In this document: positions 1 through 43,188 of the stretch, piece by piece | How the letters are laid out: every line of letters starts with the position of its first letter | Position numbering within the stretch: the stretch's first letter is position 1 | Source of the DNA: a virus | Length of the DNA: 43,188 bases | Virus genome (UHGV): UHGV-1381253 | Strand: one strand, 5' to 3' | The notes under the pieces: model-generated | The model's database searches: none | Seen by the model: the letters and a program-made list of their open reading frames with translations, nothing else | What the model was told of the DNA's origin: nothing | Translations under genes and position numbers: made by a program

Positions 1-1755
1 CCCTTGTACTAGTCTATCTATAATTGGTTTAACGATACTCCACACTGTCTGAAATGCTTTATTGACTATATTTCTAAACGTTTCGGATTTTGTATAAGCC
101 ACAACTAAAGCTCCAACCAGGGCTCCTAATGCTACAACTAGACCTCCCGTCAAAAGGGATATCGATCCGAATATTGCTGCTGCCAAACCCAAACCTTTAA
201 TTGCGGCAGTTATACCAAGAATTATGCCAATAAGCCATGACAAGTTATCTTTGTTGTCAGTAATCCAATTCCCAAAATCACCTAATTTATCTGCAAAATC
301 AGCCATTTTTGGGATTGCTTCTTCTATTTTTTTACTCAAGGTATTGATAAAACCAGTGATATTTTCAACACCTATTTTTTCTATAATGTCTTGAATCGCA
401 TTTACTACTGTAGATTTCAATCTATCCCATGAGCCACCTAATGTGTCTGTTGATTTGGCTGCTTCGATCGCTCCAGGGTTCATACCTAATTGGGTGATGG
501 CTTGGTTGAATTCATCTGATGTGATTTCCCCTTTTTCCATTGCATCACGAAAGTTACCAGTATATGCCCCATTTTTTAACATAGCTTCTTGTAATAATCC
601 AGAAGCCCCTGGGATTGCATCTGCTAACTGATTCCAGTTTTCAGTAGTTAATTTACCAGCTCCAGCGGTTTGTGTCAACATCATAGCCACTGACTTAAAT
701 GTTTCCTCTGACCCCCCAGCTACCGCATTTAAGTTACCTGCTGCTTCTGTCAACTCTATATAATTTGGAATACCATTTGAAGCTAATTGGGCTGAGGTAT
801 TCAAAATATCTTCTAATCCATAAACAGTAACGTCTGCATAACCCTTCATTTGTTTGGTAGCTTTTTCTATTTCTTCTCCACCAAACCCAGCAAAATCCAT
901 ACTCTTTTTAAACTTAGACACAGAGTCTGTAGCAGTAATTGCTTCACGTGTCATATCACCTATGAAACCAGTTACTCTGGATATTGCGTTACTTGCTAAA
1001 TTACCAAGCGTTGTACCAATAGCGTGTCCAACTACTGAGAAACCTTTCATTGATTTTTCCGCTTTATCTACTCCAGATGATAATGAGTCCAACTGTGCGT
1101 CTACTATTTTTGACTGTCTGCCAAATTCTTGAAGTTTGTTTTCTGCCTTTTCTACCTGAGGTGACGCTTGCCCAAACTCTTTAGTCATTAAATCTACTGC
1201 TTTTTTCTGAGCTATAATAGCCTTTTCAGTTAAGTCAGCTTGATTCTCCAGTCCACGTTGTTTAGCATTGAATGCGCCTACTTTGTCACCAACACTATTG
1301 AATGCCTTGATTTCATCATTCATTGCTTTTTCATTATCTTTTAATGCTTGTGTATATTTGTCTACACCTGTTTCTGCTAAAATATATGCTTGCTTGGTAG
1401 AACTTAACTCTTTTGAGTACTTATTATATTTTGCACTGGCGTCATTGATTTGTTTGGTTACATTTGATACTTGCCTAGATTCTTTTCCATAAGTGGCAAT
1501 GTAGTCTTCTCTACGTTGTTCAAGCAATTGCACTTTTTTTGCTTGAAGTTCTGTAGTAGTTGTCAAGTCTCTTTGTTTCTGTGCAAGATCACTCATGGTA
1601 TTAGAGCCTTTTTCCATTGCTGAAATGTTGGTTTTCATTGCTGATTCTGTTTGTTTAATGGCTCTATTCAGCTTATCCAATGTATTTAAAGATTCATCTA
1701 ACCCATCAAATCCCACGCCAAATTTCATATTTCCTATTGGTCTATCTTGTGCCAT
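1..1755 (-). CDS. Tail tape measure protein, N-terminal part. Partial: the ORF runs off the window start and continues in phase at the window end.
   Basis: Minus-strand ATG at 1755 preceded by GGAGTG RBS. Translation MAQDRPIGNMKFGVGFDGLDESLNTLDKLNRAIKQTESAMKTN... is coiled-coil rich and typical of a TMP N-terminus. It is open in this frame all the way to position 1. It sits directly downstream of the G/GT chaperone pair. Confidence 0.85.
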   Translation of the reverse strand, partial: MAQDRPIGNMKFGVGFDGLDESLNTLDKLNRAIKQTESAMKTNISAMEKGSNTMSDLAQKQRDLTTTTELQAKKVQLLEQRREDYIATYGKESRQVSNVTKQINDASAKYNKYSKELSSTKQAYILAETGVDKYTQALKDNEKAMNDEIKAFNSVGDKVGAFNAKQRGLENQADLTEKAIIAQKKAVDLMTKEFGQASPQVEKAENKLQEFGRQSKIVDAQLDSLSSGVDKAEKSMKGFSVVGHAIGTTLGNLASNAISRVTGFIGDMTREAITATDSVSKFKKSMDFAGFGGEEIEKATKQMKGYADVTVYGLEDILNTSAQLASNGIPNYIELTEAAGNLNAVAGGSEETFKSVAMMLTQTAGAGKLTTENWNQLADAIPGASGLLQEAMLKNGAYTGNFRDAMEKGEITSDEFNQAITQLGMNPGAIEAAKSTDTLGGSWDRLKSTVVNAIQDIIEKIGVENITGFINTLSKKIEEAIPKMADFADKLGDFGNWITDNKDNLSWLIGIILGITAAIKGLGLAAAIFGSISLLTGGLVVALGALVGALVVAYTKSETFRNIVNKAFQTVWSIVKPIIDRLVQG

Positions 1756-1820
1756 GCATTTCACTCCTTCGTTTACTTTCTGCTTCTATTATAACATAAA
1801 AAAAGACATCTTAGACTGAA

Positions 1821-2380
1821 CTAAGATGTCTCTCCTTTTGCTTTTGCCATATCTTGTGGACTCAAGAAAGTACCAAAGAAATCCATTGGATCTTGCGCCT
1901 TTTCTTTTTTAGGTTTATTGTCTTTCGTAAACAGCTCCATTAATAAATTGTAATCTGCATTATTCACTTCAGATAGAGACCAATTTCCAGACTCACTGGA
2001 TAGAAGATCAGTATACATCTTGTCCATTGCTTCAAGATGTTCCTCCCAACTTATTTCTGAGAGGTCTTTTTCTCCTTTTTTGGGGCAGTTGCTTCACCGC
2101 CCCCAAGATTGTTAAATACGTCTCCAAGTACTTCTTCTAGTTTATCAGAATCAACACCAGCAATAATTGTATCAAAGTTAACTTCTGGATTATCAAAAAT
2201 ATCCGCTACTAGTAAAATCATCTGGTCAATTTGTTCTAGAGGAGACATTTTAATCTCTCCAGCTTGTACTTTTTCCATTTTAGCTTGGAATTTCATCATT
2301 TCACGCATTGCACGCACCTTAATTGATTTTTGTTTAAACTCTTTCTGTTTTCCGTCAATTTCTAATTTTAGTGTAATCAT
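1821..2380 (-). CDS. Tail assembly chaperone GT fusion (gpGT-like) made by -1 frameshift at 2075-2081
   Basis: The 68-aa ORF (1821-2027) lies in the -1 frame relative to the upstream 109-aa ORF. I translated the -1 frame from the slip site by hand: KKGEKDLSEISWEEHLEAMDKMYTDLL..., with no stops. Confidence 0.6.
2051..2380 (-). CDS. Tail assembly chaperone (gpG-like)
   Basis: 109-aa ORF between the major tail protein and TMP. It ends just after the slippery heptamer. This position is conserved in siphoviruses. Confidence 0.7.
   Translation of the reverse strand: MITLKLEIDGKQKEFKQKSIKVRAMREMMKFQAKMEKVQAGEIKMSPLEQIDQMILLVADIFDNPEVNFDTIIAGVDSDKLEEVLGDVFNNLGGGEATAPKKEKKTSQK
2075..2081 (-). promoter_or_regulatory. 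Programmed -1 ribosomal frameshift slippery heptamer A_AAA_AAG (minus strand)
   Basis: Minus-strand sequence CC A AAA AAG GAG in the frame of the 109-aa chaperone ORF. The -1 frame is open from here to the stop at 1821. Confidence 0.6.
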
Positions 2381-2480
2381 TTTAGTTCCTCCAATTAGTT
2401 TTATTTACTATTTCATTATAACATAGATTCACTTACTTGTGCAAATAAAAAACCTAGTCAATTAAGACTAGGTTTTAGGG

Positions 2481-3056
2481 TTAACCTTCTGATACATTAT
2501 TAACTTTGTTAATAAATTTTTCTAGTGTTAACTTAGTACCATCTTCCACACCACTCATGTAAGCAATACCACGCGAGTCCGTTACAAATGAACCTTCAAT
2601 CGTTTCTGTATTTGGTTCTGTTCCACCAGATTCTGTAGTATTCAATGCTAATTCAGGGTGTGAGAAGCGTCCTTTGGTCAAACCAAGAAGCATCTTCTTC
2701 CCATCTGCTGTGCTTGATACAAAGACTACTGATACATAAGGTGCTTCTGTATCTTGTCCAACCATTGCTACGCCATCTGCGTCACGTGTGATACCCATGA
2801 CACGCTCATAAACGTTGTTTTTGTAAAGGTCAAATACGTTTAATGAGGCAGTCAACTCACCAACACCTTTAGCTGACACGTAGATAGGAACATTTGAAGC
2901 ATATACTGTTGTTTGGTCTGGTGAAATTCCTGAGATACTTGCTTCAATTGTACCTCCACCTTGTTTATCAATTACTAATTGGTCTACGCCTTCTCCGTCT
3001 ACTTTTGGTACAGAGATAATGGCTTTTTCAAATCCGATTAAAGCTATGATAATCAC
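2481..3056 (-). CDS. Major tail protein
   Basis: 191 aa, Ser/Thr/Gly-rich with a beta-rich composition. It sits immediately upstream of the G/GT chaperones. Confidence 0.7.
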   Translation of the reverse strand: MIIIALIGFEKAIISVPKVDGEGVDQLVIDKQGGGTIEASISGISPDQTTVYASNVPIYVSAKGVGELTASLNVFDLYKNNVYERVMGITRDADGVAMVGQDTEAPYVSVVFVSSTADGKKMLLGLTKGRFSHPELALNTTESGGTEPNTETIEGSFVTDSRGIAYMSGVEDGTKLTLEKFINKVNNVSEG

Positions 3057-3099
3057 GTCCTTTGTTTTATTTTGTTTCTACAGTAATTATAACACATTA

Positions 3100-3645
3100 T
3101 TATGTGTTTGTGGTGTATTCAAAAGTAAAACCTAGGTGGCTTTTAGATTTTCCTCTTAAAACTTTAGATATAGAACTATGATTCAACTCTAGGTTTCTGG
3201 CACACTCTCTTAGACTTGACCAATGTGTTTTTACACCATCTTCTGATATAGCAATAAAAGAGGTTTTAGAGTGAGATTTTCTCATTCTATTCCGTGTTTC
3301 AACACTATGTTTTTTACCTAAATTAACTTCACGCAATTTTTGTTTCGTTGAATCAGACACTTTACTGTTAAACCCACCTCTCTCAACATTATACCCGTAC
3401 TTTGGGTTGTATGTTTTATTCTCATGTATCAACTTACTTTCTAATTCATCAGCTTCATCTTGTGTTAAGTTTTCTGCAATCACAATATGGGCGAAATTAT
3501 CCCATCCATACTTTGATATGGCTCTACCAAAAACTTGTGTTTCGTAACCTTTGCCACATCTCCATCTATATTCTAATTTAAGTTTCGTTTGTCCAAAATA
3601 TTTCTTACCATTAATCTTATTTACATGCAAATATACTGTATACAT
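3100..3645 (-). CDS. GIY-YIG family homing endonuclease (free-standing)
   Basis: N-terminal YTVYLHVNKINGKKYFGQT...R..G.GYE matches the GIY-YIG motif. C-terminal NUMOD3-like (GKKHSVETRNRMRKSH) and NUMOD1-like (SSISKVLRGKSKSHLGFTF) DNA-binding motifs. Confidence 0.8.
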   Translation of the reverse strand: MYTVYLHVNKINGKKYFGQTKLKLEYRWRCGKGYETQVFGRAISKYGWDNFAHIVIAENLTQDEADELESKLIHENKTYNPKYGYNVERGGFNSKVSDSTKQKLREVNLGKKHSVETRNRMRKSHSKTSFIAISEDGVKTHWSSLRECARNLELNHSSISKVLRGKSKSHLGFTFEYTTNT

Positions 3646-3696
3646 TGAACCACTCCTTGCATATAGTATATCACATTTTGGAATTAGTGGGTTAAA

Positions 3697-4062
3697 TTAC
3701 AATACACGTTGTGACAACACATAACGCTTAATAATTCTACGTCCTTCTTTCAAATCTTGGTCTTGTGTGTCCTCTGTGTATACACATTGAATACCTTGCT
3801 CTCGCATAACTTTATCAAGTAGAAAGTAGTATTTGTTTGATTCTTGTACATCACGCGCCCATACATCCACTTGAACCGTTGTTGTTAAATAATTAGGTTG
3901 CTCTGAGGCATAATCTACATAGTCACCAGACAACTCTACGATACGTCCTAGTGGATAAGGGGGGTTTACTTGGTCTTCTTCTTCAATTTGATTGACAAAC
4001 CAATTTATTTCTGGAATGGATTCTTCTAATATTTCCGCAATCATTAGAATTGGTAATTTCAT
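3697..4062 (-). CDS. Tail completion / head-tail joining protein (putative)
   Basis: 121 aa. Sits between the gp10-like gene and the major tail protein. Its start overlaps the upstream stop (ATGA). Confidence 0.45.
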   Translation of the reverse strand: MKLPILMIAEILEESIPEINWFVNQIEEEDQVNPPYPLGRIVELSGDYVDYASEQPNYLTTTVQVDVWARDVQESNKYYFLLDKVMREQGIQCVYTEDTQDQDLKEGRRIIKRYVLSQRVL

Positions 4063-4433
4063 TGTTTCATCCTCCTCATCATTTCACTTTGAATAATATC
4101 CGCAACTTTACTCTCTATATCGTTTAATGTTTTTTGTATAAAGGCTTGTGGATCTTGTTTAATTGTTCCAAATTCTACAAAATGCGCGCGCCATGCTACT
4201 TTTTTATCAAATCCAACTTCTGATACTGGTTTTTTTGAAGTAGGTTTACTGTACACTACGTGGTCTTTCATGTGTGTTTTCGTGTCATAATCAATTGGAG
4301 TCTTAGTCTTCAATTGTTTTGACGCATATTCTCCAGCTGCTTCTACAGACTTAATCATTGCTTCCTCAAGTTCTTTTTCTGTTTTCCCTATTGCTTTATA
4401 GGCTGAACTAAAATCAACATAATTCTTTTTCAT
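4059..4433 (-). CDS. HK97 gp10-like head-tail protein (putative)
   Basis: 124 aa with the ...AWRAHFVEFGT... motif typical of the HK97 gp10 family. Position in the connector module. Confidence 0.5.
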   Translation of the reverse strand: MKKNYVDFSSAYKAIGKTEKELEEAMIKSVEAAGEYASKQLKTKTPIDYDTKTHMKDHVVYSKPTSKKPVSEVGFDKKVAWRAHFVEFGTIKQDPQAFIQKTLNDIESKVADIIQSEMMRRMKQ

Positions 4434-4435
4434 GG

Positions 4436-4771
4436 TTAGTCCTCCACTTGTTTACATACTAAGGTCGTGAAGTCTCTGTCAAATGAACCTTCCAGAATGT
4501 CTTCTATTCTATACTGCTTGCCTTTGAACTCAATACGATTAGACTTTGAAACCAGCTGTCCTGTATCATATCTAATAATAAAGTTTGTTGTATTAGCTAG
4601 CGTTGTTCCATAAGTATCTTGATAGTCTTTAAAATACTGCTGCTTGACGGAACACCATATTTTCCTATCTGGATTCCATGTTTCAATCCACTCAAAGAAC
4701 TCGTTTCGTGAGCGTGTCTTCACTAGTAGTGTAATCCGCTGATTCAGCTTGGATGTTTTGATATTCGCCAT
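4436..4771 (-). CDS. Head closure / head-tail adaptor protein (SPP1 gp16-like, putative)
   Basis: 111 aa. GAGGGGG RBS upstream of the ATG at 4771. Position between the gp6-like and gp10-like genes. Confidence 0.5.
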   Translation of the reverse strand: MANIKTSKLNQRITLLVKTRSRNEFFEWIETWNPDRKIWCSVKQQYFKDYQDTYGTTLANTTNFIIRYDTGQLVSKSNRIEFKGKQYRIEDILEGSFDRDFTTLVCKQVED

Positions 4772-5051
4772 GAGCTAACCCCCTCAATTGATGAATCATT
4801 GCCGTAATAGTAAAAGGTACTTGTTGTTGTAGTGCATTTGTAGCTGGAACACGATTTTCATACCACAATGATACAAGCATGAATACTAATGTGTTTGTTT
4901 TTGGGTCATCTGGTAATACCGTCACCTCAATACTCCCTAATATATAGAGTTGTGCTGCACCAAGCAACATTTCTAAGTAGGTGTCGTCCTCATCATAGTC
5001 AATACGTAAATTATTTTTGATTTCTTCTACTGTTAACATTGACTTTATCAC
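4692..5051 (-). CDS. Head-tail connector protein (gp6-like)
   Basis: 119 aa. N-terminus MLTVEEIKNNLRIDYDEDDTYLEMLLGAAQLYI matches the gp6-like connector family signature. Immediately downstream of the major capsid gene. Confidence 0.6.
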   Translation of the reverse strand: MIKSMLTVEEIKNNLRIDYDEDDTYLEMLLGAAQLYILGSIEVTVLPDDPKTNTLVFMLVSLWYENRVPATNALQQQVPFTITAMIHQLRGLAHGEYQNIQAESADYTTSEDTLTKRVL

Positions 5052-5115
5052 TCCTTTATCATATAATAAAAGAGAGATGAGGCATGAGCCCCACCCCTCT
5101 TCGTGAATGTTTATA

Positions 5116-6348
5116 TTATTCTCCTACACCTGGTACTACTGCAGTTGTATCAAGAGTTAAGAATTTACCTGCTGCTGCGTCTACTTTTTTAACGTCAAAA
5201 CGCATAGCTGCTGCTAGAATTTCTCCATAGTGTTGATGTTCTTGCCAGCGAACTGCCATTTCATTGCGGTCAAAGAATGATGTAAATCCAGCAGGATCAC
5301 CCAAGAATGCTACTTTTTTATTAGGAGCTCCTGATCCAGCTAACAATTTATCAGAAAGCACTGTTACGTTCAAACCAAGTAAAGATTTACCAGATTGAGC
5401 TGTAATTGAAGGTTGTAATAGGTAACGTCCTTCATTGTCTTTCATTAAGTCCACTTCATTGTAGAATGATTGAGAAACTACAAATTGTAAGTTGTATGCT
5501 GGGTCAAATTCAGTATTGATGATTGTTTTGATTTCATCCAAATTCTTAACTGTTTTAGCTGTTGCTGTTTTCAAGTTTTCAACAATTTTATAATTTGCTG
5601 TATTTAATGCAATGCGTTGAACATGACGTCCAATCAATGCTCCTAAGTCCTCATCTGAATCATCTAACGATTCACGAGAAACTGGAATTTGTCCACGATA
5701 AGTATCAACATCATACAATACATTTTCAAATTGTGGTTTGTCCAAATCTGGATTTGCTTCCAATTCAGCTACAGTGTGCATTACTGCTTCTGTTGATTTC
5801 AAAATAGGGTATTTGCCAGTTGGAGTGTTTACTTTCACTGTTTGAACTAAATTTCGTAAATCAACCACTGTTTCCGGTAACATTTTTGTTTTTGTAACAA
5901 TATCTTCAGGGATGATAGCACCAACATCAGTTGACTTTACACCTTCTGGAAGCGCTCGCAAGTCCATTTTAGGATTATGAGAACGTACATAATTTAAAAA
6001 TCCACGAACTTCTGTTTCTGGTTGAGCGATATCTTTTCCACCTAACACTACTTTTTCCATATTTTCTTCTTCTCCTTTTTGCTCTAATGAGCGTTTTTCT
6101 TCATCTTTTTGTTTTTTCTCTGGTTCTTTTTCTTCTTTTTTTTCTGGTTCTTGCTCTTTTGGTTCTTCTTTTTCGTCATCTTTTGTTTCTTCAACGGTTT
6201 TATCTTCGTCAGGCTTTTTGTCAGAAGCTTTTTTTTCTAACTCTTCTGCGTCTTGTTTTTTAATGGCTTCAACTAAACTACGTGCTTCTTCAAATTTGCC
6301 ATCTGACAATAAATCATGTGCCTTTTTGATTTGCTCTTCACGATTCAA
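5116..6348 (-). CDS. Major capsid protein (HK97 fold) with N-terminal charged delta/scaffold-like domain
   Basis: 410 aa. The N-terminal ~110 aa are extremely E/K-rich (EELEKKASDKKPDEDKTVEETKDDEKEEPKEQEPEKKEEKEPEKKQKDEEK). The C-terminal 300 aa are typical of an HK97-type capsid. Follows the prohead protease. Confidence 0.8.
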   Translation of the reverse strand: MNREEQIKKAHDLLSDGKFEEARSLVEAIKKQDAEELEKKASDKKPDEDKTVEETKDDEKEEPKEQEPEKKEEKEPEKKQKDEEKRSLEQKGEEENMEKVVLGGKDIAQPETEVRGFLNYVRSHNPKMDLRALPEGVKSTDVGAIIPEDIVTKTKMLPETVVDLRNLVQTVKVNTPTGKYPILKSTEAVMHTVAELEANPDLDKPQFENVLYDVDTYRGQIPVSRESLDDSDEDLGALIGRHVQRIALNTANYKIVENLKTATAKTVKNLDEIKTIINTEFDPAYNLQFVVSQSFYNEVDLMKDNEGRYLLQPSITAQSGKSLLGLNVTVLSDKLLAGSGAPNKKVAFLGDPAGFTSFFDRNEMAVRWQEHQHYGEILAAAMRFDVKKVDAAAGKFLTLDTTAVVPGVGE

Positions 6349-6417
6349 TCAATCTCACTCCTTCACTAGCTTTCTGTTTTAATTATAGCATAGATATTAG
6401 AAGTTGTGGGCTTTAAA

Positions 6418-6975
6418 TTACAAGCCCAACAGCTCCAATTCAACTTCTAAGCGTTGTTTCTCTAATTCATTAACAGCTTCTTCTAATGAGCGTGTCGCAA
6501 CTCTTACGTCTGTGTCATCGTAGGCTGGAATGGATACTAGAGAAATTTCTAATAATGAACCAATCTTGTTAATTGAACGTTTCATAATGTCTTTACCTTT
6601 TGTCCATTTGTCTTTAGCTACTGTGAAACCAAAGGAGCATTGATTTAAATCACCACGTTTTACAAGTTCCATTGCGTCACGTCCATTACTTGTATCAGGA
6701 AGTACACACCGAAAATGTAAGCCAATGTCATCCACATTCAATTCCAGTGTGCCACTTGATGTGCGTCCCAATAACTTACTAGAGTCATGATCCATAAAAC
6801 AACGTACGTCTGTCAAGTCTACACCTTCTAGTGCTTCTGGTGAAATTGTCTCCACAAATCCACCTAAATTGCGTGATTCTTTATTAAATTTTAGCGCGTA
6901 TCCTTCCACTACATTATCCTCTGTCTTCTCCAGTGTCTGTAGCGCTCTGATTTCCAAGTTCTTCTTCATTAACAT
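6418..6975 (-). CDS. Prohead protease (HK97 family, S78)
   Basis: 185 aa with the MDHDSSKLLGRT... motif. Sits between portal and capsid, with a C-terminal coiled tail. Confidence 0.8.
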   Translation of the reverse strand: MLMKKNLEIRALQTLEKTEDNVVEGYALKFNKESRNLGGFVETISPEALEGVDLTDVRCFMDHDSSKLLGRTSSGTLELNVDDIGLHFRCVLPDTSNGRDAMELVKRGDLNQCSFGFTVAKDKWTKGKDIMKRSINKIGSLLEISLVSIPAYDDTDVRVATRSLEEAVNELEKQRLEVELELLGL

Positions 6976-8119
6976 TCACATCCTGTTCTGTTTTATTTTC
7001 ACTTGTTTCTGGTGTTTGACCAAGTAAGGCTTCTCCTCCTTCAATCTCAGTAAAACCAAGATACTCACGTGCGTCATTTACCGTTAAGGCTTGGGCAAAT
7101 TCAGACTTCACTCTTCCTTCTGCAATTCTACGCAGTCTATCTTCTTTAGTATCTTGACGTAGTTTAGATAAATCTAACTCTAACTCTACTCCTAATTTTA
7201 GATTTAACTCATCACAGATAGATGATTCGTACATCGCTATAGTACTTGCAATATAGATATCATTCTGACTGGTGTCAGATGAGTTGACCAATTCTTGACC
7301 AAACCTACTTACTGGAATTCCTAATACTTTAGCAATCTGCTGGGTACTAAATTTATTGGCTTGAATTAATTTTAGTACTTCTGTATTAATTTTATTATCA
7401 GTGAACTCTTGTGAGTCATCTATCACGATAACTCCACCGTTTCCATTTACTGCTTCAAAGTCGTCTCTAATTTGTTTCTTAGCACTGTTGTTGACTGTAC
7501 CATTTAATAATTTAAGAATACCTCCAGAGAAGACACCTTTTGAAAAGAAGTTATTTAGTACTTTTAGTCCATTAGTTTGTAATGATATTTCGTCATTCAA
7601 TGATAACAATGGTGAGCGTCCTAGCCAGCCATCTGTGGTACTTAATTTGAAGTGCAGAATATCCCGTGGGTCACACTTGTACATAATATTCCCATATGGC
7701 ATGTTAACCTCATATCTATATACTCCTGTGATAAGGTCTCTAATGACATTAACCTGTTGTGTTTCTACAAACTCTAGCTCTTTCACACTACCATCATTGT
7801 TTCTATGAATGAGAACATATGCGTTTCCTGTTAAAATAAGGTTTGAAACCACTGCATACATCATTGTATAGTGTGATTGATTTGCCTTTGGTTCTTTATT
7901 TAACAAGTGTAATAAGCTTTTATCCACTGAGCTGGTAGCTGCTGGTTTAAATTGACTCTGAGCAATATCACCAGCAATAATGTTAACTCCAGTATAAATA
8001 TCTGAGTTTGTCAATGCTTTGAGTCCTGTGAAATTGGTAGTGTAAGCTGTTCCAGTATTGATATAATCAATAAATTGTTGCTCTGTCACTGAGTTTCCGT
8101 TGTTTATGAATAATCCCAT
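6914..8119 (-). CDS. Portal protein
   Basis: 401 aa, downstream of TerL. HK97-type portal features and an acidic C-terminus. Confidence 0.85.
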   Translation of the reverse strand: MGLFINNGNSVTEQQFIDYINTGTAYTTNFTGLKALTNSDIYTGVNIIAGDIAQSQFKPAATSSVDKSLLHLLNKEPKANQSHYTMMYAVVSNLILTGNAYVLIHRNNDGSVKELEFVETQQVNVIRDLITGVYRYEVNMPYGNIMYKCDPRDILHFKLSTTDGWLGRSPLLSLNDEISLQTNGLKVLNNFFSKGVFSGGILKLLNGTVNNSAKKQIRDDFEAVNGNGGVIVIDDSQEFTDNKINTEVLKLIQANKFSTQQIAKVLGIPVSRFGQELVNSSDTSQNDIYIASTIAMYESSICDELNLKLGVELELDLSKLRQDTKEDRLRRIAEGRVKSEFAQALTVNDAREYLGFTEIEGGEALLGQTPETSENKTEQDVNVNEEELGNQSATDTGEDRG

Positions 8120-8122
8120 TTA

Positions 8123-8299
8123 TTATGACCTCCCTTCTCCTGAATTAGTGGCTTCATGATATAAAACAATCGTTGGAATCATGAATAATATACCACAAGT
8201 GAATAATCCTATGATATTTGATACTAAAAATGCTGATAAAGCGATAAATACTGCGCTAATTATATACAAAACAGCTACAATAACCGCAACAAATTTCAT
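8123..8299 (-). CDS. Small hydrophobic membrane protein (58 aa, hypothetical)
   Basis: Hand-translated minus-strand ORF MKFVAVIVAVLYIISAVFIALSAFLVSNIIGLFTCGILFMIPTIVLYHEATNSGEGRS. AAAGGAGCG RBS 8 nt upstream. Co-directional with the late operon. It is below the ORF-track length cut-off. I prefer it over the antisense 63-aa plus-strand ORF 8181-8372, which has no RBS. Confidence 0.35.
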   Translation of the reverse strand: MKFVAVIVAVLYIISAVFIALSAFLVSNIIGLFTCGILFMIPTIVLYHEATNSGEGRS

Positions 8300-8354
8300 G
8301 CTTTCACGCTCCTTTTGCGATATTTCTAACTCTATTTTAACACAAAACAGACGA

Positions 8355-8381
8355 AAAGGGTATCCTGTTTAACATACCCTT
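8355..8381 (-). terminator. Hairpin 11 nt downstream of the terL stop (possible partial or bidirectional terminator)
   Basis: Stem aagggtat/ataccctt with a 10-nt loop. T-rich flanks on both strands (minus: tcgtctgttttgtg). Confidence 0.4.
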
Positions 8382-8391
8382 AGGTTTTGTA

Positions 8392-10164
8392 TTAGTATCC
8401 AAAACCAAACTCACCACTATCTAGTAAGTCTTGCAATGTTGGTGCGTCATAATCGTGATATTGAGCGTCACTCATGGCATTTATTATGGCGTCAAGTGAG
8501 TCAATTTTATTCCTGTTTATTTGCTTATCAATTGCAACGCTATCATTGTATTCTTTAATCATTGCATTGTATGCTGCACGATTCAATAAAGGGTTATTGG
8601 TGTGCATTACTTCACCTCTACGAATTAACTCACGCAGGGCTCTGGTTGGTGAAGATAAATAGTTAATTTTCTGTGGTACTTCAATTAGTTTTTTAGGGTA
8701 GGTTTTACTTAGATTAATCAAAGCCTTATCCATCATAAATGGATCATAATAAATACCAACCAATTGTAAGTCATTATAATCTATGAAATCACGTATCCAA
8801 TCACACATTTCTTCTGTATCAATTAAGCCATCTTCACGTTGTGAGATGTGAATGAGGTTCATTGCCTCATACTGTCTATAGGGTATTTTATCAATTGATT
8901 GTTTATGGTCTATACCTCCAACTGAAGACACAAAACCATGTGTATCTAATAATAGTTTGTGTTCTTCTTCTATTGGGATAATCCATGAAACGGCTGTCAT
9001 ATCTGATGTTCTTGCTAAGTCAATGCCAATATATACTTTTCTACCCTTAATATTATAATGATTGGGTGCTTTGACGGAATCCCACTCTTCTTTGGTTACA
9101 AAACTATCTTTAGATGATTGTACCCAAAAATTCATTTCTTTCGTTAACCAACCTGATAAATCCATTTTACCCTTGTATTCATCAAGTGAGTTGCGTTTAT
9201 GTTCCATCATTGAGTCGTATGCTTCTGGTATTTCAAACAGTGGGTTTGATTTAATCCAATTTTCTTCGTCATCTACTTCTGATAGACTATCCATTTCCCA
9301 GCAAAGAGCCAAATAAGCGTCACCTTTAACCTCTTCATTAAGTAATTTTTCAACGAATGGATATTCTACAGAGTGCATAGGCCCAGTTAGGTTTTTAGTA
9401 GTTGTTGAAATTATTAGTATTAATCCCTCTAATTGTTGAGATTGAGAGGATTCTAATACTTGAATAATTGCGTCATCTTTAGCTTCACCATATTCATCTA
9501 AAATACCGCATAATACATCTAGTCCATCAAGTGTATCAGCGTCACTTGATAGTGGTTTTACTGTTGATTCATCACTAGCTTCAATATCATATCTACGAAC
9601 AGTTGTTCTTTTTTTAACTTCTTTTGACACACTACGTAACGCAGTTAGCTGTGATTTGAGCATTCTGAAAACGATTCCTGCTTGCTCTTTTGTGTTTGCT
9701 GCTGCAACAACTTGACGACTGGCTGCTGGATTCTTACCAAACAAAAACTCATATAGTGCTATCCCTGAAACCAGTAACGACTTACCATTTTTACGTGCTA
9801 GTGAGATGTATGCTTTTCTAAAGCGTCTAGTATTATCTTTCTTTTTACGCCATCCATAGAGTAACCCAACAATAAATTTCTGAAAGTGGGCTAGTGTTGT
9901 GGTTTTGCGAGACTTAGGATCTGGAAGCATTTCAAGAAATCTAACTGGCGGTATTGCTTCCTCTGCCCTATAAATATATGGATATTTAGGGTCTTTTGAG
10001 CGTTCAATATCCTTCTGATGTCTTTCAATGGCTTTCTGTATTTTTTTACCAACTTTGATTTTAACTTTAATCGGTTTATAATAATCATCTTCTACTATAT
10101 ATTTACGTCCTTCAATCCATCCTGTTTCAATCAGATTGATATAATCTTGTACAAAGTCTTCCAT
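8392..10164 (-). CDS. terL: Terminase large subunit
   Basis: 590 aa. Walker A RKNGKS with the N-terminal ATPase domain, and a C-terminal nuclease region. Confidence 0.9.
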   Translation of the reverse strand: MEDFVQDYINLIETGWIEGRKYIVEDDYYKPIKVKIKVGKKIQKAIERHQKDIERSKDPKYPYIYRAEEAIPPVRFLEMLPDPKSRKTTTLAHFQKFIVGLLYGWRKKKDNTRRFRKAYISLARKNGKSLLVSGIALYEFLFGKNPAASRQVVAAANTKEQAGIVFRMLKSQLTALRSVSKEVKKRTTVRRYDIEASDESTVKPLSSDADTLDGLDVLCGILDEYGEAKDDAIIQVLESSQSQQLEGLILIISTTTKNLTGPMHSVEYPFVEKLLNEEVKGDAYLALCWEMDSLSEVDDEENWIKSNPLFEIPEAYDSMMEHKRNSLDEYKGKMDLSGWLTKEMNFWVQSSKDSFVTKEEWDSVKAPNHYNIKGRKVYIGIDLARTSDMTAVSWIIPIEEEHKLLLDTHGFVSSVGGIDHKQSIDKIPYRQYEAMNLIHISQREDGLIDTEEMCDWIRDFIDYNDLQLVGIYYDPFMMDKALINLSKTYPKKLIEVPQKINYLSSPTRALRELIRRGEVMHTNNPLLNRAAYNAMIKEYNDSVAIDKQINRNKIDSLDAIINAMSDAQYHDYDAPTLQDLLDSGEFGFGY

Positions 10165-10196
10165 TTATGTATCCTCCTTTTATACTATTCAATTAC

Positions 10197-10207
10197 ATTA
10201 TAGCATA
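10197..10207 (-). promoter_or_regulatory. Extended -10 promoter (TGcTATAAT) for terL, overlapping the upstream terminator U-tract
   Basis: Minus-strand sequence ttttttaTGCTATAATgtaattgaatagtataaaaggaggatacataaATG. Confidence 0.3.
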
Positions 10208-10239
10208 AAAAAGACTCCCTAGTTAGCTAGACTAGGGAG
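10205..10239 (-). terminator. Rho-independent terminator on the minus strand at the 3-prime end of the structured region
   Basis: Perfect 9-bp stem ctccctagt/actagggag with a 7-nt loop. It is followed on the minus strand by tcttttttat. Confidence 0.55.
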
Positions 10240-10299
10240 GTGTTAGTATCTGCTAGTATCCACGCCCTACGTTAAGTGGATACTAGCTTTATGTGTGCA

Positions 10300-10428
10300 C
10301 GTCATCAAATAGGGTCATACTATCACACTCTGCGCCAGATACTGTGGCGTGCGGTCGTTTACGTGCGCCGTTCACGACTGTTCAGTTTCCAACAGCAACC
10401 CTTTTTAACGTGGAGTGTGGTGAACCAC
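10300..10428. repeat. Copy A of the internal duplication inside the structured region
   Basis: Shares gtcatactatcac, ggtcgtttacgtgcgccgt, cacgactgttca and acagcaaccctttttaacgtggagtgtggtgaaccac with copy B. Confidence 0.8.
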
Positions 10429-10558
10429 GATTGCTCGCTGACGGTTAAGGTTTCCAACTCCGTCACAGTGCAAAGTATGGATACCGTCCCATACAGACCA
10501 ACGCTAGGCTAACCCGCCTGCGGGGGGACGTGAGTGACTAACTGCTTTGTCGTGCTTG

Positions 10559-10699
10559 TCGTCAAAGAGGGTCATACTATCACGCATTCGCTAGACACTA
10601 TAGCGAGCGGTCGTTTACGTGCGCCGTCCACGACTGTTCATTGGATATACAATGATATCCTAACAGCAACCCTTTTTATCGTGGAGTGTGGTGAACCAC
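10559..10699. repeat. Copy B of the internal duplication inside the structured region
   Basis: See copy A. One stem differs by a compensatory pair: cgcca/tggcg in A against cgcta/tagcg in B. Confidence 0.8.
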
Positions 10700-11025
10700 T
10701 GTGTGGTGTCCTACCTGGACAGATTCAGTATCAGGACTATGACGAGATAGCCAACGTTTCCTCTTAGGAGCTAAGGTTTCCAACTCTCCTAACGGTTGTT
10801 ACCCATAAGGTACTGACTGGAGTCAACGCTCTAAGTCGCAGCCAACGTTTTGTGTATGTCATTCTTTGAGGAATAAGAAATATACACTACCTTATATGTA
10901 CCGCTGTGAGCTAAGGTTTCCAACTCTCACACCGTTACTCATCAGAGTAAGTTTTAGCATCCCTCGCTTGCGGTGTCACGAGAGGTATTTTGTATGCCAC
11001 CTAACGCGAGTGAATAAATTATAAT

Positions 11026-12045
11026 TTAAAACTCACGTACCATAAACAACTTTTCGCACTTCTTGCCAACGTTAGCTCCTTGCATTGTAGATACCACGTT
11101 ATCAAAAGAATAAACACATTTGAATCTTTTATCTGATATCTCATAACTGCTTATGATAACCACGTTATCCTTAGCCATTTCATATGCCCAATCATAAAAT
11201 TCTTGGCTGTTGAACGATACACCGTAGGCATCGTGTGTATTTTCATATGGCGGGTCAAGATATAGAATAGCGTCTTTGACGTAAGAAAAGTCTTGATAAC
11301 TTAGGTTAGTTATAACTAGTTGTTCTAGTCGCTCTAGTCGCTCTACTTGGTGTAGCGGCTCTAGTTGCTTTAGTCGCCCTAGTTGCTGTAGTATCCTATG
11401 TTTCTCTGGTTTATCCTTAAAATCGGCAAAGTCATTGTTCTGGTTAGTTACGTTAGTTTTATAAGTTTCGGTTTGTTTATATCCGCTAAATACATCATGT
11501 TTTGCTATGATTTCTTTAGCTAAATTGTATTTTAATTCAGAATTTTGTTTTGAATATAGATAACCGCTACTATTATTTCCAAAACTGTTTATCAATAATT
11601 TTAAGTTGTCCGTGACGGTTTTTATTGCTTTTTCCTTAATCTCATAAAACTCATCACGGCTTATGATAAGGGTTTTAAGATAATCTCTATCGCTTTCTAG
11701 CACTTTGGTGAACATATCCGTTACATTCTTGTTTATATCGTTGTAATTGACTTCTAAGCCTTGTAACAAACACTCAGCAGTTATAGCCCCGCCGCCACCG
11801 AAGATGTCGTAAATTGTTTTGTCTGTTCCAAAGTTATCTTTGATAATTTGCACGATTTTCTTACTGATTTTCTTTTTTGAACCCACGTATGGAAGACCAA
11901 GAGCCTTACCTTTACGGACTGCTTTTTCGTTTAACTCTAGCAAAAAGTTGCCACCTCTCTTTTCCTTAATTGAAACAGTCAATCTGTTAATTATTATATC
12001 ACAAAATCCGACTTTTGTGATAATGGTGTATCTAATGTTTACCAC
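11026..12045 (-). CDS. DNA N6-adenine methyltransferase (Dam-like, D12 class)
   Basis: Motif X LPYVGSKKKISKKI, motif I DIFGGGGAI, motif IV YLDPPY, and the C-terminal VVIISSYE block. Located between terS and terL. Confidence 0.8.
   Translation of the reverse strand: MVNIRYTIITKVGFCDIIINRLTVSIKEKRGGNFLLELNEKAVRKGKALGLPYVGSKKKISKKIVQIIKDNFGTDKTIYDIFGGGGAITAECLLQGLEVNYNDINKNVTDMFTKVLESDRDYLKTLIISRDEFYEIKEKAIKTVTDNLKLLINSFGNNSSGYLYSKQNSELKYNLAKEIIAKHDVFSGYKQTETYKTNVTNQNNDFADFKDKPEKHRILQQLGRLKQLEPLHQVERLERLEQLVITNLSYQDFSYVKDAILYLDPPYENTHDAYGVSFNSQEFYDWAYEMAKDNVVIISSYEISDKRFKCVYSFDNVVSTMQGANVGKKCEKLFMVREF
11326..11406. repeat. In-frame tandem repeat, 9 bp x 9 units, inside the MTase TRD
   Basis: Units: ctagttgtt ctagtcgct ctagtcgct ctacttggt gtagcggct ctagttgct ttagtcgcc ctagttgct gtagtatcc. 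On the coding strand it encodes ILQ-QLG-RLK-QLE-PLH-QVE-RLE-RLE-QLV. Confidence 0.85.
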
Positions 12046-12091
12046 TCATTTGCTATAAATAGTATATCATAAACGTTTAGTTTAGTGTAGG

Positions 12092-12556
12092 TTATCCTTC
12101 AAACATTTTTGCGAATGGGTCAAGTACCTCTTTTTCTTTCTCTGCTGGAAGAATAATCTTCATTCTTGAATTGATTGTTAATCCCAGGTCATTGGTTGCC
12201 GTTTTAAGCTCTTTTGAATAGGAGTTCATGGCATTAACCCAAGGGTTTGCTTTACCTGTCTCAGGATCAATTGCGCCCATCTGTGCTACCTTCTCTACTG
12301 CTTCAGCGTATAGATAATTATAGTTACAATATCTAATGACTGTATTCACATCTAACTCACTAATAGGCAAGTCTCCTACATATGCTCCAATGCGATCCCA
12401 TTCATTAAAGGCTTGTGGCAATAAACCTGGTGGATAAAAACTGAAGTCTAGCTTCTCATAATTGTAAAGTACTTCTTCCTCCTTCTCACGCTCTTCTCGT
12501 TGCTGAGTGGTCAAGTTACCACTTTGAGCGTTTAATAATTTCCGTGGTCTTGCCAT
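12092..12556 (-). CDS. terS: Terminase small subunit (P27-family-like)
   Basis: 154 aa, immediately upstream of the packaging genes. N-terminal basic region and a typical TerS size. An HNH endonuclease and candidate cos region lie upstream. Confidence 0.7.
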   Translation of the reverse strand: MARPRKLLNAQSGNLTTQQREEREKEEEVLYNYEKLDFSFYPPGLLPQAFNEWDRIGAYVGDLPISELDVNTVIRYCNYNYLYAEAVEKVAQMGAIDPETGKANPWVNAMNSYSKELKTATNDLGLTINSRMKIILPAEKEKEVLDPFAKMFEG

Positions 12557-12560
12557 GTTA

Positions 12561-12851
12561 TCACTCCTCCTTTGGTGCTTCTGTTTTTGTTAAAGTCCAT
12601 GTGTTTGTTTGGTAGTTCATGTGTAGGTTAAACCATTGTAGTAGGTCGTCACTATAACTAAACTCACTAGCTACTAGTGCTTCTAATGTGTGATGTTCAC
12701 CATGAACTCCTGAGGTTACGTAACTCTCTTCCATTTGATATACGTAGTAGACTTTGTCATTAATCATGAATTGTGGAGCTTGGGTTGCGCCTTCAACTCT
12801 TTGCACATATGTGCGATACTCTGTTTTGATAGTACCTTTTAAATTTTTCAT
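12561..12851 (-). CDS. Hypothetical protein (96 aa; start placed at MKNLKG with an AAAGGAGGA RBS)
   Basis: The ORF track gives 12561-12884. The internal ATG at 12851 has a strong RBS and overlaps the upstream stop. The protein ends TEAPKEE. Confidence 0.5.
   Translation of the reverse strand: MKNLKGTIKTEYRTYVQRVEGATQAPQFMINDKVYYVYQMEESYVTSGVHGEHHTLEALVASEFSYSDDLLQWFNLHMNYQTNTWTLTKTEAPKEE
12565..12584. repeat. 20-bp exact direct repeat, copy 1 (tcctcctttggtgcttctgt)
   Basis: Identical to 12857-12876. On the minus strand it encodes the C-terminal ...EAPKEE and doubles as the SD for the next gene. Confidence 0.85.
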
Positions 12852-12852
12852 T

Positions 12853-13035
12853 TTAATCCTCCTTTGGTGCTTCTGTAATTTCAAAATGACGATTACGTCC
12901 GCCTAATTTTGTTTTAACGTCCTTAAAATAGCCACGCTTCTTTCCATAAAATTCATCTGCTTGAAATTGTGATTTGAATTTACGTGTTTGTCCAGTCGCC
13001 AAATCTTTTACGTACACAGGTTTTGGTGCAGGCAT
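12853..13035 (-). CDS. Hypothetical basic protein (60 aa)
   Basis: GGGAGG RBS. Ends TEAPKED. First gene after the candidate late promoter. Confidence 0.5.
   Translation of the reverse strand: MPAPKPVYVKDLATGQTRKFKSQFQADEFYGKKRGYFKDVKTKLGGRNRHFEITEAPKED
12857..12876. repeat. 20-bp exact direct repeat, copy 2
   Basis: Identical to 12565-12584. Confidence 0.85.
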
Positions 13036-13100
13036 TTATTCTACCTCCCTTACTTTATTGTTAAGTCAAAAGCTAACTCCCTTATATAGCTTTATTATAT

Positions 13101-13137
13101 CATATAAAAAGAACCCTGTGTAGAGAAACCAGGGTTC
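13101..13137 (-). terminator. Rho-independent terminator on the minus strand
   Basis: Stem gaaccctg/cagggttc (8 bp) with an 11-nt loop. Followed on the minus strand by tttttatatg. Confidence 0.5.
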
Positions 13138-13140
13138 AAT

Positions 13141-13393
13141 GGTGTCTAATGGGGGATAAATCATATTAGGGAAATAACATACTATATATAGTATGAGTCC
13201 TTTATTTTCAATACAAGAAACCAGTTTTAAATCACGTTTACGAGGGGAAAAGGGTGTTTTTGAAAGTTCATTTTTAGAATTTCGTGCGAAGAAGAGGGGG
13301 CAGCGATTAATTCGTTATAAAAAGGCGGGCGGGTAAAAACATTTTGGGTCTCCCTAAAATAATTTTGGCTGCGTGGCTGTTGATATGACGCTG
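13141..13393. other. Candidate cos / packaging-recognition region
   Basis: Non-coding stretch between the HNH endonuclease and the terS-proximal genes. GC-rich runs: gagggggcagcg, aaaggcgggcgggtaaaaac, gggtctccc. Perfect 18-bp palindrome catactatatatagtatg at 13178-13195. The HNH-cos-TerS arrangement is typical of cos phages. Confidence 0.2.
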
Positions 13394-13777
13394 TTACCTA
13401 CCTCTATTTTTCCAACTGTAGTTGTGTTCTTCCTTGTTGTGACACTCGTAACATATTGATTCTAAGTTATTTAATTCAAGTCTATGTTTCCATCCATTTG
13501 GACTTCTTAATTCTATCTTATGGTGAACCATATTAGCGTTGGTATACTTGCCTTGTGCTAAGCATACCTCACAGAGTGGTTGCTCCATTAGCTTGGCTCT
13601 ACGTGCATTCCTCCATTGTGTTGAATGATAGAACTCACTGTACTTCTTATTGCTATCATTGTATCTCACATGCTTATTGTATTGGCTATTGTTATACCCA
13701 CTATGCTCCGTACAATAGCGCTCTGGTAGCGTGACATAGTTGCGGCATGAAGCCACTGCACACTTGCGTTGTCTCAT
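13394..13777 (-). CDS. HNH endonuclease (terminase-associated type)
   Basis: C-terminal CEVC...HHKIELRSPNGW...NNLESICYECHNKEEH matches the HNH motif, and the N-terminus carries a CxxC...YCxxH zinc ribbon. Confidence 0.85.
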   Translation of the reverse strand: MRQRKCAVASCRNYVTLPERYCTEHSGYNNSQYNKHVRYNDSNKKYSEFYHSTQWRNARRAKLMEQPLCEVCLAQGKYTNANMVHHKIELRSPNGWKHRLELNNLESICYECHNKEEHNYSWKNRGR

Positions 13778-13820
13778 GGTGTTGCTCCTTCCGTCTATTG
13801 TATAGAAGAAAAGACTACTA

Positions 13821-14030
13821 TTATTTAGTAGTCTTCTTTGTATTCATACTCTTGTTAGCTTTATCTAATAAGTCTAAGTGAGTTGTGTCTTGTAACGGTT
13901 TGACTGACTCAGGTTCTGGTAATGGATCAGGTACCTTTAAGCGTTTATGTTTGGTACAGTATTGTGCTGGTAGCTTAACTGTTTCGTTACATCCTTCGTG
14001 GTTGCAAAACATGTATGGCAAAAGAACCAC
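13821..14030 (-). CDS. Hypothetical zinc-ribbon protein (69 aa)
   Basis: N-terminal CNHEGCNETVKLPAQYCTKH parallels the N-terminal motif of the HNH protein. Confidence 0.45.
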   Translation of the reverse strand: MVLLPYMFCNHEGCNETVKLPAQYCTKHKRLKVPDPLPEPESVKPLQDTTHLDLLDKANKSMNTKKTTK

Positions 14031-14053
14031 CTCCCTTCAGTATTAAATACGTA

Positions 14054-14236
14054 CTAGAAATTATAGTCTTGTTTCTTACGTACAATCATGTTATGATTCT
14101 TTACTATCTCAATTGCTTCTTCAAGTGTTGGTTCTTTAGTCTTAGTTGCTACCTTTTGTAGTTTACTTTCTAACTCACGATACTCTTTTAAGAGGTCTGT
14201 TTTATTTAGTGCTAGTAGTTGTTTGTCTGTCTTCAT
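14054..14236 (-). CDS. Hypothetical protein (60 aa)
   Basis: ORF in the leftward small-gene cluster. Confidence 0.35.
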   Translation of the reverse strand: MKTDKQLLALNKTDLLKEYRELESKLQKVATKTKEPTLEEAIEIVKNHNMIVRKKQDYNF

Positions 14237-14384
14237 TACTTAAGTCCTCCAACCTATTCCCAAGATATAGTAAGGCTTCATTAATATCATAGGTGCGTAT
14301 TCCTTGTTGATAACTATCATTAACTTTTTGGTCAATACAATACATACCAGTTTCTTCATCTAACGTGATTTCAATCTTTTTCAT
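14202..14384 (-). CDS. Hypothetical protein (60 aa)
   Basis: ORF with an RBS-like sequence upstream. It overlaps its neighbours in the cluster. Confidence 0.35.
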   Translation of the reverse strand: MKKIEITLDEETGMYCIDQKVNDSYQQGIRTYDINEALLYLGNRLEDLSNEDRQTTTSTK

Positions 14385-14584
14385 TTACCCTTACCTCCTA
14401 ATAATAACCAGCTCCACACGATAACTAGTTGTGCGATTGCAAAACCCCAATCTCCTTGTTGGAATAATTCATATGGTAACTTCATGCCTAAATAGATAGC
14501 AATGTAACCGAAACCAATGATACTTATTACAAGTAGTAAGATACTAAGTGCAAGTGTTAATAGATCAATAAGATTATCTTTCAT
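14381..14584 (-). CDS. Hypothetical membrane protein (67 aa)
   Basis: GAGGAGGAGA RBS and two hydrophobic helices. First leftward gene after the control region. Confidence 0.45.
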   Translation of the reverse strand: MKDNLIDLLTLALSILLLVISIIGFGYIAIYLGMKLPYELFQQGDWGFAIAQLVIVWSWLLLGGKGK

Positions 14585-15058
14585 TATATCTCCTCCTCTT
14601 TGTTTCTATTATATCATAGATGAGGGATACTGTGTGAGTTAAGTAAGCCAGTTATTAATGACAAAAAGTCAGCCTAAAATGGTCATTTTGTCACTAAATC
14701 GCTTGTTTTTGTCAGCGTTTTGTCATTAATTTTGACACCTAAAAACGCTGTAAACCTTGATAAATCTACATTCTTATTTTTATAATGACAAAATGACAAA
14801 ATATTATATATATAAAAAAATAAATTGTAATACTACATTATAATGTAGTAACATAGATATATGGGTTGGAATAAATTATTTTTTGTCATTGCGTCATTTT
14901 GCTAAAACTGGTCTCATAAACGTTGATATAATAGTATTCTTGTTGTAAAAACTAGTGACAAAATTAATGTCACTGTTTTGTCACTAGTTGAATTAAATAG
15001 TTGACAGTTACCTCAATAGATGATAAAATTGGTTTATACATAAGAAGGAGGAATTAAC
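14585..15058. promoter_or_regulatory. Divergent control region with about 10 copies of TGACAAAA/TTTTGTCA iterons and a 20-bp perfect palindrome. Candidate operator array and/or replication origin.
   Basis: Motifs at about 14659, 14687, 14705, 14718, 14731, 14785-14802 (tandem atgacaaaatgacaaaat), 14881-14900 and 14954-14990 (agtgacaaaattaatgtcactgttttgtcact). Palindrome tactacattataatgtagta at 14831-14850. Very AT-rich. Confidence 0.5.
15001..15029 (+). promoter_or_regulatory. Early rightward promoter TTGACA-17-TAAAAT with an extended TG
   Basis: ttgaca gttacctcaatagatga taaaat, followed by the conserved leader cataagaaggagg and an ATG at 15059. Confidence 0.6.
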
Positions 15059-15343
15059 ATGGTTTTCAATATAATTGAGTTCAGTAATTATCAAGTAACT
15101 AAAGGAGGTATTGTATATAATAGATACAAAAAACCTACTAAACGGAAATGGGTTGGTAATAACATATACACAAAAATATACGATATTAATAATAAACAGC
15201 GCCTGGCAAGAGTTGATAAATTAGTCTATCAGACGTATGTACAAAATCCACCTTATGACTACGAATTAGAACATATTGATGGTGATGAGGCTAATTGTAA
15301 ATTAGAGAATTTAAAGTATATACCACTTAATAAGGAGGACTAA
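15059..15343 (+). CDS. NUMOD4 / HNH_3-type homing endonuclease-like protein (short, 94 aa)
   Basis: EFSNYQVTKGGIVYN matches NUMOD4. ELEHIDGDEANCKLENLKYI matches HNH_3. It lacks a C-terminal DNA-binding extension. Confidence 0.55.
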   Translation: MVFNIIEFSNYQVTKGGIVYNRYKKPTKRKWVGNNIYTKIYDINNKQRLARVDKLVYQTYVQNPPYDYELEHIDGDEANCKLENLKYIPLNKED

Positions 15344-15346
15344 ATC

Positions 15347-15634
15347 ATGGAAGTAACATTTACAGGAACACCACATGAAATCAGGCAACAATACGAACAG
15401 TGGTTAAACACACTTGATATTGAACAACAGCTACTATATAATAAAATAGTAATCACAGGAGACAAAAAAGACAAAGTACCATTATCAGAGTATAAAAAAG
15501 CAATTCAAGAAATTGCAATTGATAATGGAGGAGGAATAAAAAGTATTGACAACGAGATCATACAATGCTACAATGTAGAAAAGAAACGATTCTCAGATGG
15601 CTATTGTATCACAGGTATCAAAATAAAACAATAA
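15347..15634 (+). CDS. Hypothetical protein (95 aa)
   Basis: RBS AAGGAGGA. Early region. Confidence 0.5.
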   Translation: MEVTFTGTPHEIRQQYEQWLNTLDIEQQLLYNKIVITGDKKDKVPLSEYKKAIQEIAIDNGGGIKSIDNEIIQCYNVEKKRFSDGYCITGIKIKQ

Positions 15635-15639
15635 ACCAG

Positions 15640-15668
15640 TTGACACTGGTTTCCACACATGCTATACT
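15640..15668 (+). promoter_or_regulatory. Promoter TTGACA-17-TATACT with the -35 inside an inverted repeat (aaccagt tgac actggtt)
   Basis: ttgaca ctggtttccacacatgc tatact, then the leader tagttcataagataaagaggaggaag. Confidence 0.55.
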
Positions 15669-15700
15669 TAGTTCATAAGATAAAGAGGAGGAAGTATAAT

Positions 15701-15937
15701 ATGACACACGAAAAATACAACAAACTACAAAAGAAAATAGACATGCTTTACAGCGATTTTATTGACTTAGCAGCTGACACTGAAACAGCAGGCGAAGATA
15801 TGAGCAAAGTTTCAGAATGGGTAGACAACAACATTCAACCAATTATTAACTGGGCAAACGATAATGACGCTGAAGAAAAAGTTCTAACTGAGTTAAGATC
15901 TGACTACATTAAATTAAAGGAGATGCGAGAATGTTAA
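15701..15937 (+). CDS. Hypothetical protein (78 aa; start moved to MTHEKYN downstream of the promoter)
   Basis: The track start at 15659 lies inside the promoter. The ATG at 15701 has a strong AAGAGGAGGAAG RBS. Confidence 0.5.
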   Translation: MTHEKYNKLQKKIDMLYSDFIDLAADTETAGEDMSKVSEWVDNNIQPIINWANDNDAEEKVLTELRSDYIKLKEMREC

Positions 15938-16257
15938 GCAAGTACTACACTGATATAATGAAAATACAACTTAGAGAGTTCAAGCGACTCTCTAAGTACC
16001 ATGATAAGTACGTAAGTAAAATGATGGAACTGAACGAACCAGGTAATATGTCAAATCATGGAACACAAAACTATTGGCAAACACTCAACAAAATAGAACA
16101 ATCTGAGAAAGAAATGCGTATCATAATCAAAGAGTTAAACGAACTAGAAAAGCGCTTTCACTGGTTAGGTAATTTGCACCAAGAGCGCTTTCATTTTCTC
16201 ACTAAAGACGAAGAATTATTGCAGAAAATTATCAAGTTGATGGACATTCAAAAATAG
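15931..16257 (+). CDS. Hypothetical protein (108 aa)
   Basis: Start overlaps the upstream stop. RBS GGAGATG. Confidence 0.5.
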   Translation: MLSKYYTDIMKIQLREFKRLSKYHDKYVSKMMELNEPGNMSNHGTQNYWQTLNKIEQSEKEMRIIIKELNELEKRFHWLGNLHQERFHFLTKDEELLQKIIKLMDIQK

Positions 16258-16266
16258 GAGGAAACA

Positions 16267-16482
16267 ATGAAAAACGAAGATAAAATATTAAGAACACTGG
16301 TTTCATTGTTACTTATTTTCCTGGTATGTCTTGATCTAGTCGCGATTGTACTAATTATTGACATACTACAATATTCACTAGTAACAACCATACCACTACT
16401 GATTGTAATCGTAGCGCTAACAGTATCATTAAATGTGGCACTAATAGTAATGTTAATTGAAACCAAGAACGAGTGGAAATAA
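16267..16482 (+). CDS. Hypothetical membrane protein (71 aa)
   Basis: RBS ATAGGAGGAAACA and two TM helices. I prefer it over the antisense ORF 16248-16466. Confidence 0.5.
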   Translation: MKNEDKILRTLVSLLLIFLVCLDLVAIVLIIDILQYSLVTTIPLLIVIVALTVSLNVALIVMLIETKNEWK

Positions 16483-16513
16483 TAATCACACTAAAACTAG
16501 GAGGAAAAACAAA

Positions 16514-16675
16514 ATGACTACATTTATTATTCTAGCAAAAAGAAACACACAAACCATTCAATTGAGTTACTTAGCTGAAAATATGAGAGCTGCAATTGAT
16601 GAATTTCGCTTGACATATCCCAAAAAGAAGTATAAAATTATTGATTGTAAGGAATCAACTAATTACAATAGATAG
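16514..16675 (+). CDS. Hypothetical protein (53 aa; start at MTTFIIL with RBS CTAGGAGGAAAAAC)
   Basis: Internal start of the track ORF 16457-16675, with a strong RBS. Confidence 0.45.
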   Translation: MTTFIILAKRNTQTIQLSYLAENMRAAIDEFRLTYPKKKYKIIDCKESTNYNR

Positions 16676-16685
16676 GAGAAAAAAA

Positions 16686-16859
16686 GATGATAGGTGATAT
16701 TATTCTATGGCTAAGACGTGTTAAGAAAGAAATGTTCTGTATACATGAATATGAGTGGCGTGAATTAACAGAAAAAGAGCGTAAACTAGAAGGTAACAAG
16801 TATACTCTAAGTATATTGGTTTGTAAAAAATGTGGGAGAGGTGGCGAACCATACTGCTA
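16686..16859 (+). CDS. Small zinc-ribbon-like protein (57 aa, not in the ORF track)
   Basis: Hand-translated MIGDIILWLRRVKKEMFCIHEYEWRELTEKERKLEGNKYTLSILVCKKCGRGGEPYC. RBS ATAGGAGAAAAAAAG. Confidence 0.35.
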
Positions 16860-16945
16860 ACTTTTGTGATATTAGCGAAGTGTAACAATCACACTAATAA
16901 ACAGTATATTTAGTAGTTTAATTGTAACAGAGGAGGAAAATAATA

Positions 16946-17257
16946 ATGAACAACTTATATTTAAAAGAAGGACAAACATATATTTGTACAGACACAAAAT
17001 ATAGATGGTGGACAGTAGGTAAAGAATATAAGGTTGTATTGAACAAATACGGAAGTCCAGCACTAGTAGATGATGACGGTGATAAGTGGTTCAATCCTCA
17101 ACCATCTGAGATGTCAACTGACTTCAAATTAAAAACAGATGATTCAGAACCAAAGTACACGCCATTTGAGGTTACTAAAGTAATTATCAAAGCCTATCAA
17201 CTGTATGACAATGATTCACAACGCTTGGCATATATAAAAGGATATTTTGCAAAATAA
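16946..17257 (+). CDS. Hypothetical protein (103 aa)
   Basis: RBS AGAGGAGGAAAATAATAATG. Confidence 0.5.
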   Translation: MNNLYLKEGQTYICTDTKYRWWTVGKEYKVVLNKYGSPALVDDDGDKWFNPQPSEMSTDFKLKTDDSEPKYTPFEVTKVIIKAYQLYDNDSQRLAYIKGYFAK

Positions 17258-17272
17258 AAAGGAGGAAAAATA

Positions 17273-17452
17273 ATGTTTACAGTATTAGTGACAAAATACA
17301 ATGCTGGAGAAGGTATAGAAGTAACTGAATTTAATTACATTGATAAATATTACTTTGAAGATGACTATTTAATTTTATACGATAATACCAATAAAGTAAA
17401 AACCCATATTCAAAAAGATCAAGTTTTAGAATTTGAGGTGCACTATGAATAG
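17273..17452 (+). CDS. Hypothetical protein (59 aa, not in the ORF track)
   Basis: Hand-translated MFTVLVTKYNAGEGIEVTEFNYIDKYYFEDDYLILYDNTNKVKTHIQKDQVLEFEVHYE. RBS AAAAGGAGGAAAAATAATG. Confidence 0.4.
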   Translation: MFTVLVTKYNAGEGIEVTEFNYIDKYYFEDDYLILYDNTNKVKTHIQKDQVLEFEVHYE

Positions 17453-17627
17453 AATGAACGAACTAATCACATTAACCAGAATTGATGAAACAACGGTATA
17501 TGTAAACATTAATCACATTGCAGCATTCTATCACAGCAAAGCGTGGGAATATACTATTGTCATACTGTTAGGTGGTACTCAATTAGATGTAAAAGACTCA
17601 GTGGAATCAATTGCTAAATATTTTTAG
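17445..17627 (+). CDS. Hypothetical protein (60 aa; start at MNRMNEL)
   Basis: GAGGTG RBS. Overlaps the upstream stop. Confidence 0.4.
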   Translation: MNRMNELITLTRIDETTVYVNINHIAAFYHSKAWEYTIVILLGGTQLDVKDSVESIAKYF

Positions 17628-17657
17628 ATAAAGGGTATAGCACAAATGAAAAGTTTG

Positions 17658-17666
17658 TGCTATACT
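17658..17666 (+). promoter_or_regulatory. Extended -10 promoter TGcTATACT preceded by the inverted repeat agcacaaa/tttgtgct
   Basis: It shares the conserved leader ...tatacttagtgcataa... with the other early promoters. RBS GAGGGAGGA. ATG at 17700. Confidence 0.4.
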
Positions 17667-17699
17667 TAGTGCATAATATATGAGGGAGGACTTAATGGA

Positions 17700-19286
17700 A
17701 TGAATGAATTAACGAAAATAGACTATTCAGCACCTGATGAAGAGTTATTACCTGTTTCAAATAAACACTTTCCAAGTGAGGAGTTTGTGGACTTCAATTC
17801 AGAACTAGGACGAATGTACTACGGAGGTAAAGATGGCACGCAGCCAAAGTTTGAGATTCAACAAGAATTGTTTATTGATAAATTTAATCAGTTAGCCTAT
17901 GTGTATGCACACCCTAACTTAAATGCACCATATGTGTACAATGCAGACACTCGTATCTGGTCTGAGGTAAATCTAGGTAGTTACAAATATGCGGACTGGT
18001 ACTTTGAGAACATTCTAGCGCCAAAATTCATACCACAATTCAGAAATCCAGAATTTGGGAATGAAATTCGTAAAGAAATGAAGAAGTTAGCTCCTGAGTT
18101 GGCTAATCGCTCCATGACACGTGGGGAACATGCACCATTAGGTGACAATCCTAATCCAAATATTATTGCCTTTGAGAATGGCACATATGACTTTAAAACC
18201 AATAATATTCGTGAGACCAGATTAGAGGACTACCACACACTGCAATTACCATATCCATTAATTAAGACAGATGAAACAGATGAACTATTGGCTAAACAAT
18301 GGATTGACTATCTATTGAAAGATCAAGCACAGACATTATATGAATATATTGGTTATATGTATTATAGAGAATACAAATATCAATCAATCTTATATTTATT
18401 AGGTAATGGCTCAAATGGTAAATCTTACGTAGGTGGTTTTATCATGAATAAGTTAATCGGTTTCAAAAACAGTTCAGCAGTTGGTCTAGACAGCTTAGCA
18501 GATAAAAACAATCGTTTTGATAAAGCTTCATTACACCATAAATTATTGAACTTTGAAGCTGATTCTAGTGCAAACTTTGTTAAGGGTACTGAAACACTAA
18601 AAAAGCTTTCAGGAGGTCTTGACGCCGTTCATGCTGAGAAAAAGGGTAAAGACGCATTTAGCTTTACCAACTATGCGAAATTGATGTTCTCAATGAATGA
18701 ATTACCAGCCTTTAATGATCGCACCAATGGATGGTATAGACGGATTTTGATATTAAATTTCAATACCAATCTTGATACACCAGAAGCACGTGAACGCATT
18801 AATGAATTCAACAAACAACGTGAGGCACGTGAATCAAAAGAACAACTTGGCAAATTTGCATGGTTCTGTATTCAGCAATTCAAAAAGATTTTAGACGCTG
18901 GTACAAATGGTGAAAACCCATTCACAGAGACAGAAGATATGATTGCGTTCAAGAAAGCTTATATTGAATCAAATGATCCATCCAAAGAGTTTTTGAGTGA
19001 AGTACCTGTGATTGTGGAAGATGCAGAAGGTACTGTTAACCTAACACTACTAAAAAATATCTTTAATGTGTACACAAAAGAGAACAATATAAACAAATCA
19101 ATGAACTGGCGTACCATGAAAGAATTGCTGCTGAAGCAAGGGTTTGAAGAAAAACGCACCAGTAAAGCACGTGTACTGACTGGCCTAAAAATTGCACGTA
19201 ACGGAGACAATGAATCAATCAAACCATATCTGATGAATGCACTAGCAGGAACAGAGTATGTAAACATTTTCAATGATGTACAATAG
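17700..19286 (+). CDS. SF3 helicase of the D5 / P4-primase C-terminal family (replicative helicase)
   Basis: Walker A LLGNGSNGKS. A Walker B-like region and a D5_N-like middle region. 528 aa. Confidence 0.75.
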   Translation: MNELTKIDYSAPDEELLPVSNKHFPSEEFVDFNSELGRMYYGGKDGTQPKFEIQQELFIDKFNQLAYVYAHPNLNAPYVYNADTRIWSEVNLGSYKYADWYFENILAPKFIPQFRNPEFGNEIRKEMKKLAPELANRSMTRGEHAPLGDNPNPNIIAFENGTYDFKTNNIRETRLEDYHTLQLPYPLIKTDETDELLAKQWIDYLLKDQAQTLYEYIGYMYYREYKYQSILYLLGNGSNGKSYVGGFIMNKLIGFKNSSAVGLDSLADKNNRFDKASLHHKLLNFEADSSANFVKGTETLKKLSGGLDAVHAEKKGKDAFSFTNYAKLMFSMNELPAFNDRTNGWYRRILILNFNTNLDTPEARERINEFNKQREARESKEQLGKFAWFCIQQFKKILDAGTNGENPFTETEDMIAFKKAYIESNDPSKEFLSEVPVIVEDAEGTVNLTLLKNIFNVYTKENNINKSMNWRTMKELLLKQGFEEKRTSKARVLTGLKIARNGDNESIKPYLMNALAGTEYVNIFNDVQ

Positions 19287-19297
19287 GAGGAAACAGA

Positions 19298-19516
19298 ATG
19301 AAAAAATATAGTATTTACACAACCAATTCAGCAGAACCATTTCTAGTAGAAACTGAGGAAGATTTGATTGCTAAGTTTAGGCATGCGTTGAGTACAGAAG
19401 ATTATGACTTATATATCCAACACACTAAAGATTTAATTGGAATGGGAACATACAATTATAAGGTACTACTAAACGTGAACAATATTGTGTCAATTACCAT
19501 GTCAGAGAAAGTTTAA
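19298..19516 (+). CDS. Hypothetical protein (72 aa)
   Basis: RBS AGGAGGAAACAGAATG. Confidence 0.45.
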   Translation: MKKYSIYTTNSAEPFLVETEEDLIAKFRHALSTEDYDLYIQHTKDLIGMGTYNYKVLLNVNNIVSITMSEKV

Positions 19517-19526
19517 TATTTTTTGA

Positions 19527-19560
19527 AAGAAAGTTGACTAAAACAGTTGACTTTCTTTTT
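19527..19560 (+). terminator. Rho-independent terminator whose 3-prime arm contains the -35 of the next promoter
   Basis: Stem aaagaaagt/actttcttt followed by ttttt. TTGAC occurs in both arms. Confidence 0.5.
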
Positions 19561-19575
19561 ATATCATGGTATTAT
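19547..19575 (+). promoter_or_regulatory. Promoter TTGACT-17-TATTAT with an extended TG
   Basis: ttgact ttctttttatatcatgg tattat, then the leader taattcatagagataaaggaggaaac. Confidence 0.5.
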
Positions 19576-19604
19576 TAATTCATAGAGATAAAGGAGGAAA
19601 CAAA

Positions 19605-19799
19605 ATGACACATGAAGAATTAATTGAGCATAAGAGCACATTACAATGTAAAATAAATGACATAAGTAAAACCATAGACTCTTTTAAAAGTATTGGGGTG
19701 ACTAACCTTATAAACAGGTTAGAGGATACACGTGACTTTTTAATTCAGTCAGTATATATTATCAACACTGAACTATATAAAGAGGAGGAAACAAAATGA
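19605..19799 (+). CDS. Hypothetical protein (64 aa; start MTHEELI)
   Basis: The track ORF 19566-19799 begins inside the promoter. The ATG at 19605 has RBS AAAGGAGGAAAC. Confidence 0.45.
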   Translation: MTHEELIEHKSTLQCKINDISKTIDSFKSIGVTNLINRLEDTRDFLIQSVYIINTELYKEEETK

Positions 19800-19888
19800 C
19801 ATTCATGATGATGGGATTATTATTTATTGGAGTAGTAATTTACGGAGCTGGAGTACTTATACACTGGCTAGAAGAAGGAGGATATTAA
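19796..19888 (+). CDS. Small hydrophobic peptide (30 aa, speculative)
   Basis: MTFMMMGLLFIGVVIYGAGVLIHWLEEGGY with a strong RBS AAAGAGGAGGAAAC. A single TM helix. Confidence 0.25.
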   Translation: MTFMMMGLLFIGVVIYGAGVLIHWLEEGGY

Positions 19889-19889
19889 G

Positions 19890-20072
19890 ATGCACACTGG
19901 ATTTAAAGACAAAAATCATATTTATGCTATTGAAGTATTGAACGATAAAGGAGAATGGGTAAGACACATGTATGATGTACCTATAGATTACTATAGCATA
20001 AAGAAGTTGGGTGAATGTTATAAATCAAGAGGATATACACTAAAACAAGTTAGAATTGTGAAGGTGTTGTAA
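19890..20072 (+). CDS. Hypothetical protein (60 aa)
   Basis: RBS GAAGGAGGA. Confidence 0.4.
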   Translation: MHTGFKDKNHIYAIEVLNDKGEWVRHMYDVPIDYYSIKKLGECYKSRGYTLKQVRIVKVL

Positions 20073-20073
20073 G

Positions 20074-20289
20074 ATGAATAAATTGAATTATAGAAAAGAC
20101 CTAACAACAGAAACTAATGAGAAAGTACGTATTTCAACGTATGATGACGATTGTGAGATTTACATTGGACTAATAGACGATGACAGAGATTATGCCGTTG
20201 TAACACTAACACTGAAAGAGGCACAACGTGTGAAGCGCTATTTAGAAGACGCTATTACAACTCATATTATAAATTGGGAGGAAGATTGA
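20074..20289 (+). CDS. Hypothetical protein (71 aa)
   Basis: Start overlaps the upstream stop. Confidence 0.4.
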   Translation: MNKLNYRKDLTTETNEKVRISTYDDDCEIYIGLIDDDRDYAVVTLTLKEAQRVKRYLEDAITTHIINWEED

Positions 20290-20639
20290 TGACAGAATCA
20301 CAATTTTCAAGAGAAGTAACAACTTACCTAGAAAGTAAAGGTGCTATCGTTAATAACCAAACAGGAGGTATGTTTTCTAAAGTTGGTGTATCTGATTTAT
20401 TAGTATGCTATAAAGGTTACTTCATTGCGTTAGAATTGAAGGTAGGTAACTACCAGCCAGATCCATTGCAAATCAGTTACTTACAAAAAGTACGTTACGC
20501 TGGAGGTTTTGGGCTGATTCTACATGACGCACTTCAAGAACTCATGGTTTTACTATCTTGCATTGACAATGGAATTGAACGACAATACAAGCAACCAGAG
20601 TTGCCAGAAATTAACGTGGAGGAGATTATTTATGATTAA
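20289..20639 (+). CDS. VRR-NUC domain nuclease
   Basis: VGVSDLLVCYKGYFIALELKVGNYQPDPLQISYLQKV matches the VRR-NUC core (D...ELK...Q). Start at ATG 20289 with RBS GGAGGAAG. Confidence 0.65.
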   Translation: MTESQFSREVTTYLESKGAIVNNQTGGMFSKVGVSDLLVCYKGYFIALELKVGNYQPDPLQISYLQKVRYAGGFGLILHDALQELMVLLSCIDNGIERQYKQPELPEINVEEIIYD

Positions 20640-20799
20640 AGAATACGGTATTATCTATGAAAAGAAAGAATATTATGGAAATCAATTTGAGACAACGGAA
20701 CATCAAATAAAAATACCTGCATTAACACTTTTTGACGCTGTAGATTATGCGCATAATACCCTAGAATTAGAAGGTATTAAAGATGTTTTTGAATTATGA
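20632..20799 (+). CDS. Hypothetical protein (55 aa; start MIKEYG)
   Basis: Internal start of the track ORF 20524-20799, downstream of the VRR-NUC stop with ATGA overlap. Confidence 0.4.
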   Translation: MIKEYGIIYEKKEYYGNQFETTEHQIKIPALTLFDAVDYAHNTLELEGIKDVFEL

Positions 20800-20908
20800 G
20801 TTGGATTATGAAAGCAAAAATAGTAGATATAGAACAGGTAACAGTATATGCAGCAAATAAAGAATATATGCATTTCTTAAAAATAAGGTATAAATGGGAG
20901 GTATTAAG

Positions 20909-22198
20909 TTGAAGCTATTTGACTATCAGAAAGAGGCAATTGAAAATTTTGAGACTAAGCCGCTGAACCTATCAGACGTTGGGACAGGTAAATCATACAT
21001 GAGTATTGGCTCATATGTTAAAAGTGAGTGTGATAAATTACTAATTATTTGTTTAGCTCCTAAAGTGCTAGATTTCGCAGAAGATGGGGAACAATTTGGG
21101 TTGACTATCACACCACTAAACAAAGGTACTAAAAAGAATAGAGAACTATTAGTAGAATCAAACCAAGTAGCAATTAGTTTTGAAAGTAGTTGGCGCTTAA
21201 CTGAACTATTAAAATGGGTAGATAAAGATACCTTTGTTATTATTGATGAATCACATAAAGTAGGAGTAAGTAAATCTAAAGTAACTAAGTTCGTTATGCA
21301 ACTAAGTAAGAAAGCAAAGTATACGTATTTATGCACAGCAACGCCTGTCAGCAATGGTAAACTTGAGAACTGGTATTCACAACTATACATTGCAAATGTA
21401 TTTAGAAAGCCTAAAAAAGAGTTTGAAGAGCTATTTGTCATAAAACAAATGCGTCAAATGGGAAGCGCTAGGTTCCTCCAAATCACTGGCTATCAAAATG
21501 AACATTTACTTCAACAGATGATTGATGAAGCAAGTGTGAACTATAAACGTAACAAAGGATATTTACCACAAGATTACGTTTACAAAACGAAGAAACCTGC
21601 AATGTACAATAAGTTGAAAAAGCAACGTATGTATCAAGCAGAAGAAGCACCGTTTAACCCTGAACTAATTGAGCTTGATAATAGTTCTAAACTATTTAAC
21701 TCATTAAGACAAGTCAGCCATGGTTTCCTGTATGGAATCAATAAGCAAGTATCTAAAGAACCGTTTGAACGTTTGGAAGCTATTCTTGAGACACATAATA
21801 ATGAACGTGTAGTGATCTTCTATAATTACAAATGGGAAGGGTTGATGTTAGGTAGATTATTAGACAAATTGAAACGACCGTATGGTACGTACAATGGATC
21901 TGTTAAAGATTTGAGACCATTTAAAGACAATGAAAATGGCTTAGTACTAGCACAATATAAGTCCGCTTCAACTGGGATAAATGATTTTGTGATTAGTAAT
22001 GTGACTGTGTTCAATAGCATGCCTCTAAGCTCTACAGAGTATTTACAAGCAAAAGGACGCACAGACAGACATGGTCAAGAGAAAACCCCTCTGTATTATC
22101 ATATTGTGCCTGACACGTGTATTGAGAAAAAGATTTTTGAGACAATCACAAACGGAAAAGATTTTACAAATGAAATGATAGAGGAGAGTGTGAAATGA
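20909..22198 (+). CDS. SF2 (DEAD/DEAH-box, SNF2-like) helicase
   Basis: Walker A DVGTGKS, motif II IIDESH, motif VI QAKGRTDRHGQ. The TTG start at 20909 has a GGGAGG RBS, and the ATG at 20894 is the alternative. Confidence 0.75.
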   Translation: MKLFDYQKEAIENFETKPLNLSDVGTGKSYMSIGSYVKSECDKLLIICLAPKVLDFAEDGEQFGLTITPLNKGTKKNRELLVESNQVAISFESSWRLTELLKWVDKDTFVIIDESHKVGVSKSKVTKFVMQLSKKAKYTYLCTATPVSNGKLENWYSQLYIANVFRKPKKEFEELFVIKQMRQMGSARFLQITGYQNEHLLQQMIDEASVNYKRNKGYLPQDYVYKTKKPAMYNKLKKQRMYQAEEAPFNPELIELDNSSKLFNSLRQVSHGFLYGINKQVSKEPFERLEAILETHNNERVVIFYNYKWEGLMLGRLLDKLKRPYGTYNGSVKDLRPFKDNENGLVLAQYKSASTGINDFVISNVTVFNSMPLSSTEYLQAKGRTDRHGQEKTPLYYHIVPDTCIEKKIFETITNGKDFTNEMIEESVK

Positions 22199-22350
22199 AA
22201 AAGAAATATAAAGGCTACTTTAAGAAACCAACATGTGCTGCACGTGAGATCAGATTCAAAAAGAAAATGATAGAGTCGTTCAACTTTACAGAGAAACCGC
22301 GTGTTGGATTATGGGTAAACACTTATAAAAAATATATAAATAAATTGTAG
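22195..22350 (+). CDS. Small basic protein (51 aa, speculative)
   Basis: MKKKYKGYFKKPTCAAREIRFKKKMIESFNFTEKPRVGLWVNTYKKYINKL. ATGA overlap with the helicase stop. Confidence 0.3.
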   Translation: MKKKYKGYFKKPTCAAREIRFKKKMIESFNFTEKPRVGLWVNTYKKYINKL

Positions 22351-22357
22351 AAAAAAG

Positions 22358-22386
22358 TTGACACCCCAATTAAGGGGTGTTATACT
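22358..22386 (+). promoter_or_regulatory. Promoter TTGACA-17-TATACT with the inverted repeat acacccc/ggggtgt in the spacer
   Basis: ttgaca ccccaattaaggggtgt tatact, then the leader tagtacataagtaagaggaggaagtaaaATG. Confidence 0.6.
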
Positions 22387-22414
22387 TAGTACATAAGTAA
22401 GAGGAGGAAGTAAA

Positions 22415-23155
22415 ATGAAAGAATTAAGACTAAAGACAAACGGCAAAGCACCACTAGTGGCTGGAGCTTTTGATGGAGAAAATATTAAATTGATTCAAGC
22501 ATGGGTGCAAGAAGGAGGTAACGTTGGTACACTTACAGGATCAGCTAGTGGTATTGCAGTCATTGACATTGATAATCATAATGGAGTAGATGGTCTTGGC
22601 AACTTAAAAGATTTTTTAGAAATGTATGACATTACATTACCTAAGACTAAAGTAGTTAAGACTCCAAGTGGTGGATTACACTACTACTTTAAACTTGATG
22701 AGAAATATAATGACACACAGTTTATTCAAAATCATCCGCAACTAAAAGGGGTTGACTTCCAAACTCATGGCCGCTACGTTGTTGCACCACCTAGTCAAAT
22801 TGATGGCAAATACTATGAGGTAGTACGTGATGTTGAATTAGCAGAACTACCTGATAAATGGTTAGAGATGTTCACAGATAAAACGATTACAGCAAAGAAT
22901 AAGAAGAGAGAGAGAAAGTGGACAGCAACCTTATTAGGTGATATAATTGCAGGTAGTGGAGAGGGAGGAAGAAACATCTGGCTAACCACTCAAATTGGTA
23001 AATTATTTGCAACTGGCTTAAATCACGACGAAGTGCGAGTATGGGCTCTATACGTAAACCAAATCGGATGTAATCCACCTTTGTCAGAAAATGAAGTACT
23101 ACAAACATATGAAAGTGTACGTAAGCGTGAGTTGCGTAGAATGGAGGAAGACTAA
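22415..23155 (+). CDS. Primase-polymerase (PrimPol domain protein)
   Basis: VIDIDNHNG...LPKTKVVKTPSGGLHYYFK...GRYVVAPPS matches the Prim-Pol catalytic motifs. Confidence 0.75.
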   Translation: MKELRLKTNGKAPLVAGAFDGENIKLIQAWVQEGGNVGTLTGSASGIAVIDIDNHNGVDGLGNLKDFLEMYDITLPKTKVVKTPSGGLHYYFKLDEKYNDTQFIQNHPQLKGVDFQTHGRYVVAPPSQIDGKYYEVVRDVELAELPDKWLEMFTDKTITAKNKKRERKWTATLLGDIIAGSGEGGRNIWLTTQIGKLFATGLNHDEVRVWALYVNQIGCNPPLSENEVLQTYESVRKRELRRMEED

Positions 23156-23340
23156 TGAATTACGATGAATTACTAACTAAACTAGACCAACTATTACCAC
23201 CAAAAAATCAAACACAGAAGGGGTCTGATAAATATTTTTACTATTGTTATGGATACTTAAAAGCGTTAGATAGTTTTAATATTATTTCAAAAGAAAATTA
23301 CCAAAAAGCGCACAGATATGTGAGTTTTTACTATGAGTAA
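23155..23340 (+). CDS. Hypothetical protein (61 aa)
   Basis: ATGA overlap with the upstream stop. Confidence 0.4.
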   Translation: MNYDELLTKLDQLLPPKNQTQKGSDKYFYYCYGYLKALDSFNIISKENYQKAHRYVSFYYE

Positions 23341-23361
23341 AAATAACAGCAAGGAGGAATA

Positions 23362-23538
23362 ATGATGAAGCTATTTATAAAAACTATGTTCACCAGGTTA
23401 TATGTGTTATTGGTAGGAGCAACAATAGTATATGCTTCAAATGAAGGTTTTTTAACGATCATTGGAAGTATTCTAATATATATACTATTTGGAGGTAGCA
23501 TAAAAATCTTGATTGACTGGGTAATTACGGAGGAATAA
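23362..23538 (+). CDS. Hypothetical membrane protein (58 aa, not in the ORF track)
   Basis: MMKLFIKTMFTRLYVLLVGATIVYASNEGFLTIIGSILIYILFGGSIKILIDWVITEE. RBS CAAGGAGGAATAATG. Confidence 0.4.
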   Translation: MMKLFIKTMFTRLYVLLVGATIVYASNEGFLTIIGSILIYILFGGSIKILIDWVITEE

Positions 23539-23741
23539 TGATGGACAAACAATTATTTAACACAGAGTTTACAAATGGATACTGCGTAACAGTAGTCAGT
23601 CAATCCAGATTTGAGTTAAAATATTATGTAGAGATGTTCCATGTTAATGAACCACAAGACACTCATAGAGTTGATTTTCATACAGCGCGCGAGGTTTTTG
23701 GATATTTGTCAGATATTCAAAACTATAAACAAAAAGACTAG
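23538..23741 (+). CDS. Hypothetical protein (67 aa)
   Basis: Overlaps the upstream stop. The perfect palindrome gactagccaattggctagtc overlaps its stop codon. Confidence 0.4.
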   Translation: MMDKQLFNTEFTNGYCVTVVSQSRFELKYYVEMFHVNEPQDTHRVDFHTAREVFGYLSDIQNYKQKD

Positions 23742-23817
23742 CCAATTGGCTAGTCTTAACGAGCGGAGGGAGGAGGAATCCCTATAATTTATTATAGCAT
23801 AAAATAAAAGTTTTGTG

Positions 23818-23846
23818 TTGACAAGTAATATACTATATGATATTAT
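23818..23846 (+). promoter_or_regulatory. Promoter TTGACA-17-TATTAT
   Basis: ttgaca agtaatatactatatga tattat. ATG at 23877. Confidence 0.5.
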
Positions 23847-23876
23847 AAATATATAAACAAGAGAGGATTTGATAAC

Positions 23877-24365
23877 ATGTTTAAAGTTGGAGACAAAGTT
23901 AGATGTATAGACAATGACAGAACACCCACCTTAACGATTGGCGAAGTATATGAAATTATATGTTCTGAGTATGATAATTTTATGAAGGAAACGTTTGTGC
24001 GCTTGAAAAATGACACGTCAGAATATATAGCTTCACGTTTTGAGAAAGTGACAGATTCTGATGAGTCTGAAGAATTAGAAAATACAATTGGTAAAATAAT
24101 CAAAGGTTCACATATTACTGGCAGTGTAATTGAATCTGAAGAATTAGAAAACACCAAACGTTACAAAACCACTTCAGGTAAACAATTATTTGATGTATTA
24201 GAAGATGACTTACTAACGCATGAAGAACTATGTGGTTTCTATAAAGCCAACATTTATAAATATACACATAGATATAAACAAAAGAATGGAATTCAAGATT
24301 TGAAAAAAGTGAAAGTTTATGTAGATCAATTAATCAAACTGGAGGAAAAACACAATGAGATTTGA
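23877..24365 (+). CDS. Hypothetical protein (162 aa)
   Basis: Internal duplicated SEELENT motif. The C-terminus YTHRYKQKNGIQDLKKVKVY resembles a phage DUF. Confidence 0.45.
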   Translation: MFKVGDKVRCIDNDRTPTLTIGEVYEIICSEYDNFMKETFVRLKNDTSEYIASRFEKVTDSDESEELENTIGKIIKGSHITGSVIESEELENTKRYKTTSGKQLFDVLEDDLLTHEELCGFYKANIYKYTHRYKQKNGIQDLKKVKVYVDQLIKLEEKHNEI

Positions 24366-24825
24366 ACCATTAAATGAGCCTTACGATATGTATGCCATAA
24401 CGGATGAAGGTCATGTGTTTCATTTAGACAAAGAACGATACGAAACCGAATTAGTTGATCCAAAGAATGGGAAAATGTATGTAGTACTTGAAGGCTCACA
24501 TACAAAGTCACGTAAATTCTACGTCTCTCAATTAGTAGCAGACATGTTTGTTAAAAATGAACACAACTTAGGATATTTATATTTTAAAGATGGTAATGTA
24601 CAAAACAGTCACCACACAAATATTGGTTACGCCATTAATCCAAAAGAAGGGGTAGAACGTGTGGCACGTCCCTTCAGAAAGAAAGTAGAGCCAAAACGCC
24701 ATTCGTTAATTGTAGCTATTGGAAAAGCGTGCGAGCAAAAAAACTGGAAAGAAGCCAATAGATTAGGTAGAGAGCTTTGGGAATTAGAAGGAGCAAAATA
24801 TGCAGACAGAAATAAATTAGTATAG
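24355..24825 (+). CDS. NUMOD4-like / degenerate HNH-like protein (156 aa)
   Basis: YAITDEGHVF is NUMOD4-like. YFKDGNVQNSHHTNIGY resembles HNH_3 but lacks the first His, so it is possibly inactive. Confidence 0.35.
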   Translation: MRFEPLNEPYDMYAITDEGHVFHLDKERYETELVDPKNGKMYVVLEGSHTKSRKFYVSQLVADMFVKNEHNLGYLYFKDGNVQNSHHTNIGYAINPKEGVERVARPFRKKVEPKRHSLIVAIGKACEQKNWKEANRLGRELWELEGAKYADRNKLV

Positions 24826-24839
24826 TTGGAGGCAAGCAA

Positions 24840-25595
24840 ATGTCAGAATTTGAATTTGATGTACATTACACAGGAAGTAAAGGCAACAGTGTATCAATCT
24901 ATTATGAGAATCTTGGTTTCCTAATTGATATTGGCAAACCATACAAATACATTGAACCATATTTATATGATAAACAATTTGTATTAATTACGCATAAGCA
25001 CCAGGATCACCTTGTATATACAACATATAAAAAGATTAGAGAAAACTTTCCCCACATTAAAATATTATCTAACGAAACTGTTAACAATGAACTAATAAAA
25101 CGCAAACTTAGTAGTGTAGACATAACATTCAAAGATGATTTCCAGTTTAAAATTGGAGATGTAAAATTTACAACACTTCAAAATTATCATGGTGCAGCTG
25201 AAGACTACACAGAAACACATGGTTTCATTCTAGAGAGTCCTTCGCAAAACTTAATTTATGCCACTGATTTGAGTACTCTAATAGATTATGAAGAATATTG
25301 CTTGACAAATAAAATTAAGTTTGATATTATTCTTTTAGAGGCTAACTATGACCCACAAGTCATTGGTTTATCAGAATATATGAAAATTCACAGTGGATAT
25401 GATACCTTTAACAATGGGTCATATCGCCACCTAAGCACTGTAGACAGAGAGGAGTTTGTTACTAAGTTCAAGAAACCAAATGCTGTAGATGTTGAGCTTC
25501 ACATTTCAGAACGTTATCGTAGCTTTGAAGGATTAATTAGATTAGAAAAAGGAAAAATTAGTCAAAAAGATGTTGACAATTATTTAAAGAGATGA
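24840..25595 (+). CDS. Metallo-beta-lactamase fold hydrolase
   Basis: ITHKHQDH is the HxHxDH motif. 251 aa. Confidence 0.65.
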   Translation: MSEFEFDVHYTGSKGNSVSIYYENLGFLIDIGKPYKYIEPYLYDKQFVLITHKHQDHLVYTTYKKIRENFPHIKILSNETVNNELIKRKLSSVDITFKDDFQFKIGDVKFTTLQNYHGAAEDYTETHGFILESPSQNLIYATDLSTLIDYEEYCLTNKIKFDIILLEANYDPQVIGLSEYMKIHSGYDTFNNGSYRHLSTVDREEFVTKFKKPNAVDVELHISERYRSFEGLIRLEKGKISQKDVDNYLKR

Positions 25596-25624
25596 TATAG
25601 TTAATATATAGAGGAGGAAGAATA

Positions 25625-25777
25625 ATGAAAGATTTGCTAGATAAGTTAAACAATCTCATAAAATTTGAACAGATTGAAATTAAAAGCGCCTACGATAATT
25701 ACTACCCATACGATAAAGTCATTCTAGTTGAAGATTTAATTGATATACTGGACGCTTACGAGCAGGAGGAAGAATAA
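25625..25777 (+). CDS. Small acidic protein (50 aa, not in the ORF track)
   Basis: MKDLLDKLNNLIKFEQIEIKSAYDNYYPYDKVILVEDLIDILDAYEQEEE. RBS AGAGGAGGAAGAATAATG. Confidence 0.35.
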   Translation: MKDLLDKLNNLIKFEQIEIKSAYDNYYPYDKVILVEDLIDILDAYEQEEE

Positions 25778-26004
25778 TGAAATACAAATACGGAGATTTA
25801 GTTAGATTCACAAACAATTATGGAATGCACGCAGCACAAGGCGATGAAGGCACTGTACAACACGTAGACAAGTTTGGAAACATTCTTGTCTTGGTTGAAA
25901 CAGGAGAGTTCGCAGCACGCTTTGAAGAAGTACGTGAAGAAGATATTGAACTGATTGATCGATTAAGTGATGAAGATTTATACTTACTGAAGGAGGAGCT
26001 ATAA
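25777..26004 (+). CDS. Hypothetical protein (75 aa)
   Basis: ATGA overlap. Confidence 0.45.
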   Translation: MKYKYGDLVRFTNNYGMHAAQGDEGTVQHVDKFGNILVLVETGEFAARFEEVREEDIELIDRLSDEDLYLLKEEL

Positions 26005-26005
26005 A

Positions 26006-26230
26006 ATGACTAAGAAACTTACAGTGAACGATGTAGCACATCTACTAGAGGATAATGGGTTAATAGAAGTTATATTTGGAGATGATAATAGGTTTTATTA
26101 TGACACACCTAGATATACAATAGATGAGCTTGTTGGTAAGTATGGAGAACGAGTGGTTACATGGATTACACCAACCCCAGAAGATGGAGATGAAGGAATG
26201 ACAATTGAATTGGAAGGTGATAGAGTATGA
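26006..26230 (+). CDS. Hypothetical protein (74 aa)
   Basis: RBS GGAGGAGCTATAAAATG. Confidence 0.45.
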   Translation: MTKKLTVNDVAHLLEDNGLIEVIFGDDNRFYYDTPRYTIDELVGKYGERVVTWITPTPEDGDEGMTIELEGDRV

Positions 26231-26394
26231 ACTATAAAACACTGTTAAAATTAGATTATGGATATACTGAAAACCAGTTGTTTGATTTAATTGAAAAATA
26301 CAAGTGGCTATTCAAAGTGAATTACACAATTGATGAAATCTTTGCTGTAGAATACAAACGTCTCAAGTTAGAGGATGAAACTCATGGCATTTGA
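26227..26394 (+). CDS. Hypothetical protein (55 aa, not in the ORF track)
   Basis: MNYKTLLKLDYGYTENQLFDLIEKYKWLFKVNYTIDEIFAVEYKRLKLEDETHGI. ATGA overlap. Confidence 0.35.
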   Translation: MNYKTLLKLDYGYTENQLFDLIEKYKWLFKVNYTIDEIFAVEYKRLKLEDETHGI

Positions 26395-27193
26395 ATTATC
26401 AATACAAGCTACAGGTAAACATGAAATACAGTTCATTGGTTACGAAAAAACACTTGAAGACGTAAGGAGGTTAGCTGAACGAATGAAAGAGCAAGAAGTG
26501 AATGAGGAAAATATTATAGAAAATAAAAAACTTCTTGCTGAAATTCGTAAAGAAATTAAAAAGTTAGATTCAGAACGATTAGCGGTTAAGCGTGAAATCA
26601 TGACCCCGTATGATGAATTGAATGAAAAGATTAAACTATTGAAGGAAGTCCTGGGTGAAGGAGAGGAGCATATCAATTCCCAAATTAAACAGATTACACT
26701 ACGAGAACAAGAGGAACGTAAGTTACAAATCAAAGAACTGTTTAAGAAATATCAGAAGTCATATAACTCTCCACAATGGCTTACTTTTGATAAGTTTTTA
26801 GCAAAGAACCCAACGCTTATAACCAATAAGGCTACGAGTGCCAAAAAGATACGTGAAGCAGTGGTTTCTTACTTTGACACCTTTAAGAATGATTACGAAC
26901 AACTAAAACAAACCTACCCTGATAAAGATGATCGTTCAGCCATTTTAATTGCCTACTCTAAAAATGGATTTAATATGCAAGAAGCGATCATTGACTATGC
27001 GAACATGATTGCTGAGAAAGAACGTCTTGAAAAGGAACAGACTAGAATAAAAGAAACCAAAGTGCCTGACATTGTCATTATTACTGGAAACGAGCAAAAA
27101 CAGGAGGCTCCTAAACCAGTTGAATATGTGACAATTAAGGTTAAGAAAGAAGACTTGAAGAAACTTAAAATTGAGTATGAGGTGGTAAAATGA
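26375..27193 (+). CDS. Hypothetical coiled-coil protein (272 aa)
   Basis: Long charged helical regions. Confidence 0.5.
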   Translation: MKLMAFELSIQATGKHEIQFIGYEKTLEDVRRLAERMKEQEVNEENIIENKKLLAEIRKEIKKLDSERLAVKREIMTPYDELNEKIKLLKEVLGEGEEHINSQIKQITLREQEERKLQIKELFKKYQKSYNSPQWLTFDKFLAKNPTLITNKATSAKKIREAVVSYFDTFKNDYEQLKQTYPDKDDRSAILIAYSKNGFNMQEAIIDYANMIAEKERLEKEQTRIKETKVPDIVIITGNEQKQEAPKPVEYVTIKVKKEDLKKLKIEYEVVK

Positions 27194-27408
27194 ATTTAAC
27201 AACTGAGGAACTAATTAAGTTGGTAGAAGAAAATGATTTAAAAGCGTTTGAATTTGAAAATAAGCTACGTGACGAATATGGTTTTGATTCAGATGAATTA
27301 AATAGTTACAATCAAAGTAGTATTATGACATTACTTGGACTAATGAAGTTTAATAATTTAACAGTAGATGAAATGCTAGAAAAGTGTTTAGATGATCTAC
27401 ACAAGTAA
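27190..27408 (+). CDS. Hypothetical protein (72 aa)
   Basis: ATGA overlap. Confidence 0.45.
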   Translation: MNLTTEELIKLVEENDLKAFEFENKLRDEYGFDSDELNSYNQSSIMTLLGLMKFNNLTVDEMLEKCLDDLHK

Positions 27409-27471
27409 GGGAATGTATGATATAATAGATTTTGTAAGCGAGAATAAAACAAATTAATTGGAGGAATTAAA

Positions 27472-28164
27472 ATGTCAGAATTAAAAAAAGTAATTATTGT
27501 TAGTGCAGAGGAAGATGATATTAGTGTGAAATTACAGGTAGCCAGTGAAGATTATAGCGCTATCTATGAAGCAGCAGTATTTAAACAAACATATGATAAA
27601 GACTCTAAAACATGGAATGACTTCACAGATGAAGATACAAAAGGTAAAGAACGATTGGCTAAAGCCTTAGAAATTCTAGGTGGATCGTTTGATAATCTTG
27701 AAGATAAAGAATTAGAAATGTACGTAGACGAAGAAACAGGTAAAGCCTATTTTGAAGAAGGAACATCATTCAAAAAGATTGAGAAACCACTGGTTTCGCT
27801 AAAACGATTAAAGCAAGTACCAATTGTTGAAATCAAAGACAGTGCAAAAGGACGTGCTGTGGTAGTAGAACATGAGGGTAAATATTACTCATTCAACTTC
27901 AACTCAGGAGTTTATATTGAGAAATTGAATAAATTTATTCCTAATCAAGCGAAACTTGCAAAAGCTAAAGCACGCTTCAACGAGTTATTTGAAGATGTGA
28001 ATGTAACATGGGATACATCAGATATGGCAGTTGGACTGGTTGTGGACTGTACTGTAAACAAGAACATGCTGGATCCAAAATCCCCATACGGTTGGTTAGA
28101 GGCACAGCCGCTTGATCCAGATGACCAGAAAGAGGCAGTGACAGAAGAAGACTTACCATTCTAA
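27472..28164 (+). CDS. Putative ssDNA-binding / recombination-associated protein with an SSB-like acidic C-terminal tip (…TEEDLPF)
   Basis: The C-terminal DDQKEAVTEEDLPF resembles the bacterial SSB D-D-D-[IL]-P-F tail. The rest is acidic and not an obvious OB fold. Confidence 0.35.
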   Translation: MSELKKVIIVSAEEDDISVKLQVASEDYSAIYEAAVFKQTYDKDSKTWNDFTDEDTKGKERLAKALEILGGSFDNLEDKELEMYVDEETGKAYFEEGTSFKKIEKPLVSLKRLKQVPIVEIKDSAKGRAVVVEHEGKYYSFNFNSGVYIEKLNKFIPNQAKLAKAKARFNELFEDVNVTWDTSDMAVGLVVDCTVNKNMLDPKSPYGWLEAQPLDPDDQKEAVTEEDLPF

Positions 28165-28173
28165 AATAAATTA

Positions 28174-28210
28174 AAAAAGAGTTAGCCTAAACGGTTGACT
28201 CTTTTCTTTT
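28174..28210 (+). terminator. Rho-independent terminator overlapping the -35 of the next promoter
   Basis: aaagagt ... actcttt stem followed by tctttt. Confidence 0.5.
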
Positions 28211-28223
28211 ATCATGCTAAAAT
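28195..28223 (+). promoter_or_regulatory. Promoter TTGACT-17-TAAAAT
   Basis: ttgact cttttcttttatcatgc taaaat, then the leader ttaacttgtaagataaagaggaggaaatagaATG. Confidence 0.5.
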
Positions 28224-28253
28224 TAACTTGTAAGATAAAGAGGAGGAAATAGA

Positions 28254-28775
28254 ATGGAAGAAATTTGGACAGATACTAAAGACTATGAAGGAGTTTATCA
28301 GGTGAGCAACTTGGGAAGAGTTAAGAGAGTTACAACAGGTAGGATTTTAAAAAGTGGTAAAGATAAAAAAGGATATCTAAAAGTTATCTTATGTAAAAAC
28401 AATATTAAATCAGCCAAGACAATCCACCGTCTAGTAGCTCAAGCATTCATACCAAACCCAGAAAATAAACCACAAGTAAACCATATTGACGAGATTAAAA
28501 CAAATAACATGGTTTCAAATCTAGAATGGATGACTGCTAAGGAAAATACTAATCATGGGACACGTAATGAAAGAGTGGCTAAAGCTGTCAGTAAAACTTT
28601 GAGTATTCCAATCATCGCAATTAATCTAAAAAATGGTGAGTCTACAGACTTCTGTAGTGGTAAAGAATGTGCTAGACAATTAGGTTTAGATCCATCACAC
28701 ATTACAGATGTTTTAAAAAGTAGACGTAGACAAACTGGTGGCTATACATTCAAATATAACGGAGGGTACAACTAA
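28254..28775 (+). CDS. HNH homing endonuclease (NUMOD4 + HNH_3 + C-terminal helix-turn-helix-like DNA-binding motif)
   Basis: [13 protein letters not shown] is NUMOD4. [18 protein letters not shown] is HNH_3. C-terminal [20 protein letters not shown]. Confidence 0.75.
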
Positions 28776-28987
28776 TGAATATTGGAAATGTGGTAGAACT
28801 CAAACGAGATAATCTAAACGGCGTGGGTAATAAAGGTGACAAAGGAGTATTATTATACAAGCTGTATAAGCCAGTTGATGGTTACGAATGCATGGTCAAG
28901 TTATACAGTGGAGTCACTGAAGCCTTCCTAGAAAAAGATTTAAAATTAGCAACAAAAACTATTGACAAAGTAAACTTTGCATGGTAA
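28775..28987 (+). CDS. Hypothetical protein (70 aa)
   Basis: ATGA overlap with the upstream stop. Confidence 0.45.
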   Translation: MNIGNVVELKRDNLNGVGNKGDKGVLLYKLYKPVDGYECMVKLYSGVTEAFLEKDLKLATKTIDKVNFAW

Positions 28988-29021
28988 CATTAACTCATAA
29001 GATAAAGGGAGGAAAATTAAA

Positions 29022-29354
29022 ATGACTAAACAAAACCCAGTACTAGAAACATTGAAGAAAATGAACCACACACAAGAGGAGGAAAAAGAAATGACCAACG
29101 ATCAATTACAAAACGAAATTTTAAAGGAACAATTAACACAACTTAAAAGCATAAAAGAGAATTCTAATAAGCCAAGTTTGACTGTTTATTTATTGCTAGC
29201 ATTGTTCTTGGGTGGTATTGGCGCACATGATTTCTATGTTGGAAAACCAGTAAAAGGACTTATTAAATTAGCGTTCTGTTGGACTGGTATCCCTACAATT
29301 ATTTCACTATTCAATATTATTGGCGCACTGATAAACAAAGATGATTTCAAATAA
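29022..29354 (+). CDS. TM2 domain membrane protein
   Basis: LLLALFLGGIGAHDFYVGKPVKGLIKL matches the TM2 domain core. Two TM helices. Confidence 0.55.
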   Translation: MTKQNPVLETLKKMNHTQEEEKEMTNDQLQNEILKEQLTQLKSIKENSNKPSLTVYLLLALFLGGIGAHDFYVGKPVKGLIKLAFCWTGIPTIISLFNIIGALINKDDFK

Positions 29355-29369
29355 AGGGAGGAACTTTAA

Positions 29370-29576
29370 ATGATGTTAGTAGACAAATTAATTTTAACAG
29401 TCAAAGATGAAGATGGTGTCATCATTAATAGACATTTTAATGAGGTGTATATAAAGATTGATCCAACGCAAATGATGATCGCAAACAAGAAGAACACTAT
29501 TGCTGTTTATAAGTTAGATGATGTACTATATATGCAAACACAAGGCCATCCAAGACAGTTTAGAATGTTCCAATGA
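29370..29576 (+). CDS. Hypothetical protein (68 aa)
   Basis: RBS AAAGGGAGGAAC. Confidence 0.45.
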   Translation: MMLVDKLILTVKDEDGVIINRHFNEVYIKIDPTQMMIANKKNTIAVYKLDDVLYMQTQGHPRQFRMFQ

Positions 29577-29678
29577 GATACACTATTGAGAGTTTCATAG
29601 AGTTTATAGTTTGCACTTGTGTATTAACAATAGATGTGATATACTATATTATATTTAAACGAGAGAGGAAGTAAGTAG

Positions 29679-31958
29679 ATGAAAAACATAGCAGAATTCC
29701 AGGGTGCTGAAAAACTAGCATCTAAACTGTTAGAAATATTTTCTGCATTAGCAGGTAATGGAAAAAGTTTTGATCCTATGACGGAAGGAGTTCATCAAGT
29801 AGTAGTTATCAAAGCAGATGAACGTTTAAGCGCTAAAGGTAAAGAAATGAAAGAGATTAAAGTACGTAGCACAAATGATGGACGTGATACTACTTTTTAT
29901 ATTATGAAGTTTCGCAAACAAGATTGGAAAACGTGGGAAAAGATAGAAGTTGGACAGCAACTGATTATCACTCTAAAATACAGTAATGGTTTCCCTAACG
30001 TAACAATTAACCAAAAAGGAGGAGTTGTTGATAACTTACCTGAGAAACCAAACAAAGCATTGACGAATCAAACAATTTATATTTATGATATTGAAGTATT
30101 TAAAAAAGATAACTTATTTGTCTTTAGAGATTACTTCACTAAAGAATGGACAGTTATTCATAATGATTTAGATGCGTTACGCAAATTCTATCTAGCGAAT
30201 AGAGATTCCTTGTTTGTAGGTTACAACTCACACTCATATGACTCAAATGTCATGCGTGCTTATTTACAAGGCAAAAACCCGTTTCATGTGTCAAAAGCAA
30301 TCATTGAAAGTGATGATAGATCATTAGCATATAAAATGTTTGATACTAATAAAACTCCACTTTTTGGAATGGATTTGTATCAAGACAATAGAGGTTTTAG
30401 TCTGAAAGAACATAGCGCTTTCATGGGTATTAATATTAAAGAAACTGAGGTAGATTTTGATTTAGATAGAGAGCTAACTGAAGAAGAGCAGGTGTTGAAT
30501 GAACTATACTGTAAAAACGACGTCTTAGCTACTGAGAAACGTTTTGAACAAAACATAGGGATGCTAGTAGCTAAGGCTGCAATTGCATTATACTTTGGTT
30601 TAGATAAAATGGCTCTATCAATGACAAACGCAAACTTGACTGCTGAACTATTAGGGGCTGAGAAAACACCTGATAGAGGTGATGAACTAGATAAGTATGA
30701 ACTGCCAGAAGGATTCAAAATTGAGTCAGAGACCATTCGTCAGGCATTTATGACAGATGACTTTGAAGCGAATGATAAAGGTCATGCTAGTATTTCATTA
30801 GATGTTCCTCGTAGAGACGTTACAGAGGTTTTAGGGGTAGGTGGTATACATGGGGCTAAGGAATCATTTATTCATGTAGGTAACTTCCATGCACGTGACG
30901 TGGGTTCACTTTATCCTAATACAATGGTTTTATTTGACTACTTATCAAGAAACATCCAAGAAGACAAACGTCATATTTATCAAATGCTACTTGATGAACG
31001 TATGGAAGCTAAGTATTCTAATAAAGAATTTACTGAAATTAAAGGCGTAAAAATTCCAACCAAGCTATTAATTAATGGCTATAAACTACCATTAAATACT
31101 AAGTATGGTGCAATGGGTGCTGAGTTTAACAAATTGTATGATCCACGCATGCGACTACTTGTTTGTATCACAGGTCAAATGGCAATGTGGGATTTACTAG
31201 AAAAGATTGAAGACCATGCTACTATTATTCAATCAAACACAGATGCTCACTATTACATTCCATTTAGTGAAGAAGATGAAAAAGCCATTGATGATATCGC
31301 AGATGATTGGATGAAACGAACAGGGTACACGTTAGATGATGATCCTTTTAAAGCTATTTTCCAGAAGGACGTCAATAATTACTTGGCAGTTACATCAGAC
31401 GGCAAAGTGAAGGTTAAAGGTGCTATTGGTCTAACAAAGGGATTGAAAGTATCTAAAGCAATTGTATCAAATGCCTTTATAAACTATGTAGTTGCTGGGA
31501 AAGATTATAAAGAGTTCATCAATGAATGTGATGAACTACGTCAATTCCAAATGATTACTAAAACTGGATGGACTTTTGATGATACTATTGTACGTGATGT
31601 TTATGGTAATGAACGCAAAGCACAAAAAGTGAATCGTACATTTGCAATAAAAGACCCTAACAAAGCTGTTGAAATATTTAAAGTAAAACGTGGAGCTGTT
31701 GTTGAAGAGGAAGGTACTACAATTATTGGCGATGATTCTTATACTAAAGGCTTGCCTAATGCACCTGAGTATTATGCCATTGACAATGAAGCAATTGGTG
31801 AAGGATGGATAACTATTGATGATATTGAAAAAGAGTACTATATAAACCAGGTAGAGGACCTGCTAGTACTATGGTTTGGTACTAACTGGAAAGAACGGAT
31901 TGAACAAGCACATAGTCAAATGAAAGAATTTCCAGAAGTTAAAAATTATATTGATTAA
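29679..31958 (+). CDS. Family B DNA polymerase with a 3-prime to 5-prime proofreading exonuclease domain
   Basis: Exo I IYIYDIEVF. Exo II VGYNSHSYD. Exo III YCKNDV. Pol motif A DVGSLYPNTM. Motif B KLPLNTKYGAMG. Motif C SNTDAHYY. Confidence 0.85.
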   Translation: MKNIAEFQGAEKLASKLLEIFSALAGNGKSFDPMTEGVHQVVVIKADERLSAKGKEMKEIKVRSTNDGRDTTFYIMKFRKQDWKTWEKIEVGQQLIITLKYSNGFPNVTINQKGGVVDNLPEKPNKALTNQTIYIYDIEVFKKDNLFVFRDYFTKEWTVIHNDLDALRKFYLANRDSLFVGYNSHSYDSNVMRAYLQGKNPFHVSKAIIESDDRSLAYKMFDTNKTPLFGMDLYQDNRGFSLKEHSAFMGINIKETEVDFDLDRELTEEEQVLNELYCKNDVLATEKRFEQNIGMLVAKAAIALYFGLDKMALSMTNANLTAELLGAEKTPDRGDELDKYELPEGFKIESETIRQAFMTDDFEANDKGHASISLDVPRRDVTEVLGVGGIHGAKESFIHVGNFHARDVGSLYPNTMVLFDYLSRNIQEDKRHIYQMLLDERMEAKYSNKEFTEIKGVKIPTKLLINGYKLPLNTKYGAMGAEFNKLYDPRMRLLVCITGQMAMWDLLEKIEDHATIIQSNTDAHYYIPFSEEDEKAIDDIADDWMKRTGYTLDDDPFKAIFQKDVNNYLAVTSDGKVKVKGAIGLTKGLKVSKAIVSNAFINYVVAGKDYKEFINECDELRQFQMITKTGWTFDDTIVRDVYGNERKAQKVNRTFAIKDPNKAVEIFKVKRGAVVEEEGTTIIGDDSYTKGLPNAPEYYAIDNEAIGEGWITIDDIEKEYYINQVEDLLVLWFGTNWKERIEQAHSQMKEFPEVKNYID

Positions 31959-31962
31959 ACAC

Positions 31963-31991
31963 TTGACACCTCTTAACTGAGGTGTTATACT
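31963..31991 (+). promoter_or_regulatory. Promoter TTGACA-17-TATACT with the inverted repeat acacctc/gaggtgt in the spacer
   Basis: ttgaca cctcttaactgaggtgt tatact, then the leader taattcataaagttaaaggaggaagtaagg. Confidence 0.6.
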
Positions 31992-32024
31992 TAATTCATA
32001 AAGTTAAAGGAGGAAGTAAGGAAT

Positions 32025-32728
32025 ATGAGATATGTAGGAAGTAAAAACAGACTTAGTAAAGAATTAGCACCAATTATCCAAAGTTACATTACAGATGAAA
32101 CGGTGGCATATATTGAACCATTTGTAGGTGGCGCTAATATGATTGATAAAATTAACCACCATAATAAAATTGGTAGTGACATGCACAAGTATTTAATAGC
32201 ATTGCTAAATAAAGCAAGATATGACAAGGATAGTATTCCTGATATAATAGGTTTAGATTATCACTATTCAGTTAAGAAGAATATGGATGAATACCCTGAT
32301 TGGGAAGTTGGTCTAATAGGGTTCTGCAGTTGTTTTGGTGCAGATTTTATGAAGGGATACGCTAGAAACAAAAAAGGAGATAACAGTGGCGCATGGTCAG
32401 CTGGCGCTATTAAAAATTTAAAAAAGCAATCAGAATCTTTTAAAAATATTAAATTTGAATGCAAGTCATTTACTGATTATAATCCAAATAACTATAAAAA
32501 CTGTGTATTCTACTTAGATCCACCATACAGAGAAGTATACGGGTATTCAACTGGTGAATTTCCATATATAGAGAATTTGATGAATGGGCTATTAAATTGG
32601 CTAAAAACAATACTGTACTAATTAGTGAGTATACTATGCCAGAAGATAAATTTGAATGTATCTGGAGTAAAGATACAACGGTATCTATTACTAATCAAAA
32701 GGGTGCAAAAAATAAAAAAAAGAGTTGA
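32025..32728 (+). pseudogene. Second Dam-like N6-adenine MTase, disrupted by a frameshift near 32558-32578. ORF 32025-32621 plus the conserved C-terminus in the -1 frame to 32728.
   Basis: Motif X RYVGSKNRL, motif I EPFVGGANM and motif IV YLDPPY are in frame 0. The conserved C-terminus REFDEWAIKLAKNNTVLISEYTMPEDKFECIWSKDTTVSITNQ is in the frame ending TGA at 32726-32728. It aligns to EFYDWAYEMAKDNVVIISSYEISDKRFKCVYS of the first MTase. The shift lies at the catatatagagaattt run. Confidence 0.55.
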
Positions 32729-32766
32729 AAAATTATTTAAAGTACGCTAAGAGGAGGAATTTAAAA

Positions 32767-32988
32767 ATGATTAAAATTTATACTAAAAACAATTGTATGC
32801 CGTGCAAAATGACCAAGAACTGGCTCAAAGACAAAGGACATACATTTACTGAGGTGAATGTGGATGATAATCTAGAAGGTTTAAATGAATTACTTACTAT
32901 GAACCTGAAAACCCTACCTGTAATTTTTAAAGATGGTGAGTTCGTAAGTATGGGATTTGCACCAAATAAATGGGAAGAATTTAAATAA
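32767..32988 (+). CDS. NrdH / glutaredoxin-like redoxin
   Basis: MIKIYTKNNCMPCKMTKNWL carries a CxxC motif in the thioredoxin-fold position. 73 aa. RBS AAGAGGAGGAATTTAAAAATG. The track ORF starts earlier, at 32725. Confidence 0.55.
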   Translation: MIKIYTKNNCMPCKMTKNWLKDKGHTFTEVNVDDNLEGLNELLTMNLKTLPVIFKDGEFVSMGFAPNKWEEFK

Positions 32989-33000
32989 GGTTGAAAGGAT

Positions 33001-33702
33001 TTGATTATGATCATTACATTATCAGGAGTAATTGGGGTAGGTAAATCCTCAATGACACAATTATTAAGCGAGTTATTAGAAACCAAAGCTGTTTATGAGC
33101 CAGTTGAGGATAACCCTCTACTGGAAAAGTTCTACGCAGACAAGAAAAAGTATGGTTTTCTATTTCAGATTGACATGTTATCAAAACGTTTTGAACTTAT
33201 TCAAGAAGCTATGAGTGTTAAAAATGGGATTCTTGATCGCTCAATTTATGAAGATTCAATATTTTTAAAGCAGTTATATGATGAAGGTGCTGTAGATAAA
33301 TTAGAGTTAGATGTATATACAAAATTATTAAATCGTATGTTAAAAGAATTAGAACCTTTACCTAAGAAATCACCAGATTTGATGATTGTTTTAAATTGTA
33401 GTTTTGAAGAAGAAATCAAGCGTATTAATAAACGAGCAAGAGAGTTTGAGAAGGTGGAAGAAGGTACTGAACTATATGAATACTTCAGAGACCATCACGC
33501 TAATTATCAAGACTGGATGGCTAAAGATTTAGGCTTCCCTAAATTAATCATAGATGTAACAGAACTTGACTATGTTAATAAGCCAGAACACCGCATGAAA
33601 GTACTAATGATGATATTAGATGAATTATTCCATGTAGGAGCAATTAGTGGTGAAGAACATAGCTATTTCTCTCAAAAAGCGTGTCTCTCACGAGCATTCT
33701 AA
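33001..33702 (+). CDS. Deoxynucleoside kinase
   Basis: P-loop LSGVIGVGKSS. The DRS motif ILDRSIYEDSIF. dNK family length. Confidence 0.8.
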   Translation: MIMIITLSGVIGVGKSSMTQLLSELLETKAVYEPVEDNPLLEKFYADKKKYGFLFQIDMLSKRFELIQEAMSVKNGILDRSIYEDSIFLKQLYDEGAVDKLELDVYTKLLNRMLKELEPLPKKSPDLMIVLNCSFEEEIKRINKRAREFEKVEEGTELYEYFRDHHANYQDWMAKDLGFPKLIIDVTELDYVNKPEHRMKVLMMILDELFHVGAISGEEHSYFSQKACLSRAF

Positions 33703-33713
33703 GCACTTTAAAT
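33681..33713. repeat. 33-bp perfect direct repeat, copy 1 (gtgtctctcacgagcattctaagcactttaaat), overlapping the dNK stop
   Basis: Identical to 35475-35507. The preceding 3 nt match 2 of 3. Confidence 0.9.
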
Positions 33714-33740
33714 AAATTAAACAAGGTGATTACCCATTAA

Positions 33741-33783
33741 AAAACAAAAAAAAAAACCACTGGTCTAACCAGTGGTTTTTTAT
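33741..33783. terminator. Bidirectional rho-independent terminator at the convergence of the early and late arms
   Basis: A16 run, stem aaccactgg/ccagtggtt with a 5-nt loop, then a T7 run. Confidence 0.7.
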
Positions 33784-34808
33784 TATAGACTCAGATAGAT
33801 ACTATCAATTCGCACATCATTCACTGCACCTTCGCCGTTAGCTTTATTCGCTCTACGCAAGATAACATCTACTTTTTTACCTTTGAACTGAGCTTTCTTA
33901 ACAGTTACGTCAAAACCAAGCTCTTGTCCACCTTGATAGCCATATGCTTTCTTCACATCTGGGCGTTTAATACCAGCGGATTGAACACGTGACAACTCGT
34001 TGTTTGTTCCATGTTGCATGAAGATAACATATGCATATCGTCCAATAGCTCCTTGCGGTTTATCAGGAACTAACCAACCAGCTACACGAATCTGATCTTT
34101 ACCATGACCATTAAAGTAGTCAAGTTTACCCCAAGCATTACCTTGATGTTTAGGTTTTGTAGCAGCTACTGCCTTATCATGTTGGCTAGGTGTTGAAGGT
34201 GTTACGTTAGCACCACTTGGAGGTGTTTGTCCACCTGTAGATGGAGCTTTACCATCTGGTTTCAAACTAGGGTTATTGTAATACTTAAGAACGTTTTTAA
34301 TCACATAATCCTTCATTGCGTTAGTTACATTAGCTGGCTGTGCCTGTGTTGAGTTGAAACCAGTGTGAATAATTAACGAACGTTTAGGACATTGCGTGGC
34401 TGAAAACTCATGATGTAGACGTACTGTATTGCGGTTAACAGGTAATCCATAATATTTCAAATCTTGTGCAATTTGCCAAAATGTATTTTCTTCAGCTTGC
34501 AAAAAGTCTTTTAATGGGGTTTGATCGTTACCACACACTTCATAACCAATATAGTTTGTATTACCATCAGAGTTGGCTGTATGCCAAGCTGCATTGTAAG
34601 TATCCTCAGTACGCCAGATTGTATTCTTGTCAATATAATAATGCGCAAATCCAGCAGCTAACTGATTGGTGTTCATTGCTGCTAAACGATTAGCCTCTTG
34701 TTTAGCTGTTGAGTTACCCCACGTATTGTGGAATACCACGCCTTTCACTGCACCAGGTCTACGTCCAGCTACACCACGTGTAACTGTTTTGTTGATTATT
34801 TCTACCAT
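33783..34808 (-). CDS. Endolysin: N-acetylmuramoyl-L-alanine amidase (amidase_2/PGRP) with a C-terminal cell-wall-binding domain
   Basis: VVFHNTWGN...HYYIDKNTIWR...NYIGYEVCG...RLHHEFSATQCP is the amidase_2 core. The C-terminal ~140 aa are a binding module. Confidence 0.8.
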   Translation of the reverse strand: MVEIINKTVTRGVAGRRPGAVKGVVFHNTWGNSTAKQEANRLAAMNTNQLAAGFAHYYIDKNTIWRTEDTYNAAWHTANSDGNTNYIGYEVCGNDQTPLKDFLQAEENTFWQIAQDLKYYGLPVNRNTVRLHHEFSATQCPKRSLIIHTGFNSTQAQPANVTNAMKDYVIKNVLKYYNNPSLKPDGKAPSTGGQTPPSGANVTPSTPSQHDKAVAATKPKHQGNAWGKLDYFNGHGKDQIRVAGWLVPDKPQGAIGRYAYVIFMQHGTNNELSRVQSAGIKRPDVKKAYGYQGGQELGFDVTVKKAQFKGKKVDVILRRANKANGEGAVNDVRIDSIYLSL

Positions 34809-34824
34809 GTTATCACTCTCTTTC

Positions 34825-35106
34825 TTATTTGTTTGGTTCTGTATAGTTTAAAGCCTTTTCACTATCTGTAATACCTTTAGTTGTTGGGTCTGGAATCATA
34901 TTTAATGCATTAATTACAGTTAAGCCTAATACGTAAGGATTACTTACTGCTCTGACTAATACATCCAATAATGTGTCAAAGGATGTAATATCCTCAAACT
35001 TCAAACCAAAGTATGCTAGGATAGGTACTGCTAATGCGCCAACAAAACGCAAGATAAATGTTAGGTTGTCTTTGCTAAAACGAACTTTCCAGTTTATTTT
35101 TTTCAT
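34825..35106 (-). CDS. Holin
   Basis: 93 aa. MKKINWKVRFSKDNLTFILRFVGALAVPILAYFGL... has TM segments. Located immediately upstream of the lysin. Confidence 0.7.
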   Translation of the reverse strand: MKKINWKVRFSKDNLTFILRFVGALAVPILAYFGLKFEDITSFDTLLDVLVRAVSNPYVLGLTVINALNMIPDPTTKGITDSEKALNYTEPNK

Positions 35107-35118
35107 TCTACATCACTC

Positions 35119-35397
35119 CTATTTCATAAATAAGGATAAACCAATACTAATTAATGCCCCAATTACTGCGCCAACTGTTGTACGAGTTAACCATGTGTAG
35201 CTGTTTTTAAGGTCAGCTAATGCCTCTCTATTCTGCATGGACATGCTGTAAGCCTTATCTGCTTTCTCAGATTGGCGTTCTAAGCGACTACCATACTCTT
35301 TTAAGTCAGCTTTAATCTCAGGTATGTCATCCAATTTTACCTCAATTCTTGCTAACTGTTCTTTTAATGAAACAAACTCCTTATCATTTAAGTTCAT
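35119..35397 (-). CDS. XhlA-like lysis-associated membrane protein (putative)
   Basis: 92 aa. N-terminal coiled coil and a single C-terminal TM (TVGAVIGALISIGLSLFMK). Located upstream of the holin. Confidence 0.5.
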   Translation of the reverse strand: MNLNDKEFVSLKEQLARIEVKLDDIPEIKADLKEYGSRLERQSEKADKAYSMSMQNREALADLKNSYTWLTRTTVGAVIGALISIGLSLFMK

Positions 35398-35474
35398 AGC
35401 AAAACACTCCTATTCATTTATCACCTCGTTTCCTAGGTCTGTAATCATTATACCATCTATATAAGCGAAATAGT

Positions 35475-35507
35475 GTGTCTCTCACGAGCATTCTAAGCAC
35501 TTTAAAT
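35475..35507. repeat. 33-bp perfect direct repeat, copy 2
   Basis: Identical to 33681-33713. The two copies bracket the lysin-holin-XhlA cassette. Confidence 0.9.
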
Positions 35508-35546
35508 TTTGTTAGGTGGGTGATTATGCGTTTAAAAGCAAATAAA

Positions 35547-35566
35547 AAGCCCTCAATTGAGGGCTT
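35547..35566 (-). terminator. Hairpin terminator after the RBP gene (minus strand)
   Basis: Palindrome aagccctcaattgagggctt. Minus-strand ttttatttgctt follows it. Confidence 0.4.
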
Positions 35567-36548
35567 AATCAATATTATATGATAGTGAACTTATACCACA
35601 ATAGGTTGCATTTGCTCCAGGTGAAAATACAATTTTAGGGCTAGTTGTTATACCTAAACGACCACCAGGATTTCCACCACTAACTACACCAATCGCCCCA
35701 TACGCAAACTCAGTCACCCTTGGTTTGATTTCTGCTGGGAGAGTTGTTGCTCCAGCAGCGTTTGTTCCTGAACCAACTTGGAATGGGTAATAGTCAGTAC
35801 CAGCCAACATATTACCACTTTTCAATCCGAATTGGCCTTTAAATATGACTGTTTTTGTTCCATCAAGATTGTATTGGATCTTATACATACATGGATTATT
35901 CTCCTTGGTTTCAAATGCTGAACCCAATGTTAAATTAATCCAAGGAGTCTTAGTTAATGCTTTAGCATCTAATACGCCATTATAATTACCAGAAGCGTCA
36001 CTAAGTGATAATGTAATTAAACCACCACTAACACTCGTGGTAGATTCTGATGTTTGTTTACCTGTTTCATCATACAACCGTTGCCTTAGATTAACTGTTC
36101 CTTGGTGAATATCTGCTTCTGTAGTTGCTAACTTATACAGTCTTTCACCATCACTGTTTGTCAAATAGTATGTTGAGCCTGCTTGTAAAATACCATCATT
36201 AATACCCAGTTTACCATCAGTAACTTGATTTACGCCACTAGTTACATTTGTATACTCATTAAGAAATTCAGAACCACTAATAGTTGTTCCATTAATAACT
36301 CCACCATTTATTTCCGCTGCTGTGATGATTTTACCAATTAATTCCTCTGCAATAATTTGACTTGCAAACGCAACTTCAACCCATTGACCATTTTCACGAT
36401 TGTAACTATTTGTAGCTTTACCATTAATCACTTTAAACCATGTATCTCCATCTTTTGGGTTAGTTGGCTCTTCCTCTTGCCAGTATACTGTACCTGAACT
36501 GGTCTCAATCTGCATATTGTTAATAATTTTCATCCCTTGTGCTTGCAT
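35565..36548 (-). CDS. Putative receptor-binding protein / tail fibre
   Basis: 327 aa, Gly/Thr/Ser/Asn-rich. Last tail gene before the lysis cassette. Confidence 0.45.
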   Translation of the reverse strand: MQAQGMKIINNMQIETSSGTVYWQEEEPTNPKDGDTWFKVINGKATNSYNRENGQWVEVAFASQIIAEELIGKIITAAEINGGVINGTTISGSEFLNEYTNVTSGVNQVTDGKLGINDGILQAGSTYYLTNSDGERLYKLATTEADIHQGTVNLRQRLYDETGKQTSESTTSVSGGLITLSLSDASGNYNGVLDAKALTKTPWINLTLGSAFETKENNPCMYKIQYNLDGTKTVIFKGQFGLKSGNMLAGTDYYPFQVGSGTNAAGATTLPAEIKPRVTEFAYGAIGVVSGGNPGGRLGITTSPKIVFSPGANATYCGISSLSYNID

Positions 36549-36562
36549 TCATATCTCTCCTT

Positions 36563-37966
36563 CTAATCTTCTGCATTACAAATATACGTATATCTAAGTT
36601 CAGTACCTGCTGTGACTGCTATGGATAAGCCAGTGTCACTCCATTCAGTATCAAGTGAACCATCCAGCTTTAATCTACTCCATGTAAATGTTTTGAAAAA
36701 ATTAGTTACATCTAATGTTCCTTTCATCACTCTACATGTCAATGTGATTGTACCCTCACCATTTACGAAAAATGGAGCTGATGAATCAATCTCAACTGTA
36801 TACGGCACTGCATTGTTTATCTTATCGTTCAAATCATTAGCAAGTTCCTGCAAACGTTCAGATAATCCACTCTCTAATCTAACAAAGTCAGAAAGCTCAC
36901 AGACAACTTTTTCATCTTCGTAAGTAATGGTCAGCTTTTGAACTCTACTTGATAGAAATAAGTTTTCATTTTCATCTATGATATCTACCGTATCACCTAC
37001 AGTTAATTGTGATGGAATGTTAGCAATGTCTACAACATAGTTAACTACAGGTACACTATATTTTTCTAGCCAGTTCATAGTAGTTTCTGCTAGTTCTTTC
37101 TGATTTGTAGTTGTCCATGTTTTGTGTTGTAAGAAATAATGGGAGTTTGTGTTTGTTCTACTCCACTGTTTTACATTGTGTGTGTCATAAACATATCCAT
37201 TTTCTGGATTGATAACAAAGCGTCCACTAGGGTCACTCCACTTATAGCCTTTAAGCGTAATAGGTTGATCCTTACCTTCTGGCGTTCCACCTGTAGGCTT
37301 AATTGCATTAACAAGTTGATAAATGTCTTCCTCTGTTTCAATGGAATTAATGTCTTTATTTACATATAATTTTTTACGTTCATCAACTCCACGCTTTTTA
37401 TAGATATCTATCTTACGTTTAGCCAACTGGTTTCCAACAAATTCAAAGGAAAACTCTAGTTCTGCATTATCAAATTGAGTGGCTACTGATTGAACTCGCT
37501 CTAGTGCAGTCATATTACTATCCCATTCTAGTGTACGTGTCAAGTTAGGTATTTCATTTTTACCAATGACGAAACCAGAATCATAGGTAAATTTATCAAT
37601 ATACCAAGCTATATTATGATTCCCTTGTGATGGGAATGGTGCTAGATTCTCATTAAGTAAGTCCATTCCAGCGTCTTCACATTCTAGTGTACGTATTTGA
37701 GTTAGTGGGTTATGTGTGACTTTTAGTATTGTCATCCATACAAATTTCTGATTCAAATCTTGATAAAGTACATAATTCCCAACTGCAACATCTTTTTTTA
37801 TTTTAGCAGTATTCTCTTTTGTAAACGCTAACCGTAGGGTCATTCTACGTGAAGCTGTTTCTAGTGTACTAACATCACTTGCACTTAATACAGGGTATTC
37901 TACATTGGCTGTTGTTGAAACAATTGTTTTTAATTCAAAAGTGCGATCTGTTATATAAAAATCCAA
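36563..37966 (-). CDS. Tail-associated protein Tal (gp27-like baseplate hub, short form)
   Basis: 467 aa, directly downstream of Dit. This is the conserved Dit-Tal order. Confidence 0.55.
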   Translation of the reverse strand: MDFYITDRTFELKTIVSTTANVEYPVLSASDVSTLETASRRMTLRLAFTKENTAKIKKDVAVGNYVLYQDLNQKFVWMTILKVTHNPLTQIRTLECEDAGMDLLNENLAPFPSQGNHNIAWYIDKFTYDSGFVIGKNEIPNLTRTLEWDSNMTALERVQSVATQFDNAELEFSFEFVGNQLAKRKIDIYKKRGVDERKKLYVNKDINSIETEEDIYQLVNAIKPTGGTPEGKDQPITLKGYKWSDPSGRFVINPENGYVYDTHNVKQWSRTNTNSHYFLQHKTWTTTNQKELAETTMNWLEKYSVPVVNYVVDIANIPSQLTVGDTVDIIDENENLFLSSRVQKLTITYEDEKVVCELSDFVRLESGLSERLQELANDLNDKINNAVPYTVEIDSSAPFFVNGEGTITLTCRVMKGTLDVTNFFKTFTWSRLKLDGSLDTEWSDTGLSIAVTAGTELRYTYICNAED

Positions 37967-38033
37967 TTCTACTCACTCCTTTCTTATTCATTATAACATA
38001 AAGAGAGAGACTTTTGCAAGTCTCTCTCATGCT

Positions 38034-41000
38034 TTATAGATAGTTTTGTGTAATTTCTGCCGTTACCTCTGCCATGTTCGCCCACTCTGAAACAATTGGC
38101 TGAACGATGGTTTCACCTGTTTCTAACTCAAATTTTTCCCACTGATTGCCTACCACGTTTAATTGGTTATTCACTACTCCATTAACAAACAGTTCTCTAG
38201 TTGCTGTGTCAATCTCTACTAAGTCTCCGTCTTGGAAGTAGTTATTCAAGTCTTGATAGTATGGTGTCCCTTCCCAACGTGCTTGCATGTCAGTCATTCT
38301 CATAATAACACCGTATTTATTTGAGAATCGCATAAACCAAAATCCAGCTTTTGTGAATTTACTTGTGTCTGCTTCTGGAAGTGTCCAAACAAATTTGTAT
38401 TCTTTGTCAATTGCTGCCTGTGACCATCCTCCAGGCGCTTGATTCAATGACTTGATTTGAACAACACGCCACACTAGTCTGTTCCCTCTACGATCCATGT
38501 TCATTTCATAGAAGCTTTTATTGAACACCTTTCTATCTAATTTCATCTGATGAAGCTTGTTGTTTTTATACCATGCTTCAAAAACTAACTCATTTGAGGC
38601 TGTGCTGCTGTCTCTGATAATCGCAGTCATGATTGGATTACCTAACTCATCAAATGTACTAAACTCTAAGCGTCCTCGTTGTCCTTTATTGTAATTATCA
38701 AATCCAAATCTGAAATGCGTTGTAATTGGGAGTGTTCTATCAGTATTTGATGGCGCTGCGATATCTCCCACCACTGTTGGGCCATGCCACACATTAATAT
38801 CTCCAACACCTGTATATACTGGCAGCACTGCGTCTGGATCATCCTTCATGTTTAATGTTCCCTGTATCTTGTTTGGTTTGGCTGGGTTACTATTCATGTT
38901 TGGATATACTGATTTGAAGCCAGTATTTACTTTCAGAGCTGAGTTCAATGTATTACCCCAGAACGTTTCATTCATTGCTGGCTCTACTCTGGATGAGGTT
39001 GTTCCGTCCACGTCTTCAGGGTTACCAAATTGCAAGATAGCTCCATTTTGATTCAATAAAGCAACCAGTCCGTTTTCTCCTTTCATTCTGAAAGAAAAGC
39101 GTGGCTTCGTTCTGTACGTACCATTGTTTTCAATCTTGATTAAGTCACCAACTGAATCACCACTTGGTACATATTCAACAGCATTGATATATGAAGGACT
39201 ATATCCCCAATGATAATCTTTTGGATTATTTGATGGTGCTGGTGCAATACCTTCATATTTGTAGTATGGAATATTAGGAGTTCTGCTGTTGCCTTTTTCA
39301 ATTTTTAACCATTTTATGGTGCATGAACCTAATTCTGAATATCTTTGATAAATACGGATTAGTTTTGTTCCACTTGTTTGGGTATCTTTATTATAAGTAA
39401 ATGTCAACTCCCACTGGTCTACCACACCTTCAACTGGTGTCATATCGCCAAACTTTGTGTTTCCGTTATCCGCAATAAACACAGAAAAGTCTTGATTAGC
39501 GGGTTTCGTACCCTCTAAAGTTACAGTGTAAGTTTCTCCCTTTACCAAGTAATTAGACAACGTTTGTTGTGTTATAAGCTGATTAGAAGTGGTGACTGGT
39601 AGATTAGTATTTGGAGCAATATTCTCACCCAAATAGGTTTTACTAAACCAGTAAGGGTTATCACGTAAATTGGGTTGGTAAGGTGTAGACGTCTCTCCTT
39701 CTTCAATTTTGATGTTATAACGCACATTTAAATTACCTTTAAATTCATGAGTAGATACATTAACTTGCAGCCAGACTGAGTTGTAGTTATTGATTATATT
39801 TGGCATATCATTATTACCTTGCATTGTTGTAAGTTTATACCATACACCAGGTTGTGGGTTGGATATGTCACCAATTAATGCACCTTGTGATCCTTCATCC
39901 ACAGCCTTATTAATTCGGTAACTCATTCTAATACGTCCTTCTAATGGTACATCAGTACTAACTTCTGCTGTTAAGGTATATTTTTTATTTGCTTTTAATA
40001 CTGGAATTTTATGACTATGTCCAGCATATACATTCATATCACCAGTATTTTTACTAAAATCAAAACTCACATACTCTCCATTAACATCTGTTTTAGTGAC
40101 TCCTGCGGCAAGCAAATCCCAATCTTCGAAAGAAAGTGTTCTCATTAAGTTGGGTCTCCCGCTATAATCATAGTCACCAAAGTCTAAGCTGTTACTATAC
40201 GCCTTTGCTCCTACACTTGGAGCGGTTACTGTCTCACCAATTGGTGGTAGAAAACTAACCATTGGTTTACTCCACTTGATGAGATTACTTCCTCTGAAAC
40301 CATATTGCAAGTTAATGGCATTTGTCTTTTCGTTTTCAATCTTCACAACTGACCCATATTCAGTAAATTCAGCGGTTACTTTTTTAGGGATATACACAAG
40401 GTGTCTCTTAAGTATTGCTCCCTTCACTGTATCCCACTCTTCTAGAATAACTTGACCTGCATAATCTTTGTTATTCTCTTCATCAATAGATACTACGTTA
40501 GCATATACGCTAAAGTTTACCTCATCCCCAACTTTCAAGTCCGCAGTATGAATTGTTGTTGCTGGGTTCCAGTTTAGCCATCGTTCATCTGAGTTTTTAT
40601 CACGTTCAAAATTCAAAGGTACTCCATTCGTGAAATCACCTTGAACTACATTAGAGTTATTAAACTTCTCATCTAATTTCTGTACCCAAGGCTTCATATA
40701 TTTATTAATCGCATTATACTCACTATCAAGCATTACATTGGTTGTGGTTGAGTAGGTGTTGGAGAAACCAATTGGCTCTATAGCATGTGCTAGCCCATCT
40801 GGTACGTCAAAGGTTAGCGTCAGTGGAGTATACTTCAAATCAGTGGCATCATATTCTTCAGCTCCTGTGAAGATAGCATTGAAATATCTATCTGGAAAAA
40901 TGTCAAATACTAATTGTTGAGGTTCATCACTATTAACCAATGCTTTCAATTCATCCATCACTTGTGGTACTGTTTTACCTGAATTGTCTTTGATGATGAA

Positions 41001-41189
41001 TCCATCAATACTTAGTGTATAGTCTCCCAATCTTGTATTTCTGAAATGTTTTCCATCTGTGTTACCTACTTGGAAAAACTCATTTTCTTTTGATAAAAAC
41101 GGTATGTTTAATTTTGCAATTTGAAATAAATGTTTTGTCTCTTTTCCGTCAATCGTAAATGACCTAAGGAACTCATAATTTTGCCCCAT
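38034..41189 (-). CDS. Distal tail protein (evolved Dit with large insertions, probably carbohydrate-binding modules)
   Basis: The N-terminal ~150 aa resemble Dit (MGQNYEFLRSFTIDGKETKHLF...LTLTFDVPDGLAHAIEP), directly downstream of TMP. Total length is 1051 aa. Confidence 0.65.
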   Translation of the reverse strand: MGQNYEFLRSFTIDGKETKHLFQIAKLNIPFLSKENEFFQVGNTDGKHFRNTRLGDYTLSIDGFIIKDNSGKTVPQVMDELKALVNSDEPQQLVFDIFPDRYFNAIFTGAEEYDATDLKYTPLTLTFDVPDGLAHAIEPIGFSNTYSTTTNVMLDSEYNAINKYMKPWVQKLDEKFNNSNVVQGDFTNGVPLNFERDKNSDERWLNWNPATTIHTADLKVGDEVNFSVYANVVSIDEENNKDYAGQVILEEWDTVKGAILKRHLVYIPKKVTAEFTEYGSVVKIENEKTNAINLQYGFRGSNLIKWSKPMVSFLPPIGETVTAPSVGAKAYSNSLDFGDYDYSGRPNLMRTLSFEDWDLLAAGVTKTDVNGEYVSFDFSKNTGDMNVYAGHSHKIPVLKANKKYTLTAEVSTDVPLEGRIRMSYRINKAVDEGSQGALIGDISNPQPGVWYKLTTMQGNNDMPNIINNYNSVWLQVNVSTHEFKGNLNVRYNIKIEEGETSTPYQPNLRDNPYWFSKTYLGENIAPNTNLPVTTSNQLITQQTLSNYLVKGETYTVTLEGTKPANQDFSVFIADNGNTKFGDMTPVEGVVDQWELTFTYNKDTQTSGTKLIRIYQRYSELGSCTIKWLKIEKGNSRTPNIPYYKYEGIAPAPSNNPKDYHWGYSPSYINAVEYVPSGDSVGDLIKIENNGTYRTKPRFSFRMKGENGLVALLNQNGAILQFGNPEDVDGTTSSRVEPAMNETFWGNTLNSALKVNTGFKSVYPNMNSNPAKPNKIQGTLNMKDDPDAVLPVYTGVGDINVWHGPTVVGDIAAPSNTDRTLPITTHFRFGFDNYNKGQRGRLEFSTFDELGNPIMTAIIRDSSTASNELVFEAWYKNNKLHQMKLDRKVFNKSFYEMNMDRRGNRLVWRVVQIKSLNQAPGGWSQAAIDKEYKFVWTLPEADTSKFTKAGFWFMRFSNKYGVIMRMTDMQARWEGTPYYQDLNNYFQDGDLVEIDTATRELFVNGVVNNQLNVVGNQWEKFELETGETIVQPIVSEWANMAEVTAEITQNYL

Positions 41190-41228
41190 GTTTATCTCTC
41201 CTCATTCTTTAATATAGTACAATTATAA

Positions 41229-41258
41229 CACAAATTAGGGACTTGTATAAGTCCCTAA
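41229..41258 (-). other. Hairpin between the TMP stop and the Dit start
   Basis: Palindrome ttagggacttgtataagtccctaa. The T-run that follows is weak. Confidence 0.25.
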
Positions 41259-41262
41259 TTTT

Positions 41263-43188
41263 CTAAACTAATCCCAAATCACGATTAGCGTTTAACTGAT
41301 TTCTTGATTGAATCTTTTGCAGTTTACTATTTAGCTTCTCACCATCTAGTACTACATTAGTGTCTTTAGCTAAAATAGCCATCAATAACTCATTTTGCTG
41401 TTGTAACAATAGAAGCATTTGCGCCATATCAGAATTAGTAGTTGACGTCGTTCCAGATACTGGTGCTGACTGGTTACGATTAAGTTTCTCATTTGCATAG
41501 GCTAATAGTTGCATAGCTCTTGAACGTTTTAACCCTGAGCCAGTTAGTGGAATAACTACTTCTTCCTTATTACCTTCTCCAACTCTTGCAAAGTGTTCTT
41601 TCGTGATGATTCCACCGTTTTCATAACCAACTCCACGATACGCTGCACTCAGTGATCCATACCTTGATAGCGCATATCTAATGGAAGCAAGAATGTTAGA
41701 TAGTGGGTCATAGATATTACTATTGAATCCTGGCATTGCGTACTGTCTGAATGTTGGGTCAATCACTTGGAGTAGTCCTTTAGAAGGTGTTCCATTTTTA
41801 GCGTTAATATCCCAGTTGTTAATCGCTTTAGGATTACCATTTGACTCTGTACGCATTTGATTTAGTAATGCATTTAGATTTCCTGCACTGTATTGACCAG
41901 TCATTTTCAATGCTCTAATTGCTACATTACGCCATCTTTCTACGCCACTGCCTCCAACGCTATCACCTGAAATTTGTGTGCTTTGTGGGTCTTTCACACC
42001 GTTCAAATGCACGTGGTCGTAATGGTCGCCAGCTGGCCATGGTTCCCATGCACCAGTTGCTGGTTGACCTGATTGCCCTGAACGGTCACGAACCTTACCA
42101 TTTGTGATTACGTAGCCAATCTTGGAAGCGAATTTTTCAAAAGCATAGTTTGCGGCTTCTGTATATTTAGATGACCCTCCTGTGACACCTGGTAATGCAA
42201 TATCGATGGCATTACGTTTACCATGTGAATAAGGGTCACCTGGTCTATACCCACTAGTTGCCACAAATCCTGGGAACTTCTTCATCACAGACTTAGCAAC
42301 ATCAGCCAAATATTTATAGACGCCATTTGTTCCTATGGAGGTATCTAAGTTACCAGATGAGAACAACCCAGTGATTTTTTCAGTCAGTGCACTTGTTGCT
42401 TTAGATAGGATGCCTTTACCTACTTCTAATGGATATTTTGTCAATCCACCTAATACATCTAAACCACCAAGTACTTTCCTAGCTAACGCCCCAGGGTCTG
42501 AAACAAAGTCCCAGACATCGCCTACCACTTTCTTCATTTTGTTGCCAATGTTTCCAGCAATGCCTTTGATACTGTCCCACATGTTACCAAAGAAGTTAGT
42601 ACCTTTTTTGTAACGGTATTTTGGTGCTCTTGAACCTTGAAGTTGTGCAGTCTCTTCTGCTGTCAGTACATGTGTTCCTTTTGGTGCATTTAATACTACG
42701 TTGCGTCCTTTAGGTATGAAGGCTCTACCATCTGGCGTGATAACTGTTTCTGCTCCACGTCCATCATTAACCATCATTGGCCCATTGATTGGGTGACCAC
42801 CTTTTGGCGTTCCTTTTGCGTATTGTGGTACGTCCCATTCTGTTAGAGGTTCTGCGCCCAATTTTTCAAGTACCCATGAAGCACCTTTGATGATACCATT
42901 CACTGGTTTACCTATCGCTTTAAGTGCTGCGTTGAAAATACCTTTAAATGCTTTTGTGACTGCATTTTTACCATTTGAAACAGCCTTGGCTATTTTATTA
43001 GGTAAATCTTTCATCCAGTTAACAACAGTGTCAATACCACCGCTAAATGACGTCTTGATTCCTGTCCATGTTTCTGTCACTGCTCTGGATACGTTAGCTT
43101 TTATTTCTCCAAATTTGTTCCACACATTGACAGCCCAACCAGAGATTTTGTCCCAAAGCCATGACATTACTGTCCACCAATCTTTAAA
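41263..43188 (-). CDS. Tail tape measure protein, C-terminal part. The ORF is open to the window end and phase-continuous with 1-1755.
   Basis: Lytic transglycosylase motif ESNGNPKAINNWDINAKNGTPSKGLLQV. M23-peptidase-like GDHYDHVHL. The codon phase at 43188 matches the codon phase at position 1. Confidence 0.85.
   Translation of the reverse strand, partial: FKDWWTVMSWLWDKISGWAVNVWNKFGEIKANVSRAVTETWTGIKTSFSGGIDTVVNWMKDLPNKIAKAVSNGKNAVTKAFKGIFNAALKAIGKPVNGIIKGASWVLEKLGAEPLTEWDVPQYAKGTPKGGHPINGPMMVNDGRGAETVITPDGRAFIPKGRNVVLNAPKGTHVLTAEETAQLQGSRAPKYRYKKGTNFFGNMWDSIKGIAGNIGNKMKKVVGDVWDFVSDPGALARKVLGGLDVLGGLTKYPLEVGKGILSKATSALTEKITGLFSSGNLDTSIGTNGVYKYLADVAKSVMKKFPGFVATSGYRPGDPYSHGKRNAIDIALPGVTGGSSKYTEAANYAFEKFASKIGYVITNGKVRDRSGQSGQPATGAWEPWPAGDHYDHVHLNGVKDPQSTQISGDSVGGSGVERWRNVAIRALKMTGQYSAGNLNALLNQMRTESNGNPKAINNWDINAKNGTPSKGLLQVIDPTFRQYAMPGFNSNIYDPLSNILASIRYALSRYGSLSAAYRGVGYENGGIITKEHFARVGEGNKEEVVIPLTGSGLKRSRAMQLLAYANEKLNRNQSAPVSGTTSTTNSDMAQMLLLLQQQNELLMAILAKDTNVVLDGEKLNSKLQKIQSRNQLNANRDLGLV

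Follow-up and report, generated by a model that had tools for sequence, protein, structure and literature searches.

ROOL and GOLLD, which we take to be the Rfam families RF03087 and RF01998, are structured non-coding RNAs of hundreds of nucleotides with a large, fixed multi-junction architecture, and GOLLD often adjoins tRNA genes. The pRNA of the phi29 type belongs to phi29-like podophages with protein-primed replication. In the lambda PR′-6S RNA-tR′ unit, a promoter gives rise to a short transcript that is terminated just before the late genes, and in the case of HK022 put RNA and lambda nut boxB a structured RNA or hairpins with sequence-specific loops are located between promoter and terminator. 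The protein-sponge or decoy RNAs CsrB/RsmZ and pseudo-ToxI, the latter a phage-borne mimic of an antitoxin, consist of repeated hairpins or units in which an invariant recognition sequence is presented by variable stems, and their copy number varies by genome. That the by-product RNA of a PR′-6S-tR′ unit can act in trans is described for a derivative sRNA of Stx phages (PMC7547250).

The terS-terL gap of the Enterococcus faecium phage analyzed here encodes a previously undescribed, modular and pseudoknotted non-coding RNA. The window, i.e., the whole stretch of 43,188 nt (UHGV-1381253), represents a cos siphophage with terS, terL, portal and HNH genes, and no tRNA or tmRNA genes were found in it. 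The RNA resembles ROOL and GOLLD in being phage-borne, non-coding, GC-enriched, structured and hundreds of nucleotides long in a phage of Lactobacillales, but consists of a conserved part of about 170 nt and swappable hairpins. The proposal of a sequence-only reading that the region is a large ornate RNA of the ROOL or GOLLD kind was therefore not borne out: the suggested Rfam check gave no covariance-model match, and in place of one large fold a core preceded by interchangeable hairpin modules was found. With Rfam 15, neither the window nor any of 18 related loci gave a hit at gathering thresholds, and at E ≤ 10 the segment 10100-11150 yielded two chance-level matches only (PreQ1, E = 3; NsiR1, E = 4.5), by which membership in ROOL, GOLLD, pRNA, riboswitches, ribozymes and introns was rejected. 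The lambda PR′-6S RNA-tR′ unit shares the order of elements; here, however, a Q-like antiterminator is not known, the terminator is succeeded by a promoter of its own for the next gene, and the RNA is far more structured and modular. Compared with boxB, the hairpins termed L-hairpins below are optional and have a much larger loop of 15 nt, and put has no counterpart of the pseudoknotted core. Invariant loops on variable stems in varying copy number recall CsrB/RsmZ and pseudo-ToxI, but no tandem repeat array and no known binding protein are present.

The gap between the terminase genes (10165-11025) is ORF-poor and GC-rich, with a G + C content of 0.46 across the whole gap and 0.495 at 10401-10800 compared to about 0.35 for the genome. 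No conserved ORF was found between terL and the upstream methyltransferase (MTase) gene; the two plus-strand ORFs inside the gap (77-78 aa) are unconserved, and those on the minus strand comprise 30-35 aa. The earlier description as GC-rich thus holds, and that as free of ORFs holds for conserved ones. Its status as the longest non-coding stretch is contingent on gene calls, given the two plus-strand ORFs inside it and the segment 13778-15058, which has no ORF of at least 75 aa.

The conserved 3′ core (10207-10379) contains five helices and two pseudoknots, which are kept in 25 distinct homologues. PK1 is formed by the Pc loop with the H1 loop, 40-50 nt apart, and PK2 by the Pb loop with the strand immediately 3′ of H1. 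The elements of the core and its downstream neighbours are, in the direction of transcription:

10354..10378, minus strand: helix Pa, accessory, exchanged for a different module in 6 of 26 phages
10333..10349, minus strand: helix Pb, with the loop AGUAUC (10338-10343) as 5′ strand of PK2
10293..10328, minus strand: helix Pc, with a highly conserved loop of 26 nt, in which CCCUAUUU (10307-10314) is the 5′ strand of PK1
10252..10287, minus strand: helix H1, 12 bp, with the loop 10264-10275, in which ACGUAGGG (10265-10272) is the 3′ strand of PK1
10245..10251, minus strand: 3′ strand of PK2, AGAUACU, pairing with the Pb loop
10207..10239, minus strand: intrinsic terminator T (stem 10239-10215 and T-run) with a 9-bp stem, an invariant loop and a U-tract
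10165..10209, minus strand: terL promoter (TG-extended TGCTATAAT) and ribosome binding site AAGGAGG, outside the RNA
8392-10164, minus strand: terL

The perfect hairpin previously read as an 11-bp stem corresponds to H1 and has 12 bp (10252-10263 with 10276-10287). Likewise, the clean minus-strand intrinsic terminator postulated from the sequence was found at 10239-10215, followed by the T-run, and behind it the postulated terL promoter is present with its TGCTATAAT box; the motif TTTATGCTATAAT lies at 10197-10209, upstream of the terL ribosome binding site, and the promoter is conserved in relatives. In most members the core ends 5-7 nt upstream of T, whereas in 7 of 25 sequences an insert widens this distance, by 10 nt in L009 and by 27-29 nt (the X hairpin) in six phages. 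Neither a conserved alternative partner for the 5′ arm of T nor an antiterminator could be detected in the 25 sequences.

Across the 25 distinct sequences, 90.7% of the alignment cells pair, compared to 25-46% when the partners are slid, and 17 pairs are changed on both sides. The covariation score amounts to 0.217 versus at most 0.052 for slid partners, and none of 500 shuffles reached 0.217. For the pseudoknots alone, 93.1% of the cells are paired (28-54% slid) with a score of 0.163 (at most 0.037 slid); due to the close relationship of the aligned sequences, this corresponds to about 4-5 independent covariation events for PK1 and about 3 for PK2, one of them compensatory. Among the helices, Pb (98.4% of cells paired) shows exchanges from C-G to U-A and from C-G to A-U, Pc an exchange from U-A to C-G in 9 sequences, and H1 six pairs changed on both sides. 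In T all cells are paired (100%), two pairs being changed on both sides, and the PK2 strand 10245..10251 is likewise paired in 100% of the cells, with variation to G.U only, apart from a single compensatory change that was seen by eye in L009. A PK1 mismatch at columns 72/111 was repaired in two different ways in different phages. A long-range helix of GGUUG with CGACC in place of Pa was dropped, as its variants give A.C or A.A mismatches (by eye).

The strand is fixed as minus by the 15 G.U versus 0 A.C cells in Pb, Pc, T, PK1 and PK2, and the terminator and predicted promoters are co-oriented with a minus-strand RNA. For these reasons the plus strand was rejected as RNA strand despite its better folding energy relative to shuffled sequences (z = −6.75 versus −3.0 for the minus strand); both strands are more stable than their shuffles. 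Indels of 1, 2, 10 and 27-29 nt are out of frame, and variable columns are distributed 24/20/17 by codon phase, i.e., without codon periodicity. The proposed structured non-coding RNA on the minus strand is thereby supported: three-nucleotide periodicity, which would have spoken against it, is absent, and covariation is present. Judged from these comparisons, the region is a structured RNA read from the minus strand, and it combines compensatory pairs, the absence of a coding signal and a defined strand with predicted start and stop signals, as is generally expected of structured non-coding RNAs. An RNA gene in the same sense as terS and terL is thus very probable.

The predicted transcription start signals are located upstream of the MTase gene:

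12092-12094: terS stop codon
12061..12089, minus strand: predicted promoter unit P1 (TACACT, 17-nt spacer, TG-extended TATACT), directly after the terS stop codon
11993..12021, minus strand: predicted promoter unit P2 (ATCACA, 17-nt spacer, TG-extended TATAAT)
11026 to about 11990-12045 (start approximate), minus strand: gene of a D12-class N6-adenine DNA methyltransferase (Pfam PF02086)

By consensus match, a P1-equivalent unit of the TGTGGTATAAT type follows terS in 26 of 26 relatives, and a P2-type unit represents the second promoter in many of them. P2 scores 10/12 with the TG extension and overlaps the inverted repeat CACAAAAGTCGGATTTTGTG, a possible operator. In the relatives, one or two such consensus-matching promoters just behind terS would drive an RNA version of 277-742 nt. 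In this phage the conserved promoters of the family sit upstream of the MTase gene, and no convincing promoter was found immediately upstream of the RNA region. Because the MTase gene lies between promoters and RNA, the latter probably forms the 3′ portion of the MTase transcript and shares its promoters. The region had been taken for a transcription unit of its own; this stands for its terminator and the separate terL promoter, but not for the start. The MTase gene is a foreign passenger and not part of the RNA family: it is absent from the terS-terL gap of 13 annotated relatives, and its best phage relatives are Lactococcus 936-type phages with about 63% amino acid identity.

Upstream of the core, the RNA version of this phage, about 820 nt long, contains one orphan partial core, three L-hairpins and two mD hairpins in addition to the one full core:

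10932..11012, minus strand: predicted 5′ hairpin module mA, common to vb_GEC_Ef_S_9, dArtagnan and others
10905..10931, minus strand: L-hairpin 3, stem UGUGAG/CUCACA, loop AGUUGGAAACCUUAG
10792..10904, minus strand: predicted hairpin module mB, common to BUCT630, 9184 and IME-EFm1 (93% identity over query positions 593-736 of the gap)
10765..10791, minus strand: L-hairpin 2, stem UAGGAG/CUCCUA, loop AGUUGGAAACCUUAG
10634..10764, minus strand: module mC, second mD hairpin copy (10681-10699) and an extended CUGUU...AACAG hairpin (10634-10666)
10505..10635, minus strand: partial second core of Pa, Pb and Pc only, without H1 and without terminator
10471..10545, minus strand: junction with the hairpins 10513-10524 (CCCG/CGGG) and 10475-10494, unique to this phage
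10439..10465, minus strand: L-hairpin 1, stem UGACGG/CCGUCA, loop AGUUGGAAACCUUAA
10379..10429, minus strand: first mD hairpin (10409-10429, loop UUCACCACACU), A-rich linker and a short CUGUU...AACAG hairpin (10379-10395)

The three hairpins with a shared loop (YTAAGGTTTCCAACT) had been noticed before and could be confirmed at 10439-10465, 10765-10791 and 10905-10931 with three different, perfect 6-bp stems. In total, 21 L-hairpin instances with three stem types were found, in which every 6-bp stem is perfect and the 15-nt loop is near-invariant. To our knowledge, neither CsrA nor ToxN has a known site that matches the loop motif AGUUGGAAACCUUAR. At its closing base pair, mD varies between phages (read by eye), and the CUGUU/AACAG stem encloses inserts whose length depends on the phage. 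The internal duplication that had also been observed relates 10295-10428 to 10552-10699 at 88-97% identity. Its partial core is recognized by the covariance model R1 with 90.8 bits (E = 4.8e-24), and for its Pc loop, CCCUCU, this phage offers no AGAGGG partner; it is probably an orphan left by recombination. The cccgc/gcggg hairpin of the sequence-only reading was recovered as CCCGCCTGCGGG at 10513-10524 within the junction, where query positions 306-370 of the gap had no BLAST match in relatives; the hairpins there are not a terminator because no U-run follows. By BLAST, the segment 10895-11003 is 98% identical to L004. As far as these sequence comparisons go, the size of about 800 nt is the outcome of partial duplication and mosaic recombination.

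The RNA is common to about 35-40 related phage genomes and contigs, and the family does not extend beyond a single group of virulent Enterococcus phages. All 26 phages compared carry the promoters and the terminator, and 25 of them carry the core; the other modules are optional and vary in copy number, the L-hairpins being missing in 7 of 26. L176 is without the Pb-Pc-H1 core, which accordingly appears dispensable in at least one phage. A search of 185,579 genomes for prophage or bacterial copies revealed no terL relatives and no real pattern matches, and in metagenomes only 5 real contigs were found. In IMG/VR, a wider spread of the 15-nt loop motif and of a 15-mer taken from the core was discarded, as the hits are mostly chance matches in unrelated genes without the flanking stems. 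In E. faecalis Efquatrovirus phages, the terS-terL gap contains a likewise undescribed, RNA-like region that has the same position and the same layout of promoter, hairpins, terminator and TGCTATAAT, and its 3′ domain contains a covarying pseudoknot. Homology of the two types was rejected, since there is no sequence or covariance-model match and the 9-mer GGUUGCUGU alone is shared. In the literature, no transcriptome data were found for this phage group.

Taken together, the best explanation is that one or two sigma-A-type promoters right after terS would start the RNA, T would end it, and the separate promoter would serve terL. Pb, Pc and H1 would be locked together by PK1 and PK2, the pseudoknotted core and the terminator forming a nuclease-resistant body, and the sequence-invariant loops of the L-hairpins, Pc and mD would be recognition sites for one or more proteins. 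The RNA would then act in trans as a stable, compact scaffold or decoy. Since the module copy number varies, an accessory element of host interaction or counter-defence fits better than an essential part of packaging. As a compromise figure for identity and mechanism together, we assign a probability of about 0.5 to this explanation; the trans-acting mechanism on its own is tentative and does not reach an even chance. Against it stand that the promoters are consensus matches, that no partner protein is known, that the independent covariation events are few among such related sequences, that the plus strand has the better z-score, that even the core is missing in L176, and that the core is invariably situated just upstream of the terminator and the terL promoter, a position that would also suit a role in cis. 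Base pairing with phage mRNAs was rejected as a mode of action: complementarity is not above chance, with one 12-mer complement versus 2.6 expected and no 13-mer versus 0.8 expected, and no target of the L-loop was found in the phage.

The main rival is such a role in cis, as an operon boundary or antitermination leader. T would insulate the terL late operon from transcription that arrives from terS and P1/P2, and the folded core (like HK022 put) or a protein bound to the L-hairpins (like lambda N-boxB) would modify the polymerase or set the read-through into terL. The order of promoter, structured RNA, terminator and late genes is kept in 26 of 26 E. faecium-type phages and recurs with other sequence in the E. 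faecalis Efquatrovirus phages; moreover, TG-extended −10 promoters of a similar kind are spread through the late region (22 matches versus 7.8 expected). A strong conserved terL promoter behind T, however, makes read-through unnecessary, no alternative pairing with T is conserved, and L-hairpins or even the core can be absent. The free duplication and shuffling of modules would also be unusual for a dedicated polymerase-modifying element, and we consider this reading unlikely, if still the strongest competitor. The proximity to T of a compact pseudoknotted domain with highly conserved unpaired nucleotides would also suit a riboswitch, whose double-pseudoknot core would be a small-molecule aptamer controlling T and hence terL. 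As no terminator-competing structure is conserved in 25 sequences, 7 of which have an insert between the core and T, and as T is followed by an independent promoter and no Rfam riboswitch matches, a riboswitch is very improbable.

Similarly little weight falls on an element acting at the DNA level (a terminase or cosB-like site, a recombination or homing hot spot, or a single-strand initiation signal), in which the hairpins would be incidental or act as DNA. Its location inside the packaging module, the recombination mosaic, the HNH genes flanking the region in relatives and the invariant terminator loop agree with it, whereas the 15-to-0 ratio of G.U to A.C, the covarying loop-loop pairings and the co-oriented promoter and U-tract terminator point to a single-stranded RNA of one strand. 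The cos of IME-EFm1 was mapped experimentally (PMC4445525). Its sequence maps to 13297-13325 of the window, with cos at 13297-13305, about 2.3 kb from the RNA region; a cos or cosB site in the latter was thus rejected, and the L-loop sequence does not recur near cos. Systems of terS, terL, portal and HNH cos type work without RNA in other phages, and a complete system of this type is present here, which argues against a packaging RNA like phi29 pRNA, with PK1 as intermolecular contact of an RNA ring on the portal-terminase motor. The size of about 120-170 nt, the gene position between terS and terL and the 6-8-nt loop-loop complementarity that covaries between phages are reminiscent of pRNA, but sequence or model similarity is lacking, one relative has no core, and pairing of loops 40-50 nt apart is most simply intramolecular, leaving this reading highly improbable. 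Least credible of all is a protein-coding or decayed gene. The small ORFs on both strands and the hypothetical proteins annotated here in some records, e.g., of the KEN phages, could suggest small proteins or a pseudogene; these annotations, however, differ from phage to phage, indels break the frame, codon periodicity is absent, and covariation keeps base pairs instead of codons.

A more specific version of the trans-acting RNA is an RNA-based host-interaction cassette, whose invariant loops would bind and neutralise a host RNA-binding effector, such as an abortive-infection or toxin-antitoxin nuclease. By analogy, it would resemble pseudo-ToxI with a new fold, and its modules would evolve by recombination in an arms race. 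Although quite unlikely as formulated, it would, if true, explain the mosaicism, the duplications, the passenger anti-restriction MTase and the selection of an intergenic swap in phage K38.2, and the analogous RNA slot of over 100 E. faecalis phages would represent a second such family. In the evolved phage K38.2, which had become able to grow on a refractory strain, precisely this intergenic region and a tail region had been swapped (PMC11210271). This is circumstantial for a role of the RNA and is explained more simply by the swap of the receptor-binding region.

These phages and their E. faecalis cousins are under development against vancomycin-resistant enterococci, and their genome records leave the region blank or filled with spurious small ORFs. 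With its conserved, independently terminated and covariation-supported double-pseudoknot core, the new family extends the short list of structured phage RNAs and offers a concrete, easily deletable target for probing the role of such RNAs. Should the RNA influence host range or the evasion of defences, it would be relevant to phage engineering and to the design of cocktails; should it control terL expression, late transcription in Firmicutes phages would prove to be organised in a further, new way.

An apparent second element at 33642-33784 was rejected as a mere bidirectional terminator resembling T. The locus itself gathers passenger genes, namely the MTase gene in this phage and an HNH gene or a small ORF in relatives.

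The window comes from a siphophage of Enterococcus faecium in the group of IME-EFm1, IME-EFm5, 9184 and BUCT630, and its minus strand reads in the order terS, methyltransferase, RNA element and terL. The features of the locus are as follows:

12092-12556, minus strand: terS (Terminase_4)
12061-12089, minus strand: promoter unit P1, just after terS
11993-12021, minus strand: promoter unit P2, just after terS
11026-12045 as listed, minus strand: D12-class adenine methyltransferase (probable extent 11026-11990)
10165-11025, minus strand: RNA element, between methyltransferase and terL
10295-10428, matching 10552-10699: direct duplication
10252-10263 with 10276-10287: perfect 12-bp hairpin
10239-10215 and T-run, minus strand: intrinsic terminator T
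10197-10209, minus strand: terL promoter TTTATGCTATAAT, preceding the terL RBS
8392-10164, minus strand: terL

The region 10165-11025 is GC-rich, as the sequence-only reading had described (0.46-0.50 versus about 0.35 for the rest of the genome), and only short and unconserved ORFs lie inside it. The internal duplication, the minus-strand terminator and the separate terL promoter were recovered as well, and the perfect hairpin reported as an 11-bp stem at 10249-10287 is present, with 12 bp. Compared with shuffled controls, folding is more stable on both strands (z = -3.0 for the minus and -6.75 for the plus strand).

The suggested membership in the ROOL or GOLLD class was not supported, since the search of the whole window against Rfam 15 at gathering thresholds gave no match, the two matches inside the element at E <= 10 were both at chance level, 18 related loci yielded nothing except one unrelated tRNA, and ARAGORN detected neither a tRNA nor a tmRNA in the window. 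In the literature searched, this RNA is not described. The element is a new RNA family with a narrow distribution. It was matched by 24 phage records, 22 of them beyond the terminator, and is also carried by about 12 IMG/VR contigs and five metagenome contigs; no bacterial genome was found with the element or a close terL relative.

The core was analyzed in an alignment (A1) of 25 distinct sequences in RNA sense, with the helices Pa, Pb, Pc, H1 and T and two pseudoknots annotated. PK1 pairs the Pc-loop CCCUAC with the H1-loop GUAGGG, and PK2 pairs the Pb-loop AGUAUC with GAUACU just 3' of H1. Over 1321 cells, 90.7% are paired, compared to 25-46% with partners slid by 1-3 columns, and the covariation score is 0.217 versus at most 0.052; none of 500 shuffles matched the observed score or percentage. 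For the pseudoknots alone, the values are 93.1% versus 28-54% and 0.163 versus at most 0.037. Two-sided changes were found in 17 of 53 pairs, a count that stands for only a few independent events rather than dozens, as the sequences are closely related. PK1 is switched as a block (CCCUAC/GUAGGG in 16 sequences, CCCUCU/AGAGGG in 9), its usual U.C mismatch at columns 72/111 is repaired to G-C in one related locus (L198) and to U-A in two others (L049 and L075), and at column 71 the window pairs U with G. PK2 varies only to G.U, apart from a single compensatory exchange of A-U for G-C in locus L009, which is masked in A1 by a neighbouring insertion. Base pairs are thus kept by two-sided changes, which bears out the proposed structured ncRNA, and we put the probability of a genuine structured RNA from the minus strand at about 85%.

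In the annotated relatives, the element alone occupies the terS-terL gap, and the methyltransferase is absent from all of them. Cut from the terminator to the terS stop codon in 26 phages, the gap measures 277-742 nt. Its order in RNA sense is constant: terS stop, one or two promoter units, variable hairpin modules, core, T, TGCTATAAT promoter, RBS and terL. Each promoter unit is composed of a TACACA-like -35, a 17-nt spacer and TGnTATAAT, and overlaps an inverted repeat CACAAA...TTTGTG. Promoter units and terminator T are present in 26 of 26 phages, the Pb-Pc-H1 core in 25, Pa in 20, the L-hairpin in 19, mD or an mD variant in 18 and the X hairpin in six; the regular expressions of this census overlooked a few core elements with 1-nt deletions, which are present in A1.

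The three hairpins singled out in the window for their conserved loop do share a common 15-nt loop. Across the family, 21 instances of this L-hairpin were counted; their stems are of three types (UGACGG, UAGGAG and UGUGAG), all perfect over 6 bp, and the loop A-GUUGGAAACCUUA-R shows one change among the 21. Since a near-invariant loop is set on three different perfect stems, the pattern is, judged from sequence, the signature of a putative sequence-specific recognition hairpin. In the CUGUU/AACAG stem, loop lengths vary greatly between phages.

In the minus-strand RNA, Pb, Pc, T, PK1 and PK2 contain 15 G.U versus 0 A.C cells and H1 16 versus 8; a plus-strand reading would turn these G.U pairs into C.A mismatches. 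The U-tract of T and all promoters are oriented with the minus-strand RNA. Due to this asymmetry and these signals, the plus strand was rejected and its better z-score set aside as a trait of one duplicated sequence. A protein-coding region has a negligible chance, because indels among relatives are of mixed length (1, 2, 10 and 27-29 nt) and variable columns are distributed as 24/20/17 over the three phases, without 3-nt periodicity.

Regarding function, a trans-acting scaffold or decoy RNA is tentatively ranked first because of the invariant loops on covarying stems, the varying module copy number, the passenger genes and the lack of cis-regulatory logic. Antisense regulation of phage mRNAs was rejected: the complement of the invariant L-loop does not occur in the phage beyond chance, and across the whole RNA, complementarity to phage mRNAs does not exceed expectation (one 12-mer versus 2.6 expected). 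Ranked second, with somewhat lower confidence, is a cis-acting role at the late operon, as its boundary or as an antitermination element. A typical riboswitch was judged quite improbable, since folding of transcripts cut before the 3' arm of T revealed no conserved antiterminator, and core and T are separated by an insert in 7 of 25 sequences (the X hairpin of 27-29 nt in six, 10 nt in L009). A DNA-level element is very improbable; as the cos site it was rejected, because the cos end determined by experiment in IME-EFm1 (PMC4445525) matches the window at 13297-13325, upstream of terS. This match, GGGGCAGCG then ATTAATTCGTTATAAAAAGG, is on the plus strand with one mismatch and has an HNH gene (13394-13777) on one side and, on the other, small ORFs that precede terS. 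A pRNA-like packaging RNA was given hardly any credence. The confidence in the scaffold or decoy, boundary or antitermination, riboswitch, DNA-level, pRNA-like and coding hypotheses totals less than 1, the rest belonging to possibilities not listed. K38.2, an Appelmans-evolved derivative of Aramis, is reported to have gained growth on a refractory strain after exchanging this intergenic region along with a tail region (PMC11210271); the version in Aramis is short (296 nt) and lacks L-hairpin and mD, whereas that in dArtagnan is long (564 nt). This clue to function is circumstantial, as the receptor-binding region was swapped too.

In the window, terS is directly followed by both promoter units, and these by the methyltransferase gene. 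It is considered foreign and inserted between promoters and RNA, since its nearest phage relatives are Lactococcus 936-type phages (about 63% amino acid identity), and is likely an anti-restriction passenger. Its listed GTG start at 12045 overlaps P2, so translation probably begins at a site downstream of it. Immediately before the RNA, a bare TATAAT is left and no promoter was called, so that of the postulated separate minus-strand transcription unit, strand and terminator hold. The covariance model of the core (R1) detected a full core at 10207-10379 (201 bits) and a partial one at 10505-10635 (91 bits) with Pa, Pb and Pc, without H1 and terminator. The latter is probably an orphan of recombination, because this phage lacks an AGAGGG to pair with the CCCUCU of its Pc loop; a comparable pair of one partial and one full core was seen in metagenome contig L224. 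Carrying three L-hairpins and two mD hairpins, the window RNA exceeds all other versions found in length and redundancy, and the proposed size of about 800 nt is misleading: one full core, a partial copy and redundant hairpins make up the region.

Other passenger genes gather at the locus in relatives, with an HNH endonuclease gene or small ORF between terminator and terL in Bp29 (L010 1894-2433) and EF36P1 (L013 2152-2412); free-standing HNH genes adjoin terS in L003, L005, L011 and L012. This fits a mosaic, recombination-prone region. In the E. hirae phage EH802P1 (68.5 kb), a larger and quite different phage, terminator and flank (L014 2501-2633; R1 38 bits) are about 90% identical to window 10207-10248, and the terminator module therefore seems, from this near-identity, to move between phage groups.

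The terL of E. faecalis Efquatrovirus phages is 65-69% identical to that of the window, and their terS-terL gap (370-490 nt) has an equal layout in 106 records, in which terS is followed by a TGTGGTATAAT promoter, hairpins and a terminator, and terL is preceded by TGCTATAAT. Such units are located in L213 (847-1217), L214 (1427-1913), L245, L251, L255 and L260. The sequence is unrelated, without a match to R1 or Rfam. By eye, two elements of the 3' domain show compensatory changes, a long stem (AAGUG/CACUU to AACUG/CAGUU) and an internal pseudoknot (UAUGUGG/CCACAUA to UAUACAG/CUGUAUA), for which reason enterococcal siphophages in general seem to have an ncRNA slot between the two terminase genes. 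Three unrelated viral contigs (L235 7475, L248 12735, L258 2684) likewise contain the 16-mer GGTTGCTGTGCGACCA of this RNA, in the common context ...GGTTGCTGTGCGACCATACTGTCGGGTGCGACATGTAAAAA..., with a tRNA about 130 nt upstream in L235 and no Rfam family at these sites.

Where plus- and minus-strand gene blocks of the window converge (33736-33784), there is a bidirectional terminator A10-CCACTGGTCTAACCAGTGG-T6 with stem and loop like T (weak R1 match, 21.6 bits). TG-extended -10 promoters TTTRTGNTATAAT are over-represented in the window (22 matches versus 7.8 expected), on the minus strand at 1788, 2415, 3086, 8334, 10197, 11993, 37990, 41222 and other positions. Such sites punctuate the block of late genes, suggesting that it consists of several short transcription units.

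Follow-up and report, generated by a model that had tools for sequence, protein, structure and literature searches.

What kind of element is the long imperfect repeat that lies between the two terminase genes of this phage, and what might it do there? The window, by which we mean the entire 43,188-nt stretch of viral DNA that was analyzed (UHGV virus genome UHGV-1381253), derives from an Enterococcus faecium-type siphophage, with all of the 24 INPHARED records that match the gap (24/24) being Enterococcus phages whose host is mostly E. faecium. The repeat sits within an 861-nt ORF-free gap (10165-11025), which is bounded on one side by terS and an inserted Dam-like methylase gene and on the other by terL, all of these on the minus strand. 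Of six flanking proteins scanned against Pfam, among them TerS, TerL, the portal protein, the HNH nuclease and the methylase, one had no Pfam hit. In minus-strand order the surrounding features are:

13394-13777, minus strand: HNH nuclease gene
about 13296: likely cos end, based on the genome and contig ends of relatives
12092-12556, minus strand: terS (Terminase_4)
11026-12045, minus strand: ORF of a D12-class N6-adenine DNA methyltransferase (Pfam PF02086, E=3.5e-12), inside the unit running from P1b to the terminator (see below)
8392-10164, minus strand: terL (PF03354/PF20441), with ATG at 10162-10164 and the RBS AGGAGG at 10173-10178

The true start of the methylase is probably internal to its ORF, and no relative that we inspected has a methylase gene in the terS-terL gap. 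The portal gene comes after terL in the minus-strand gene order.

An earlier note, made from the letters of this DNA, had described two copies alike in their nucleotides and not in their reading frame. The duplication at the nucleotide level is borne out: all three shared blocks that it quoted are present (10313-10326/10570-10583, 10353-10384/10609-10640 and 10392-10428/10663-10699 in copies A/B), as are both hairpins, CGCCA-GATACTG-TGGCG at 10333-10349 in copy A and CGCTA-GACACTA-TAGCG at 10589-10605 in copy B. The pairwise alignment that it had proposed as a check, run globally on 10295-10429 against 10552-10700, yields 118 matches and 15 mismatches, along with 18 gap columns, of which a single variable hairpin, long in copy B and short in copy A, accounts for 15; once this 15-nt indel is set aside, the copies are 89% identical over the same spans. 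With a blastn E-value of 5.7e-30, the match is far beyond chance. From copy A to copy B the blocks are displaced by 257, 256 and 271 nt, that is, 2, 1 and 1 modulo 3, so no single frame reads A and B alike, just as had been claimed. Some details need amending. The two plus-strand ORFs named (10276-10512 and 10534-10767) exist with the translations given, but they are not the only ones, for three further ORFs of 35-51 aa overlap the region. The 7-nt hairpin loop is kept in length and not in sequence, two positions differing between A and B; the copies are real, with the repeat beginning some 5-7 nt earlier (10295 and 10552) than quoted; and the RNA domain that the note proposed does cover its quoted region and reaches further, to 10245, on the minus strand.

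The claim that the conservation is not protein-coding also holds when homologues are brought in. We assembled 28 distinct core sequences of the domain from TerL-anchored IMG/VR loci, GenBank phage records and three further metagenome contigs. Across these 28, no frame is open throughout; the best reading frame on either strand is stop-free in 10/28. The cores are 114-117 nt in length, with indels of 1-2 nt in the most conserved part, and a codon-periodicity check finds the variable columns without 3-periodicity (22/39, 20/39 and 24/38).

In relatives, the gap is organized as a cassette with the order terS stop, one or two TGNTATAAT elements, modules, terminator, P2 (TGCTATAAT), RBS and terL. 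The window presents the following version of it, running along the minus strand:

12061-12069, minus strand: P1a, an extended -10-like promoter element, TGATATACT, recognized by its sequence just past the terS stop; relatives have TGNTATAAT/TGNTATACT at this position
11993-12001, minus strand: P1b, a predicted extended -10 promoter, TGATATAAT, from sequence and relatives
11018-11023, minus strand: TATAAT, a possible local RNA promoter, suggested by sequence only, right after the methylase stop
10961-10985, minus strand: module hairpin CCUCUCG-UGACACCGCAAG-CGAGGG, also in L003, L006, L007, L008, L009, L012, L036 and L285
10905-10931, minus strand: hairpin 1, with the conserved 15-nt loop AGUUGGAAACCUUAG and the stem UGUGAG/CUCACA
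10766-10790, minus strand: hairpin 2, with the same loop as hairpin 1 and the stem AGGAG/CUCCU
10532-10700, minus strand: copy B, a truncated domain (nhmmer match 10532-10616 to profile positions 1-86 of 115, E=2.4e-21)
10666-10699, minus strand: copy B 5' module, a hairpin plus A-rich tail
10634-10666, minus strand: copy B helix Hb with a long insert hairpin
10618-10632, minus strand: copy B Pc
10589-10605, minus strand: copy B Pb
10577-10585 with 10549-10555, minus strand: copy B Pd
10534-10545, minus strand: copy B Pe, 5' arm only
10475-10524, minus strand: linker joining copy B to the next module, with two small hairpins, also in the metagenomic contig L285
10513-10524 and 10475-10494, minus strand: the linker hairpins, CCCGC-AG-GCGGG and GUAUGG...CCAUAC, respectively
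10440-10464, minus strand: hairpin 3, with the conserved loop AGUUGGAAACCUUAA and the stem GACGG/CCGUC
10245-10429, minus strand: copy A, a complete domain (nhmmer full-length match 10245-10360, E=2.3e-33)
10395-10428, minus strand: copy A 5' module
10378-10395, minus strand: copy A Hb
10362-10376, minus strand: copy A Pc
10333-10349, minus strand: copy A Pb
10324-10329 with 10292-10297, minus strand: copy A Pd
10252-10287, minus strand: copy A Pe, a long hairpin
10338-10343 with 10245-10250, minus strand: copy A pseudoknot PK1, the Pb loop with the box GAUACU
10309-10314 with 10265-10270, minus strand: copy A pseudoknot PK2, CCCUAU with GUAGGG in the Pe loop
10207-10240, minus strand: predicted intrinsic terminator from a terminator scan, with a 9-bp G+C-rich stem, the loop UCUAGCUAA and a U-run
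10197-10205, minus strand: P2 (TGCTATAAT), a predicted extended -10 promoter that separates the terminator from the terL RBS

The three numbered hairpins of the window have an identical 14-15-nt loop, AGUUGGAAACCUUA, on stems that differ (GUGAG, GGAG and GACGG), and these stems vary among phages too.

The core of the domain, as derived from the 28 sequences, comprises five helices and two pseudoknots and occupies about 190 nt. On the terL strand it consists, in order, of Pc (CGUG-N7-CACG), an A-rich linker, Pb (CGCCA-CAGUAUC-UGGCG), Pd (AGUGUG...CACACU), Pe (a 12-bp hairpin with the loop UUAACGUAGGGC), a box (CAGAUACU) and the terminator. The first pseudoknot, PK1, joins AGUAUC of the Pb loop to GAUACU of the box, with 168/168 cells paired, 8 of them as G-U, and a single double change, from A-U to G-C, in L189. 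The second, PK2, links CCCUAC of the Pd loop with GUAGGG of the Pe loop (consensus CCCUAY/RUAGGG); in the lineage with the B type of the domain this becomes CCCUCU/AGAGGG, a double compensatory change, and two of its pairs covary (A-U in 19 and C-G in 9; C-G in 18, U-A in 7 and U-G in 1). A seventh PK2 position is A.C in most sequences, G.U in L010 and G-C in L285. The compensatory helix that the earlier note had spotted between the copies is likewise real, its covarying pair being C-G in 20 and U-A in 8 of the 28 sequences, and further compensatory changes occur in helix Hb of L016 and in Pc of L008. RNAalifold, given no structure as input, finds Pb, Pd, Pe and the terminator. Set against these paired elements are invariant single-stranded stretches in the core, namely UAGUAU, CCCU and UGA-GA.

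We compared the fold with controls in which the partners were slid by 1-3 columns in the same alignment of the 28 cores (A1). Standard pairs make up 93.0% of the 1337 pair cells, as against 21.6-47.6% with slid partners; 18 pairs are changed on both sides versus 1-3, and 95 cells versus 1-11; the covariation score is 0.226 versus 0.029-0.055; and none of 500 shuffles attains the observed values, a signal to be read as a modest count of independent events, since the bulk of the covariation distinguishes only two or three lineages; only about 30 close relatives are known. The terminator stem covaries as well and is 99.6% paired in the 28 sequences. Two pairings were considered and set aside. A long-range helix of the MFE structure, which pairs ACCCU of the core with the A-rich tail/GGGU of the 5' module, was rejected in that the module is absent in many homologues, while the ACCCU/AGGG pseudoknot is universal and covaries. 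A helix GGUUG/CGACC closing the 5' module was not adopted, because a G-to-A change in L007, L008 and L036 is uncompensated; it is a plausible pairing, and resembles the simple hairpin of E. faecalis phages.

The RNA is placed on the minus strand by the terminator U-run and the conserved promoters, which point that way. The sole terminator-like site of the terminator scan is on this strand (10239-10215 plus the U-run), and all of the 31 cassette sequences have the terminator (31/31), a count that reflects their having been collected by that same motif. The minus-strand reading of the structure has 37 G-U cells against 10 A-C cells; the folding-energy z-scores (-4.5 and -4.1 for minus and plus, respectively) do not discriminate between the strands. 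A plus-strand TGATATAAT at 10137-10145, pointing into the region, was not taken as functional, since terL codons (D-Y-I-N) account for it and only some relatives have it. Taken together with the covarying fold and the lack of a shared frame, the repeat is very probably a structured non-coding RNA of the minus strand.

As for how it would be made, P1b lies directly 5' of the RNA modules in relatives, while in the window the methylase gene intervenes, and the TATAAT at 11018-11023 occupies the place that P1b has relative to the first module in relatives. The RNA of the window would then form the 3' portion of the methylase transcript or, alternatively, begin from this TATAAT. The window contains the motif TGNTATAAT 19 times, where 4.5±2.0 would be expected (about 4-fold), mostly in gaps and co-oriented with the genes, which makes P2 one among many promoters; these phages appear, on motif counts, to use many promoters of the TGNTATAAT type.

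The origin of the two copies can be read from their relatives. The single copy of L036 matches copy A at 93.3% identity, and the one in BUCT630 (L002) matches copy B at 93.3%, whereas identity between A and B is only 77.9% in the same comparison. Each copy is thus closer to another lineage's single copy than to its partner, which makes them two alleles of one domain, and their tandem arrangement fits a recombination between two related phages. Here the earlier reading of a tandemly duplicated RNA domain stands as to the RNA domain; duplication in place followed by divergence gives way to alleles joined by recombination. The metagenomic contig L285 has the same layout of truncated B, linker and A, with one joint inside a 9-mer, GUUGGAAAC, common to two module types, and KEN21 has a separate, independent duplication with its joint inside the terminator stem. 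The duplication itself is ordinary, a recombination joint between two alleles. Copy B stops in the 5' arm of Pe, and so it is without the Pe loop, the Pe 3' arm and the box, and with them both pseudoknot partners, as well as without a terminator of its own. Its CCCUCU would match poorly with the sole Pe loop present (GUAGGG), and the equivalent site in L285 has become CCAUCU; copy B may be decaying or folding differently. With these adjustments, the earlier note's observation is confirmed and its interpretation is supported as essentially right.

The cassette also moves between phages. Lossouarn et al. describe a cocktail including Aramis and dArtagnan that was evolved to give the hybrid K38.2 with an added host (PMC11210271), and it is the intergenic region of the gap that was exchanged in the evolved phage that gained the host (PMC11210271). 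Both Aramis and dArtagnan encode the RNA described here, and its exchange in K38.2 shows that the cassette moves as a unit; the swap may be a passenger of recombination and not the selected change.

About 30 related phages, relatives of IME-EFm1, IME-EFm5, 9184, Aramis and dArtagnan, carry the domain, almost always as a single copy just upstream of terL; the core profile matches each relative at E-values of 1e-27 to 1e-36, and the window twice. A search for the core pattern in 185,579 bacterial and archaeal species genomes recovered no host or prophage copies. The pattern was present in five metagenome contigs only, and the known distribution is that of Enterococcus phages. Searching IMG/VR with short patterns (the 14-mer loop and a 15-mer of the core) returned mostly chance hits, and of the 17 left by a hairpin-context filter, 13 belong to the Enterococcus phage clade and the remaining four are apparently accidental. 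We also took as accidental the one gammaproteobacterial MAG hit by a 19-mer from the 5' module.

Within this distribution the cassette is polymorphic, in presence or absence as well as content, between otherwise collinear relatives. The terS-terL gap ranges from about 47 nt (L037) through 173 nt (L017) to the 861 nt of the window. In L017 promoter and terminator are no more than about 90 nt apart, and L037, which belongs to the clade of E. faecalis phages, has no modules at all; both keep the terminator, P2 and terL. The middle of the core is lost in L039. No part is replaced more readily than the 5' module, of which there are at least four types among the relatives, and units of the form "hairpin plus A-rich tail" number up to four in L016. 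Inserted genes fall after the terminator: an HNH nuclease in L010 and Bp29, and a small ORF in L003, L016 and EF36P1. Box and terminator are 5-38 nt apart overall and 5-8 nt apart in most sequences; six phages have a 29-nt insert that is a mini-copy of the terminator stem, and the insert of KEN21 copy b shares the base change of its terminator. The clade of E. faecalis phages (TerL 63-66% identical) shares the layout, with other modules and another terminator, some of its members have two promoter-to-terminator units in series, and some modules are common to both clades.

What such an RNA might do can be weighed against these patterns. It could be a cis-acting leader of terL, either an attenuator or riboswitch acting on the terminator or a put/EAR-like antitermination RNA for polymerase coming from P1, and the complex conserved fold does end 5-8 nt before a terminator directly upstream of terL in most relatives; the succession of promoter, RNA of about 200-800 nt, strong terminator and packaging genes resembles lambda PR'-tR', and the 29-nt mini-copy of the terminator stem in six phages could serve as an antiterminator. 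We nevertheless regard a leader as unlikely. The conserved P2 lies between the terminator and terL, and motifs of its type recur through the structural genes, so that there would be no single long late operon in need of antitermination. Further, L037 has the terminator, P2 and terL without RNA modules, other genes part the cassette from terL in L003, L016, L010 and Bp29, the spacing between box and terminator is loose, no Rfam riboswitch or leader matches, and by inspection only we saw no pairing in the common form that would compete with the terminator. The RNA is thus probably not a terL switch, and the pattern of a variable, separable cassette is better fitted by an accessory RNA gene than by a terL leader. 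A plainer alternative, that of a generic structural element protecting the 3' end of the terS/methylase mRNA or insulating it from the terL unit, with the modules as interchangeable stable hairpins, draws on the location at the 3' end of a transcription unit, on the free swapping and occasional lack of modules and on the sharing of this unit with the upstream methylase ORF in the window. It strikes us as improbable, for a stabilizer would need neither two conserved pseudoknots and invariant single-stranded stretches nor a constant 15-nt loop on changing stems, and the terminator hairpin by itself would already protect the 3' end.

Slightly less probable again is a small-molecule aptamer or self-cleaving ribozyme of an undescribed class, in which the 5' module (hairpin plus UAAAAA tail) would form an H-pseudoknot like that of preQ1-I. 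This reading can point to a weak match to PreQ1 (RF00522) on the minus strand (10402-10429), to the compact double-pseudoknot core with its many invariant unpaired bases and to the repetition of "hairpin plus A-rich tail" in L016; against them stand the score of that match, which at E=2.9 in a 1-kb search falls far below the gathering value (see below), the ready replacement of the 5' module, the lack of a queuosine-related neighbor among the six flanking proteins scanned, and the lack of any other ribozyme or riboswitch family at E<=10 in the region of the window or at gathering score in 17 related loci. A DNA-level element, such as a cos/pac site, terminase-binding repeats or a recombination site, might be expected between terS and terL, with repeated motifs, inverted repeats and a demonstrated recombination joint (L285 and KEN21). 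We rejected a cos site in the gap, as the genome and contig ends of relatives fall at about 13296 instead: the record ends of IME-EFm1 and at least six IMG/VR contig ends map to 13273-13296, upstream of terS. The one-strand G-U excess over A-C, the bracketing by promoter and terminator and the two long-range covarying pseudoknots, which DNA-protein sites do not require, further make a DNA element quite improbable. Finally, there are ORFs of 30-78 aa on both strands, and depositors have annotated some of them in relatives, such as the 30-aa "hypothetical proteins" of KEN21 and a 130-aa ORF in KEN18, but with no stop-free frame across the homologues, frameshifting indels within the most conserved part, no 3-periodicity and copies that cannot share a frame, the prospect that small proteins are encoded is close to negligible.

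The reading that we prefer, that of an accessory RNA gene, would make the cassette an "RNA moron" lodged autonomously between terS and terL. Its folded RNA product would itself be the active molecule, with binding to a host or phage protein as the likeliest mode of action, and would affect infection in a host-dependent manner, for example through counter-defence or host range. A search of the window for antisense targets of the conserved loops found nothing beyond 9-mers. On the sequence patterns set out above, we hold a trans-acting accessory role only tentatively, its prospects falling a little short of even; the best overall explanation, a structured minus-strand non-coding RNA cassette with an accessory role, we consider about evenly poised. 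These relatives are candidates for therapy against vancomycin-resistant E. faecium, and the locus could carry host-specific functions in a cassette that annotation passes over or takes for tiny hypothetical proteins. To RNA biology it offers a compact fold that covariation supports well and that nothing in Rfam matches.

Turning to known RNAs, Rfam 15 (4227 models) returns no match at the gathering threshold either in the whole window or in 17 related loci (116,616 nt). With E-values allowed up to 10, the segment 10100-11100 gives only PreQ1 (15.7 bits) and NsiR1 (15.3 bits), the latter being the terminator itself. By this absence from Rfam 15, the RNA would count as a new orphan structured RNA of phages. 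The 5' module resembles preQ1-I in having a 4-5-bp hairpin that starts with GGUUC..., followed by an A-rich tail; membership of preQ1-I (RF00522) was rejected on a score of 15.7 against a required 39 bits, on the position of the module 150-250 nt inside a larger RNA and on its replacement by at least three module types, and the module differs from preQ1-I in being replaceable and in having no regulated queuosine gene. A resemblance of "CCACGUUAAA(A/U)AG..UUGCU" to the pistol ribozyme was likewise dropped, no Rfam family beyond PreQ1 and NsiR1 being found at E=10. A part of this RNA may already be among the candidates of a published catalogue, whose 8,495 candidate structured RNAs from IMG/VR include 14 upstream of a large-terminase family (PMC10690425).

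The cabRNA of staphylococcal phages is a structured RNA from the terS-terL junction (Banh et al. 2023, PMC10686824), about 400 nt in length, which starts within the terS coding sequence, extends into terL, is defined by its binding and activation of a CBASS cyclase, the CD-NTase CdnE, during infection and is not conserved in sequence between phages (PMC10686824). The Enterococcus RNA has no more in common with it than its place in the genome, at the terS-terL junction of Firmicute siphophages; it differs in having a non-coding cassette to itself, with a predicted promoter and terminator, and a fold that is conserved and covaries. ROOL and GOLLD are large, ornate orphan non-coding RNAs with pseudoknots, associated with phages that infect Lactobacillales; the core described here is smaller (about 190 nt), lies in a shuffled module array, is restricted to Enterococcus phages and has no Rfam 15 match. 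The late-gene antitermination modules of lambda (PR'-6S RNA-tR') and HK022 (put) share with the cassette a promoter of constitutive appearance, followed by a short non-coding transcript and, ahead of packaging and structural genes, by a strong terminator. They differ in that here a conserved promoter follows the terminator and the cassette is dispensable in some phages and separable from terL, and there is no similarity in sequence or structure. In type III toxin-antitoxin RNA arrays and the pseudo-ToxI of phages, repeated RNA units are followed by a terminator and then a gene, and copy number shifts by recombination; the window has instead two imperfect units of about 150 nt that are 256-271 nt apart, and the downstream product is TerL and not a toxin of the ToxN/AbiQ type. 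It is conceivable, if rather doubtful, that Enterococcus siphophages reserve the terS-terL slot for exchanging, duplicating and shuffling a library of RNA modules, each with a promoter-to-terminator unit to itself, and that these serve in host range or counter-defence as decoys or inhibitors directed against host factors or immunity, with the A+B tandem as the product of an arms race. Were this so, the double-pseudoknot core would be one such effector, and the A+B tandem would be like the expansion of pseudo-ToxI repeats.

A parallel in organization is offered by the morons of lambdoid phage genomics, which are independent promoter-to-terminator units inserted between conserved phage genes. 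Like them, the cassette has its own predicted terminator and would have its own promoter or promoters; it sits between two conserved essential genes, is variously present, absent or swapped, and tolerates cargo such as the methylase. It departs from them in that its cargo is a structured RNA instead of a protein gene, and in that it keeps to one fixed slot, between terS and terL, across two clades of phages.

The motif TGNTATAAT occurs 19 times in the whole window, against an expectation of 4.5±2.0, and most occurrences are intergenic and co-oriented with the genes; judged by sequence, the set looks like phage-wide extended -10 promoters. The features concerned, together with a gene lying in the RNA cassette that precedes terL, are as follows.

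1788, 2415, 3086, 6382, 10197, 11993, 13094, 35447, 37990 and 41222, minus strand: examples of TGNTATAAT
14924, 15951, 22939, 27418 and 32240, plus strand: further examples of TGNTATAAT
10137-10145, plus strand: TGATATAAT, within the first terL codons (D-Y-I-N) and directed into the RNA region
11026-12045, minus strand: D12-class (Dam-like) adenine methyltransferase, an insertion inside the promoter-to-terminator RNA cassette

Only some relatives carry the plus-strand TGATATAAT in the start of terL, so the terL codons themselves probably account for it. GenBank annotates several "hypothetical proteins" of 29-37 aa and a 130-aa ORF over the cassette in phages vB_Efm8_KEN21 (terS-terL locus L187) and KEN18 (L191); frame analysis of the cassette RNA indicates that these annotations, the 130-aa ORF included, are probably over-calls.

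The truncated B copy of the structured RNA domain, followed by a linker and the A copy, recurs in the order of the window at ~6400-6737 of the metagenome contig L285 (JAFEHB010002225.1). One joint in this contig lies at the 9-mer GUUGGAAAC, which two module types share, and there the hairpin loop of constant sequence is fused with helix Hb in the 5' part of the domain. The B copy of the contig has the mutated CCAUCU in place of CCCUCU, the B-type 5' strand of pseudoknot PK2. In six related loci (L006, L013, L014, L015, the second copy of L187, and L192), a 29-nt insert, CGCUUCACCCACUCUUUAGUGGUGUGUAGAUGAA, separates the GAUACU box from the terminator, whose stem it reproduces in miniature. In KEN21, identical C-to-U and G-to-A changes are found in the insert and in the terminator; the likeness could reflect either gene conversion or a functional antiterminator.

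An E. faecalis-phage clade (L019-L042) shows a promoter, RNA modules, a terminator and a promoter ~50-600 nt upstream of terL, in the layout of the E. faecium-type phages. Its terminator is of a different sequence, GACUUAGG...CCUAAGUC, and equally conserved; some members have two units in series, one (L037) is devoid of modules, and the RNA units of the clade have no Rfam match. The module GCGCCUCUUAACAAUGC, present in L287, L017 and L029, is common to both phage clades, and the arms around it covary (UGAGC/GCUCA vs CUAGC/GCUAG).

At 13273-13296 on the minus strand, the IME-EFm1 genome record and at least six viral contigs from IMG/VR all align by their opening bases. This coincidence of starts suggests that the physical (cos) genome end falls in the interval bounded by the ORF at 12561-12884 and the HNH gene (13394-13777). 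The D12-class methyltransferase is absent from this cassette position in every relative inspected; orphan methylases are classic anti-restriction cargo.

Follow-up and report, generated by a model that had tools for sequence, protein, structure and literature searches.

What does a phage gain from one loop sequence set on three different stems, in the short space between its two terminase genes? The stretch of DNA analysed here (the window, 43,188 nt at full length) belongs to an Enterococcus faecium siphophage, which sequence comparison places in the IME-EFm1/IME-EFm5/9184/BUCT630 group. The hairpins sit in an 861-nt non-coding gap (10165-11025) between a DNA methyltransferase gene and terL, a gap without a conserved ORF, and the neighbouring genes are the following.

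13394-13777, minus strand: HNH endonuclease gene (profile search)
12092-12556, minus strand: terS, of the Terminase_4 family (profile search)
11026 to about 11949, minus strand: D12/Dam-class DNA methyltransferase gene (Pfam PF02086, PHROG 56)
8392-10164, minus strand: terL (profile search)

Related phages have a non-coding gap of 400-785 nt between terS and terL, longer where a gene has been inserted. The methyltransferase gene of the window, whose true start is probably a TTG after a ribosome-binding site (RBS) at 11941-11961, is such a case: it lies downstream of terS, inserted between a promoter (P2, below) and the modules of the RNA described here, is found among the relatives in the window only and, to judge from that comparison, is cargo outside the RNA family. 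We collected 27 distinct members of this family from GenBank phages, the listed IMG/VR matches and one metagenome contig, and its spread comes to about 27-30 genomes and contigs. The genome ends of IME-EFm1 have been mapped experimentally and carry a 9-nt 3' overhang, GGGTCAGCG (PMC4445525); by homology to these ends the cos site of the window lies at 13297-13305.

An earlier note on this DNA had claimed three hairpins with a shared 15-nt loop and different, pairing stems. Its coordinates and stems are correct, and the stem of H1 gains one pair.

10439-10465, minus strand: hairpin H1, tgacgg/ccgtca (sense UGACGG-AGUUGGAAACCUUAA-CCGUCA)
10765-10791, minus strand: hairpin H2, taggag/ctccta (sense UAGGAG-AGUUGGAAACCUUAG-CUCCUA)
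10905-10931, minus strand: hairpin H3, tgtgag/ctcaca (sense UGUGAG-AGUUGGAAACCUUAG-CUCACA)

A pattern search of the whole 43-kb window finds TAAGGTTTCCAACT in three exact copies on the plus strand (10446-10459, 10772-10785 and 10912-10925) and no further match at up to two mismatches; shuffled sequences yield a mean of 0.6 matches at that tolerance, and three exact 14-mers are far beyond chance. Each copy is enclosed by its own, different and perfect 6-bp inverted repeat, built exclusively of Watson-Crick pairs, and the 15-nt loop is made up of the 14-mer and one variable base, t in H1 and c in H2 and H3, just as had been claimed. The predicted folds form on both strands, with energies for H1, H2 and H3 of -9.4, -9.4 and -13.3 kcal/mol on the minus strand and of -8.8, -7.9 and -8.7 kcal/mol on the plus strand. 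The folding z-scores are only -1.2 to -3.2, which makes these energies ordinary for the composition. Because the thermodynamics alone are unremarkable, the case for the hairpins rests on covariation among relatives. Protein-coding sequence was rejected as an explanation of the loop: the short ORFs over the three copies read the motif in different frames and on both strands, and the indels among relatives are not multiples of three. An intrinsic terminator was rejected as well, as no T-run follows any of the three on either strand; the sole terminator that the terminator scan reports in the non-coding gap is at 10215-10239.

Among the members of the family, the conserved-loop hairpin occurs as a single copy in about 19, is missing from 8 (including IME-EFm5, Aramis and EF36P1) and is present three times in the window alone. 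The H3 version stands as a single copy after a module that we call Mb in dArtagnan, KEN21, GEC_S_9 and the IMG/VR contigs L032, L105, L175 and L298, and the H1 version, likewise single, in SSBHU, EhiS_268, Bp29, KEN18 and the IMG/VR contigs L187, L244, L288 and L291. According to the module table of the relatives, the hairpin occurs wherever Mb or a second module, Mc, occurs, and never without one of them; the stem that follows Mb is TGACGG or TGTGAG and the stem that follows Mc is TAGGAG. The divergent contig L256 has an orthologous H2-type hairpin after Mc, with the same loop on the stem GUGAG/CUCAC, which reads as a compensated change at the orthologous position. The loop itself is invariant except for its last base (A or G) and for one A-to-G change in one contig. 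Since eight relatives are entirely without it, the hairpin is dispensable.

Two of the checks that the earlier note had proposed, an alignment of the units with homologues and a motif search in other phages, were run. In an alignment of 16 distinct hairpin copies from the window and its relatives (A3), 99% of the stem cells are paired, four of the six pairs show changes on both sides, and the covariation score is reached by 0 of 500 shuffles; in slid controls the pairing drops to 26-53%. These 16 sequences amount to only about four independent stem versions, and with that number behind it we judge the stem covariation to be real. The motif search returned the same loop with four stem versions in about 19 relatives, and so the claim that the stems covary while the loop stays fixed holds both in the alignment and at orthologous positions of other phages.

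How far does the hairpin extend beyond this clade? Scans of IMG/VR with the 14-mer and with the 15-mer, each giving at least 120 matches, were filtered for paired flanks, and among the matches listed this leaves only members of the IME-EFm1/EFm5/9184-type clade. The loci L014 and L034/L283 were rejected as carriers, being coding sequence, and the remaining database matches among those listed are without paired flanks or lie in coding sequence; because these other listed matches are unpaired or coding, we take the hairpin to be confined to the phage clade. In 185,579 bacterial genomes the core pattern has no match, and the hairpin pattern, restricted to G...RC closing bases, has 73, none in Enterococcus, which we rate as chance; the sole one of the 73 with a 6-bp stem (L307, in Alkalimonas) was rejected, as it falls inside a long ORF that reads as an EAL domain. 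A metagenome scan with the core pattern gave three matches, of which two repeat the IMG/VR contigs L288 and L291 and the third, L379, is a further member of the clade.

Modules make up the terS-terL gap as a mosaic, and only its last ~130 nt, from helix P5 to the terminator, are universal; the divergent contig L256 keeps the terminator and has not kept this ~130-nt core. The whole region folds with z = -5.8. In the window the mosaic is laid out as follows, in the direction of the minus strand.

10956-10998, minus strand: module Mb, an outer helix GGCAU/AUGCU around a hairpin (10961-10985) with the conserved loop GUGACACCGCAAG and a covarying stem
10935-10950, minus strand: short variable hairpin after Mb (from the sequence)
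10792-10904, minus strand: module Mc, the upstream context of the H2-type hairpin (alignment A1, BLAST, module table)
10552-10699, minus strand: core copy 2, partial (direct repeats D1, D3 and D4; alignment A1)
10681-10699, minus strand: hairpin X of core copy 2
10634-10666, minus strand: P3 of core copy 2, with an extended tip
10610-10634, minus strand: P4 of core copy 2
10589-10605, minus strand: P5 of core copy 2
10568-10583, minus strand: invariant stretch GUGAUAGUAUGACCCU of core copy 2
10466-10551, minus strand: phage-specific linker (unaligned insertion in A1; MFE fold)
10475-10494 and 10513-10527 (G+C-rich), minus strand: local hairpins of the linker
10241-10430, minus strand: core copy 1, complete (alignment A2, RNAalifold, pair counts)
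10410-10428, minus strand: hairpin X of core copy 1 with an A-rich tail
10378-10395, minus strand: P3 of core copy 1, CUGUU-GGAAACUG-AACAG
10354-10378, minus strand: P4 of core copy 1
10333-10349, minus strand: P5 of core copy 1
10311-10326, minus strand: invariant stretch GUGAUAGUAUGACCCU of core copy 1
10252-10287, minus strand: Y hairpin of core copy 1
10338-10343 with 10245-10250, minus strand: pseudoknot PK1, the P5 loop AGUAUC with GAUACU
10309-10314 with 10265-10270, minus strand: pseudoknot PK2, CCCUAU with GUAGGG of the Y loop

Module Mb, in an alignment of its own (A4) analysed by RNAalifold and pair counts, is 95% paired with seven pairs changed on both sides, and its outer helix has a G.U pair in 9 of 14 sequences. 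Module Mc is homologous to sequence in 9184, BUCT630, IME-EFm1, L256 and L379. Core copy 2 is without a Y hairpin of its own, without the 3' strand of PK1 and without a terminator. For the universal core, an alignment of 16 sequences (A2) folds into P5, a short helix P6, the long Y hairpin and the terminator with many compensated changes, the Y hairpin having six covarying pairs, and its covariation score is again reached by 0 of 500 shuffles. The two pseudoknots were found by inspection and confirmed by pair counting. PK1 is 100% paired with five G.U cells, its sole variants being changes from A-U to G.U; PK2 (CCCUAY with RUAGGG) is 99% paired and in it CCCUCU/AGAGGG alternates with CCCUAC/GUAGGG, two pairs covarying (AU/CG and CG/UA). 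The covarying helices thus show the sequence around the hairpins to be structured RNA, in agreement with the earlier claim of a function at the level of RNA (or ssDNA) structure. The P3 stem covaries too (CUGUU/AACAG becomes CGGUU/AACCG in L256), and its loop has in common with the hairpin loop the 9-mer GUUGGAAAC, which hints at a common reader of that sequence.

Which strand carries this structure can be judged from its wobble pairs. Read on the minus strand, the core helices in A2 contain ~15 G.U cells and about one C.A cell. The Mb domain, which immediately precedes the H1/H3-type hairpins, has ~12 G.U cells, and in the RNAalifold fold the base of the hairpin is extended by a C-G/U.G pair that is U.G in 10 of 14 sequences. 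Since the plus strand would turn the G.U pairs into A.C mismatches, the RNA is assigned to the minus strand, and the functional molecule is most likely a minus-strand RNA in the sense of terS and terL. For the hairpin itself, whose stems are wholly Watson-Crick, the strand is taken from its neighbours and from the one flanking U.G pair. The G.U bias, together with a promoter and a terminator on the minus strand, means that the sense loop is most likely to be read as AGUUGGAAACCUUA(G/A), that is AGUUGGAAACCUUAR, rather than as Y-UAAGGUUUCCAACU, the form in which it had been noted earlier. The signals that frame the RNA are these.

12061-12089, minus strand: weaker P1-like site (promoter scan)
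11993-12021, minus strand: promoter P2, ATCACA-17-TATAAT with a TG extension (promoter scan and sequence)
10207-10239, minus strand: intrinsic terminator (terminator scan; covariation)
10197-10205, minus strand: extended -10 element TGCTATAAT (from the sequence; invariant in relatives)
10173-10180, minus strand: RBS of terL, AAAGGAGG (from the sequence), the terL start codon being at 10164

P2 lies immediately after terS and upstream of the inserted methyltransferase gene, is overlapped by the inverted repeat CACAAAAGTCGGATTTTGTG and is likely to be the start of a transcription unit, as predicted; relatives have a TACACA-17-TGnTATAAT element after terS. The terminator, which is also annotated in phage 9184, consists of a 9-bp stem with an invariant upper part and loop, a covarying lower part and a U-run. 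Beyond it, TGCTATAAT, the RBS and terL make up the predicted next transcription unit. The element TGNTATAAT occurs 19 times in the window where 4.5 would be expected, a four-fold enrichment, and precedes many late genes, with one example right after the terminator. EF36P1, L244 and L256 carry an additional, inserted ORF that has a promoter and a terminator to itself, and in them the terminator-TGnTATAAT-RBS-terL layout has been rebuilt. This rebuilt layout and the enrichment of TGNTATAAT favour a self-contained RNA transcription unit over an attenuator. The E. faecalis Efquatrovirus phages G01 and EFA1, whose TerL is 62-66% identical, have the same layout of terS, promoter, RNA, terminator, promoter and terL with other RNA sequences.

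The number of hairpins in the window has a history of its own. The piece with H3 is 98% identical to GEC_S_9, the piece with H2 and the partial core is 93% identical to BUCT630, and the piece with H1 and the complete core is 95-100% identical to the IMG/VR contig L244. Since the gap is thus pieced together from segments that are like different relatives, the three hairpins are three lineage versions stacked by recombination; three repeated sites are no part of the element's design, given the single copy of most relatives and the eight with none. A core segment of 140 nt is duplicated along with them (10295-10428 and 10552-10699). A similar core duplication is seen in KEN21.

What, then, reads the loop? 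The earlier note had offered a tertiary contact as one possibility, and within the RNA this found no support: exact complements of at least 6 nt and RNAduplex scans give no conserved partner site in any relative, and elsewhere in the phage the search for targets gives chance-level 8-10-mers only. A comparison of gene presence in a small sample, between three genomes with the hairpin (the window, IME-EFm1 and dArtagnan) and three without it (IME-EFm5, Aramis and EF36P1) shows no ORF that tracks the hairpin. TerS is 99-100% identical in IME-EFm5 and Aramis, which are without the hairpin, and in IME-EFm1 and dArtagnan, which have it; TerL is 98% identical to that of IME-EFm5, a phage without the hairpin, and there is no correlation of the hairpin with versions of either protein.

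We put at roughly 0.55 the probability that the hairpins are RNA modules of a modular non-coding RNA of the terS-terL locus and that their loop docks a trans-acting factor. Each hairpin would display one 15-nt sequence on a 6-bp stem that needs only to pair, and the hairpins would be optional 5' modules of a highly structured non-coding RNA in IME-EFm1/EFm5/9184-like Enterococcus siphophages. This RNA would start at an extended -10 promoter of the sigma-A type, perhaps a strong one, directly after terS, and would stop at a strong intrinsic terminator, beyond which the promoter and RBS of terL follow directly; the universal portion would be the 3' core of ~130 nt, folded by two pseudoknots. A trans-acting factor is preferred to an internal contact because the loop is without a conserved complement in the RNA or elsewhere in the phage, and a docking site for such a factor is our best guess at the most economical reading of the loop. 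The factor would most likely be a protein common to all hosts or phages of the clade, and the RNA would act in trans, for example by titrating or recruiting it, so that extra copies would only add sites. We also speculate, as a quite unlikely variant, that the RNA is an abundant decoy or sponge whose interchangeable modules mimic or capture host factors, for instance an RNA-binding part of the machinery of defence or RNA turnover, which would make the locus the equivalent, in RNA, of an anti-defence island of proteins. The decoy would account for the invariant loop, the patchy presence and the copy number of 0 to 3, and also for the exchange of modules amid near-identical TerS and for the methyltransferase cargo at the same spot. 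A packaging-associated RNA for a cos-type terminase would be an alternative reading.

The RNA could instead act in cis, as the leader of the late (terL) operon. Nut and put hairpins, once formed in the nascent RNA of a phage, cause RNA polymerase to read past terminators, and in a comparable scheme transcripts from P2 would end at the terminator unless the folded leader permitted read-through, with the hairpins as nut/boxB-like or put-like recognition sites in the nascent RNA, the double-pseudoknot core as a sensor, and read-through brought about by the leader alone or together with a bound factor. The place of the RNA, immediately ahead of terL, fits such a role, as does the fact that in every relative a strong terminator ends the structured RNA 40 nt before the terL RBS; the core adjoins this terminator, so closely that in the window the 3' strand of PK1 is 5 nt upstream of the terminator stem. 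The layout also resembles lambda PR'-tR', which PMC7547250 describes as a constitutive promoter that gives a short terminated RNA ahead of the late genes. A possible hairpin AUGCUAU/AUAGUAU over the TATAAT box upstream of the terL RBS, which pairs in two sequence versions, would require a read-through RNA. However, a conserved TGnTATAAT extended -10 element follows immediately after the terminator, and as this terminator-promoter pattern recurs before late genes and after inserted genes, terL need not depend on read-through. Inspection found no conserved antiterminator pairing, the eight relatives without the hairpin keep the terminator, and no antiterminator-like gene correlates with the hairpin in the comparison of three genomes with three, and we consider a leader unlikely, though it is the main rival.

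The hairpins might also act as DNA, single-stranded or cruciform, read by a protein of replication, recombination or packaging; the nearest analogies are the conserved-loop origin hairpins of HUH/Rep systems and terminase recognition sites. Rep-type origin hairpins typically keep the loop and leave the stem free to vary, a pattern which our hairpins fit; origin hairpins of this kind, and the ends of IS200/IS605-type elements, are defined by a nick site in the conserved loop and by a cognate HUH/Rep or TnpA gene. Our hairpins have purely Watson-Crick stems that fold on both strands, their location between two terminase genes is suggestive and the region is a recombination hot spot. Yet all neighbouring helices, including the domain beside the hairpin, show the strand-specific, G.U-rich pattern of RNA, and phages that lack the hairpin have near-identical TerS and TerL and package their DNA normally. 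No Rep/HUH or transposase match was found among the scanned ORFs (13394-13777, terS, 12561-12884, the methyltransferase and terL), nor in PHROG scans of further small ORFs. The predicted cos is about 2.3 kb away, which speaks against a DNA element and is the ground on which the hairpins were rejected as a cos or terminase recognition site. A DNA-level role is thus improbable in our view, and a repeat with no function of its own is more improbable still: a short selfish or hitch-hiking sequence, of the kind of a miniature palindromic element, could have spread by recombination, which would suit the patchy presence, the variable copy number and the mosaic neighbourhood. Mobile palindromic elements, however, conserve their arms, and here it is the arms that differ and compensate while the 15-nt centre is invariant, even though the flanking modules are only 70-90% identical; moreover, the hairpin keeps to two fixed positions (after Mb and after Mc) and is found nowhere else in these phage genomes or in the 185,579 bacterial genomes.

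Phage-encoded structured non-coding RNAs are few, and most are without a known function. The RNA of the terS-terL locus, for which we found no description in the literature, is, as predicted here, a previously undescribed phage non-coding RNA that is modular, double-pseudoknotted and narrowly distributed. It is compact enough to study, with a ~130-nt core, two pseudoknots and optional hairpin modules, and natural variants with 0, 1 or 3 hairpin copies serve as ready-made genetic controls. It occupies a defined transcription unit, as predicted, in lytic E. faecium phages that are under development against vancomycin-resistant strains. If the loop binds a host or phage factor, the two would be a new RNA-protein recognition pair, and should the locus prove to be an anti-defence or regulatory island made of RNA, host range and phage engineering would be affected. 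Because the E. faecalis Efquatrovirus phages share the layout, this type of locus may be more general than one family.

Comparison with known RNAs sets the family apart. Rfam 15, whose models include T-box RNAs and self-cleaving ribozymes as well as the families discussed below, gives no match at the gathering threshold in the whole window, and at E<=10 the region 10100-11100 has just two matches, both at chance level: PreQ1 (RF00522) with 15.7 bits and, on the terminator, NsiR1 with 15.3 bits, where each family's threshold is 39; eight related loci and the two E. faecalis phage loci (G01 and EFA1) have no hits at E<=1, and there are no tRNA or tmRNA genes in the window. The preQ1-I riboswitch has a 5-bp P1 stem and a loop that forms P2 with an A-rich 3' tail. 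Hairpin X with its A-rich tail was rejected as such a riboswitch, its likeness to the family ending with hairpin and tail and its score being far below the threshold; of the four variants of X, three have loops of 7-8 nt and one has a loop of 11 nt, and the segment after the A-run differs between variants, with no conserved P2 partner apparent. A K-loop or tandem G.A motif, a tRNA D-loop mimic (AGUUGG), a CRISPR-repeat mimic, a T-box distal loop and an ANTAR or PyrR site were rejected too, because the sequence misfits their defining patterns.

By its place in the genome the RNA recalls two further cases. The pRNA belongs to phi29-like podoviruses with a protein-primed genome and no terS; like the terS-terL RNA it is a phage non-coding RNA beside packaging genes and its loops are functionally important, but these loops pair between molecules, whereas our hairpin loop is neither self-complementary nor complementary to another loop, there is no Rfam match, and no need for RNA is known for HK97-type cos terminases. 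A bulk screen, which might include the present family although its main text leaves Enterococcus unmentioned, reported 14 candidates for structured RNAs that lie consistently ahead of a presumed large terminase gene (PMC10690425). The boxB hairpin of lambda nut and the put sites of HK022 resemble our hairpins in that the loop sequence matters and the stem only pairs, and in their position, with a promoter on one side and, on the other, a terminator ahead of downstream phage genes. In contrast to the GNRA-like loop of boxB with its 5 nt, however, our loop has 15 nt, on which ground a lambda-type nut was rejected; no boxA or N-like gene was noticed, no gene co-varies with the hairpin, the eight relatives that lack the hairpin keep the terminator, and a promoter follows that terminator.

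The sponges CsrB and RsmZ and the TwoAYGGAY RNAs share with our hairpins a single motif that is displayed in loops on unrelated stems, in variable copy number and with GGA in the loop; RNAs of the Csr/Rsm type carry an ANGGA motif in several hairpin loops, and our loop has its GGA and is present in three copies in the window phage and in one in relatives. Their motif is nevertheless much shorter than the 15 invariant nt found here, most relatives carry a single copy, the sequence matches none of these families, and we know of no description of CsrA in E. faecium. ROOL and GOLLD, large ornate RNAs known from Firmicutes phages and prophages, are, like the terS-terL RNA, multi-domain structured RNAs of several hundred nt from phages of Lactobacillales, without coding potential and of unknown function, with pseudoknots and many conserved loops. 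The terS-terL RNA differs from them in having no Rfam match (in the window and ten related loci) and no adjacent tRNA genes, in modules that vary strongly between close relatives, in its fixed position between terS and terL and in its spread over about 30 genomes and contigs. A member of none of these families, it is in kind closest to ROOL, to GOLLD and to the RNAs that carry one motif on several loops, the Csr/Rsm sponges and TwoAYGGAY.

The gap between terS and terL is a hot spot for cargo and recombination. A D12/Dam-class DNA methyltransferase gene has been inserted there between promoter P2, one of two predicted promoters after terS, and the RNA modules, an insertion that is found only in the window phage; at the same locus Bp29 carries an HNH gene, and EF36P1 and the relatives with locus handles L244 and L256 carry an 86-aa ORF. 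The features of this region are as follows:

11026-11949, minus strand: D12/Dam-class DNA methyltransferase gene
12002-12021, minus strand: inverted repeat CACAAAAGTCGGATTTTGTG, overlapping the -35 region and spacer of P2
12028-12042, minus strand: loop-like AGUGGUAAACAUUAG, between promoters P1 and P2
10378-10395, minus strand: core hairpin P3, CUGUU-GGAAACUG-AACAG
10182-10206, minus strand: possible hairpin AUGCUAU/AUAGUAU, spanning a TATAAT box 5' of the terL ribosome-binding site

Relatives keep the inverted repeat behind terS, frequently as a pair with one copy at P1 and one at P2, and it may be an operator. The loop-like sequence next to it agrees at 12 of 15 positions with the hairpin loop AGUUGGAAACCUUAG and is kept in several relatives, among them IME-EFm1 and EF36P1; its flanks are unpaired, unlike those of the three hairpins H1-H3, and it could resemble the loop by chance or be a degenerate relative of it. 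The 9-mer GUUGGAAAC of the conserved hairpin loop also occurs in core hairpin P3, in the structured 3' part of the predicted RNA. In L256 the P3 stem is CGGUU/AACCG around an unchanged loop, while other relatives have an extended UUGGAUAUCCAA helix at the tip instead. The possible TATAAT-box hairpin reads UAUGCUA/UAGCAUA in relatives, giving two versions that both pair, and in EF36P1 the pairing is lost.

Extended -10 elements of the form TGNTATAAT are four-fold enriched in the window (19 sites against 4.5 expected), and the 19 include:

1788, 2415, 3086, 6382, 10197, 11993, 13094, 14608, 35447, 37990 and 41222, minus strand
14924, 15951, 22939, 27418 and 32240, plus strand

Because the majority lie directly 5' of ORFs in the same orientation, their placement suggests many short sigma-A-type transcription units spread over the late region. 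Two further features lie on either side of the gap:

13297-13305, within 13270-13330, minus strand: putative cos, CGCTGCCCC
8123-8299, minus strand: 58-aa ORF, directly downstream of terL

The first is probably the cos site of the phage, judging by homology to the experimentally mapped ends of IME-EFm1 (PMC4445525): the flanks match, and a single base separates the 9-nt overhang in the window (GGGGCAGCG) from that of IME-EFm1 (GGGTCAGCG). The ORF is 98-100% identical across all five genomes compared; several records label it 'sensor histidine kinase', an implausible name for so small a protein.

The same terS-terL layout recurs in the E. faecalis Efquatrovirus phages G01 (L380, 2201-2494) and EFA1 (L381, 911-1445), whose loci gave no Rfam matches. 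In both, terS and then TTTGTGnTATAAT precede a non-coding stretch of 290-535 nt, after which come a terminator, TGTGCTATAAT and terL. In sequence, the RNAs of these phages are different from those of the E. faecium phages, and only module Md is common to the two groups.

Follow-up and report, generated by a model that had tools for sequence, protein, structure and literature searches.

A conserved repeat array around an AT-rich core: a candidate replication origin in the divergent promoter region of an Enterococcus faecium phage

Results

The window, which is the entire stretch of 43,188 bases analyzed here, belongs to a lytic-type Enterococcus faecium siphophage of the IME-EFm5/SSBHU/dArtagnan clade, with DNA identities of about 80–87% to SSBHU, vb_GEC_Ef_S_9, the KEN phages, IME-EFm5, dArtagnan, Aramis, IME-EFm1, and 9184. 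An intergenic gap of 474 bp (positions 14585–15058; 27% G+C) separates two divergent gene blocks. It is bordered on the left by a leftward ORF for a 67-residue membrane-like protein (14381–14584) and on the right by a rightward ORF for a 94-residue HNH-like protein (15059–15343). The left block comprises small ORFs of unassigned function (four recognized, 60–69 aa) followed by an HNH endonuclease gene, beyond which lie the probable genome end, the gene for the small terminase subunit (12092–12556), and the large terminase and head genes. An earlier, sequence-only reading of this DNA had described the gap as a divide between leftward late and packaging genes and rightward early genes. This is roughly right, except that the adjoining leftward genes are the small ORFs and the HNH gene, the packaging and head genes being located further left. 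To the right, about ten small ORFs of unassigned function precede a replication module encoding an SF3 helicase of 528 residues, an SNF2 helicase, a Prim-Pol/PriCT_1 primase-polymerase (22415–23155, + strand), a metallo-β-lactamase-fold protein, a DUF1351 protein, a B-family DNA polymerase, and a deoxynucleoside kinase. Assignment of the polymerase (759 residues; 29679–31958, + strand) is based on annotation in relatives, this protein having no Pfam match.

No credible ORF was found within the gap. A frame of 38 codons was rejected as it is devoid of a ribosome-binding site and mirrors DNA conservation only. A search of positions 14300–15300 against Rfam returned no match at E-values up to 1. 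The gap does not contain any DnaA box (TTATCCACA, one mismatch allowed) and hence lacks the sites expected of a DnaA-dependent origin. A role of the gap as a packaging signal is unlikely since the start of the records of related phages, which falls between the HNH gene and the ORF preceding that for the small terminase subunit (about 13036–13393 in the window), is at a distance of more than 1.2 kb. The GC skew was set aside as evidence for an origin because its switch coincides with the switch in the direction of transcription.

The gap harbors nine exact copies of the octamer TGACAAAA, all located in a segment of 325 bp (14659–14983). Their start positions and orientations are 14659 (+), 14686 (–), 14707 (–), 14718 (–), 14786 (+), 14794 (+), 14881 (–), 14956 (+), and 14976 (–). 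Only three copies were detected in the other 42.7 kb of the window, and shuffling of the whole window generated a mean of 4.8 copies, corresponding to about 0.05 per 474 bp. The enrichment announced by the sequence-only reading is therefore real, although its count of at least ten motifs is reached only if a copy with one mismatch (TGTCAAAA, 14730, – strand) or partial copies such as GTCATTTTG (14893–14901) are added to the nine exact ones. By the number of copies of the best 8-mer per 400 bp, which was nine in the gap versus at most three elsewhere, the gap is the only repeat cluster of the window. Alignment of the copies in the same orientation gave the consensus t-A-(A/G)-TGACAAAA, and the shorter core RTGAC was present 11 times in the gap for 1.2 copies expected. 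Searching the literature for TGACAAAA as a known binding site was uninformative, the matches being mostly primer sequences. To our knowledge, the motif does not fit the sites of the CtsR, TnrA/GlnR, CRP/FNR, or LytTR regulators.

The copies are distributed around an AT-rich core (14785–14845; 90–93% A+T in 40-bp windows), which is a candidate DNA-unwinding element, with seven copies to its left and four to five to its right. The outermost copy on the left (14659–14666, + strand) is followed by a run of four copies in the same orientation (14686–14737, – strand; read as TTTTGTCA on the + strand), with start positions 14686, 14707, 14718, and 14730; the unit at 14730 is the one-mismatch variant TTTTGACA. 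The start-to-start spacing of 21, 11, and 12 bp indicates that the four copies are on one face of the helix. No indel was found in this run across 15 relatives. A tandem pair of copies (TGACAAAATGACAAAA; 14786–14801, + strand), noted previously and present as ATGACAAAATGACAAAAT at 14785–14802, directly abuts the left side of the core. Past the core, the array resumes on the right with TTTTGTCA at 14881–14888 and the partial copy at 14893–14901, both on the – strand. Thus, the innermost copies are opposed, the tandem + pair (14786 and 14794) facing one exact (14881) and one partial – copy. The outer copies of the window are in mixed orientation, with an overall pattern of ><<<>> to the left and <>< to the right of the core, and the symmetry is only partial. 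Opposed repeats around an AT-rich core are cleaner, with other repeat sequences, in the contig L158, in the Efquatrovirus AL3, and in IME-EFm5.

Two additional symmetrical elements, both announced by the sequence-only reading, were retrieved. The perfect 20-bp palindrome TACTACATTATAATGTAGTA (14831–14850) is located at the right edge of the core and is made up of two ACTACATTA units in inverted orientation; its place is taken by another palindrome in relatives of the dArtagnan type. The inverted pair of motifs is longer than had been described, since the copies at 14956 (+) and 14976 (–) are part of an inverted repeat (14950–14989) with perfect arms of 14 nucleotides, AACTAGTGACAAAA (14950–14963) and TTTTGTCACTAGTT (14976–14989). 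This inverted repeat, which was also scored as a terminator-like hairpin in a scan, ends 12 bp upstream from the –35 element of the main rightward promoter-like site. The latter site (15001–15029, + strand) has the predicted composition, TTGACA and TAAAAT separated by 17 bp, with TG preceding the –10 element, and is followed by a ribosome-binding site (AAGGAGG, 15045–15051) and by the start codon at 15059. In the leftward direction, an extended –10 promoter-like site, TGATATAATAG (14605–14616, – strand), is located just upstream from the ribosome-binding site of the 67-aa ORF and is kept in all relatives, including those with different repeats. A second copy of the 11-mer TGATATAATAG (14924–14934, + strand), preceded by the clade-wide element CTGGTCTC, is a possible internal rightward promoter of the extended –10 type, from which a short transcript might reach a hairpin at 14953–14975. 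All repeat copies are outside the –35 and –10 elements, the closest one ending 18 bp upstream from the rightward –35 element and the copy at 14659 being about 45–50 bp upstream from the leftward –10 element. The array therefore does not have the sites overlapping or abutting core promoter elements that are expected of an operator.

Conservation of the motif in related phages, which had been proposed as a check, was assessed in an alignment of 15 relatives (eight from GenBank and seven IMG/VR contigs). Each of the relatives harbors nine or ten exact copies of TGACAAAA at matching positions. In the stretch alignable in all 15, none of the 48 motif columns was variable versus 54 of the 125 neighboring columns (Fisher test, p = 5e-10). 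Since the motif columns are invariant and other columns of the same stretch vary, the motif itself is under selection. Invariance extends to the TGAC part of the motif in every copy and in all 15 relatives, the adjacent bases being variable. Two mutually unalignable versions of the right half of the gap were found, the window type and the dArtagnan type, and both contain copies of TGACAAAA. The gap of one contig, L107, contains one extra unit of 12 bp.

The candidate for binding to the repeats is the 528-residue helicase of the replication module (17700–19286, + strand), which is annotated as a 'DNA primase' in relatives. The protein matches the Pfam families DUF5906 (3e-20) and D5_N (7e-7), and its only sequence relative in the PDB detected with phmmer is 7OLA, the PriRep5 primase-helicase of SaPI5 (3e-10). 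The AF2 model of the protein retrieved 7OLA with Foldseek (probability of 1.00; TM score of about 0.5 normalized to the target) and also matched the D5-like primase-helicases of ASFV and MPXV. The mean pLDDT of this model is 66, the ATPase core being poorly modeled. Residues 412–498 are predicted with a pLDDT of about 77–85 to adopt the succession H-H-E-H-H-E-E, and they probably form a winged-helix-like region, as judged from the order of the secondary-structure elements alone. The array and the helicase gene, which is to its right, are 2.6 kb apart and separated by about ten small ORFs. Homologues of the protein are encoded by 398 records of Streptococcus phages.

Among all proteins of the window, the helicase displays the sharpest split across relatives, with 96–99% identity in 18 GenBank phages and 29–31% in IME-EFm1/LG62 and 9184. 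The corresponding gaps differ by their repeats. Phages with the 96–99% identical helicase (type 1) contain 4–13 copies of RTGAC for about 1.3 expected. Two intermediate helicases were obtained from metagenomes. The gap associated with the first (L161, 74% identity) contains about ten copies of ACTACAYT and no TGACAAAA; that associated with the second (L158, 57%) contains 11 copies of AAAAAGTAACA, almost all of which are oppositely oriented on the two sides of the core. The more distant helicases are associated with 12 copies of GGTAC (0.5 expected) and three copies of GGGACAC in IME-EFm1 (29%), 13 copies of YTGACAA (0.1 expected) in 9184 (31%), and, in the equivalent gap of the Efquatrovirus AL3 (32%), 15 copies of AAG(C/T)GTTACA. 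Divergence of the helicase variants mainly concerns the N- and C-terminal domains (identity down to 39–80%), as compared to 71–98% for the ATPase core (91–98% in the close variants). The alternative helicase genes of IME-EFm1 and L161 are one small ORF away from the gap, still downstream from it, a position that looks like that of an origin-plus-initiator module. Replacement of the repeats along with divergence of the helicase is the pattern expected of an initiator co-evolving with its iterons, and in part also of general divergence. In the more distant phages, overall divergence is therefore a confounder of the link between repeat families and helicase variants. As for an independent test of this linkage with the type-2 helicase (IME-EFm1) outside the clade, no intermediate relatives were found in the phage collection.

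The number of exact octamers did not strictly follow the helicase among close relatives. A first group of phages (group A) has nine exact copies of TGACAAAA, whereas the second (group B) has three (Aramis and IME-EFm5), two (KEN18), one (KEN21), or none (DELF1), their helicases being 96–98% identical. On this basis, the exact octamer was concluded not to co-vary strictly with the helicase. No fixed residue difference was found between the helicases of the octamer-rich and octamer-poor groups. The two groups have in common only the loose RTGAC/TGACA core, present in as few as 4–6 copies in KEN21 and DELF1. The octamer-poor gaps of the five group-B phages contain TGACA, TGACG, and TAGACA-like units, with the same AT-rich core and palindrome. 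The gaps of dArtagnan and Aramis differ, yet these phages are 97.8% identical over 27 kb. Contigs encoding helicases with 80–83% identity had mixed or weak repeats. No ORF co-varied with the octamer-rich and octamer-poor gaps, apart from the 38-codon frame located in the gap itself, the group-B loci available for this comparison being partial genomes. The presence of the same helicase with different octamer counts suggests that the helicase reads the pentamer core alone or that another protein reads the octamer. Recognition of the pentamer only would be consistent, by analogy, with the iterons of 5–6 nucleotides found in SaPIs.

Discussion

The analysis revealed enrichment of a motif in the gap, purifying selection acting on it, an organized architecture, a helicase of a defined family in the same genome, and replacement of the repeats along with divergence of this helicase. 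The sequence-only reading had left open the choice between an operator array, an iteron-type origin, or both. The comparative evidence favors the origin, and an operator function is neither borne out nor refuted. Strict conservation of the repeats, their location on both sides of an AT-rich core, the PriRep5-like helicase, the repeat swap in relatives, and the precedent of an Efquatrovirus all argue for this reading. Our confidence is only moderate, mainly because the octamer count differs under near-identical helicases. With this qualification, we consider that the gap is somewhat more probably than not a phage replication origin of the kind described for SaPI PriRep proteins and phage Abitsa, which is embedded among divergent early promoters and may secondarily affect transcription.

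Binding to the repeats, the protein responsible for it, melting of the core, and origin activity are all inferred from the features described above, and the following sequence of events can be proposed. Host RNA polymerase would transcribe rightward from the site at 15001–15029, leading to production of the replication module, including the 528-residue SF3 helicase, the Prim-Pol, and the B-family polymerase. The helicase, which is related to PriRep5, a self-loading initiator, would recognize the (A/G)TGACA[AAA] repeats, probably via its C-terminal winged-helix-like domain; its identification as the protein reading the repeats is tentative, and we consider it somewhat less probable than not. 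Helicase hexamers would assemble on each side of the core (14785–14845), melt it, and self-load. Priming by the Prim-Pol and extension by the polymerase would then result in bidirectional replication from the point at which the direction of transcription and the GC skew switch. As the repeats are located 20–130 bp upstream from both divergent promoters, their occupancy may also modulate early transcription, a dual role as in iteron plasmids.

The main competing explanation is that the gap is solely an operator or activator array, without origin function, in which cooperative binding of a host factor or of a small protein made early by the phage to TGACAAAA would switch the divergent promoters on or off and thereby time the transition from early to late transcription. 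The sites are indeed located between the leftward –10 element (14605–14616) and the rightward promoters (14924–14934 and 15001–15029), the inverted repeat with 14-nucleotide arms being centered about 66 bp upstream from the expected rightward start, which is a typical position for an activator, and the copy at 14659 being found about 45–50 bp upstream from the –10 element on the left. Helical phasing of the run of four copies (21, 11, and 12 bp) would suit cooperative binding, and variation of the octamer under the same helicase is easier to explain by another reader protein. However, the copies spare all –35 and –10 elements, and the early and leftward small ORFs have no match to DNA-binding families in Pfam or PHROGs: no helix-turn-helix or other DNA-binding family was detected among the ORFs examined (ten early ones, the four small leftward ones, and a few neighbors), a search that small novel regulators could escape. 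In the regions available, no ORF co-varies with the octamer-rich versus octamer-poor gaps. This explanation also does not account for the AT-rich core with opposed repeats, which recurs in L158, AL3, and IME-EFm5. With no recognizable regulator, sites outside the core promoters, and an unexplained core, we regard a purely regulatory array as rather unlikely. In a related proposal, the gap is an origin in which a small phage or host protein binds to the repeats and recruits the helicase. The association of the same helicase (96–98% identity, no fixed differences) with both types of gap and the many early ORFs without known function would fit such an intermediary, but no candidate protein was found to vary along with the type of gap, replacement of the repeats is paralleled by divergence of the helicase in its N- and C-terminal domains, and helicases of the PriRep5 type bind iterons directly and need no loader (PMC9371898). 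An origin with a separate reader of this kind is very unlikely in our view.

The repeats could also act as mere structural DNA, phased A/T tracts generating a curvature or an UP-element-like boost of the early promoters independently from any sequence-specific protein. The T-tracts at 14703–14707, 14716–14719, and 14728–14731 are phased at 11–12 bp in a very AT-rich region. This explanation is extremely unlikely since TGAC never varies, whether among the copies or across the 15 relatives, in spite of variation of the adjacent bases, and since the copies are found in both orientations, in some places without phasing. In a last reading, the gap is an origin cassette that can be hot-swapped, so that the repeat dialect may change while the helicase stays the same. 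We consider this quite unlikely; if true, the helicase would read the TGACA pentamer alone, or a second protein involved in origin recognition or regulation would exist.

The preferred reading, an origin recognized by the helicase, can be compared to several known systems. The Rep proteins of SaPIs are both initiators and helicases, and their C-terminal winged helix recognizes 6–12 iterons of five or six nucleotides (PMC9371898). These iterons are present on both sides of an AT-rich region, at least two per side and in opposite directions, and the Rep proteins self-load without ATP or helper proteins (PMC9371898). The locus studied here similarly combines short repeats, within the range of 6–12 copies, that are located on both sides of an AT-rich center (the innermost ones being opposed, with one of the two on the right only partial), a D5-like SF3 helicase for which 7OLA is the closest solved relative by sequence and fold, a variable C-terminal domain, and the lack of DnaA boxes. 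It differs from SaPIs in that the repeat is an octamer with a pentamer core rather than a penta- or hexamer, the helicase is not fused to a primase, the Prim-Pol being encoded by a separate gene, and the element belongs to a lytic phage rather than to a satellite, repeat binding being here a prediction. In addition, the array is 2.6 kb upstream from the helicase gene in a divergent promoter gap, whereas the SaPI origin is immediately downstream from rep; in the window, the stop codon of the helicase gene is not followed by any non-coding space. For this reason, the element would work like an origin of the SaPI type without being a strict member of the family.

A closer precedent is provided by the Efquatrovirus Abitsa, for which a SaPI5-like origin has been proposed based on seven 10-bp repeats around an AT-rich region, located where the GC skew points, and on a PriRep5-like helicase (PMC13517437, Viruses 2026). 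Abitsa and AL3 share with the window two genome halves of opposite transcription and GC skew, a helicase of the PriRep5 type, and repeats around an AT-rich region, which are of 10 bp in these phages. They differ by the genus and the host species, by a helicase that is only about 32% identical, and by an unrelated repeat sequence. The Abitsa origin is itself a prediction made from the sequence.

Other replication systems offer partial parallels. In the satellite phage P4, ori and crr contain an octamer, TGTTCACC, in direct and inverted copies, which is bound by the C-terminal domain of the α protein, a primase-helicase of the D5/P4 family. An octamer repeated in both orientations is thus common to P4 and to the window. 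Replication of P4 requires the two separated clusters, ori and crr, and α carries its own primase domain, whereas the window contains a single cluster. The origin of the lactococcal phage c2 is located in a non-coding region together with early promoters, and its function is reportedly transcription-dependent. In Streptococcus thermophilus phages, the Sfi21-type origin is a repeat-rich non-coding stretch downstream from the gene for a homologous primase-helicase. The repeat sequences of both origins differ from that of the window. Iteron plasmids have in common with the window direct repeats in helical phase beside an AT-rich unwinding element, and possibly a dual role in replication and promoter control, since their Rep-iteron origins also autoregulate the rep promoter. 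Unlike these plasmids, the phage has no RepA-type initiator and no DnaA boxes, and its repeats are much shorter than the usual iterons of 17–22 bp.

If confirmed, the gap would be the first origin to be defined in a clade of E. faecium phages under development as therapeutic agents directed at vancomycin-resistant strains. The fragment could then serve in origin-based interference tests, in shuttle vectors, and in phage engineering. The clade would also offer a natural series of helicase variants and repeat families in a single slot for the analysis of origin choice by self-loading SF3 helicases. Current concepts would be unchanged, as an architecture of this sort was to be expected and a prediction of a similar origin already exists for a neighboring genus.

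Viral contigs were also scanned for the tandem 16-mer. Most of the contigs were unrelated to the phage, and the scan provided seven further relatives and a few unrelated arrays. In two of the unrelated contigs, (A)TGACA(AAA) arrays surround AT-rich cores immediately downstream from genes for D5-like helicases. The first (L050) contains 12 copies of AATGACAAAA starting 6 bp past the stop codon of the gene for a D5_N/DUF5906 protein of 888 residues, and in the second (L053), about 11 TGACA(A/G) units surround an AT-rich core immediately past the gene for a DUF5906 protein of 635 residues. These arrays hint at a transferable pairing of a winged-helix domain with its repeat across distant viruses. 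Convergence may also account for them, as the scan covered a very large number of contigs. BLASTP did not detect a C-terminal domain common to the helicases of the window, L079, and L053. Arrays of TGACAAAA around AT-rich cores were additionally found in contigs L117, L099, L094, L064, L062, and L104.

Conservation and position of the helicase gene

The SF3 helicase (gene at 17700-19286), which is the candidate initiator, was 96-99% identical in 18 GenBank phages and 17 IMG/VR loci, whereas the early proteins encoded next to it were typically 50-90% identical. In IME-EFm1/LG62 and in phage 9184, the helicase was swapped outright for a homologue of ~30% identity. This pattern, in which the protein is either near-identical or replaced, is unusually all-or-nothing for such a mosaic clade. 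The variant helicase gene was located one small ORF from the gap in IME-EFm1/LG62 (positions 38650-41190 of L016, the IME-EFm1 record) and in the viral contig L161 (9125-11593); the corresponding distance is 2.6 kb in the window. The one-ORF distance found in these genomes is consistent with the joint transfer of the gap and the helicase gene as a single module.

Repeats and secondary structures of the gap in relatives and in unrelated contigs

The 20-bp palindrome of the window (14831-14850) is built from two inverted ACTACATTA units. The equivalent gap (9125-9573) of contig L161, which encodes a helicase with 74% identity to that of the window, lacks the octamer TGACAAAA. The dominant repeat of this gap is ACTACAYT (~10 copies), which matches the ACTACATTA unit of the palindrome, and a further relative, L165, harbored CTACA-N4-TGTAG at the position equivalent to the palindrome. 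The ACTACATTA/ACTACAYT unit may be a second recognition element common to the clade.

A conserved stem-loop, CCTTACTCTC(C/A)CAAGG, was detected in the equivalent gaps of L011, L009, L005, L012, L014, L010, and L161-L163. The carriers comprise the group-B phages (octamer-poor gaps), IME-EFm1, in which the structure is lengthened to a 13-bp stem, and several metagenomic relatives. The window and its nearest relatives lack the stem-loop. In the right half of the gap, the IMG/VR relative L107 contained one additional 12-bp unit, CTGTTTTGTCA(C), relative to the window, which is a change in repeat copy number through unit-length duplication.

Very dense TGACAAAA arrays were also present in three unrelated viral contigs. 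L040 contained 12 copies per 400 bp (6173-6631) a short way downstream of an ORF of 819 codons, the product of which had no Pfam match. Densities of 13-15 copies per 400 bp were reached in L091 (2124-2556) and in L085 (227-742 and 10627-11011). The L085 array occupies both ends of the 11-kb contig and adjoins a weak hit, with a score under the Pfam cut-off, to a double-jelly-roll capsid family.

Other features of the gap and its surroundings

A 38-codon frame with a TTG start is located inside the gap (14683-14799, - strand). It remains open in each of the 13 group-A sequences tested (octamer-rich gaps), with a conservation paralleling that of the DNA repeats, and no ribosome-binding site precedes it. 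This frame is probably not a gene.

Within 14924-14989, the extended -10-like sequence TGATATAATAG, the same 11-mer as in the leftward promoter, is found ~20 bp upstream from a hairpin formed by an inverted pair of the repeat (14953-14975). This hairpin is followed by TTTT and was rated terminator-like on both strands by the scan. The combination could reflect a ~40-nt transcript, an attenuator, or coincidence.

Outside the gap, a hairpin with a 10-bp stem (13811-13835) separates the leftward small ORFs from the HNH gene, and a terminator is annotated at the matching position in phage 9184. The non-coding stretch at 13036-13393 is probably the genome end or cos region since related linear records begin at its counterpart. 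Finally, TTGACACTGGT, the sequence that most relatives carry in the -35 region of their main rightward promoter, recurs without mismatch at 15640-15650. This site, located between rightward ORFs 2 and 3, suggests an additional early promoter.

Follow-up and report, generated by a model that had tools for sequence, protein, structure and literature searches.

A recent, twice-frameshifted adenine methylase gene, probably a genuine pseudogene, in an uncultured Enterococcus siphophage

Positions 32025-32750 of the window, as the whole 43,188-nucleotide stretch of DNA analysed here is called, hold a gene for an accessory D12-class (Dam-fold) N6-adenine DNA methyltransferase whose reading frame is broken at two places. 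I consider it about 80% probable that the locus is a genuine and very recent pseudogene that has been hit twice. A genuine pseudogene was one of four explanations listed in an earlier note on this DNA, and it is the one supported by the lesions, by their polarity and by the existence of intact alleles. The window itself is the circular 43.2-kb genome, with a G+C content of 35%, of an uncultured Enterococcus siphophage that is kin of IME-EFm5, RG1 and BUCT630. Its circular assembly follows from its length, which is what remains of megahit and JGI metagenome contigs after subtraction of the k-mer overlap at their ends (43307-119 and 43287-99). When both halves were compared with GenBank phages by megablast, only Enterococcus siphophages were matched, with 85-91% identity over 50-80% of the length, and no near-identical phage record was found. 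The main relatives are IME-EFm5, BUCT630, RG1, EF36P1-3 and KEN20/21, whose hosts are mostly E. faecium.

Three frame segments and two repeat-unit gains

The methylase locus extends over 32025-32750 in three frame segments, and not over 32025-32728 in two as the earlier note had described it. The features of the region, with the two insertions numbered as lesions 1 and 2, are as follows.

31963-31991, plus strand: promoter-like site upstream of the methylase gene (TTGACA, 17 nt, TG-TATACT), with 11 of 12 consensus matches
32007-32013, plus strand: ribosome-binding site AAGGAGG, read from the sequence, 11 nt before the ATG at 32025
32025-32567, plus strand: native methylase part in frame 0, codons 1-181, with motif X (YVGSKNRL), motif I (PFVGGAN), the target-recognition region and motif IV (DPPY), by PF02086
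32564-32569, plus strand: lesion 1, (AT)3 against (AT)2 in intact alleles, a gain of 2 nt that shifts reading to the -1 frame, by alignment
32568-32621, plus strand: out-of-frame tail of the 198-aa product, 17 junk codons (IENLMNGLLNWLKTILY) followed by TAA, by translation
32570-32720, plus strand: conserved C-terminal block, REFDEWAIKLAKNN...GAKNKK, in the -1 frame, where continued reading ends at TGA 32726-32728, by translation and alignment
32714-32721, plus strand: lesion 2, A8 against A7 in intact alleles, a gain of 1 nt that brings the remaining codons back to frame 0, by alignment
32721-32750, plus strand: last nine codons (RVEKLFKVR) and TAA (32748-32750), again in frame 0, the residues being nearly invariant in the family, by translation and alignment
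32767-32988, plus strand: intact glutaredoxin-like gene (PF00462), with synteny as in relatives

Translation bore out the original description of frame 0, which runs from ATG 32025 to TAA 32619-32621 and encodes a 198-aa product that contains YVGSKNRL, PFVGGAN and DPPY and belongs to PF02086. The native part of this product aligns with 100% coverage to intact relatives of 240 aa. The conserved C-terminal block had been placed in the -1 frame as far as 32728, and that frame does carry REFDEWAIKLAKNNTVLISEY..., reading REFDEWAIKLAKNNTVLISEYTMPEDKFECIWSKDTTVSITNQKGAKNKKKS* to TGA 32726-32728; the second lesion, in the A8 run, had been missed, however, so that the true end of the gene at 32750 was overlooked. 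At lesion 1 the window reads CC-ATATAT-AGAG where intact relatives read CC-ATAT-AGAG. This is a pure gain of one AT unit, and the T run that had been suspected of involvement plays no part in it. At lesion 2 the context is AAAAAAT-AAAAAAA[A]GAG, the bracketed A being extra in the window relative to the orthologues. The shifts do not cancel out, because translation in frame 0 meets its stop at 32619, after lesion 1 and before lesion 2. Once three nucleotides (AT plus A) are taken out, the gene encodes 240 aa that match the family over their whole length. Besides the two indels the window methylase displays no decay, and all family-invariant residues are retained.

The repaired protein scores 58.7 bits against PF02086 and the native 198-aa ORF 61 bits, for a cutoff of 22 (Pfam gathering threshold). 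The motif order is that of group alpha (X, I, target-recognition region, DPPY, C-terminal core), and YVGSKNRL, PFVGGAN and DPPY are invariant in the family alignments. No single uninterrupted frame covers the whole PF02086 domain, however, which is distributed over three segments and interrupted by the stop at 32619-32621. The locus counts as a pseudogene, and not as a functional member, of the D12-class family.

What the frameshifts remove was assessed on an AlphaFold model of the repaired protein (pLDDT 86.5, from a 104-sequence alignment), which replaced an earlier model, obtained from an 11-sequence alignment, that was too poor (pLDDT 56). In this model residues 181-240 consist of a helix (181-191) and the final three strands in the core sheet (196-201, 209-219 and 230-239); the conserved block in the -1 frame encodes the helix and part of these strands. 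Searched against the PDB with Foldseek, the model most resembles E. coli Dam, DpnM and T4 Dam (E 4e-10 to 1e-6, TM ~0.6), and the window protein shares with all three its DPPY catalytic motif and its AdoMet motifs at the N-terminus. Sequence identity to these proteins is only 11-19%, and the likeness to GATC methylases is one of fold. A search of solved structures by sequence, with this methylase and with the second one described below, gave no significant match (E ~0.4 to Dam and DpnM for the first).

Observed/expected ratios of GATC, CCAG and CTAG were considered as a proxy for specificity and rejected, being identical in the window and in IME-EFm5: for GATC the values are 0.48 and 0.47, and the IME-EFm5 methylase is free of the window's two frameshifts. 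Four other palindromes, CCGG, TCGA, GGCC and CGCG, occur in the window at 0.14-0.33 of expectation, the remaining 4-nt palindromes being at about 0.8-1.0.

The frame would have been broken by two independent replication-slippage insertions, the gain of AT just past the DPPY region and the gain of A in the 3' A7 run. The phage may still be able to transcribe the gene and to translate the 198-aa fragment, of which 181 residues are native. To judge from the model, this fragment, deprived of one helix and of three C-terminal core beta-strands, should be inactive. The promoter-like site at 31963-31991 is a consensus match only, the total of such sites across the scan not being above that in shuffles; the downstream genes for the glutaredoxin-like protein and the deoxynucleoside kinase are probably transcribed from it as well. 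The need of these two genes for them would probably account for the persistence of the promoter-like site and of the ribosome-binding site in front of a broken methylase gene.

The two pieces could conceivably still work together, the 198-aa N-terminal fragment assembling with a separate C-terminal fragment translated from the TTG at 32597 (32597-32728) to give a functional split enzyme. A 43-aa ORF with that TTG start is indeed present in the -1 frame. It is, however, preceded by no ribosome-binding site, its product would have neither helix 181-191 nor the invariant RVEKLFKVR strand, and the arrangement is unique to the window allele, all of which makes an active split enzyme exceedingly improbable. 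The locus is best annotated as one pseudogene, 32025-32750, with two frameshifts, rather than as a 198-aa 'methylase' and an orphan ORF, and this phage should not be credited, on its account, with an active anti-restriction function.

Intact relatives and the reality of the lesions

Searching with the repaired protein retrieved about 2,600 relatives of 237-249 aa, all of which aligned end to end. The orthologues aligned to the locus were those of RG1, KEN21, EF36P1 and IME-EFm5, together with P0001, P0002 and P0124. The query was covered to at least 80% in one place in 180 of the 182 matched records; all 19 Enterococcus phage matches listed, of 58, are full-length and in a single piece, except for a remnant in BUCT630; and the methylase is intact in 13 of 15 IMG/VR loci. 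Comparison of orthologues had been proposed as a way of finding out whether a two-ORF arrangement is common to them. The outcome was the opposite, the orthologues being intact rather than split.

The methylases of cultured phages are 63-78% identical to that of the window, whereas the nearest allele, P0124, is metagenomic. It is an intact protein of 240 aa, 98% identical to the repaired window protein and in the same 90%-identity cluster as the truncated product. P0124 comes from two unrelated runs, SRR21291543 and SRR23529654, and its gene lies in the order polymerase-methylase-glutaredoxin-kinase, as in the window. At the nucleotide level the window gene is the P0124 allele plus one AT unit (32564-32569) and one A (32714-32721). 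At both of its junctions, EFPYREFDEWAIK and GAKNKKRVEKLFKVR, the repaired protein matches P0124 exactly; the repair suggested at the outset for the first of them, the dropping of one AT unit, gives the sequence of this intact allele. In a sliding comparison with the P0124 locus (L012, from SRR21291543), 32229-32720 stands out as an island of about 500 nt with ~99% identity, in which at most 3 substitutions accompany the 2 indels, within a polymerase-to-kinase region of 88-95% identity. It follows from this contrast that the methylase segment was shared recently and that both insertions arose later. The sharing probably took place by recombination between phage lineages. The loss of an accessory phage methylase is documented here at the resolution of single events, two slippage insertions within a 500-nt segment of ~99% identity.

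One of the four explanations first listed was a sequencing or assembly error, the real genome having (AT)2 and A7 and an intact gene. Both sites are low-complexity repeats, which are prone to indels on some platforms. The exact 198-aa product was found on 5-8 contigs, in ENA (megahit k119), JGI and Logan assemblies, and in the four loci retrieved for comparison the sequence agrees with that of the window at 100%, lesions 1 and 2 among it; all assemblies give a single state of the tracts. Exact-pattern scans for the window allele, or for tract-length variants of it, gave 0 hits in IMG/VR and 0 in JGI metagenomes, where the window's own source appears not to be searchable, and so carry no information on variants. 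The allele has the same sequence on every contig that bears it, and a single phage population, or even a single data set, may be the common origin of these contigs, which could share the same reads. Nevertheless, at least three pipelines agree on the allele (megahit k119, with a k-mer multiplicity of 63, JGI and Logan). The megahit k119 names suggest short reads, a platform inferred from those names, and in short reads indels are rare at (AT)3 or A8. Moreover, two errors would have had to fall in one gene of 726 nt, with none elsewhere in 43 kb: when the ORFs of IME-EFm5 were compared with the window by tblastn, the methylase was the only real gene with a change of frame. Four runs of at least eight A or T occur in the window, namely two A8 runs in the capsid gene, both in frame, lesion 2 itself and one run in a terminator. 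The capsid runs (6136-6143 and 6229-6236, minus strand) serve as an internal control for homopolymer accuracy. An error is thus very unlikely.

Two of these regions deserve a brief description. The capsid gene, 5116-6348, has as its homologue the gene annotated as capsid in IME-EFm5. Its product carries at the N-terminus a Lys/Glu-rich extension of about 100 aa, and both in-frame A8 runs lie in the part of the gene that encodes this extension. The run-containing element at 33746-33781, between the convergent kinase and endolysin genes, has a 14-bp stem with A11/T-run arms and looks like a bidirectional intrinsic terminator.

If the lesions are real, the full-length methylase might still be made by programmed recoding, that is by a ribosomal frameshift or hop at UAUAUA together with slippage, transcriptional or translational, at A8. 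After slipping by +2 on UAU-AUA, a tRNA-Tyr could pair again, and there are known frameshifts in poly(A) tracts that find a partial rescue in transcriptional slippage (Baranov et al. 2005, PMC1088944; IS1447, PMC6211511), which A8 runs support in bacteria (PMC1088944) and for which seven As are enough in a Firmicute IS element (PMC6211511). Lesion 2, and the A8 and A9 alleles found elsewhere (see below), resemble these slippage-rescued tracts in being gains of one or two bases in A7 runs. Lesion 1, however, is not in a homopolymer; slippage at A8, which would repair lesion 2 only, therefore cannot restore the window protein. The frame-0 junction reads GAA TTT CCA TAT ATA GAG AAT, and only the unusual +2 re-pairing of tRNA-Tyr could bridge it. 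No canonical X XXY YYZ heptamer is present between the upstream stop of the -1 frame (the TGA in GGTGAA) and EFDEW, and no downstream RNA structure exceeds shuffled controls (z -0.43 for 32571-32660 and +1.12 for 32722-32800). Two events of low efficiency would in addition have to coincide on one mRNA and one ribosome. Finally, the two-frame arrangement is not conserved in orthologues, the nearest alleles, among them the one with 98% protein identity, being plain intact ORFs. Recoding, including the programmed -1 frameshift of the original list, is accordingly highly improbable.

The methylase is an accessory gene, one that this phage group can lose. It is absent between the polymerase and glutaredoxin genes in BUCT630 and IME-EFm1 and lies upstream of the polymerase gene in KEN21 and L014, and many family members in long metagenomic contigs are damaged by frameshifts, deletions or truncations. 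Because the methylase is dispensable in these phages, the first hit would not have been removed by selection, and the second would then have been neutral. On the other hand, no decay is seen beyond the two indels and the invariant residues are kept, so that the window methylase may retain some residual function or be reversible.

In other respects the gene resembles the orphan D12-class (group alpha) methylases of lytic siphophages of lactic acid bacteria and enterococci, examples of which are annotated 'DNA adenine methylase' in Enterococcus phages IME-EF4, LY0322 and KEN21. It shares with them PF02086, a length of 237-249 aa, the motif order and a position beside family-B DNA polymerase, glutaredoxin and deoxynucleoside kinase genes; unlike them, the window copy is broken by two insertions. 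A peculiarity of a different kind is found in IME-EFm5, whose 'DNA methylase' CDS (L001:1626-2570; KT588072 12420-13364) is 945 nt long. Near its 3' end this gene has one A fewer, reading AGGAGGAAA-T against AGGAGGAAAAT in RG1, as a result of which the stop is lost and the methylase is fused to the glutaredoxin-like gene. The fusion is either a further slippage event or an error in the record.

Recurrent poly(A) frameshifts in the gene family

Taken alone, the broken gene of the window is an ordinary finding, and wider interest attaches only to the recurrence of poly(A) frameshifts across the gene family. Damage in the family is concentrated at a tract in the codons for NLKKQ, which is A7 in the intact alleles of KEN21, P0001, P0002 and P0008. 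In the following alleles it is longer.

L014, 3385-3412: A8, the only defect
L015, 3385-3412: A8, the only defect
L029 and L030, 1885-1912: A8, the only defect, in two different metagenomes
L037, 1885-1913: A9, the only defect
L038 and L039, L038:1899-1906: A8, the only defect, in a distant homologue found on 8 contigs

The change from A7 to A8 or A9 thus breaks the gene in at least five alleles from other phage lineages and samples, one of them being a homologue of ~55% identity on a 110-kb contig. For L014, L015, L029 and L030, the four Enterococcus-phage alleles tested, the nearest intact allele has 97-99.6% protein identity. Further broken alleles have internal deletions or frameshifts outside the NLKKQ tract.

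These observations bear on whether the simple repeats of the family are reversible on/off switches, the window being a revertible 'off' variant of a phase-variable locus. Both lesions are unit gains in simple repeats, as a reversible switch would look, and the repeat lengths differ, (AT)2 against (AT)3 and A7 against A8, between alleles that are near-identical (~99% over 500 nt). That the NLKKQ tract, A7 when intact, is repeatedly A8 or A9 as the sole defect of broken alleles points in the same direction, as does the presence of the broken allele P0216 on 8 contigs. So does the comparison of L029 with L030: both have A8, yet they differ by 14 synonymous and 5 non-synonymous substitutions, a dN/dS of 0.08. 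This value was nevertheless rejected as a sign of retained function, since the differences lie in mosaic blocks when compared with the intact P0008, and recombination is an adequate explanation for it. In the window, reversion would need two events, one for each lesion, and a tract of three AT units is far too short for high-frequency switching, only A8, taken alone, being borderline for a single switch of that type. The deletions and non-repeat frameshifts of other members are what plain decay with mutational hot spots would produce. Lastly, AAA-AAA lysine codons are the default at 35% G+C, and the tracts need no selective explanation. Two lesions, of which one is in so short a tract, fit poorly with the simple on/off switch that had been proposed, and a phase-variable locus is unlikely.

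A broader form of the same idea is that the poly(A) tracts of the family (NLKKQ and the 3' KNKK) act as contingency tracts, or as transcriptional-slippage 'dimmers', of self-methylation, the window allele being an 'off' state with an extra AT slip. I regard this suggestion as improbable. If it were true, toggled self-methylation could be useful where hosts alternate between methylation-sensitive and methylation-dependent restriction, and variation of self-methylation via homopolymer tracts would bear on the prediction of host range for therapeutic Enterococcus phages. The hits in the tract, together with the other damage, are what is expected from mutation-prone tracts in a weakly selected gene, and they demonstrate no switch.

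The second methylase and the terS-terL spacer

The genome carries a second methylase gene, on the terminase side.

11026-11943, minus strand: second D12-class methylase, intact, 305 aa, with a TTG start and the ribosome-binding site GAGGTGG, by Pfam and full-length alignment

The ORF that contains it extends over 11026-12045, and its start is most likely the TTG at 11943. The gene is located between terS and the terS-terL spacer, and a methylase between terS and terL is absent in all the related Enterococcus phages that were compared. The statement of the earlier note that the C-terminal block of the first methylase can be aligned to the C-terminus of the second was correct, with 41% identity over the C-terminal 83 aa (E 2e-18); the rest of the two proteins gives no significant alignment.

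The relatives of the second methylase are methylases of Lactococcus, Streptococcus and Leuconostoc phages, with 62-64% identity. M.Phi15I (Phi15_36, AIK68570) is 61% identical over the full length of 305 aa (E 4e-104), and the best match in ASCC191 is AFE86771. Both belong to a single group in the study of Murphy et al. (2014, PMC4190342), where the motif CC6mAG/CY6mAG is tentatively given for it from SMRT data. That assignment is purely correlative, and at 61% identity the motif may be another. Judged by its sequence, the second methylase is a horizontally acquired member of the M.Phi15I/M.Phi93II subfamily. Its setting differs from that of the lactococcal 936-type genes M.Phi15I, M.Phi93II and M.Phi145II, which lie in the replication module, whereas the window gene lies between terS and terL of an Enterococcus phage. 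The notion of two Dam paralogues thus held in so far as both proteins are D12-class, and failed in that the terminase-side copy is not a close Dam paralogue but belongs to the M.Phi15I/M.Phi93II group (CCAG/CYAG assigned). The presence of several orphan methylases in one phage genome has already been described in 936-type phages (PMC4190342).

Being of a different D12 subfamily, the second methylase is not a backup or spare copy of Dam, and the subfamily comparison suggests that its target probably differs from that of the first. Redundancy between the two was considered as the main cause of the loss of the first and rejected, the subfamilies being different and the motifs probably so.

Between the AdoMet and DPPY regions of the second methylase (11290-11400, minus strand) are Leu/Gln/Glu-rich heptad-like repeats, LQQLGRLKQLEPLHQVERLERLEQL, and M.Phi15I has such repeats too, QLQQLQQLEQLQRL. 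In the window the run is encoded by imperfect direct DNA repeats and could vary in length.

The spacer that separates the second methylase from terL (10200-11025, described in the sense of the minus strand) is an ORF-free stretch of about 820 nt whose G+C content, 47-52%, contrasts with the 35% of the genome. Neither the whole window, at the gathering threshold, nor 10100-11100, at E<=1, matched any Rfam family. The spacer contains a module of about 260 nt that is tandemly duplicated (10295-10428 against 10552-10699, 88-97% identity), and three hairpins in which a 15-nt loop, AGTTGGAAACCTTAG, is conserved while the 5-bp stems covary (GTGAG/CTCAC, AGGAG/CTCCT and GACGG/CCGTC). A structured RNA and a packaging (cos/pac) element are both possible interpretations of this spacer. 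The same module is found in single copy in the unannotated terS-terL gap of IME-EFm5.

Follow-up and report, generated by a model that had tools for sequence, protein, structure and literature searches.

Why is the lysis cassette of this phage bracketed by two identical stretches of DNA? The 33-mer GTGTCTCTCACGAGCATTCTAAGCACTTTAAAT is present twice on the + strand of UHGV virus genome UHGV-1381253, at 33681-33713 and at 35475-35507 (referred to here as the L and R copies). The two match at 33 of 33 positions and their start-to-start spacing is 1794 nt. The whole 43,188-nt stretch of DNA that was analysed is referred to as the window. No further copy with three or fewer mismatches is found in it, and no such repeat was obtained in 100 shuffled sequences, the chance expectation being none. 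The original prediction, made from the letters of the sequence, had described perfect 33-bp direct repeats around the lysis genes, and these are real. It had also suggested that the cassette was acquired, or can be exchanged or excised, by recombination between the repeats or, alternatively, that both copies are binding sites for a late regulator. These suggestions fared differently.

The cassette is encoded on the - strand and consists of xhlA (35119-35397; XhlA family, Pfam PF10779, E = 7e-14), a holin gene (34825-35106; Phage_holin_1, PF04531, E = 7e-22) and an endolysin gene (33783-34808). The endolysin has an N-terminal Amidase_2 domain (PF01510, E = 7e-17) and a C-terminal wall-binding domain without a family assignment. 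A bidirectional terminator at 33751-33781 also lies between the two copies. On the left is the deoxynucleoside kinase gene, dNK (33001-33702, + strand; PF01712, E = 1e-39), the last gene of the + strand operon, whose 3' end runs over the L copy so that its stop codon, TAA at 33700-33702, is inside the repeat. On the right, 78 nt separate the R copy from the start of xhlA downstream of it (35397, - strand). Beyond the R copy is a tail-fibre-like gene (35565-36548, - strand), which is variable among relatives and ends at the terminator of the R module. The arrangement expected at the outset, with direct orientation, the L copy over the last dNK codons, the R copy just upstream of xhlA, and the bidirectional terminator and three lysis genes enclosed, is borne out in each respect.

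Anatomy of the boundary module

The likeness between L and R exceeds the 33 nt of the exact repeat. It covers about 100 nt, up to the terminator hairpin, and includes the octamer GGTGATTA 11 nt downstream of each copy. Read on the + strand, the module has an 11-nt arm, the core GAGCATTCTAAG, 21 nt of spacer, GGTGATTA, an A/T-rich tract and an intrinsic terminator. On the late (-) strand the order is intrinsic terminator, T/A-rich tract, TAATCACC, 21 nt, CTTAGAATGCTC and the 11-nt arm. The exact repeat corresponds to the arm, the core and the first 10 nt of the spacer. The L module, with a 5' flank before the arm and an A-rich tract before the hairpin, is at 33674-33781 (profile match 33674-33752, E = 1e-19), and the R module, of the same anatomy, is at 35468-35566 (profile match 35467-35547, E = 3e-23), both on the + strand. 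Both were aligned with 70 other copies.

The core, at 33692-33703 in L and 35486-35497 in R, is near-invariant across the copies. The octamer is 21 nt past the core, at 33725-33732 in L and 35519-35526 in R. Core and octamer have an identity of 0.88-1.0 in every comparison, against 0.21 for the 3' half of the spacer when L is compared with R; the hairpins are free to vary in sequence from copy to copy. Within the core the - strand carries a -10-like hexamer, TAGAAT (33701->33696 in L), which is the same in 77 of 80 copies. Two of the three variants, TAAAAT and TATAAT, are shifted towards the -10 consensus.

Coding constraint is no explanation of the conservation of the core, because the L core, which is coding (dNK) in the window's clade, is non-coding in Efquatrovirus. 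Two other coding explanations were rejected. The ORFs opened by an ATG on the - strand of the core are not conserved, and L and the Efquatrovirus copies have no counterpart of the small + strand ORF that follows the R octamer. A weak third profile match (E = 0.04) was seen on the - strand at 29555-29587, over the final codons of a 68-aa ORF. It does not recur in the Efquatrovirus clade and was treated as chance.

Distribution and conservation

At least 123 records of Enterococcus siphoviruses, Efquatrovirus among them, have the module at one border or both borders of an XhlA-holin-amidase cassette. The window sequence as query gave 31 phage records, the Efquatrovirus version gave 123 records with 197 places, and 34 contigs of IMG/VR contain the element. 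It is always situated at the nrdH/dNK-lysin junction or at the xhlA-tail junction. The repeat is not private to this phage, and neither is it a generic motif with many unrelated sites, being confined to the borders of lysis cassettes. Relatives with different lysis genes and no repeats were another outcome envisaged in the original prediction. The relatives carry the repeats, and every bracketed cassette is XhlA / Phage_holin_1 / Amidase_2 according to Pfam, in all clades. A provisional finding of unrelated lysis genes between the same flanks was withdrawn, as tblastn had missed homologues which Pfam assigns to the same three families.

Both copies are present in 34 of the 40 loci covering both junctions, a proportion subject to ascertainment bias in that most loci were found via the element itself. 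A profile search gives exactly two copies each in the window and in the complete phiSHEF5 genome. The L box is absent from five lineages and is therefore dispensable, at least for isolation; EF36P2 naturally lacks it. The bipartite core had no match in 185,579 bacterial species genomes, which rules out a host operator or a prophage feature.

Between clades the element is 72-81% conserved, equal to or above the conserved genes (65-72%), and in this it resembles other short non-coding stretches, mostly intergenic. The idea that the elements were the sole alignable DNA between clades was withdrawn, as whole-genome comparison gives 16.5 kb alignable at 65-72%. Of this roughly 100-bp non-coding module, present at both cassette borders, the 33-bp repeat is the best conserved part. 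The module has probably been retained from a time when the E. faecium-phage clade (IME-EFm1, IME-EFm5 and the window) had not yet diverged from Efquatrovirus. Recent acquisition of the cassette is not borne out; the cassette and both flanks are an old unit which Efquatrovirus shares, with the same three families.

Terminators and the predicted lysis promoter

The terminator at 33751-33781 (CCACTGG-TCTAA-CCAGTGG with A and T runs on either side; -18.6 kcal/mol on one strand and -18.1 on the other) has T runs on both strands and is common to the early operon and the lysis cassette. The R copy also has its own, the intrinsic terminator of the tail-fibre gene, at 35547-35566 on the - strand (AAGCCCTC-AATT-GAGGGCTT followed by TTTATTTGCT; -13.4 kcal/mol), in which the T run is on the - strand only. 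Relatives keep hairpins at the same place by differing sequences, ie ccactgg..ccagtgg, gacaccc..gggtgtc, gaactctc..gagagttc and acacccct..aggtgt.

An extended -10 element, TGGTATAAT, can be read on the - strand at 35455->35447, 19 nt downstream of the R box. It faces xhlA, whose ATG is about 50 nt further downstream, and is confidently predicted to belong to the promoter of the lysis cassette, P_lys. The pattern TGnTATA(A/C)T is at the identical 19-nt offset from the box in all 44 R copies, with the free base n being A in 11, C in 8, G in 10 and T in 15; none of 36 L copies has an extended -10. The -35 position of P_lys is CACTAT, which is no match to a -35 element. In P_lys coordinates the box occupies roughly -35 to -67, and the octamer roughly -79 to -86. 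Within the clade, identity in the P_lys region is 96-100%, higher than in the coding DNA next to it. In one contig (L030) the extended -10 upstream of xhlA is kept and the R box and terminator are absent, and therefore the predicted promoter does not strictly need the box.

The L copy alone has a -35-like sequence, TTGTTT (33719-33724, - strand), 17 nt upstream of TAGAAT. TTnnnn is present at this position in 35 of 36 L copies, and R copies mostly have CACnnn. TTGTTT-17-TAGAAT is a possible weak antisense promoter, although it matches the consensus at 8 of 12 positions, a level common by chance. The alternative proposal, a regulator or promoter site, agrees well with R, whose box is at a fixed distance from an extended -10; in L that element is missing.

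The reading we prefer, and to which we would give roughly even chances, is that of a conserved, duplicated terminator and transcription-control module which insulates the lysis cassette, undergoes gene conversion and marks mosaic boundaries. As judged from sequence comparison, the module would work through its DNA, as a site right behind a terminator where transcription by the late-strand RNA polymerase is controlled. The R copy would supply the region from about -35 to -90 in a lysis-cassette promoter that has an extended -10 and no -35. With P_lys and the two terminators, the cassette would be insulated and transcribed under its own control. The L copy would be a paralogue of R located past the terminator of the cassette itself, at the meeting point of early and late transcription; it may either bind the same putative factor as R or fire the weak antisense promoter. 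No DNA-binding protein or transcriptional activator was recognised in about 40 ORFs with PHROGs and Pfam, which remote homologues could escape, and no DNA-binding domain was above threshold in about 20 small early proteins. The annotated regulator gp15 of phiSHEF5 was considered as the candidate factor and rejected, having no homologue in the window.

A function at the level of RNA

The module could instead work in RNA. The L copy, which early (+) mRNA carries at its 3' end, might pair with late (-) read-through RNA bearing R, or the two might share an RNA-binding protein, in either case tuning the lysis genes; a 3'-UTR or pre-terminator RNA signal is a further version. Both copies are just upstream of + strand terminator hairpins, the L copy is certainly transcribed, within the dNK mRNA, and L and R co-vary within lineages as expected of a matched pair. 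In addition, GGTGATTA is Shine-Dalgarno-like on the + strand. However, RNAalifold gave no consensus structure for 62 distinct copies on either strand (SCI 0). There was no Rfam match to the module either, with nothing at gathering score in the whole window and only sub-threshold terminator look-alikes when the region was searched at a permissive threshold. Transcripts from the predicted P_lys would begin past the R box, and the main lysis mRNA would thus lack it; the R copy has no apparent + strand promoter. In about half of the genomes the longest stretch over which L and R agree exactly is 7-15 nt, barely beyond the invariant core. A stem formed by TAAGCAC and GGTGATTA, noticed by eye, is perfect in the L copy of phage 9184 but was dropped since it is not kept in R copies. 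A function in RNA is, on this evidence, distinctly improbable.

Exchange between the copies

The perfect identity of L and R is special to the window. The 31 other genomes compared have 3-10 mismatches within the 33 positions, and exact L-R runs of 30 nt or more are found in two of 35 genomes, in different sub-segments; another genome, L045, has an identical run of 38 nt in another sub-segment than that of the window. Identity of the arm is 0.90 between L and R within the clade, compared with 0.47 between clades at the same position. In phage 9184, L and R share the derived sequences ACC and CATCCAAAT, which are seen nowhere else. The L and R copies co-evolve within lineages. They also exchange sequence, as seen from changes shared in a lineage-specific way and from patches of conversion. 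Since perfect identity is restricted to the window, the 33/33 match is likely a recent, short gene-conversion patch (GCG to CAC) and not a designed recombination site. Occasional conversion of one copy by the other would be expected because they are direct repeats 1.8 kb apart.

The same 33 bp of perfect direct-repeat identity could be taken to indicate programmed or frequent excision of the cassette, and homologies of such short size can support homologous recombination. Against this, no integrase or recombinase is recognised among about 40 screened ORFs, in which the nucleases present are HNH endonucleases. Runs as long as that of the window are too rare and too variable in position, as given above, to be a conserved property, and with L and R differing in 31 of 32 genomes there is no identical crossover core. 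All 40 loci that cover both junctions retain the cassette. A phage that had lost it would have neither holin nor endolysin, a dead end that should not be viable. Excision as a conserved function is largely refuted, and we consider programmed or frequent excision of any kind extremely unlikely.

Mosaic boundaries

Comparison of the lysis modules and their flanks among relatives did show the repeats to coincide with breaks in similarity. Megablast matches end at about 33644-33728 (near 33644, 33675 and 33728) and at 35557-35570. The left-outer gene may be dNK, a dNK remnant, another gene or none, and the right-outer genes include several tail-fibre types. The cassette itself is 85-100% identical in relatives whose outer neighbours are absent or unalignable. 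Of the recombination proposed in the original prediction, the position at mosaic boundaries and the exchange of sequence between copies stand; excision and recent acquisition do not.

Such boundaries raise the possibility of pure linker homology, in which the module has no regulatory role beyond its terminators and serves as a patch of homology by which flanking genes are shuffled. The breaks in similarity and the variable outer genes on both sides are consistent with this, as is the L copy of LG62, which bears an R-type 5' flank. The R copy of DELF1 was also considered as an L/R hybrid and dropped, as its 'cccattt' flank occurs in Efquatrovirus R copies too and is probably ancestral. In the laboratory hybrid K38.2 of Aramis and dArtagnan the exchanged segment ends within the lysis module (PMC11210271), and shuffling within these lysis cassettes is documented (PMC10630273). 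But an advantage in future recombination is too weakly selected to fix a 12-mer and an 8-mer at 21-nt spacing across clades whose conserved genes are only about 68% identical at the DNA level, with 11 nt between the invariant motifs randomised. The fixed 19-nt promoter offset is left unexplained, recombination breakpoints are present inside the lysin gene too, and no bracketed cassette comes from a different gene family; no replacement of the whole cassette was found among relatives. Pure linker homology is for these reasons rather unlikely, and the transcription-control module remains the preferred reading.

Comparison with known systems

P_late, the TP901-1 late promoter that works with Alt, combines a good (extended) -10 with a conserved block just upstream and has no -35 that can be recognised. 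The R side resembles such activator-dependent late promoters, having an extended -10, no -35, a conserved upstream block and lysis genes behind it. A superfamily of RinA/ArpU/LtrC/Alt activators exists in Gram-positive siphoviruses, according to PMC3753634. In contrast to those systems, no Alt, RinA, ArpU or LtrC homologue was recognised in the screened ORFs of the window, the site is only at the lysis cassette and not ahead of terS or the morphogenesis operon, and the module is duplicated at the L position without an extended -10.

In lambdoid and dairy phages, conserved boundary or 'linker' sequences at mosaic junctions are known from the literature on modular evolution. The present modules are similar in being short conserved non-coding DNA at junctions whose neighbours differ among relatives. 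Unlike linkers, they are paralogous within one genome, conserved across genus-level divergence, furnished with invariant sub-motifs at fixed spacing, and physically coupled to terminators and a predicted promoter. Morons are autonomous phage transcription units with their own promoter and terminator, and the cassette likewise has its own predicted promoter and terminators at both ends. However, its content is an essential lysis module instead of an accessory gene, it is old and vertically conserved, and its two flanks are copies of each other.

The lambda operators OL and OR are paired, 2.4 kb apart, and cooperate by DNA looping. Here too there are two similar elements, resembling protein sites, about 1.8 kb apart, which bracket a cassette and co-evolve. 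The differences are that there is no dyad symmetry and no tandem operator array, and that either copy is missing in some lineages. The two modules could be imagined as paired sites for a putative small phage or host protein in a dedicated lysis-timing circuit. The factor would activate the -35-less R promoter. Its role at L would be either to stop early transcription arriving from the opposite direction or to switch on a late antisense promoter directed at the early operon, and the 1.8-kb cassette might form a loop between the two sites. This reading is speculative, and we think it rather improbable as a whole.

Implications

The region is unannotated in almost all of the 123 records examined and the motif was not found in the searchable literature; the module appears to be undescribed so far. 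The Enterococcus siphoviruses of about 40 kb in which it occurs (Efquatrovirus and the IME-EFm1/EFm5 group) rank among the phages most often chosen as therapy candidates where the target is E. faecalis or vancomycin-resistant E. faecium. As a 'landing pad', the module lends itself naturally to the engineering or exchange of lysis cassettes, with the caution that engineered constructs carrying both copies can gene-convert or delete. A precisely delimited and strongly conserved module with a confidently predicted lysis promoter also offers a handle for experiments on the timing of lysis. If the paired-site reading were true, it would represent a new regulator-operator system by which a virulent Gram-positive phage times lysis.

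Structure of the repeated module

The 33-mer GTGTCTCTCACGAGCATTCTAAGCACTTTAAAT occurs as two exact copies on the + strand, at 33681-33713 and 35475-35507, with no third copy in the window at three or fewer mismatches; no 33-mer repeat was obtained in 100 shuffles of the sequence. The left copy (L) overlaps the final codons of the deoxynucleoside kinase (dNK) gene (33001-33702), the TAA stop of which lies inside the repeat, and xhlA, on the - strand, starts 78 nt downstream of the right copy (R). A bidirectional terminator and the genes for the Amidase_2 endolysin, the Phage_holin_1 holin and XhlA lie between the two. The original prediction had described two exact direct copies, one overlapping dNK, enclosing the lysis genes, and exact matching showed this description to be correct. 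Repeat detection stretches the similarity of L and R from 33 to 40 nt, and alignment with relatives shows paralogous segments approximately 100 nt long. Read along the + strand, each module opens with a short A-rich 5' flank and an 11-nt arm; these are followed by the core GAGCATTCTAAG, then by 21 nt of spacer and the octamer GGTGATTA, and the tract TTTAAAAGCAAATAAA leads into a terminator hairpin. The R module has its own terminator (35547-35566), which terminates the tail-fibre gene. Our conclusion is that the repeats are parts of a module present in duplicate, which combines a terminator with a putative late-strand transcription-control site.

Distribution among related phages

The window phage is an Enterococcus faecium siphovirus of the IME-EFm5/IME-EFm1/BUCT630 group, and its + strand replication genes and - strand late and lysis genes converge at the L terminator. 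The element is not private to this phage: the version in the window matches 31 records of Enterococcus phages, of which about 14 have it twice. The version carried by the other clade, Efquatrovirus, was found at 197 places in 123 records, nearly all unannotated. The bipartite core was matched in 34 IMG/VR contigs but nowhere in the genomes of 185,579 bacterial and archaeal species. When mapped against the lysis and neighbouring proteins, the sites were restricted to two junctions, nrdH/dNK-lysin (L) and xhlA-tail (R). Both copies were present in 34 of the 40 loci covering both junctions, R only in five and L only in one, although these counts are biased because most loci were found via the element itself. 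The L box is missing in five lineages, and a metagenomic relative (L030, 2376-2484) retains the L module and the xhlA-proximal promoter TGtTATACT, with neither an R box nor a terminator between its tail-fibre gene and xhlA. Neither copy, therefore, is absolutely required.

A profile of all copies matched the window at exactly two sites and the complete genome of the Efquatrovirus phiSHEF5 likewise at two, besides one weak match in the window (GTATCTCATTGGAACATTCTAAA, 29555-29587, - strand, E = 0.04). The latter is probably due to chance: it is coding, recurs only in a close relative (L032) and is absent from the Efquatrovirus clade. It lies within the final codons of a 68-aa ORF; an extended -10-like sequence, TGATATACT, follows about 55 nt downstream, ahead of the DNA polymerase gene.

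Conservation of the module

Identity of the core and octamer was 0.88-1.0 across all comparisons, whereas the 3' half of the spacer was random between L and R (0.21). In the alignment of copies the terminator hairpins keep their structure with unrelated sequences. Protein coding is not the explanation for the conservation, since the L core encodes the dNK C-terminus in the window, whereas in Efquatrovirus nrdH stops upstream of it and the core is non-coding. Nor is this an RNA element: Rfam gave no match, and RNAalifold found no consensus structure on either strand among 62 distinct copies. The elements are not the sole alignable DNA between the clades, as 16.5 kb of the window aligns with phiSHEF5 at 65-72%, with extra short stretches at 76-91% which are mostly intergenic and include promoter-like repeats. 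The modules, at 72-81% identity between clades, thus behave like other conserved non-coding stretches.

Predicted promoters

The sequence TGGTATAAT (35455->35447, - strand) begins exactly 19 nt after the R box and faces xhlA. There is no -35 match at this predicted promoter, P_lys, the position being occupied by CACTAT. With copies classed as L or R by their position relative to xhlA, TGnTATA(A/C)T was found at the identical 19-nt offset in all 44 R copies (n being A in 11, C in 8, G in 10 and T in 15) and in none of 36 L copies. Such a motif, kept at one offset while n varies, is what a functional extended -10 promoter would be expected to show. Between the box and xhlA, the clade shares 96-100% identity over 70 nt, above the adjacent coding DNA. 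The R box would lie at about -35 to -67 of this predicted, -35-less promoter, and the octamer at about -79 to -86.

A seven-codon upstream ORF, ATGAATAGGAGTGTTTTGCTATGA (35394-35427, - strand; MNRSVLL*, read by eye), has its own strong Shine-Dalgarno sequence, GAGGTGAT (35427->35420), and its stop codon shares bases with the xhlA start (ATGA). This arrangement suggests that the lysis genes are preceded by a leader peptide or translationally coupled to the ORF. Within the faecium clade the stretch shows 96-100% identity, but it is absent from phiSHEF5.

The core reads CTTAGAATGCTC on the - strand. The hexamer that it contains, TAGAAT, was found in 77 of 80 copies; of the three variants, two (TAAAAT and TATAAT) are nearer the -10 consensus. 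The position 17 nt upstream is occupied by TTGTTT or TTACTT in L copies (35 of 36 start with TT) and mostly by CACnnn in R copies. The module may also act by itself as a weak promoter on the late strand, L being the most plausible case, where it would be directed antisense into the early operon. Since matches of equal quality are common by chance, this is no more than a lead.

Co-evolution of L and R and probable gene conversion

Arm identity between L and R is 0.90 in the faecium clade and 0.70 in Efquatrovirus, compared with 0.47 (L-L) and 0.61 (R-R) between clades. In phage 9184 the derived ACC and CATCCAAAT are common to both copies and occur nowhere else, and in another relative (L045) L and R share an identical run of 38 nt in a different part of the module. 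Compared with the usual R type, the R copy in the window is changed only at three adjacent bases (GCG to CAC), which match those of its own L copy. Taken together, these features indicate sporadic short-patch gene conversion between L and R, the perfect repeat of the window being probably the latest event; among 32 two-copy genomes the window alone has no mismatches in the 33-nt box, the others having 3-10.

Mosaicism and excision

Matches to relatives end at approximately 33644, 33675 and 33728 on the left and at 35557-35570 on the right. On the left, the outside neighbour is dNK in some genomes and a remnant of dNK, another gene or nothing in others; on the right it is one of several tail-fibre types. 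As similarity breaks at the modules and the outside neighbours vary, the modules mark mosaic boundaries. Breakpoints also occur inside the lysin gene, and in an Aramis x dArtagnan laboratory hybrid the exchanged segment ends inside the lysis module (PMC11210271). All bracketed cassettes examined were XhlA/Phage_holin_1/Amidase_2, differing only in the lysin wall-binding domain, with no wholesale cassette replacement.

The dNK gene beside L is a presence/absence polymorphism. Only its last ~40 nt remain, fused behind nrdH, in IME-EFm1 (L002, 2490-2540) and KEN18 (L007, 2505-2624), and LG62 (L008, 1307-2506) has at this place another gene, 1.2 kb long, which carries an alpha-amylase family annotation and is joined to the L box via an R-type flank (aaatagt). 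The N-terminal, amidase half of the window endolysin (34291-34808) could not be aligned with relatives' loci L004-L008, L016, L019 and L022, in which the wall-binding half is 85-88% identical and the holin and xhlA 90-100%. This amounts to a domain swap inside the cassette, consistent with documented shuffling within these cassettes in a report that does not mention flanking repeats, promoters or terminators (PMC10630273).

The suggestion that the cassette can be excised by recombination between the repeats was not supported. No recombinase was found among the screened window ORFs, no cassette-less relative was seen among loci covering both junctions, long exact L-R runs occurred in only 2 of 35 genomes, and the deletion product would be without holin and endolysin, so that programmed excision lacks support.

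Other features of the genome

The large terminase gene (8392-10164, - strand) is separated from the DNA methyltransferase/small terminase region (11026-12556, - strand) by a non-coding gap of approximately 860 nt (10200-10950). The gap is G+C-rich (0.47-0.52, compared with about 0.35 around it), and several direct repeats (families D9, D11, D13, D19 and D20) recur in it at periods of ~257-271 nt and 140-466 nt. It has no Rfam match and could hold the cos/pac region or a structured element. An early-strand promoter-like repeat family (TTGACA, 17 nt, TGCTATACT, ribosome-binding site) precedes + strand genes at 15634-15700, 17658-17690, 28189-28255, 28982-29014 and 31983-32015. The stretches at ~15620-15723 and 31983-32015 are 76-91% identical to phiSHEF5 intergenic stretches; the remaining repeats had no separate match there. 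The 43-kb genome has five endonuclease genes, four of them of the HNH type (13394-13777 on the - strand; 15059-15343, 24355-24825, 28254-28775 and 20274-20639 on the + strand), and relatives have HNH or I-HmuI-like genes elsewhere, eg between the polymerase gene and nrdH in KEN22, SSBHU and EF36P2, a pattern suggesting that homing endonucleases move actively among the phages of this group.

Proposed role of the module

The region is unannotated in almost all records and the motif is absent from the searchable literature. Activator-type late promoters, boundary sequences and morons are known, and in kind the module is a variant of these; what appears to be undescribed is the pairing of paralogous copies that are coupled to terminators and have invariant sub-motifs. 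In the proposed mechanism R would be the upstream region of the predicted lysis promoter, and L its paralogue where early and late transcription converge, acting as a second putative factor site or a weak antisense promoter. The pair would insulate the lysis cassette as a separate transcription unit.
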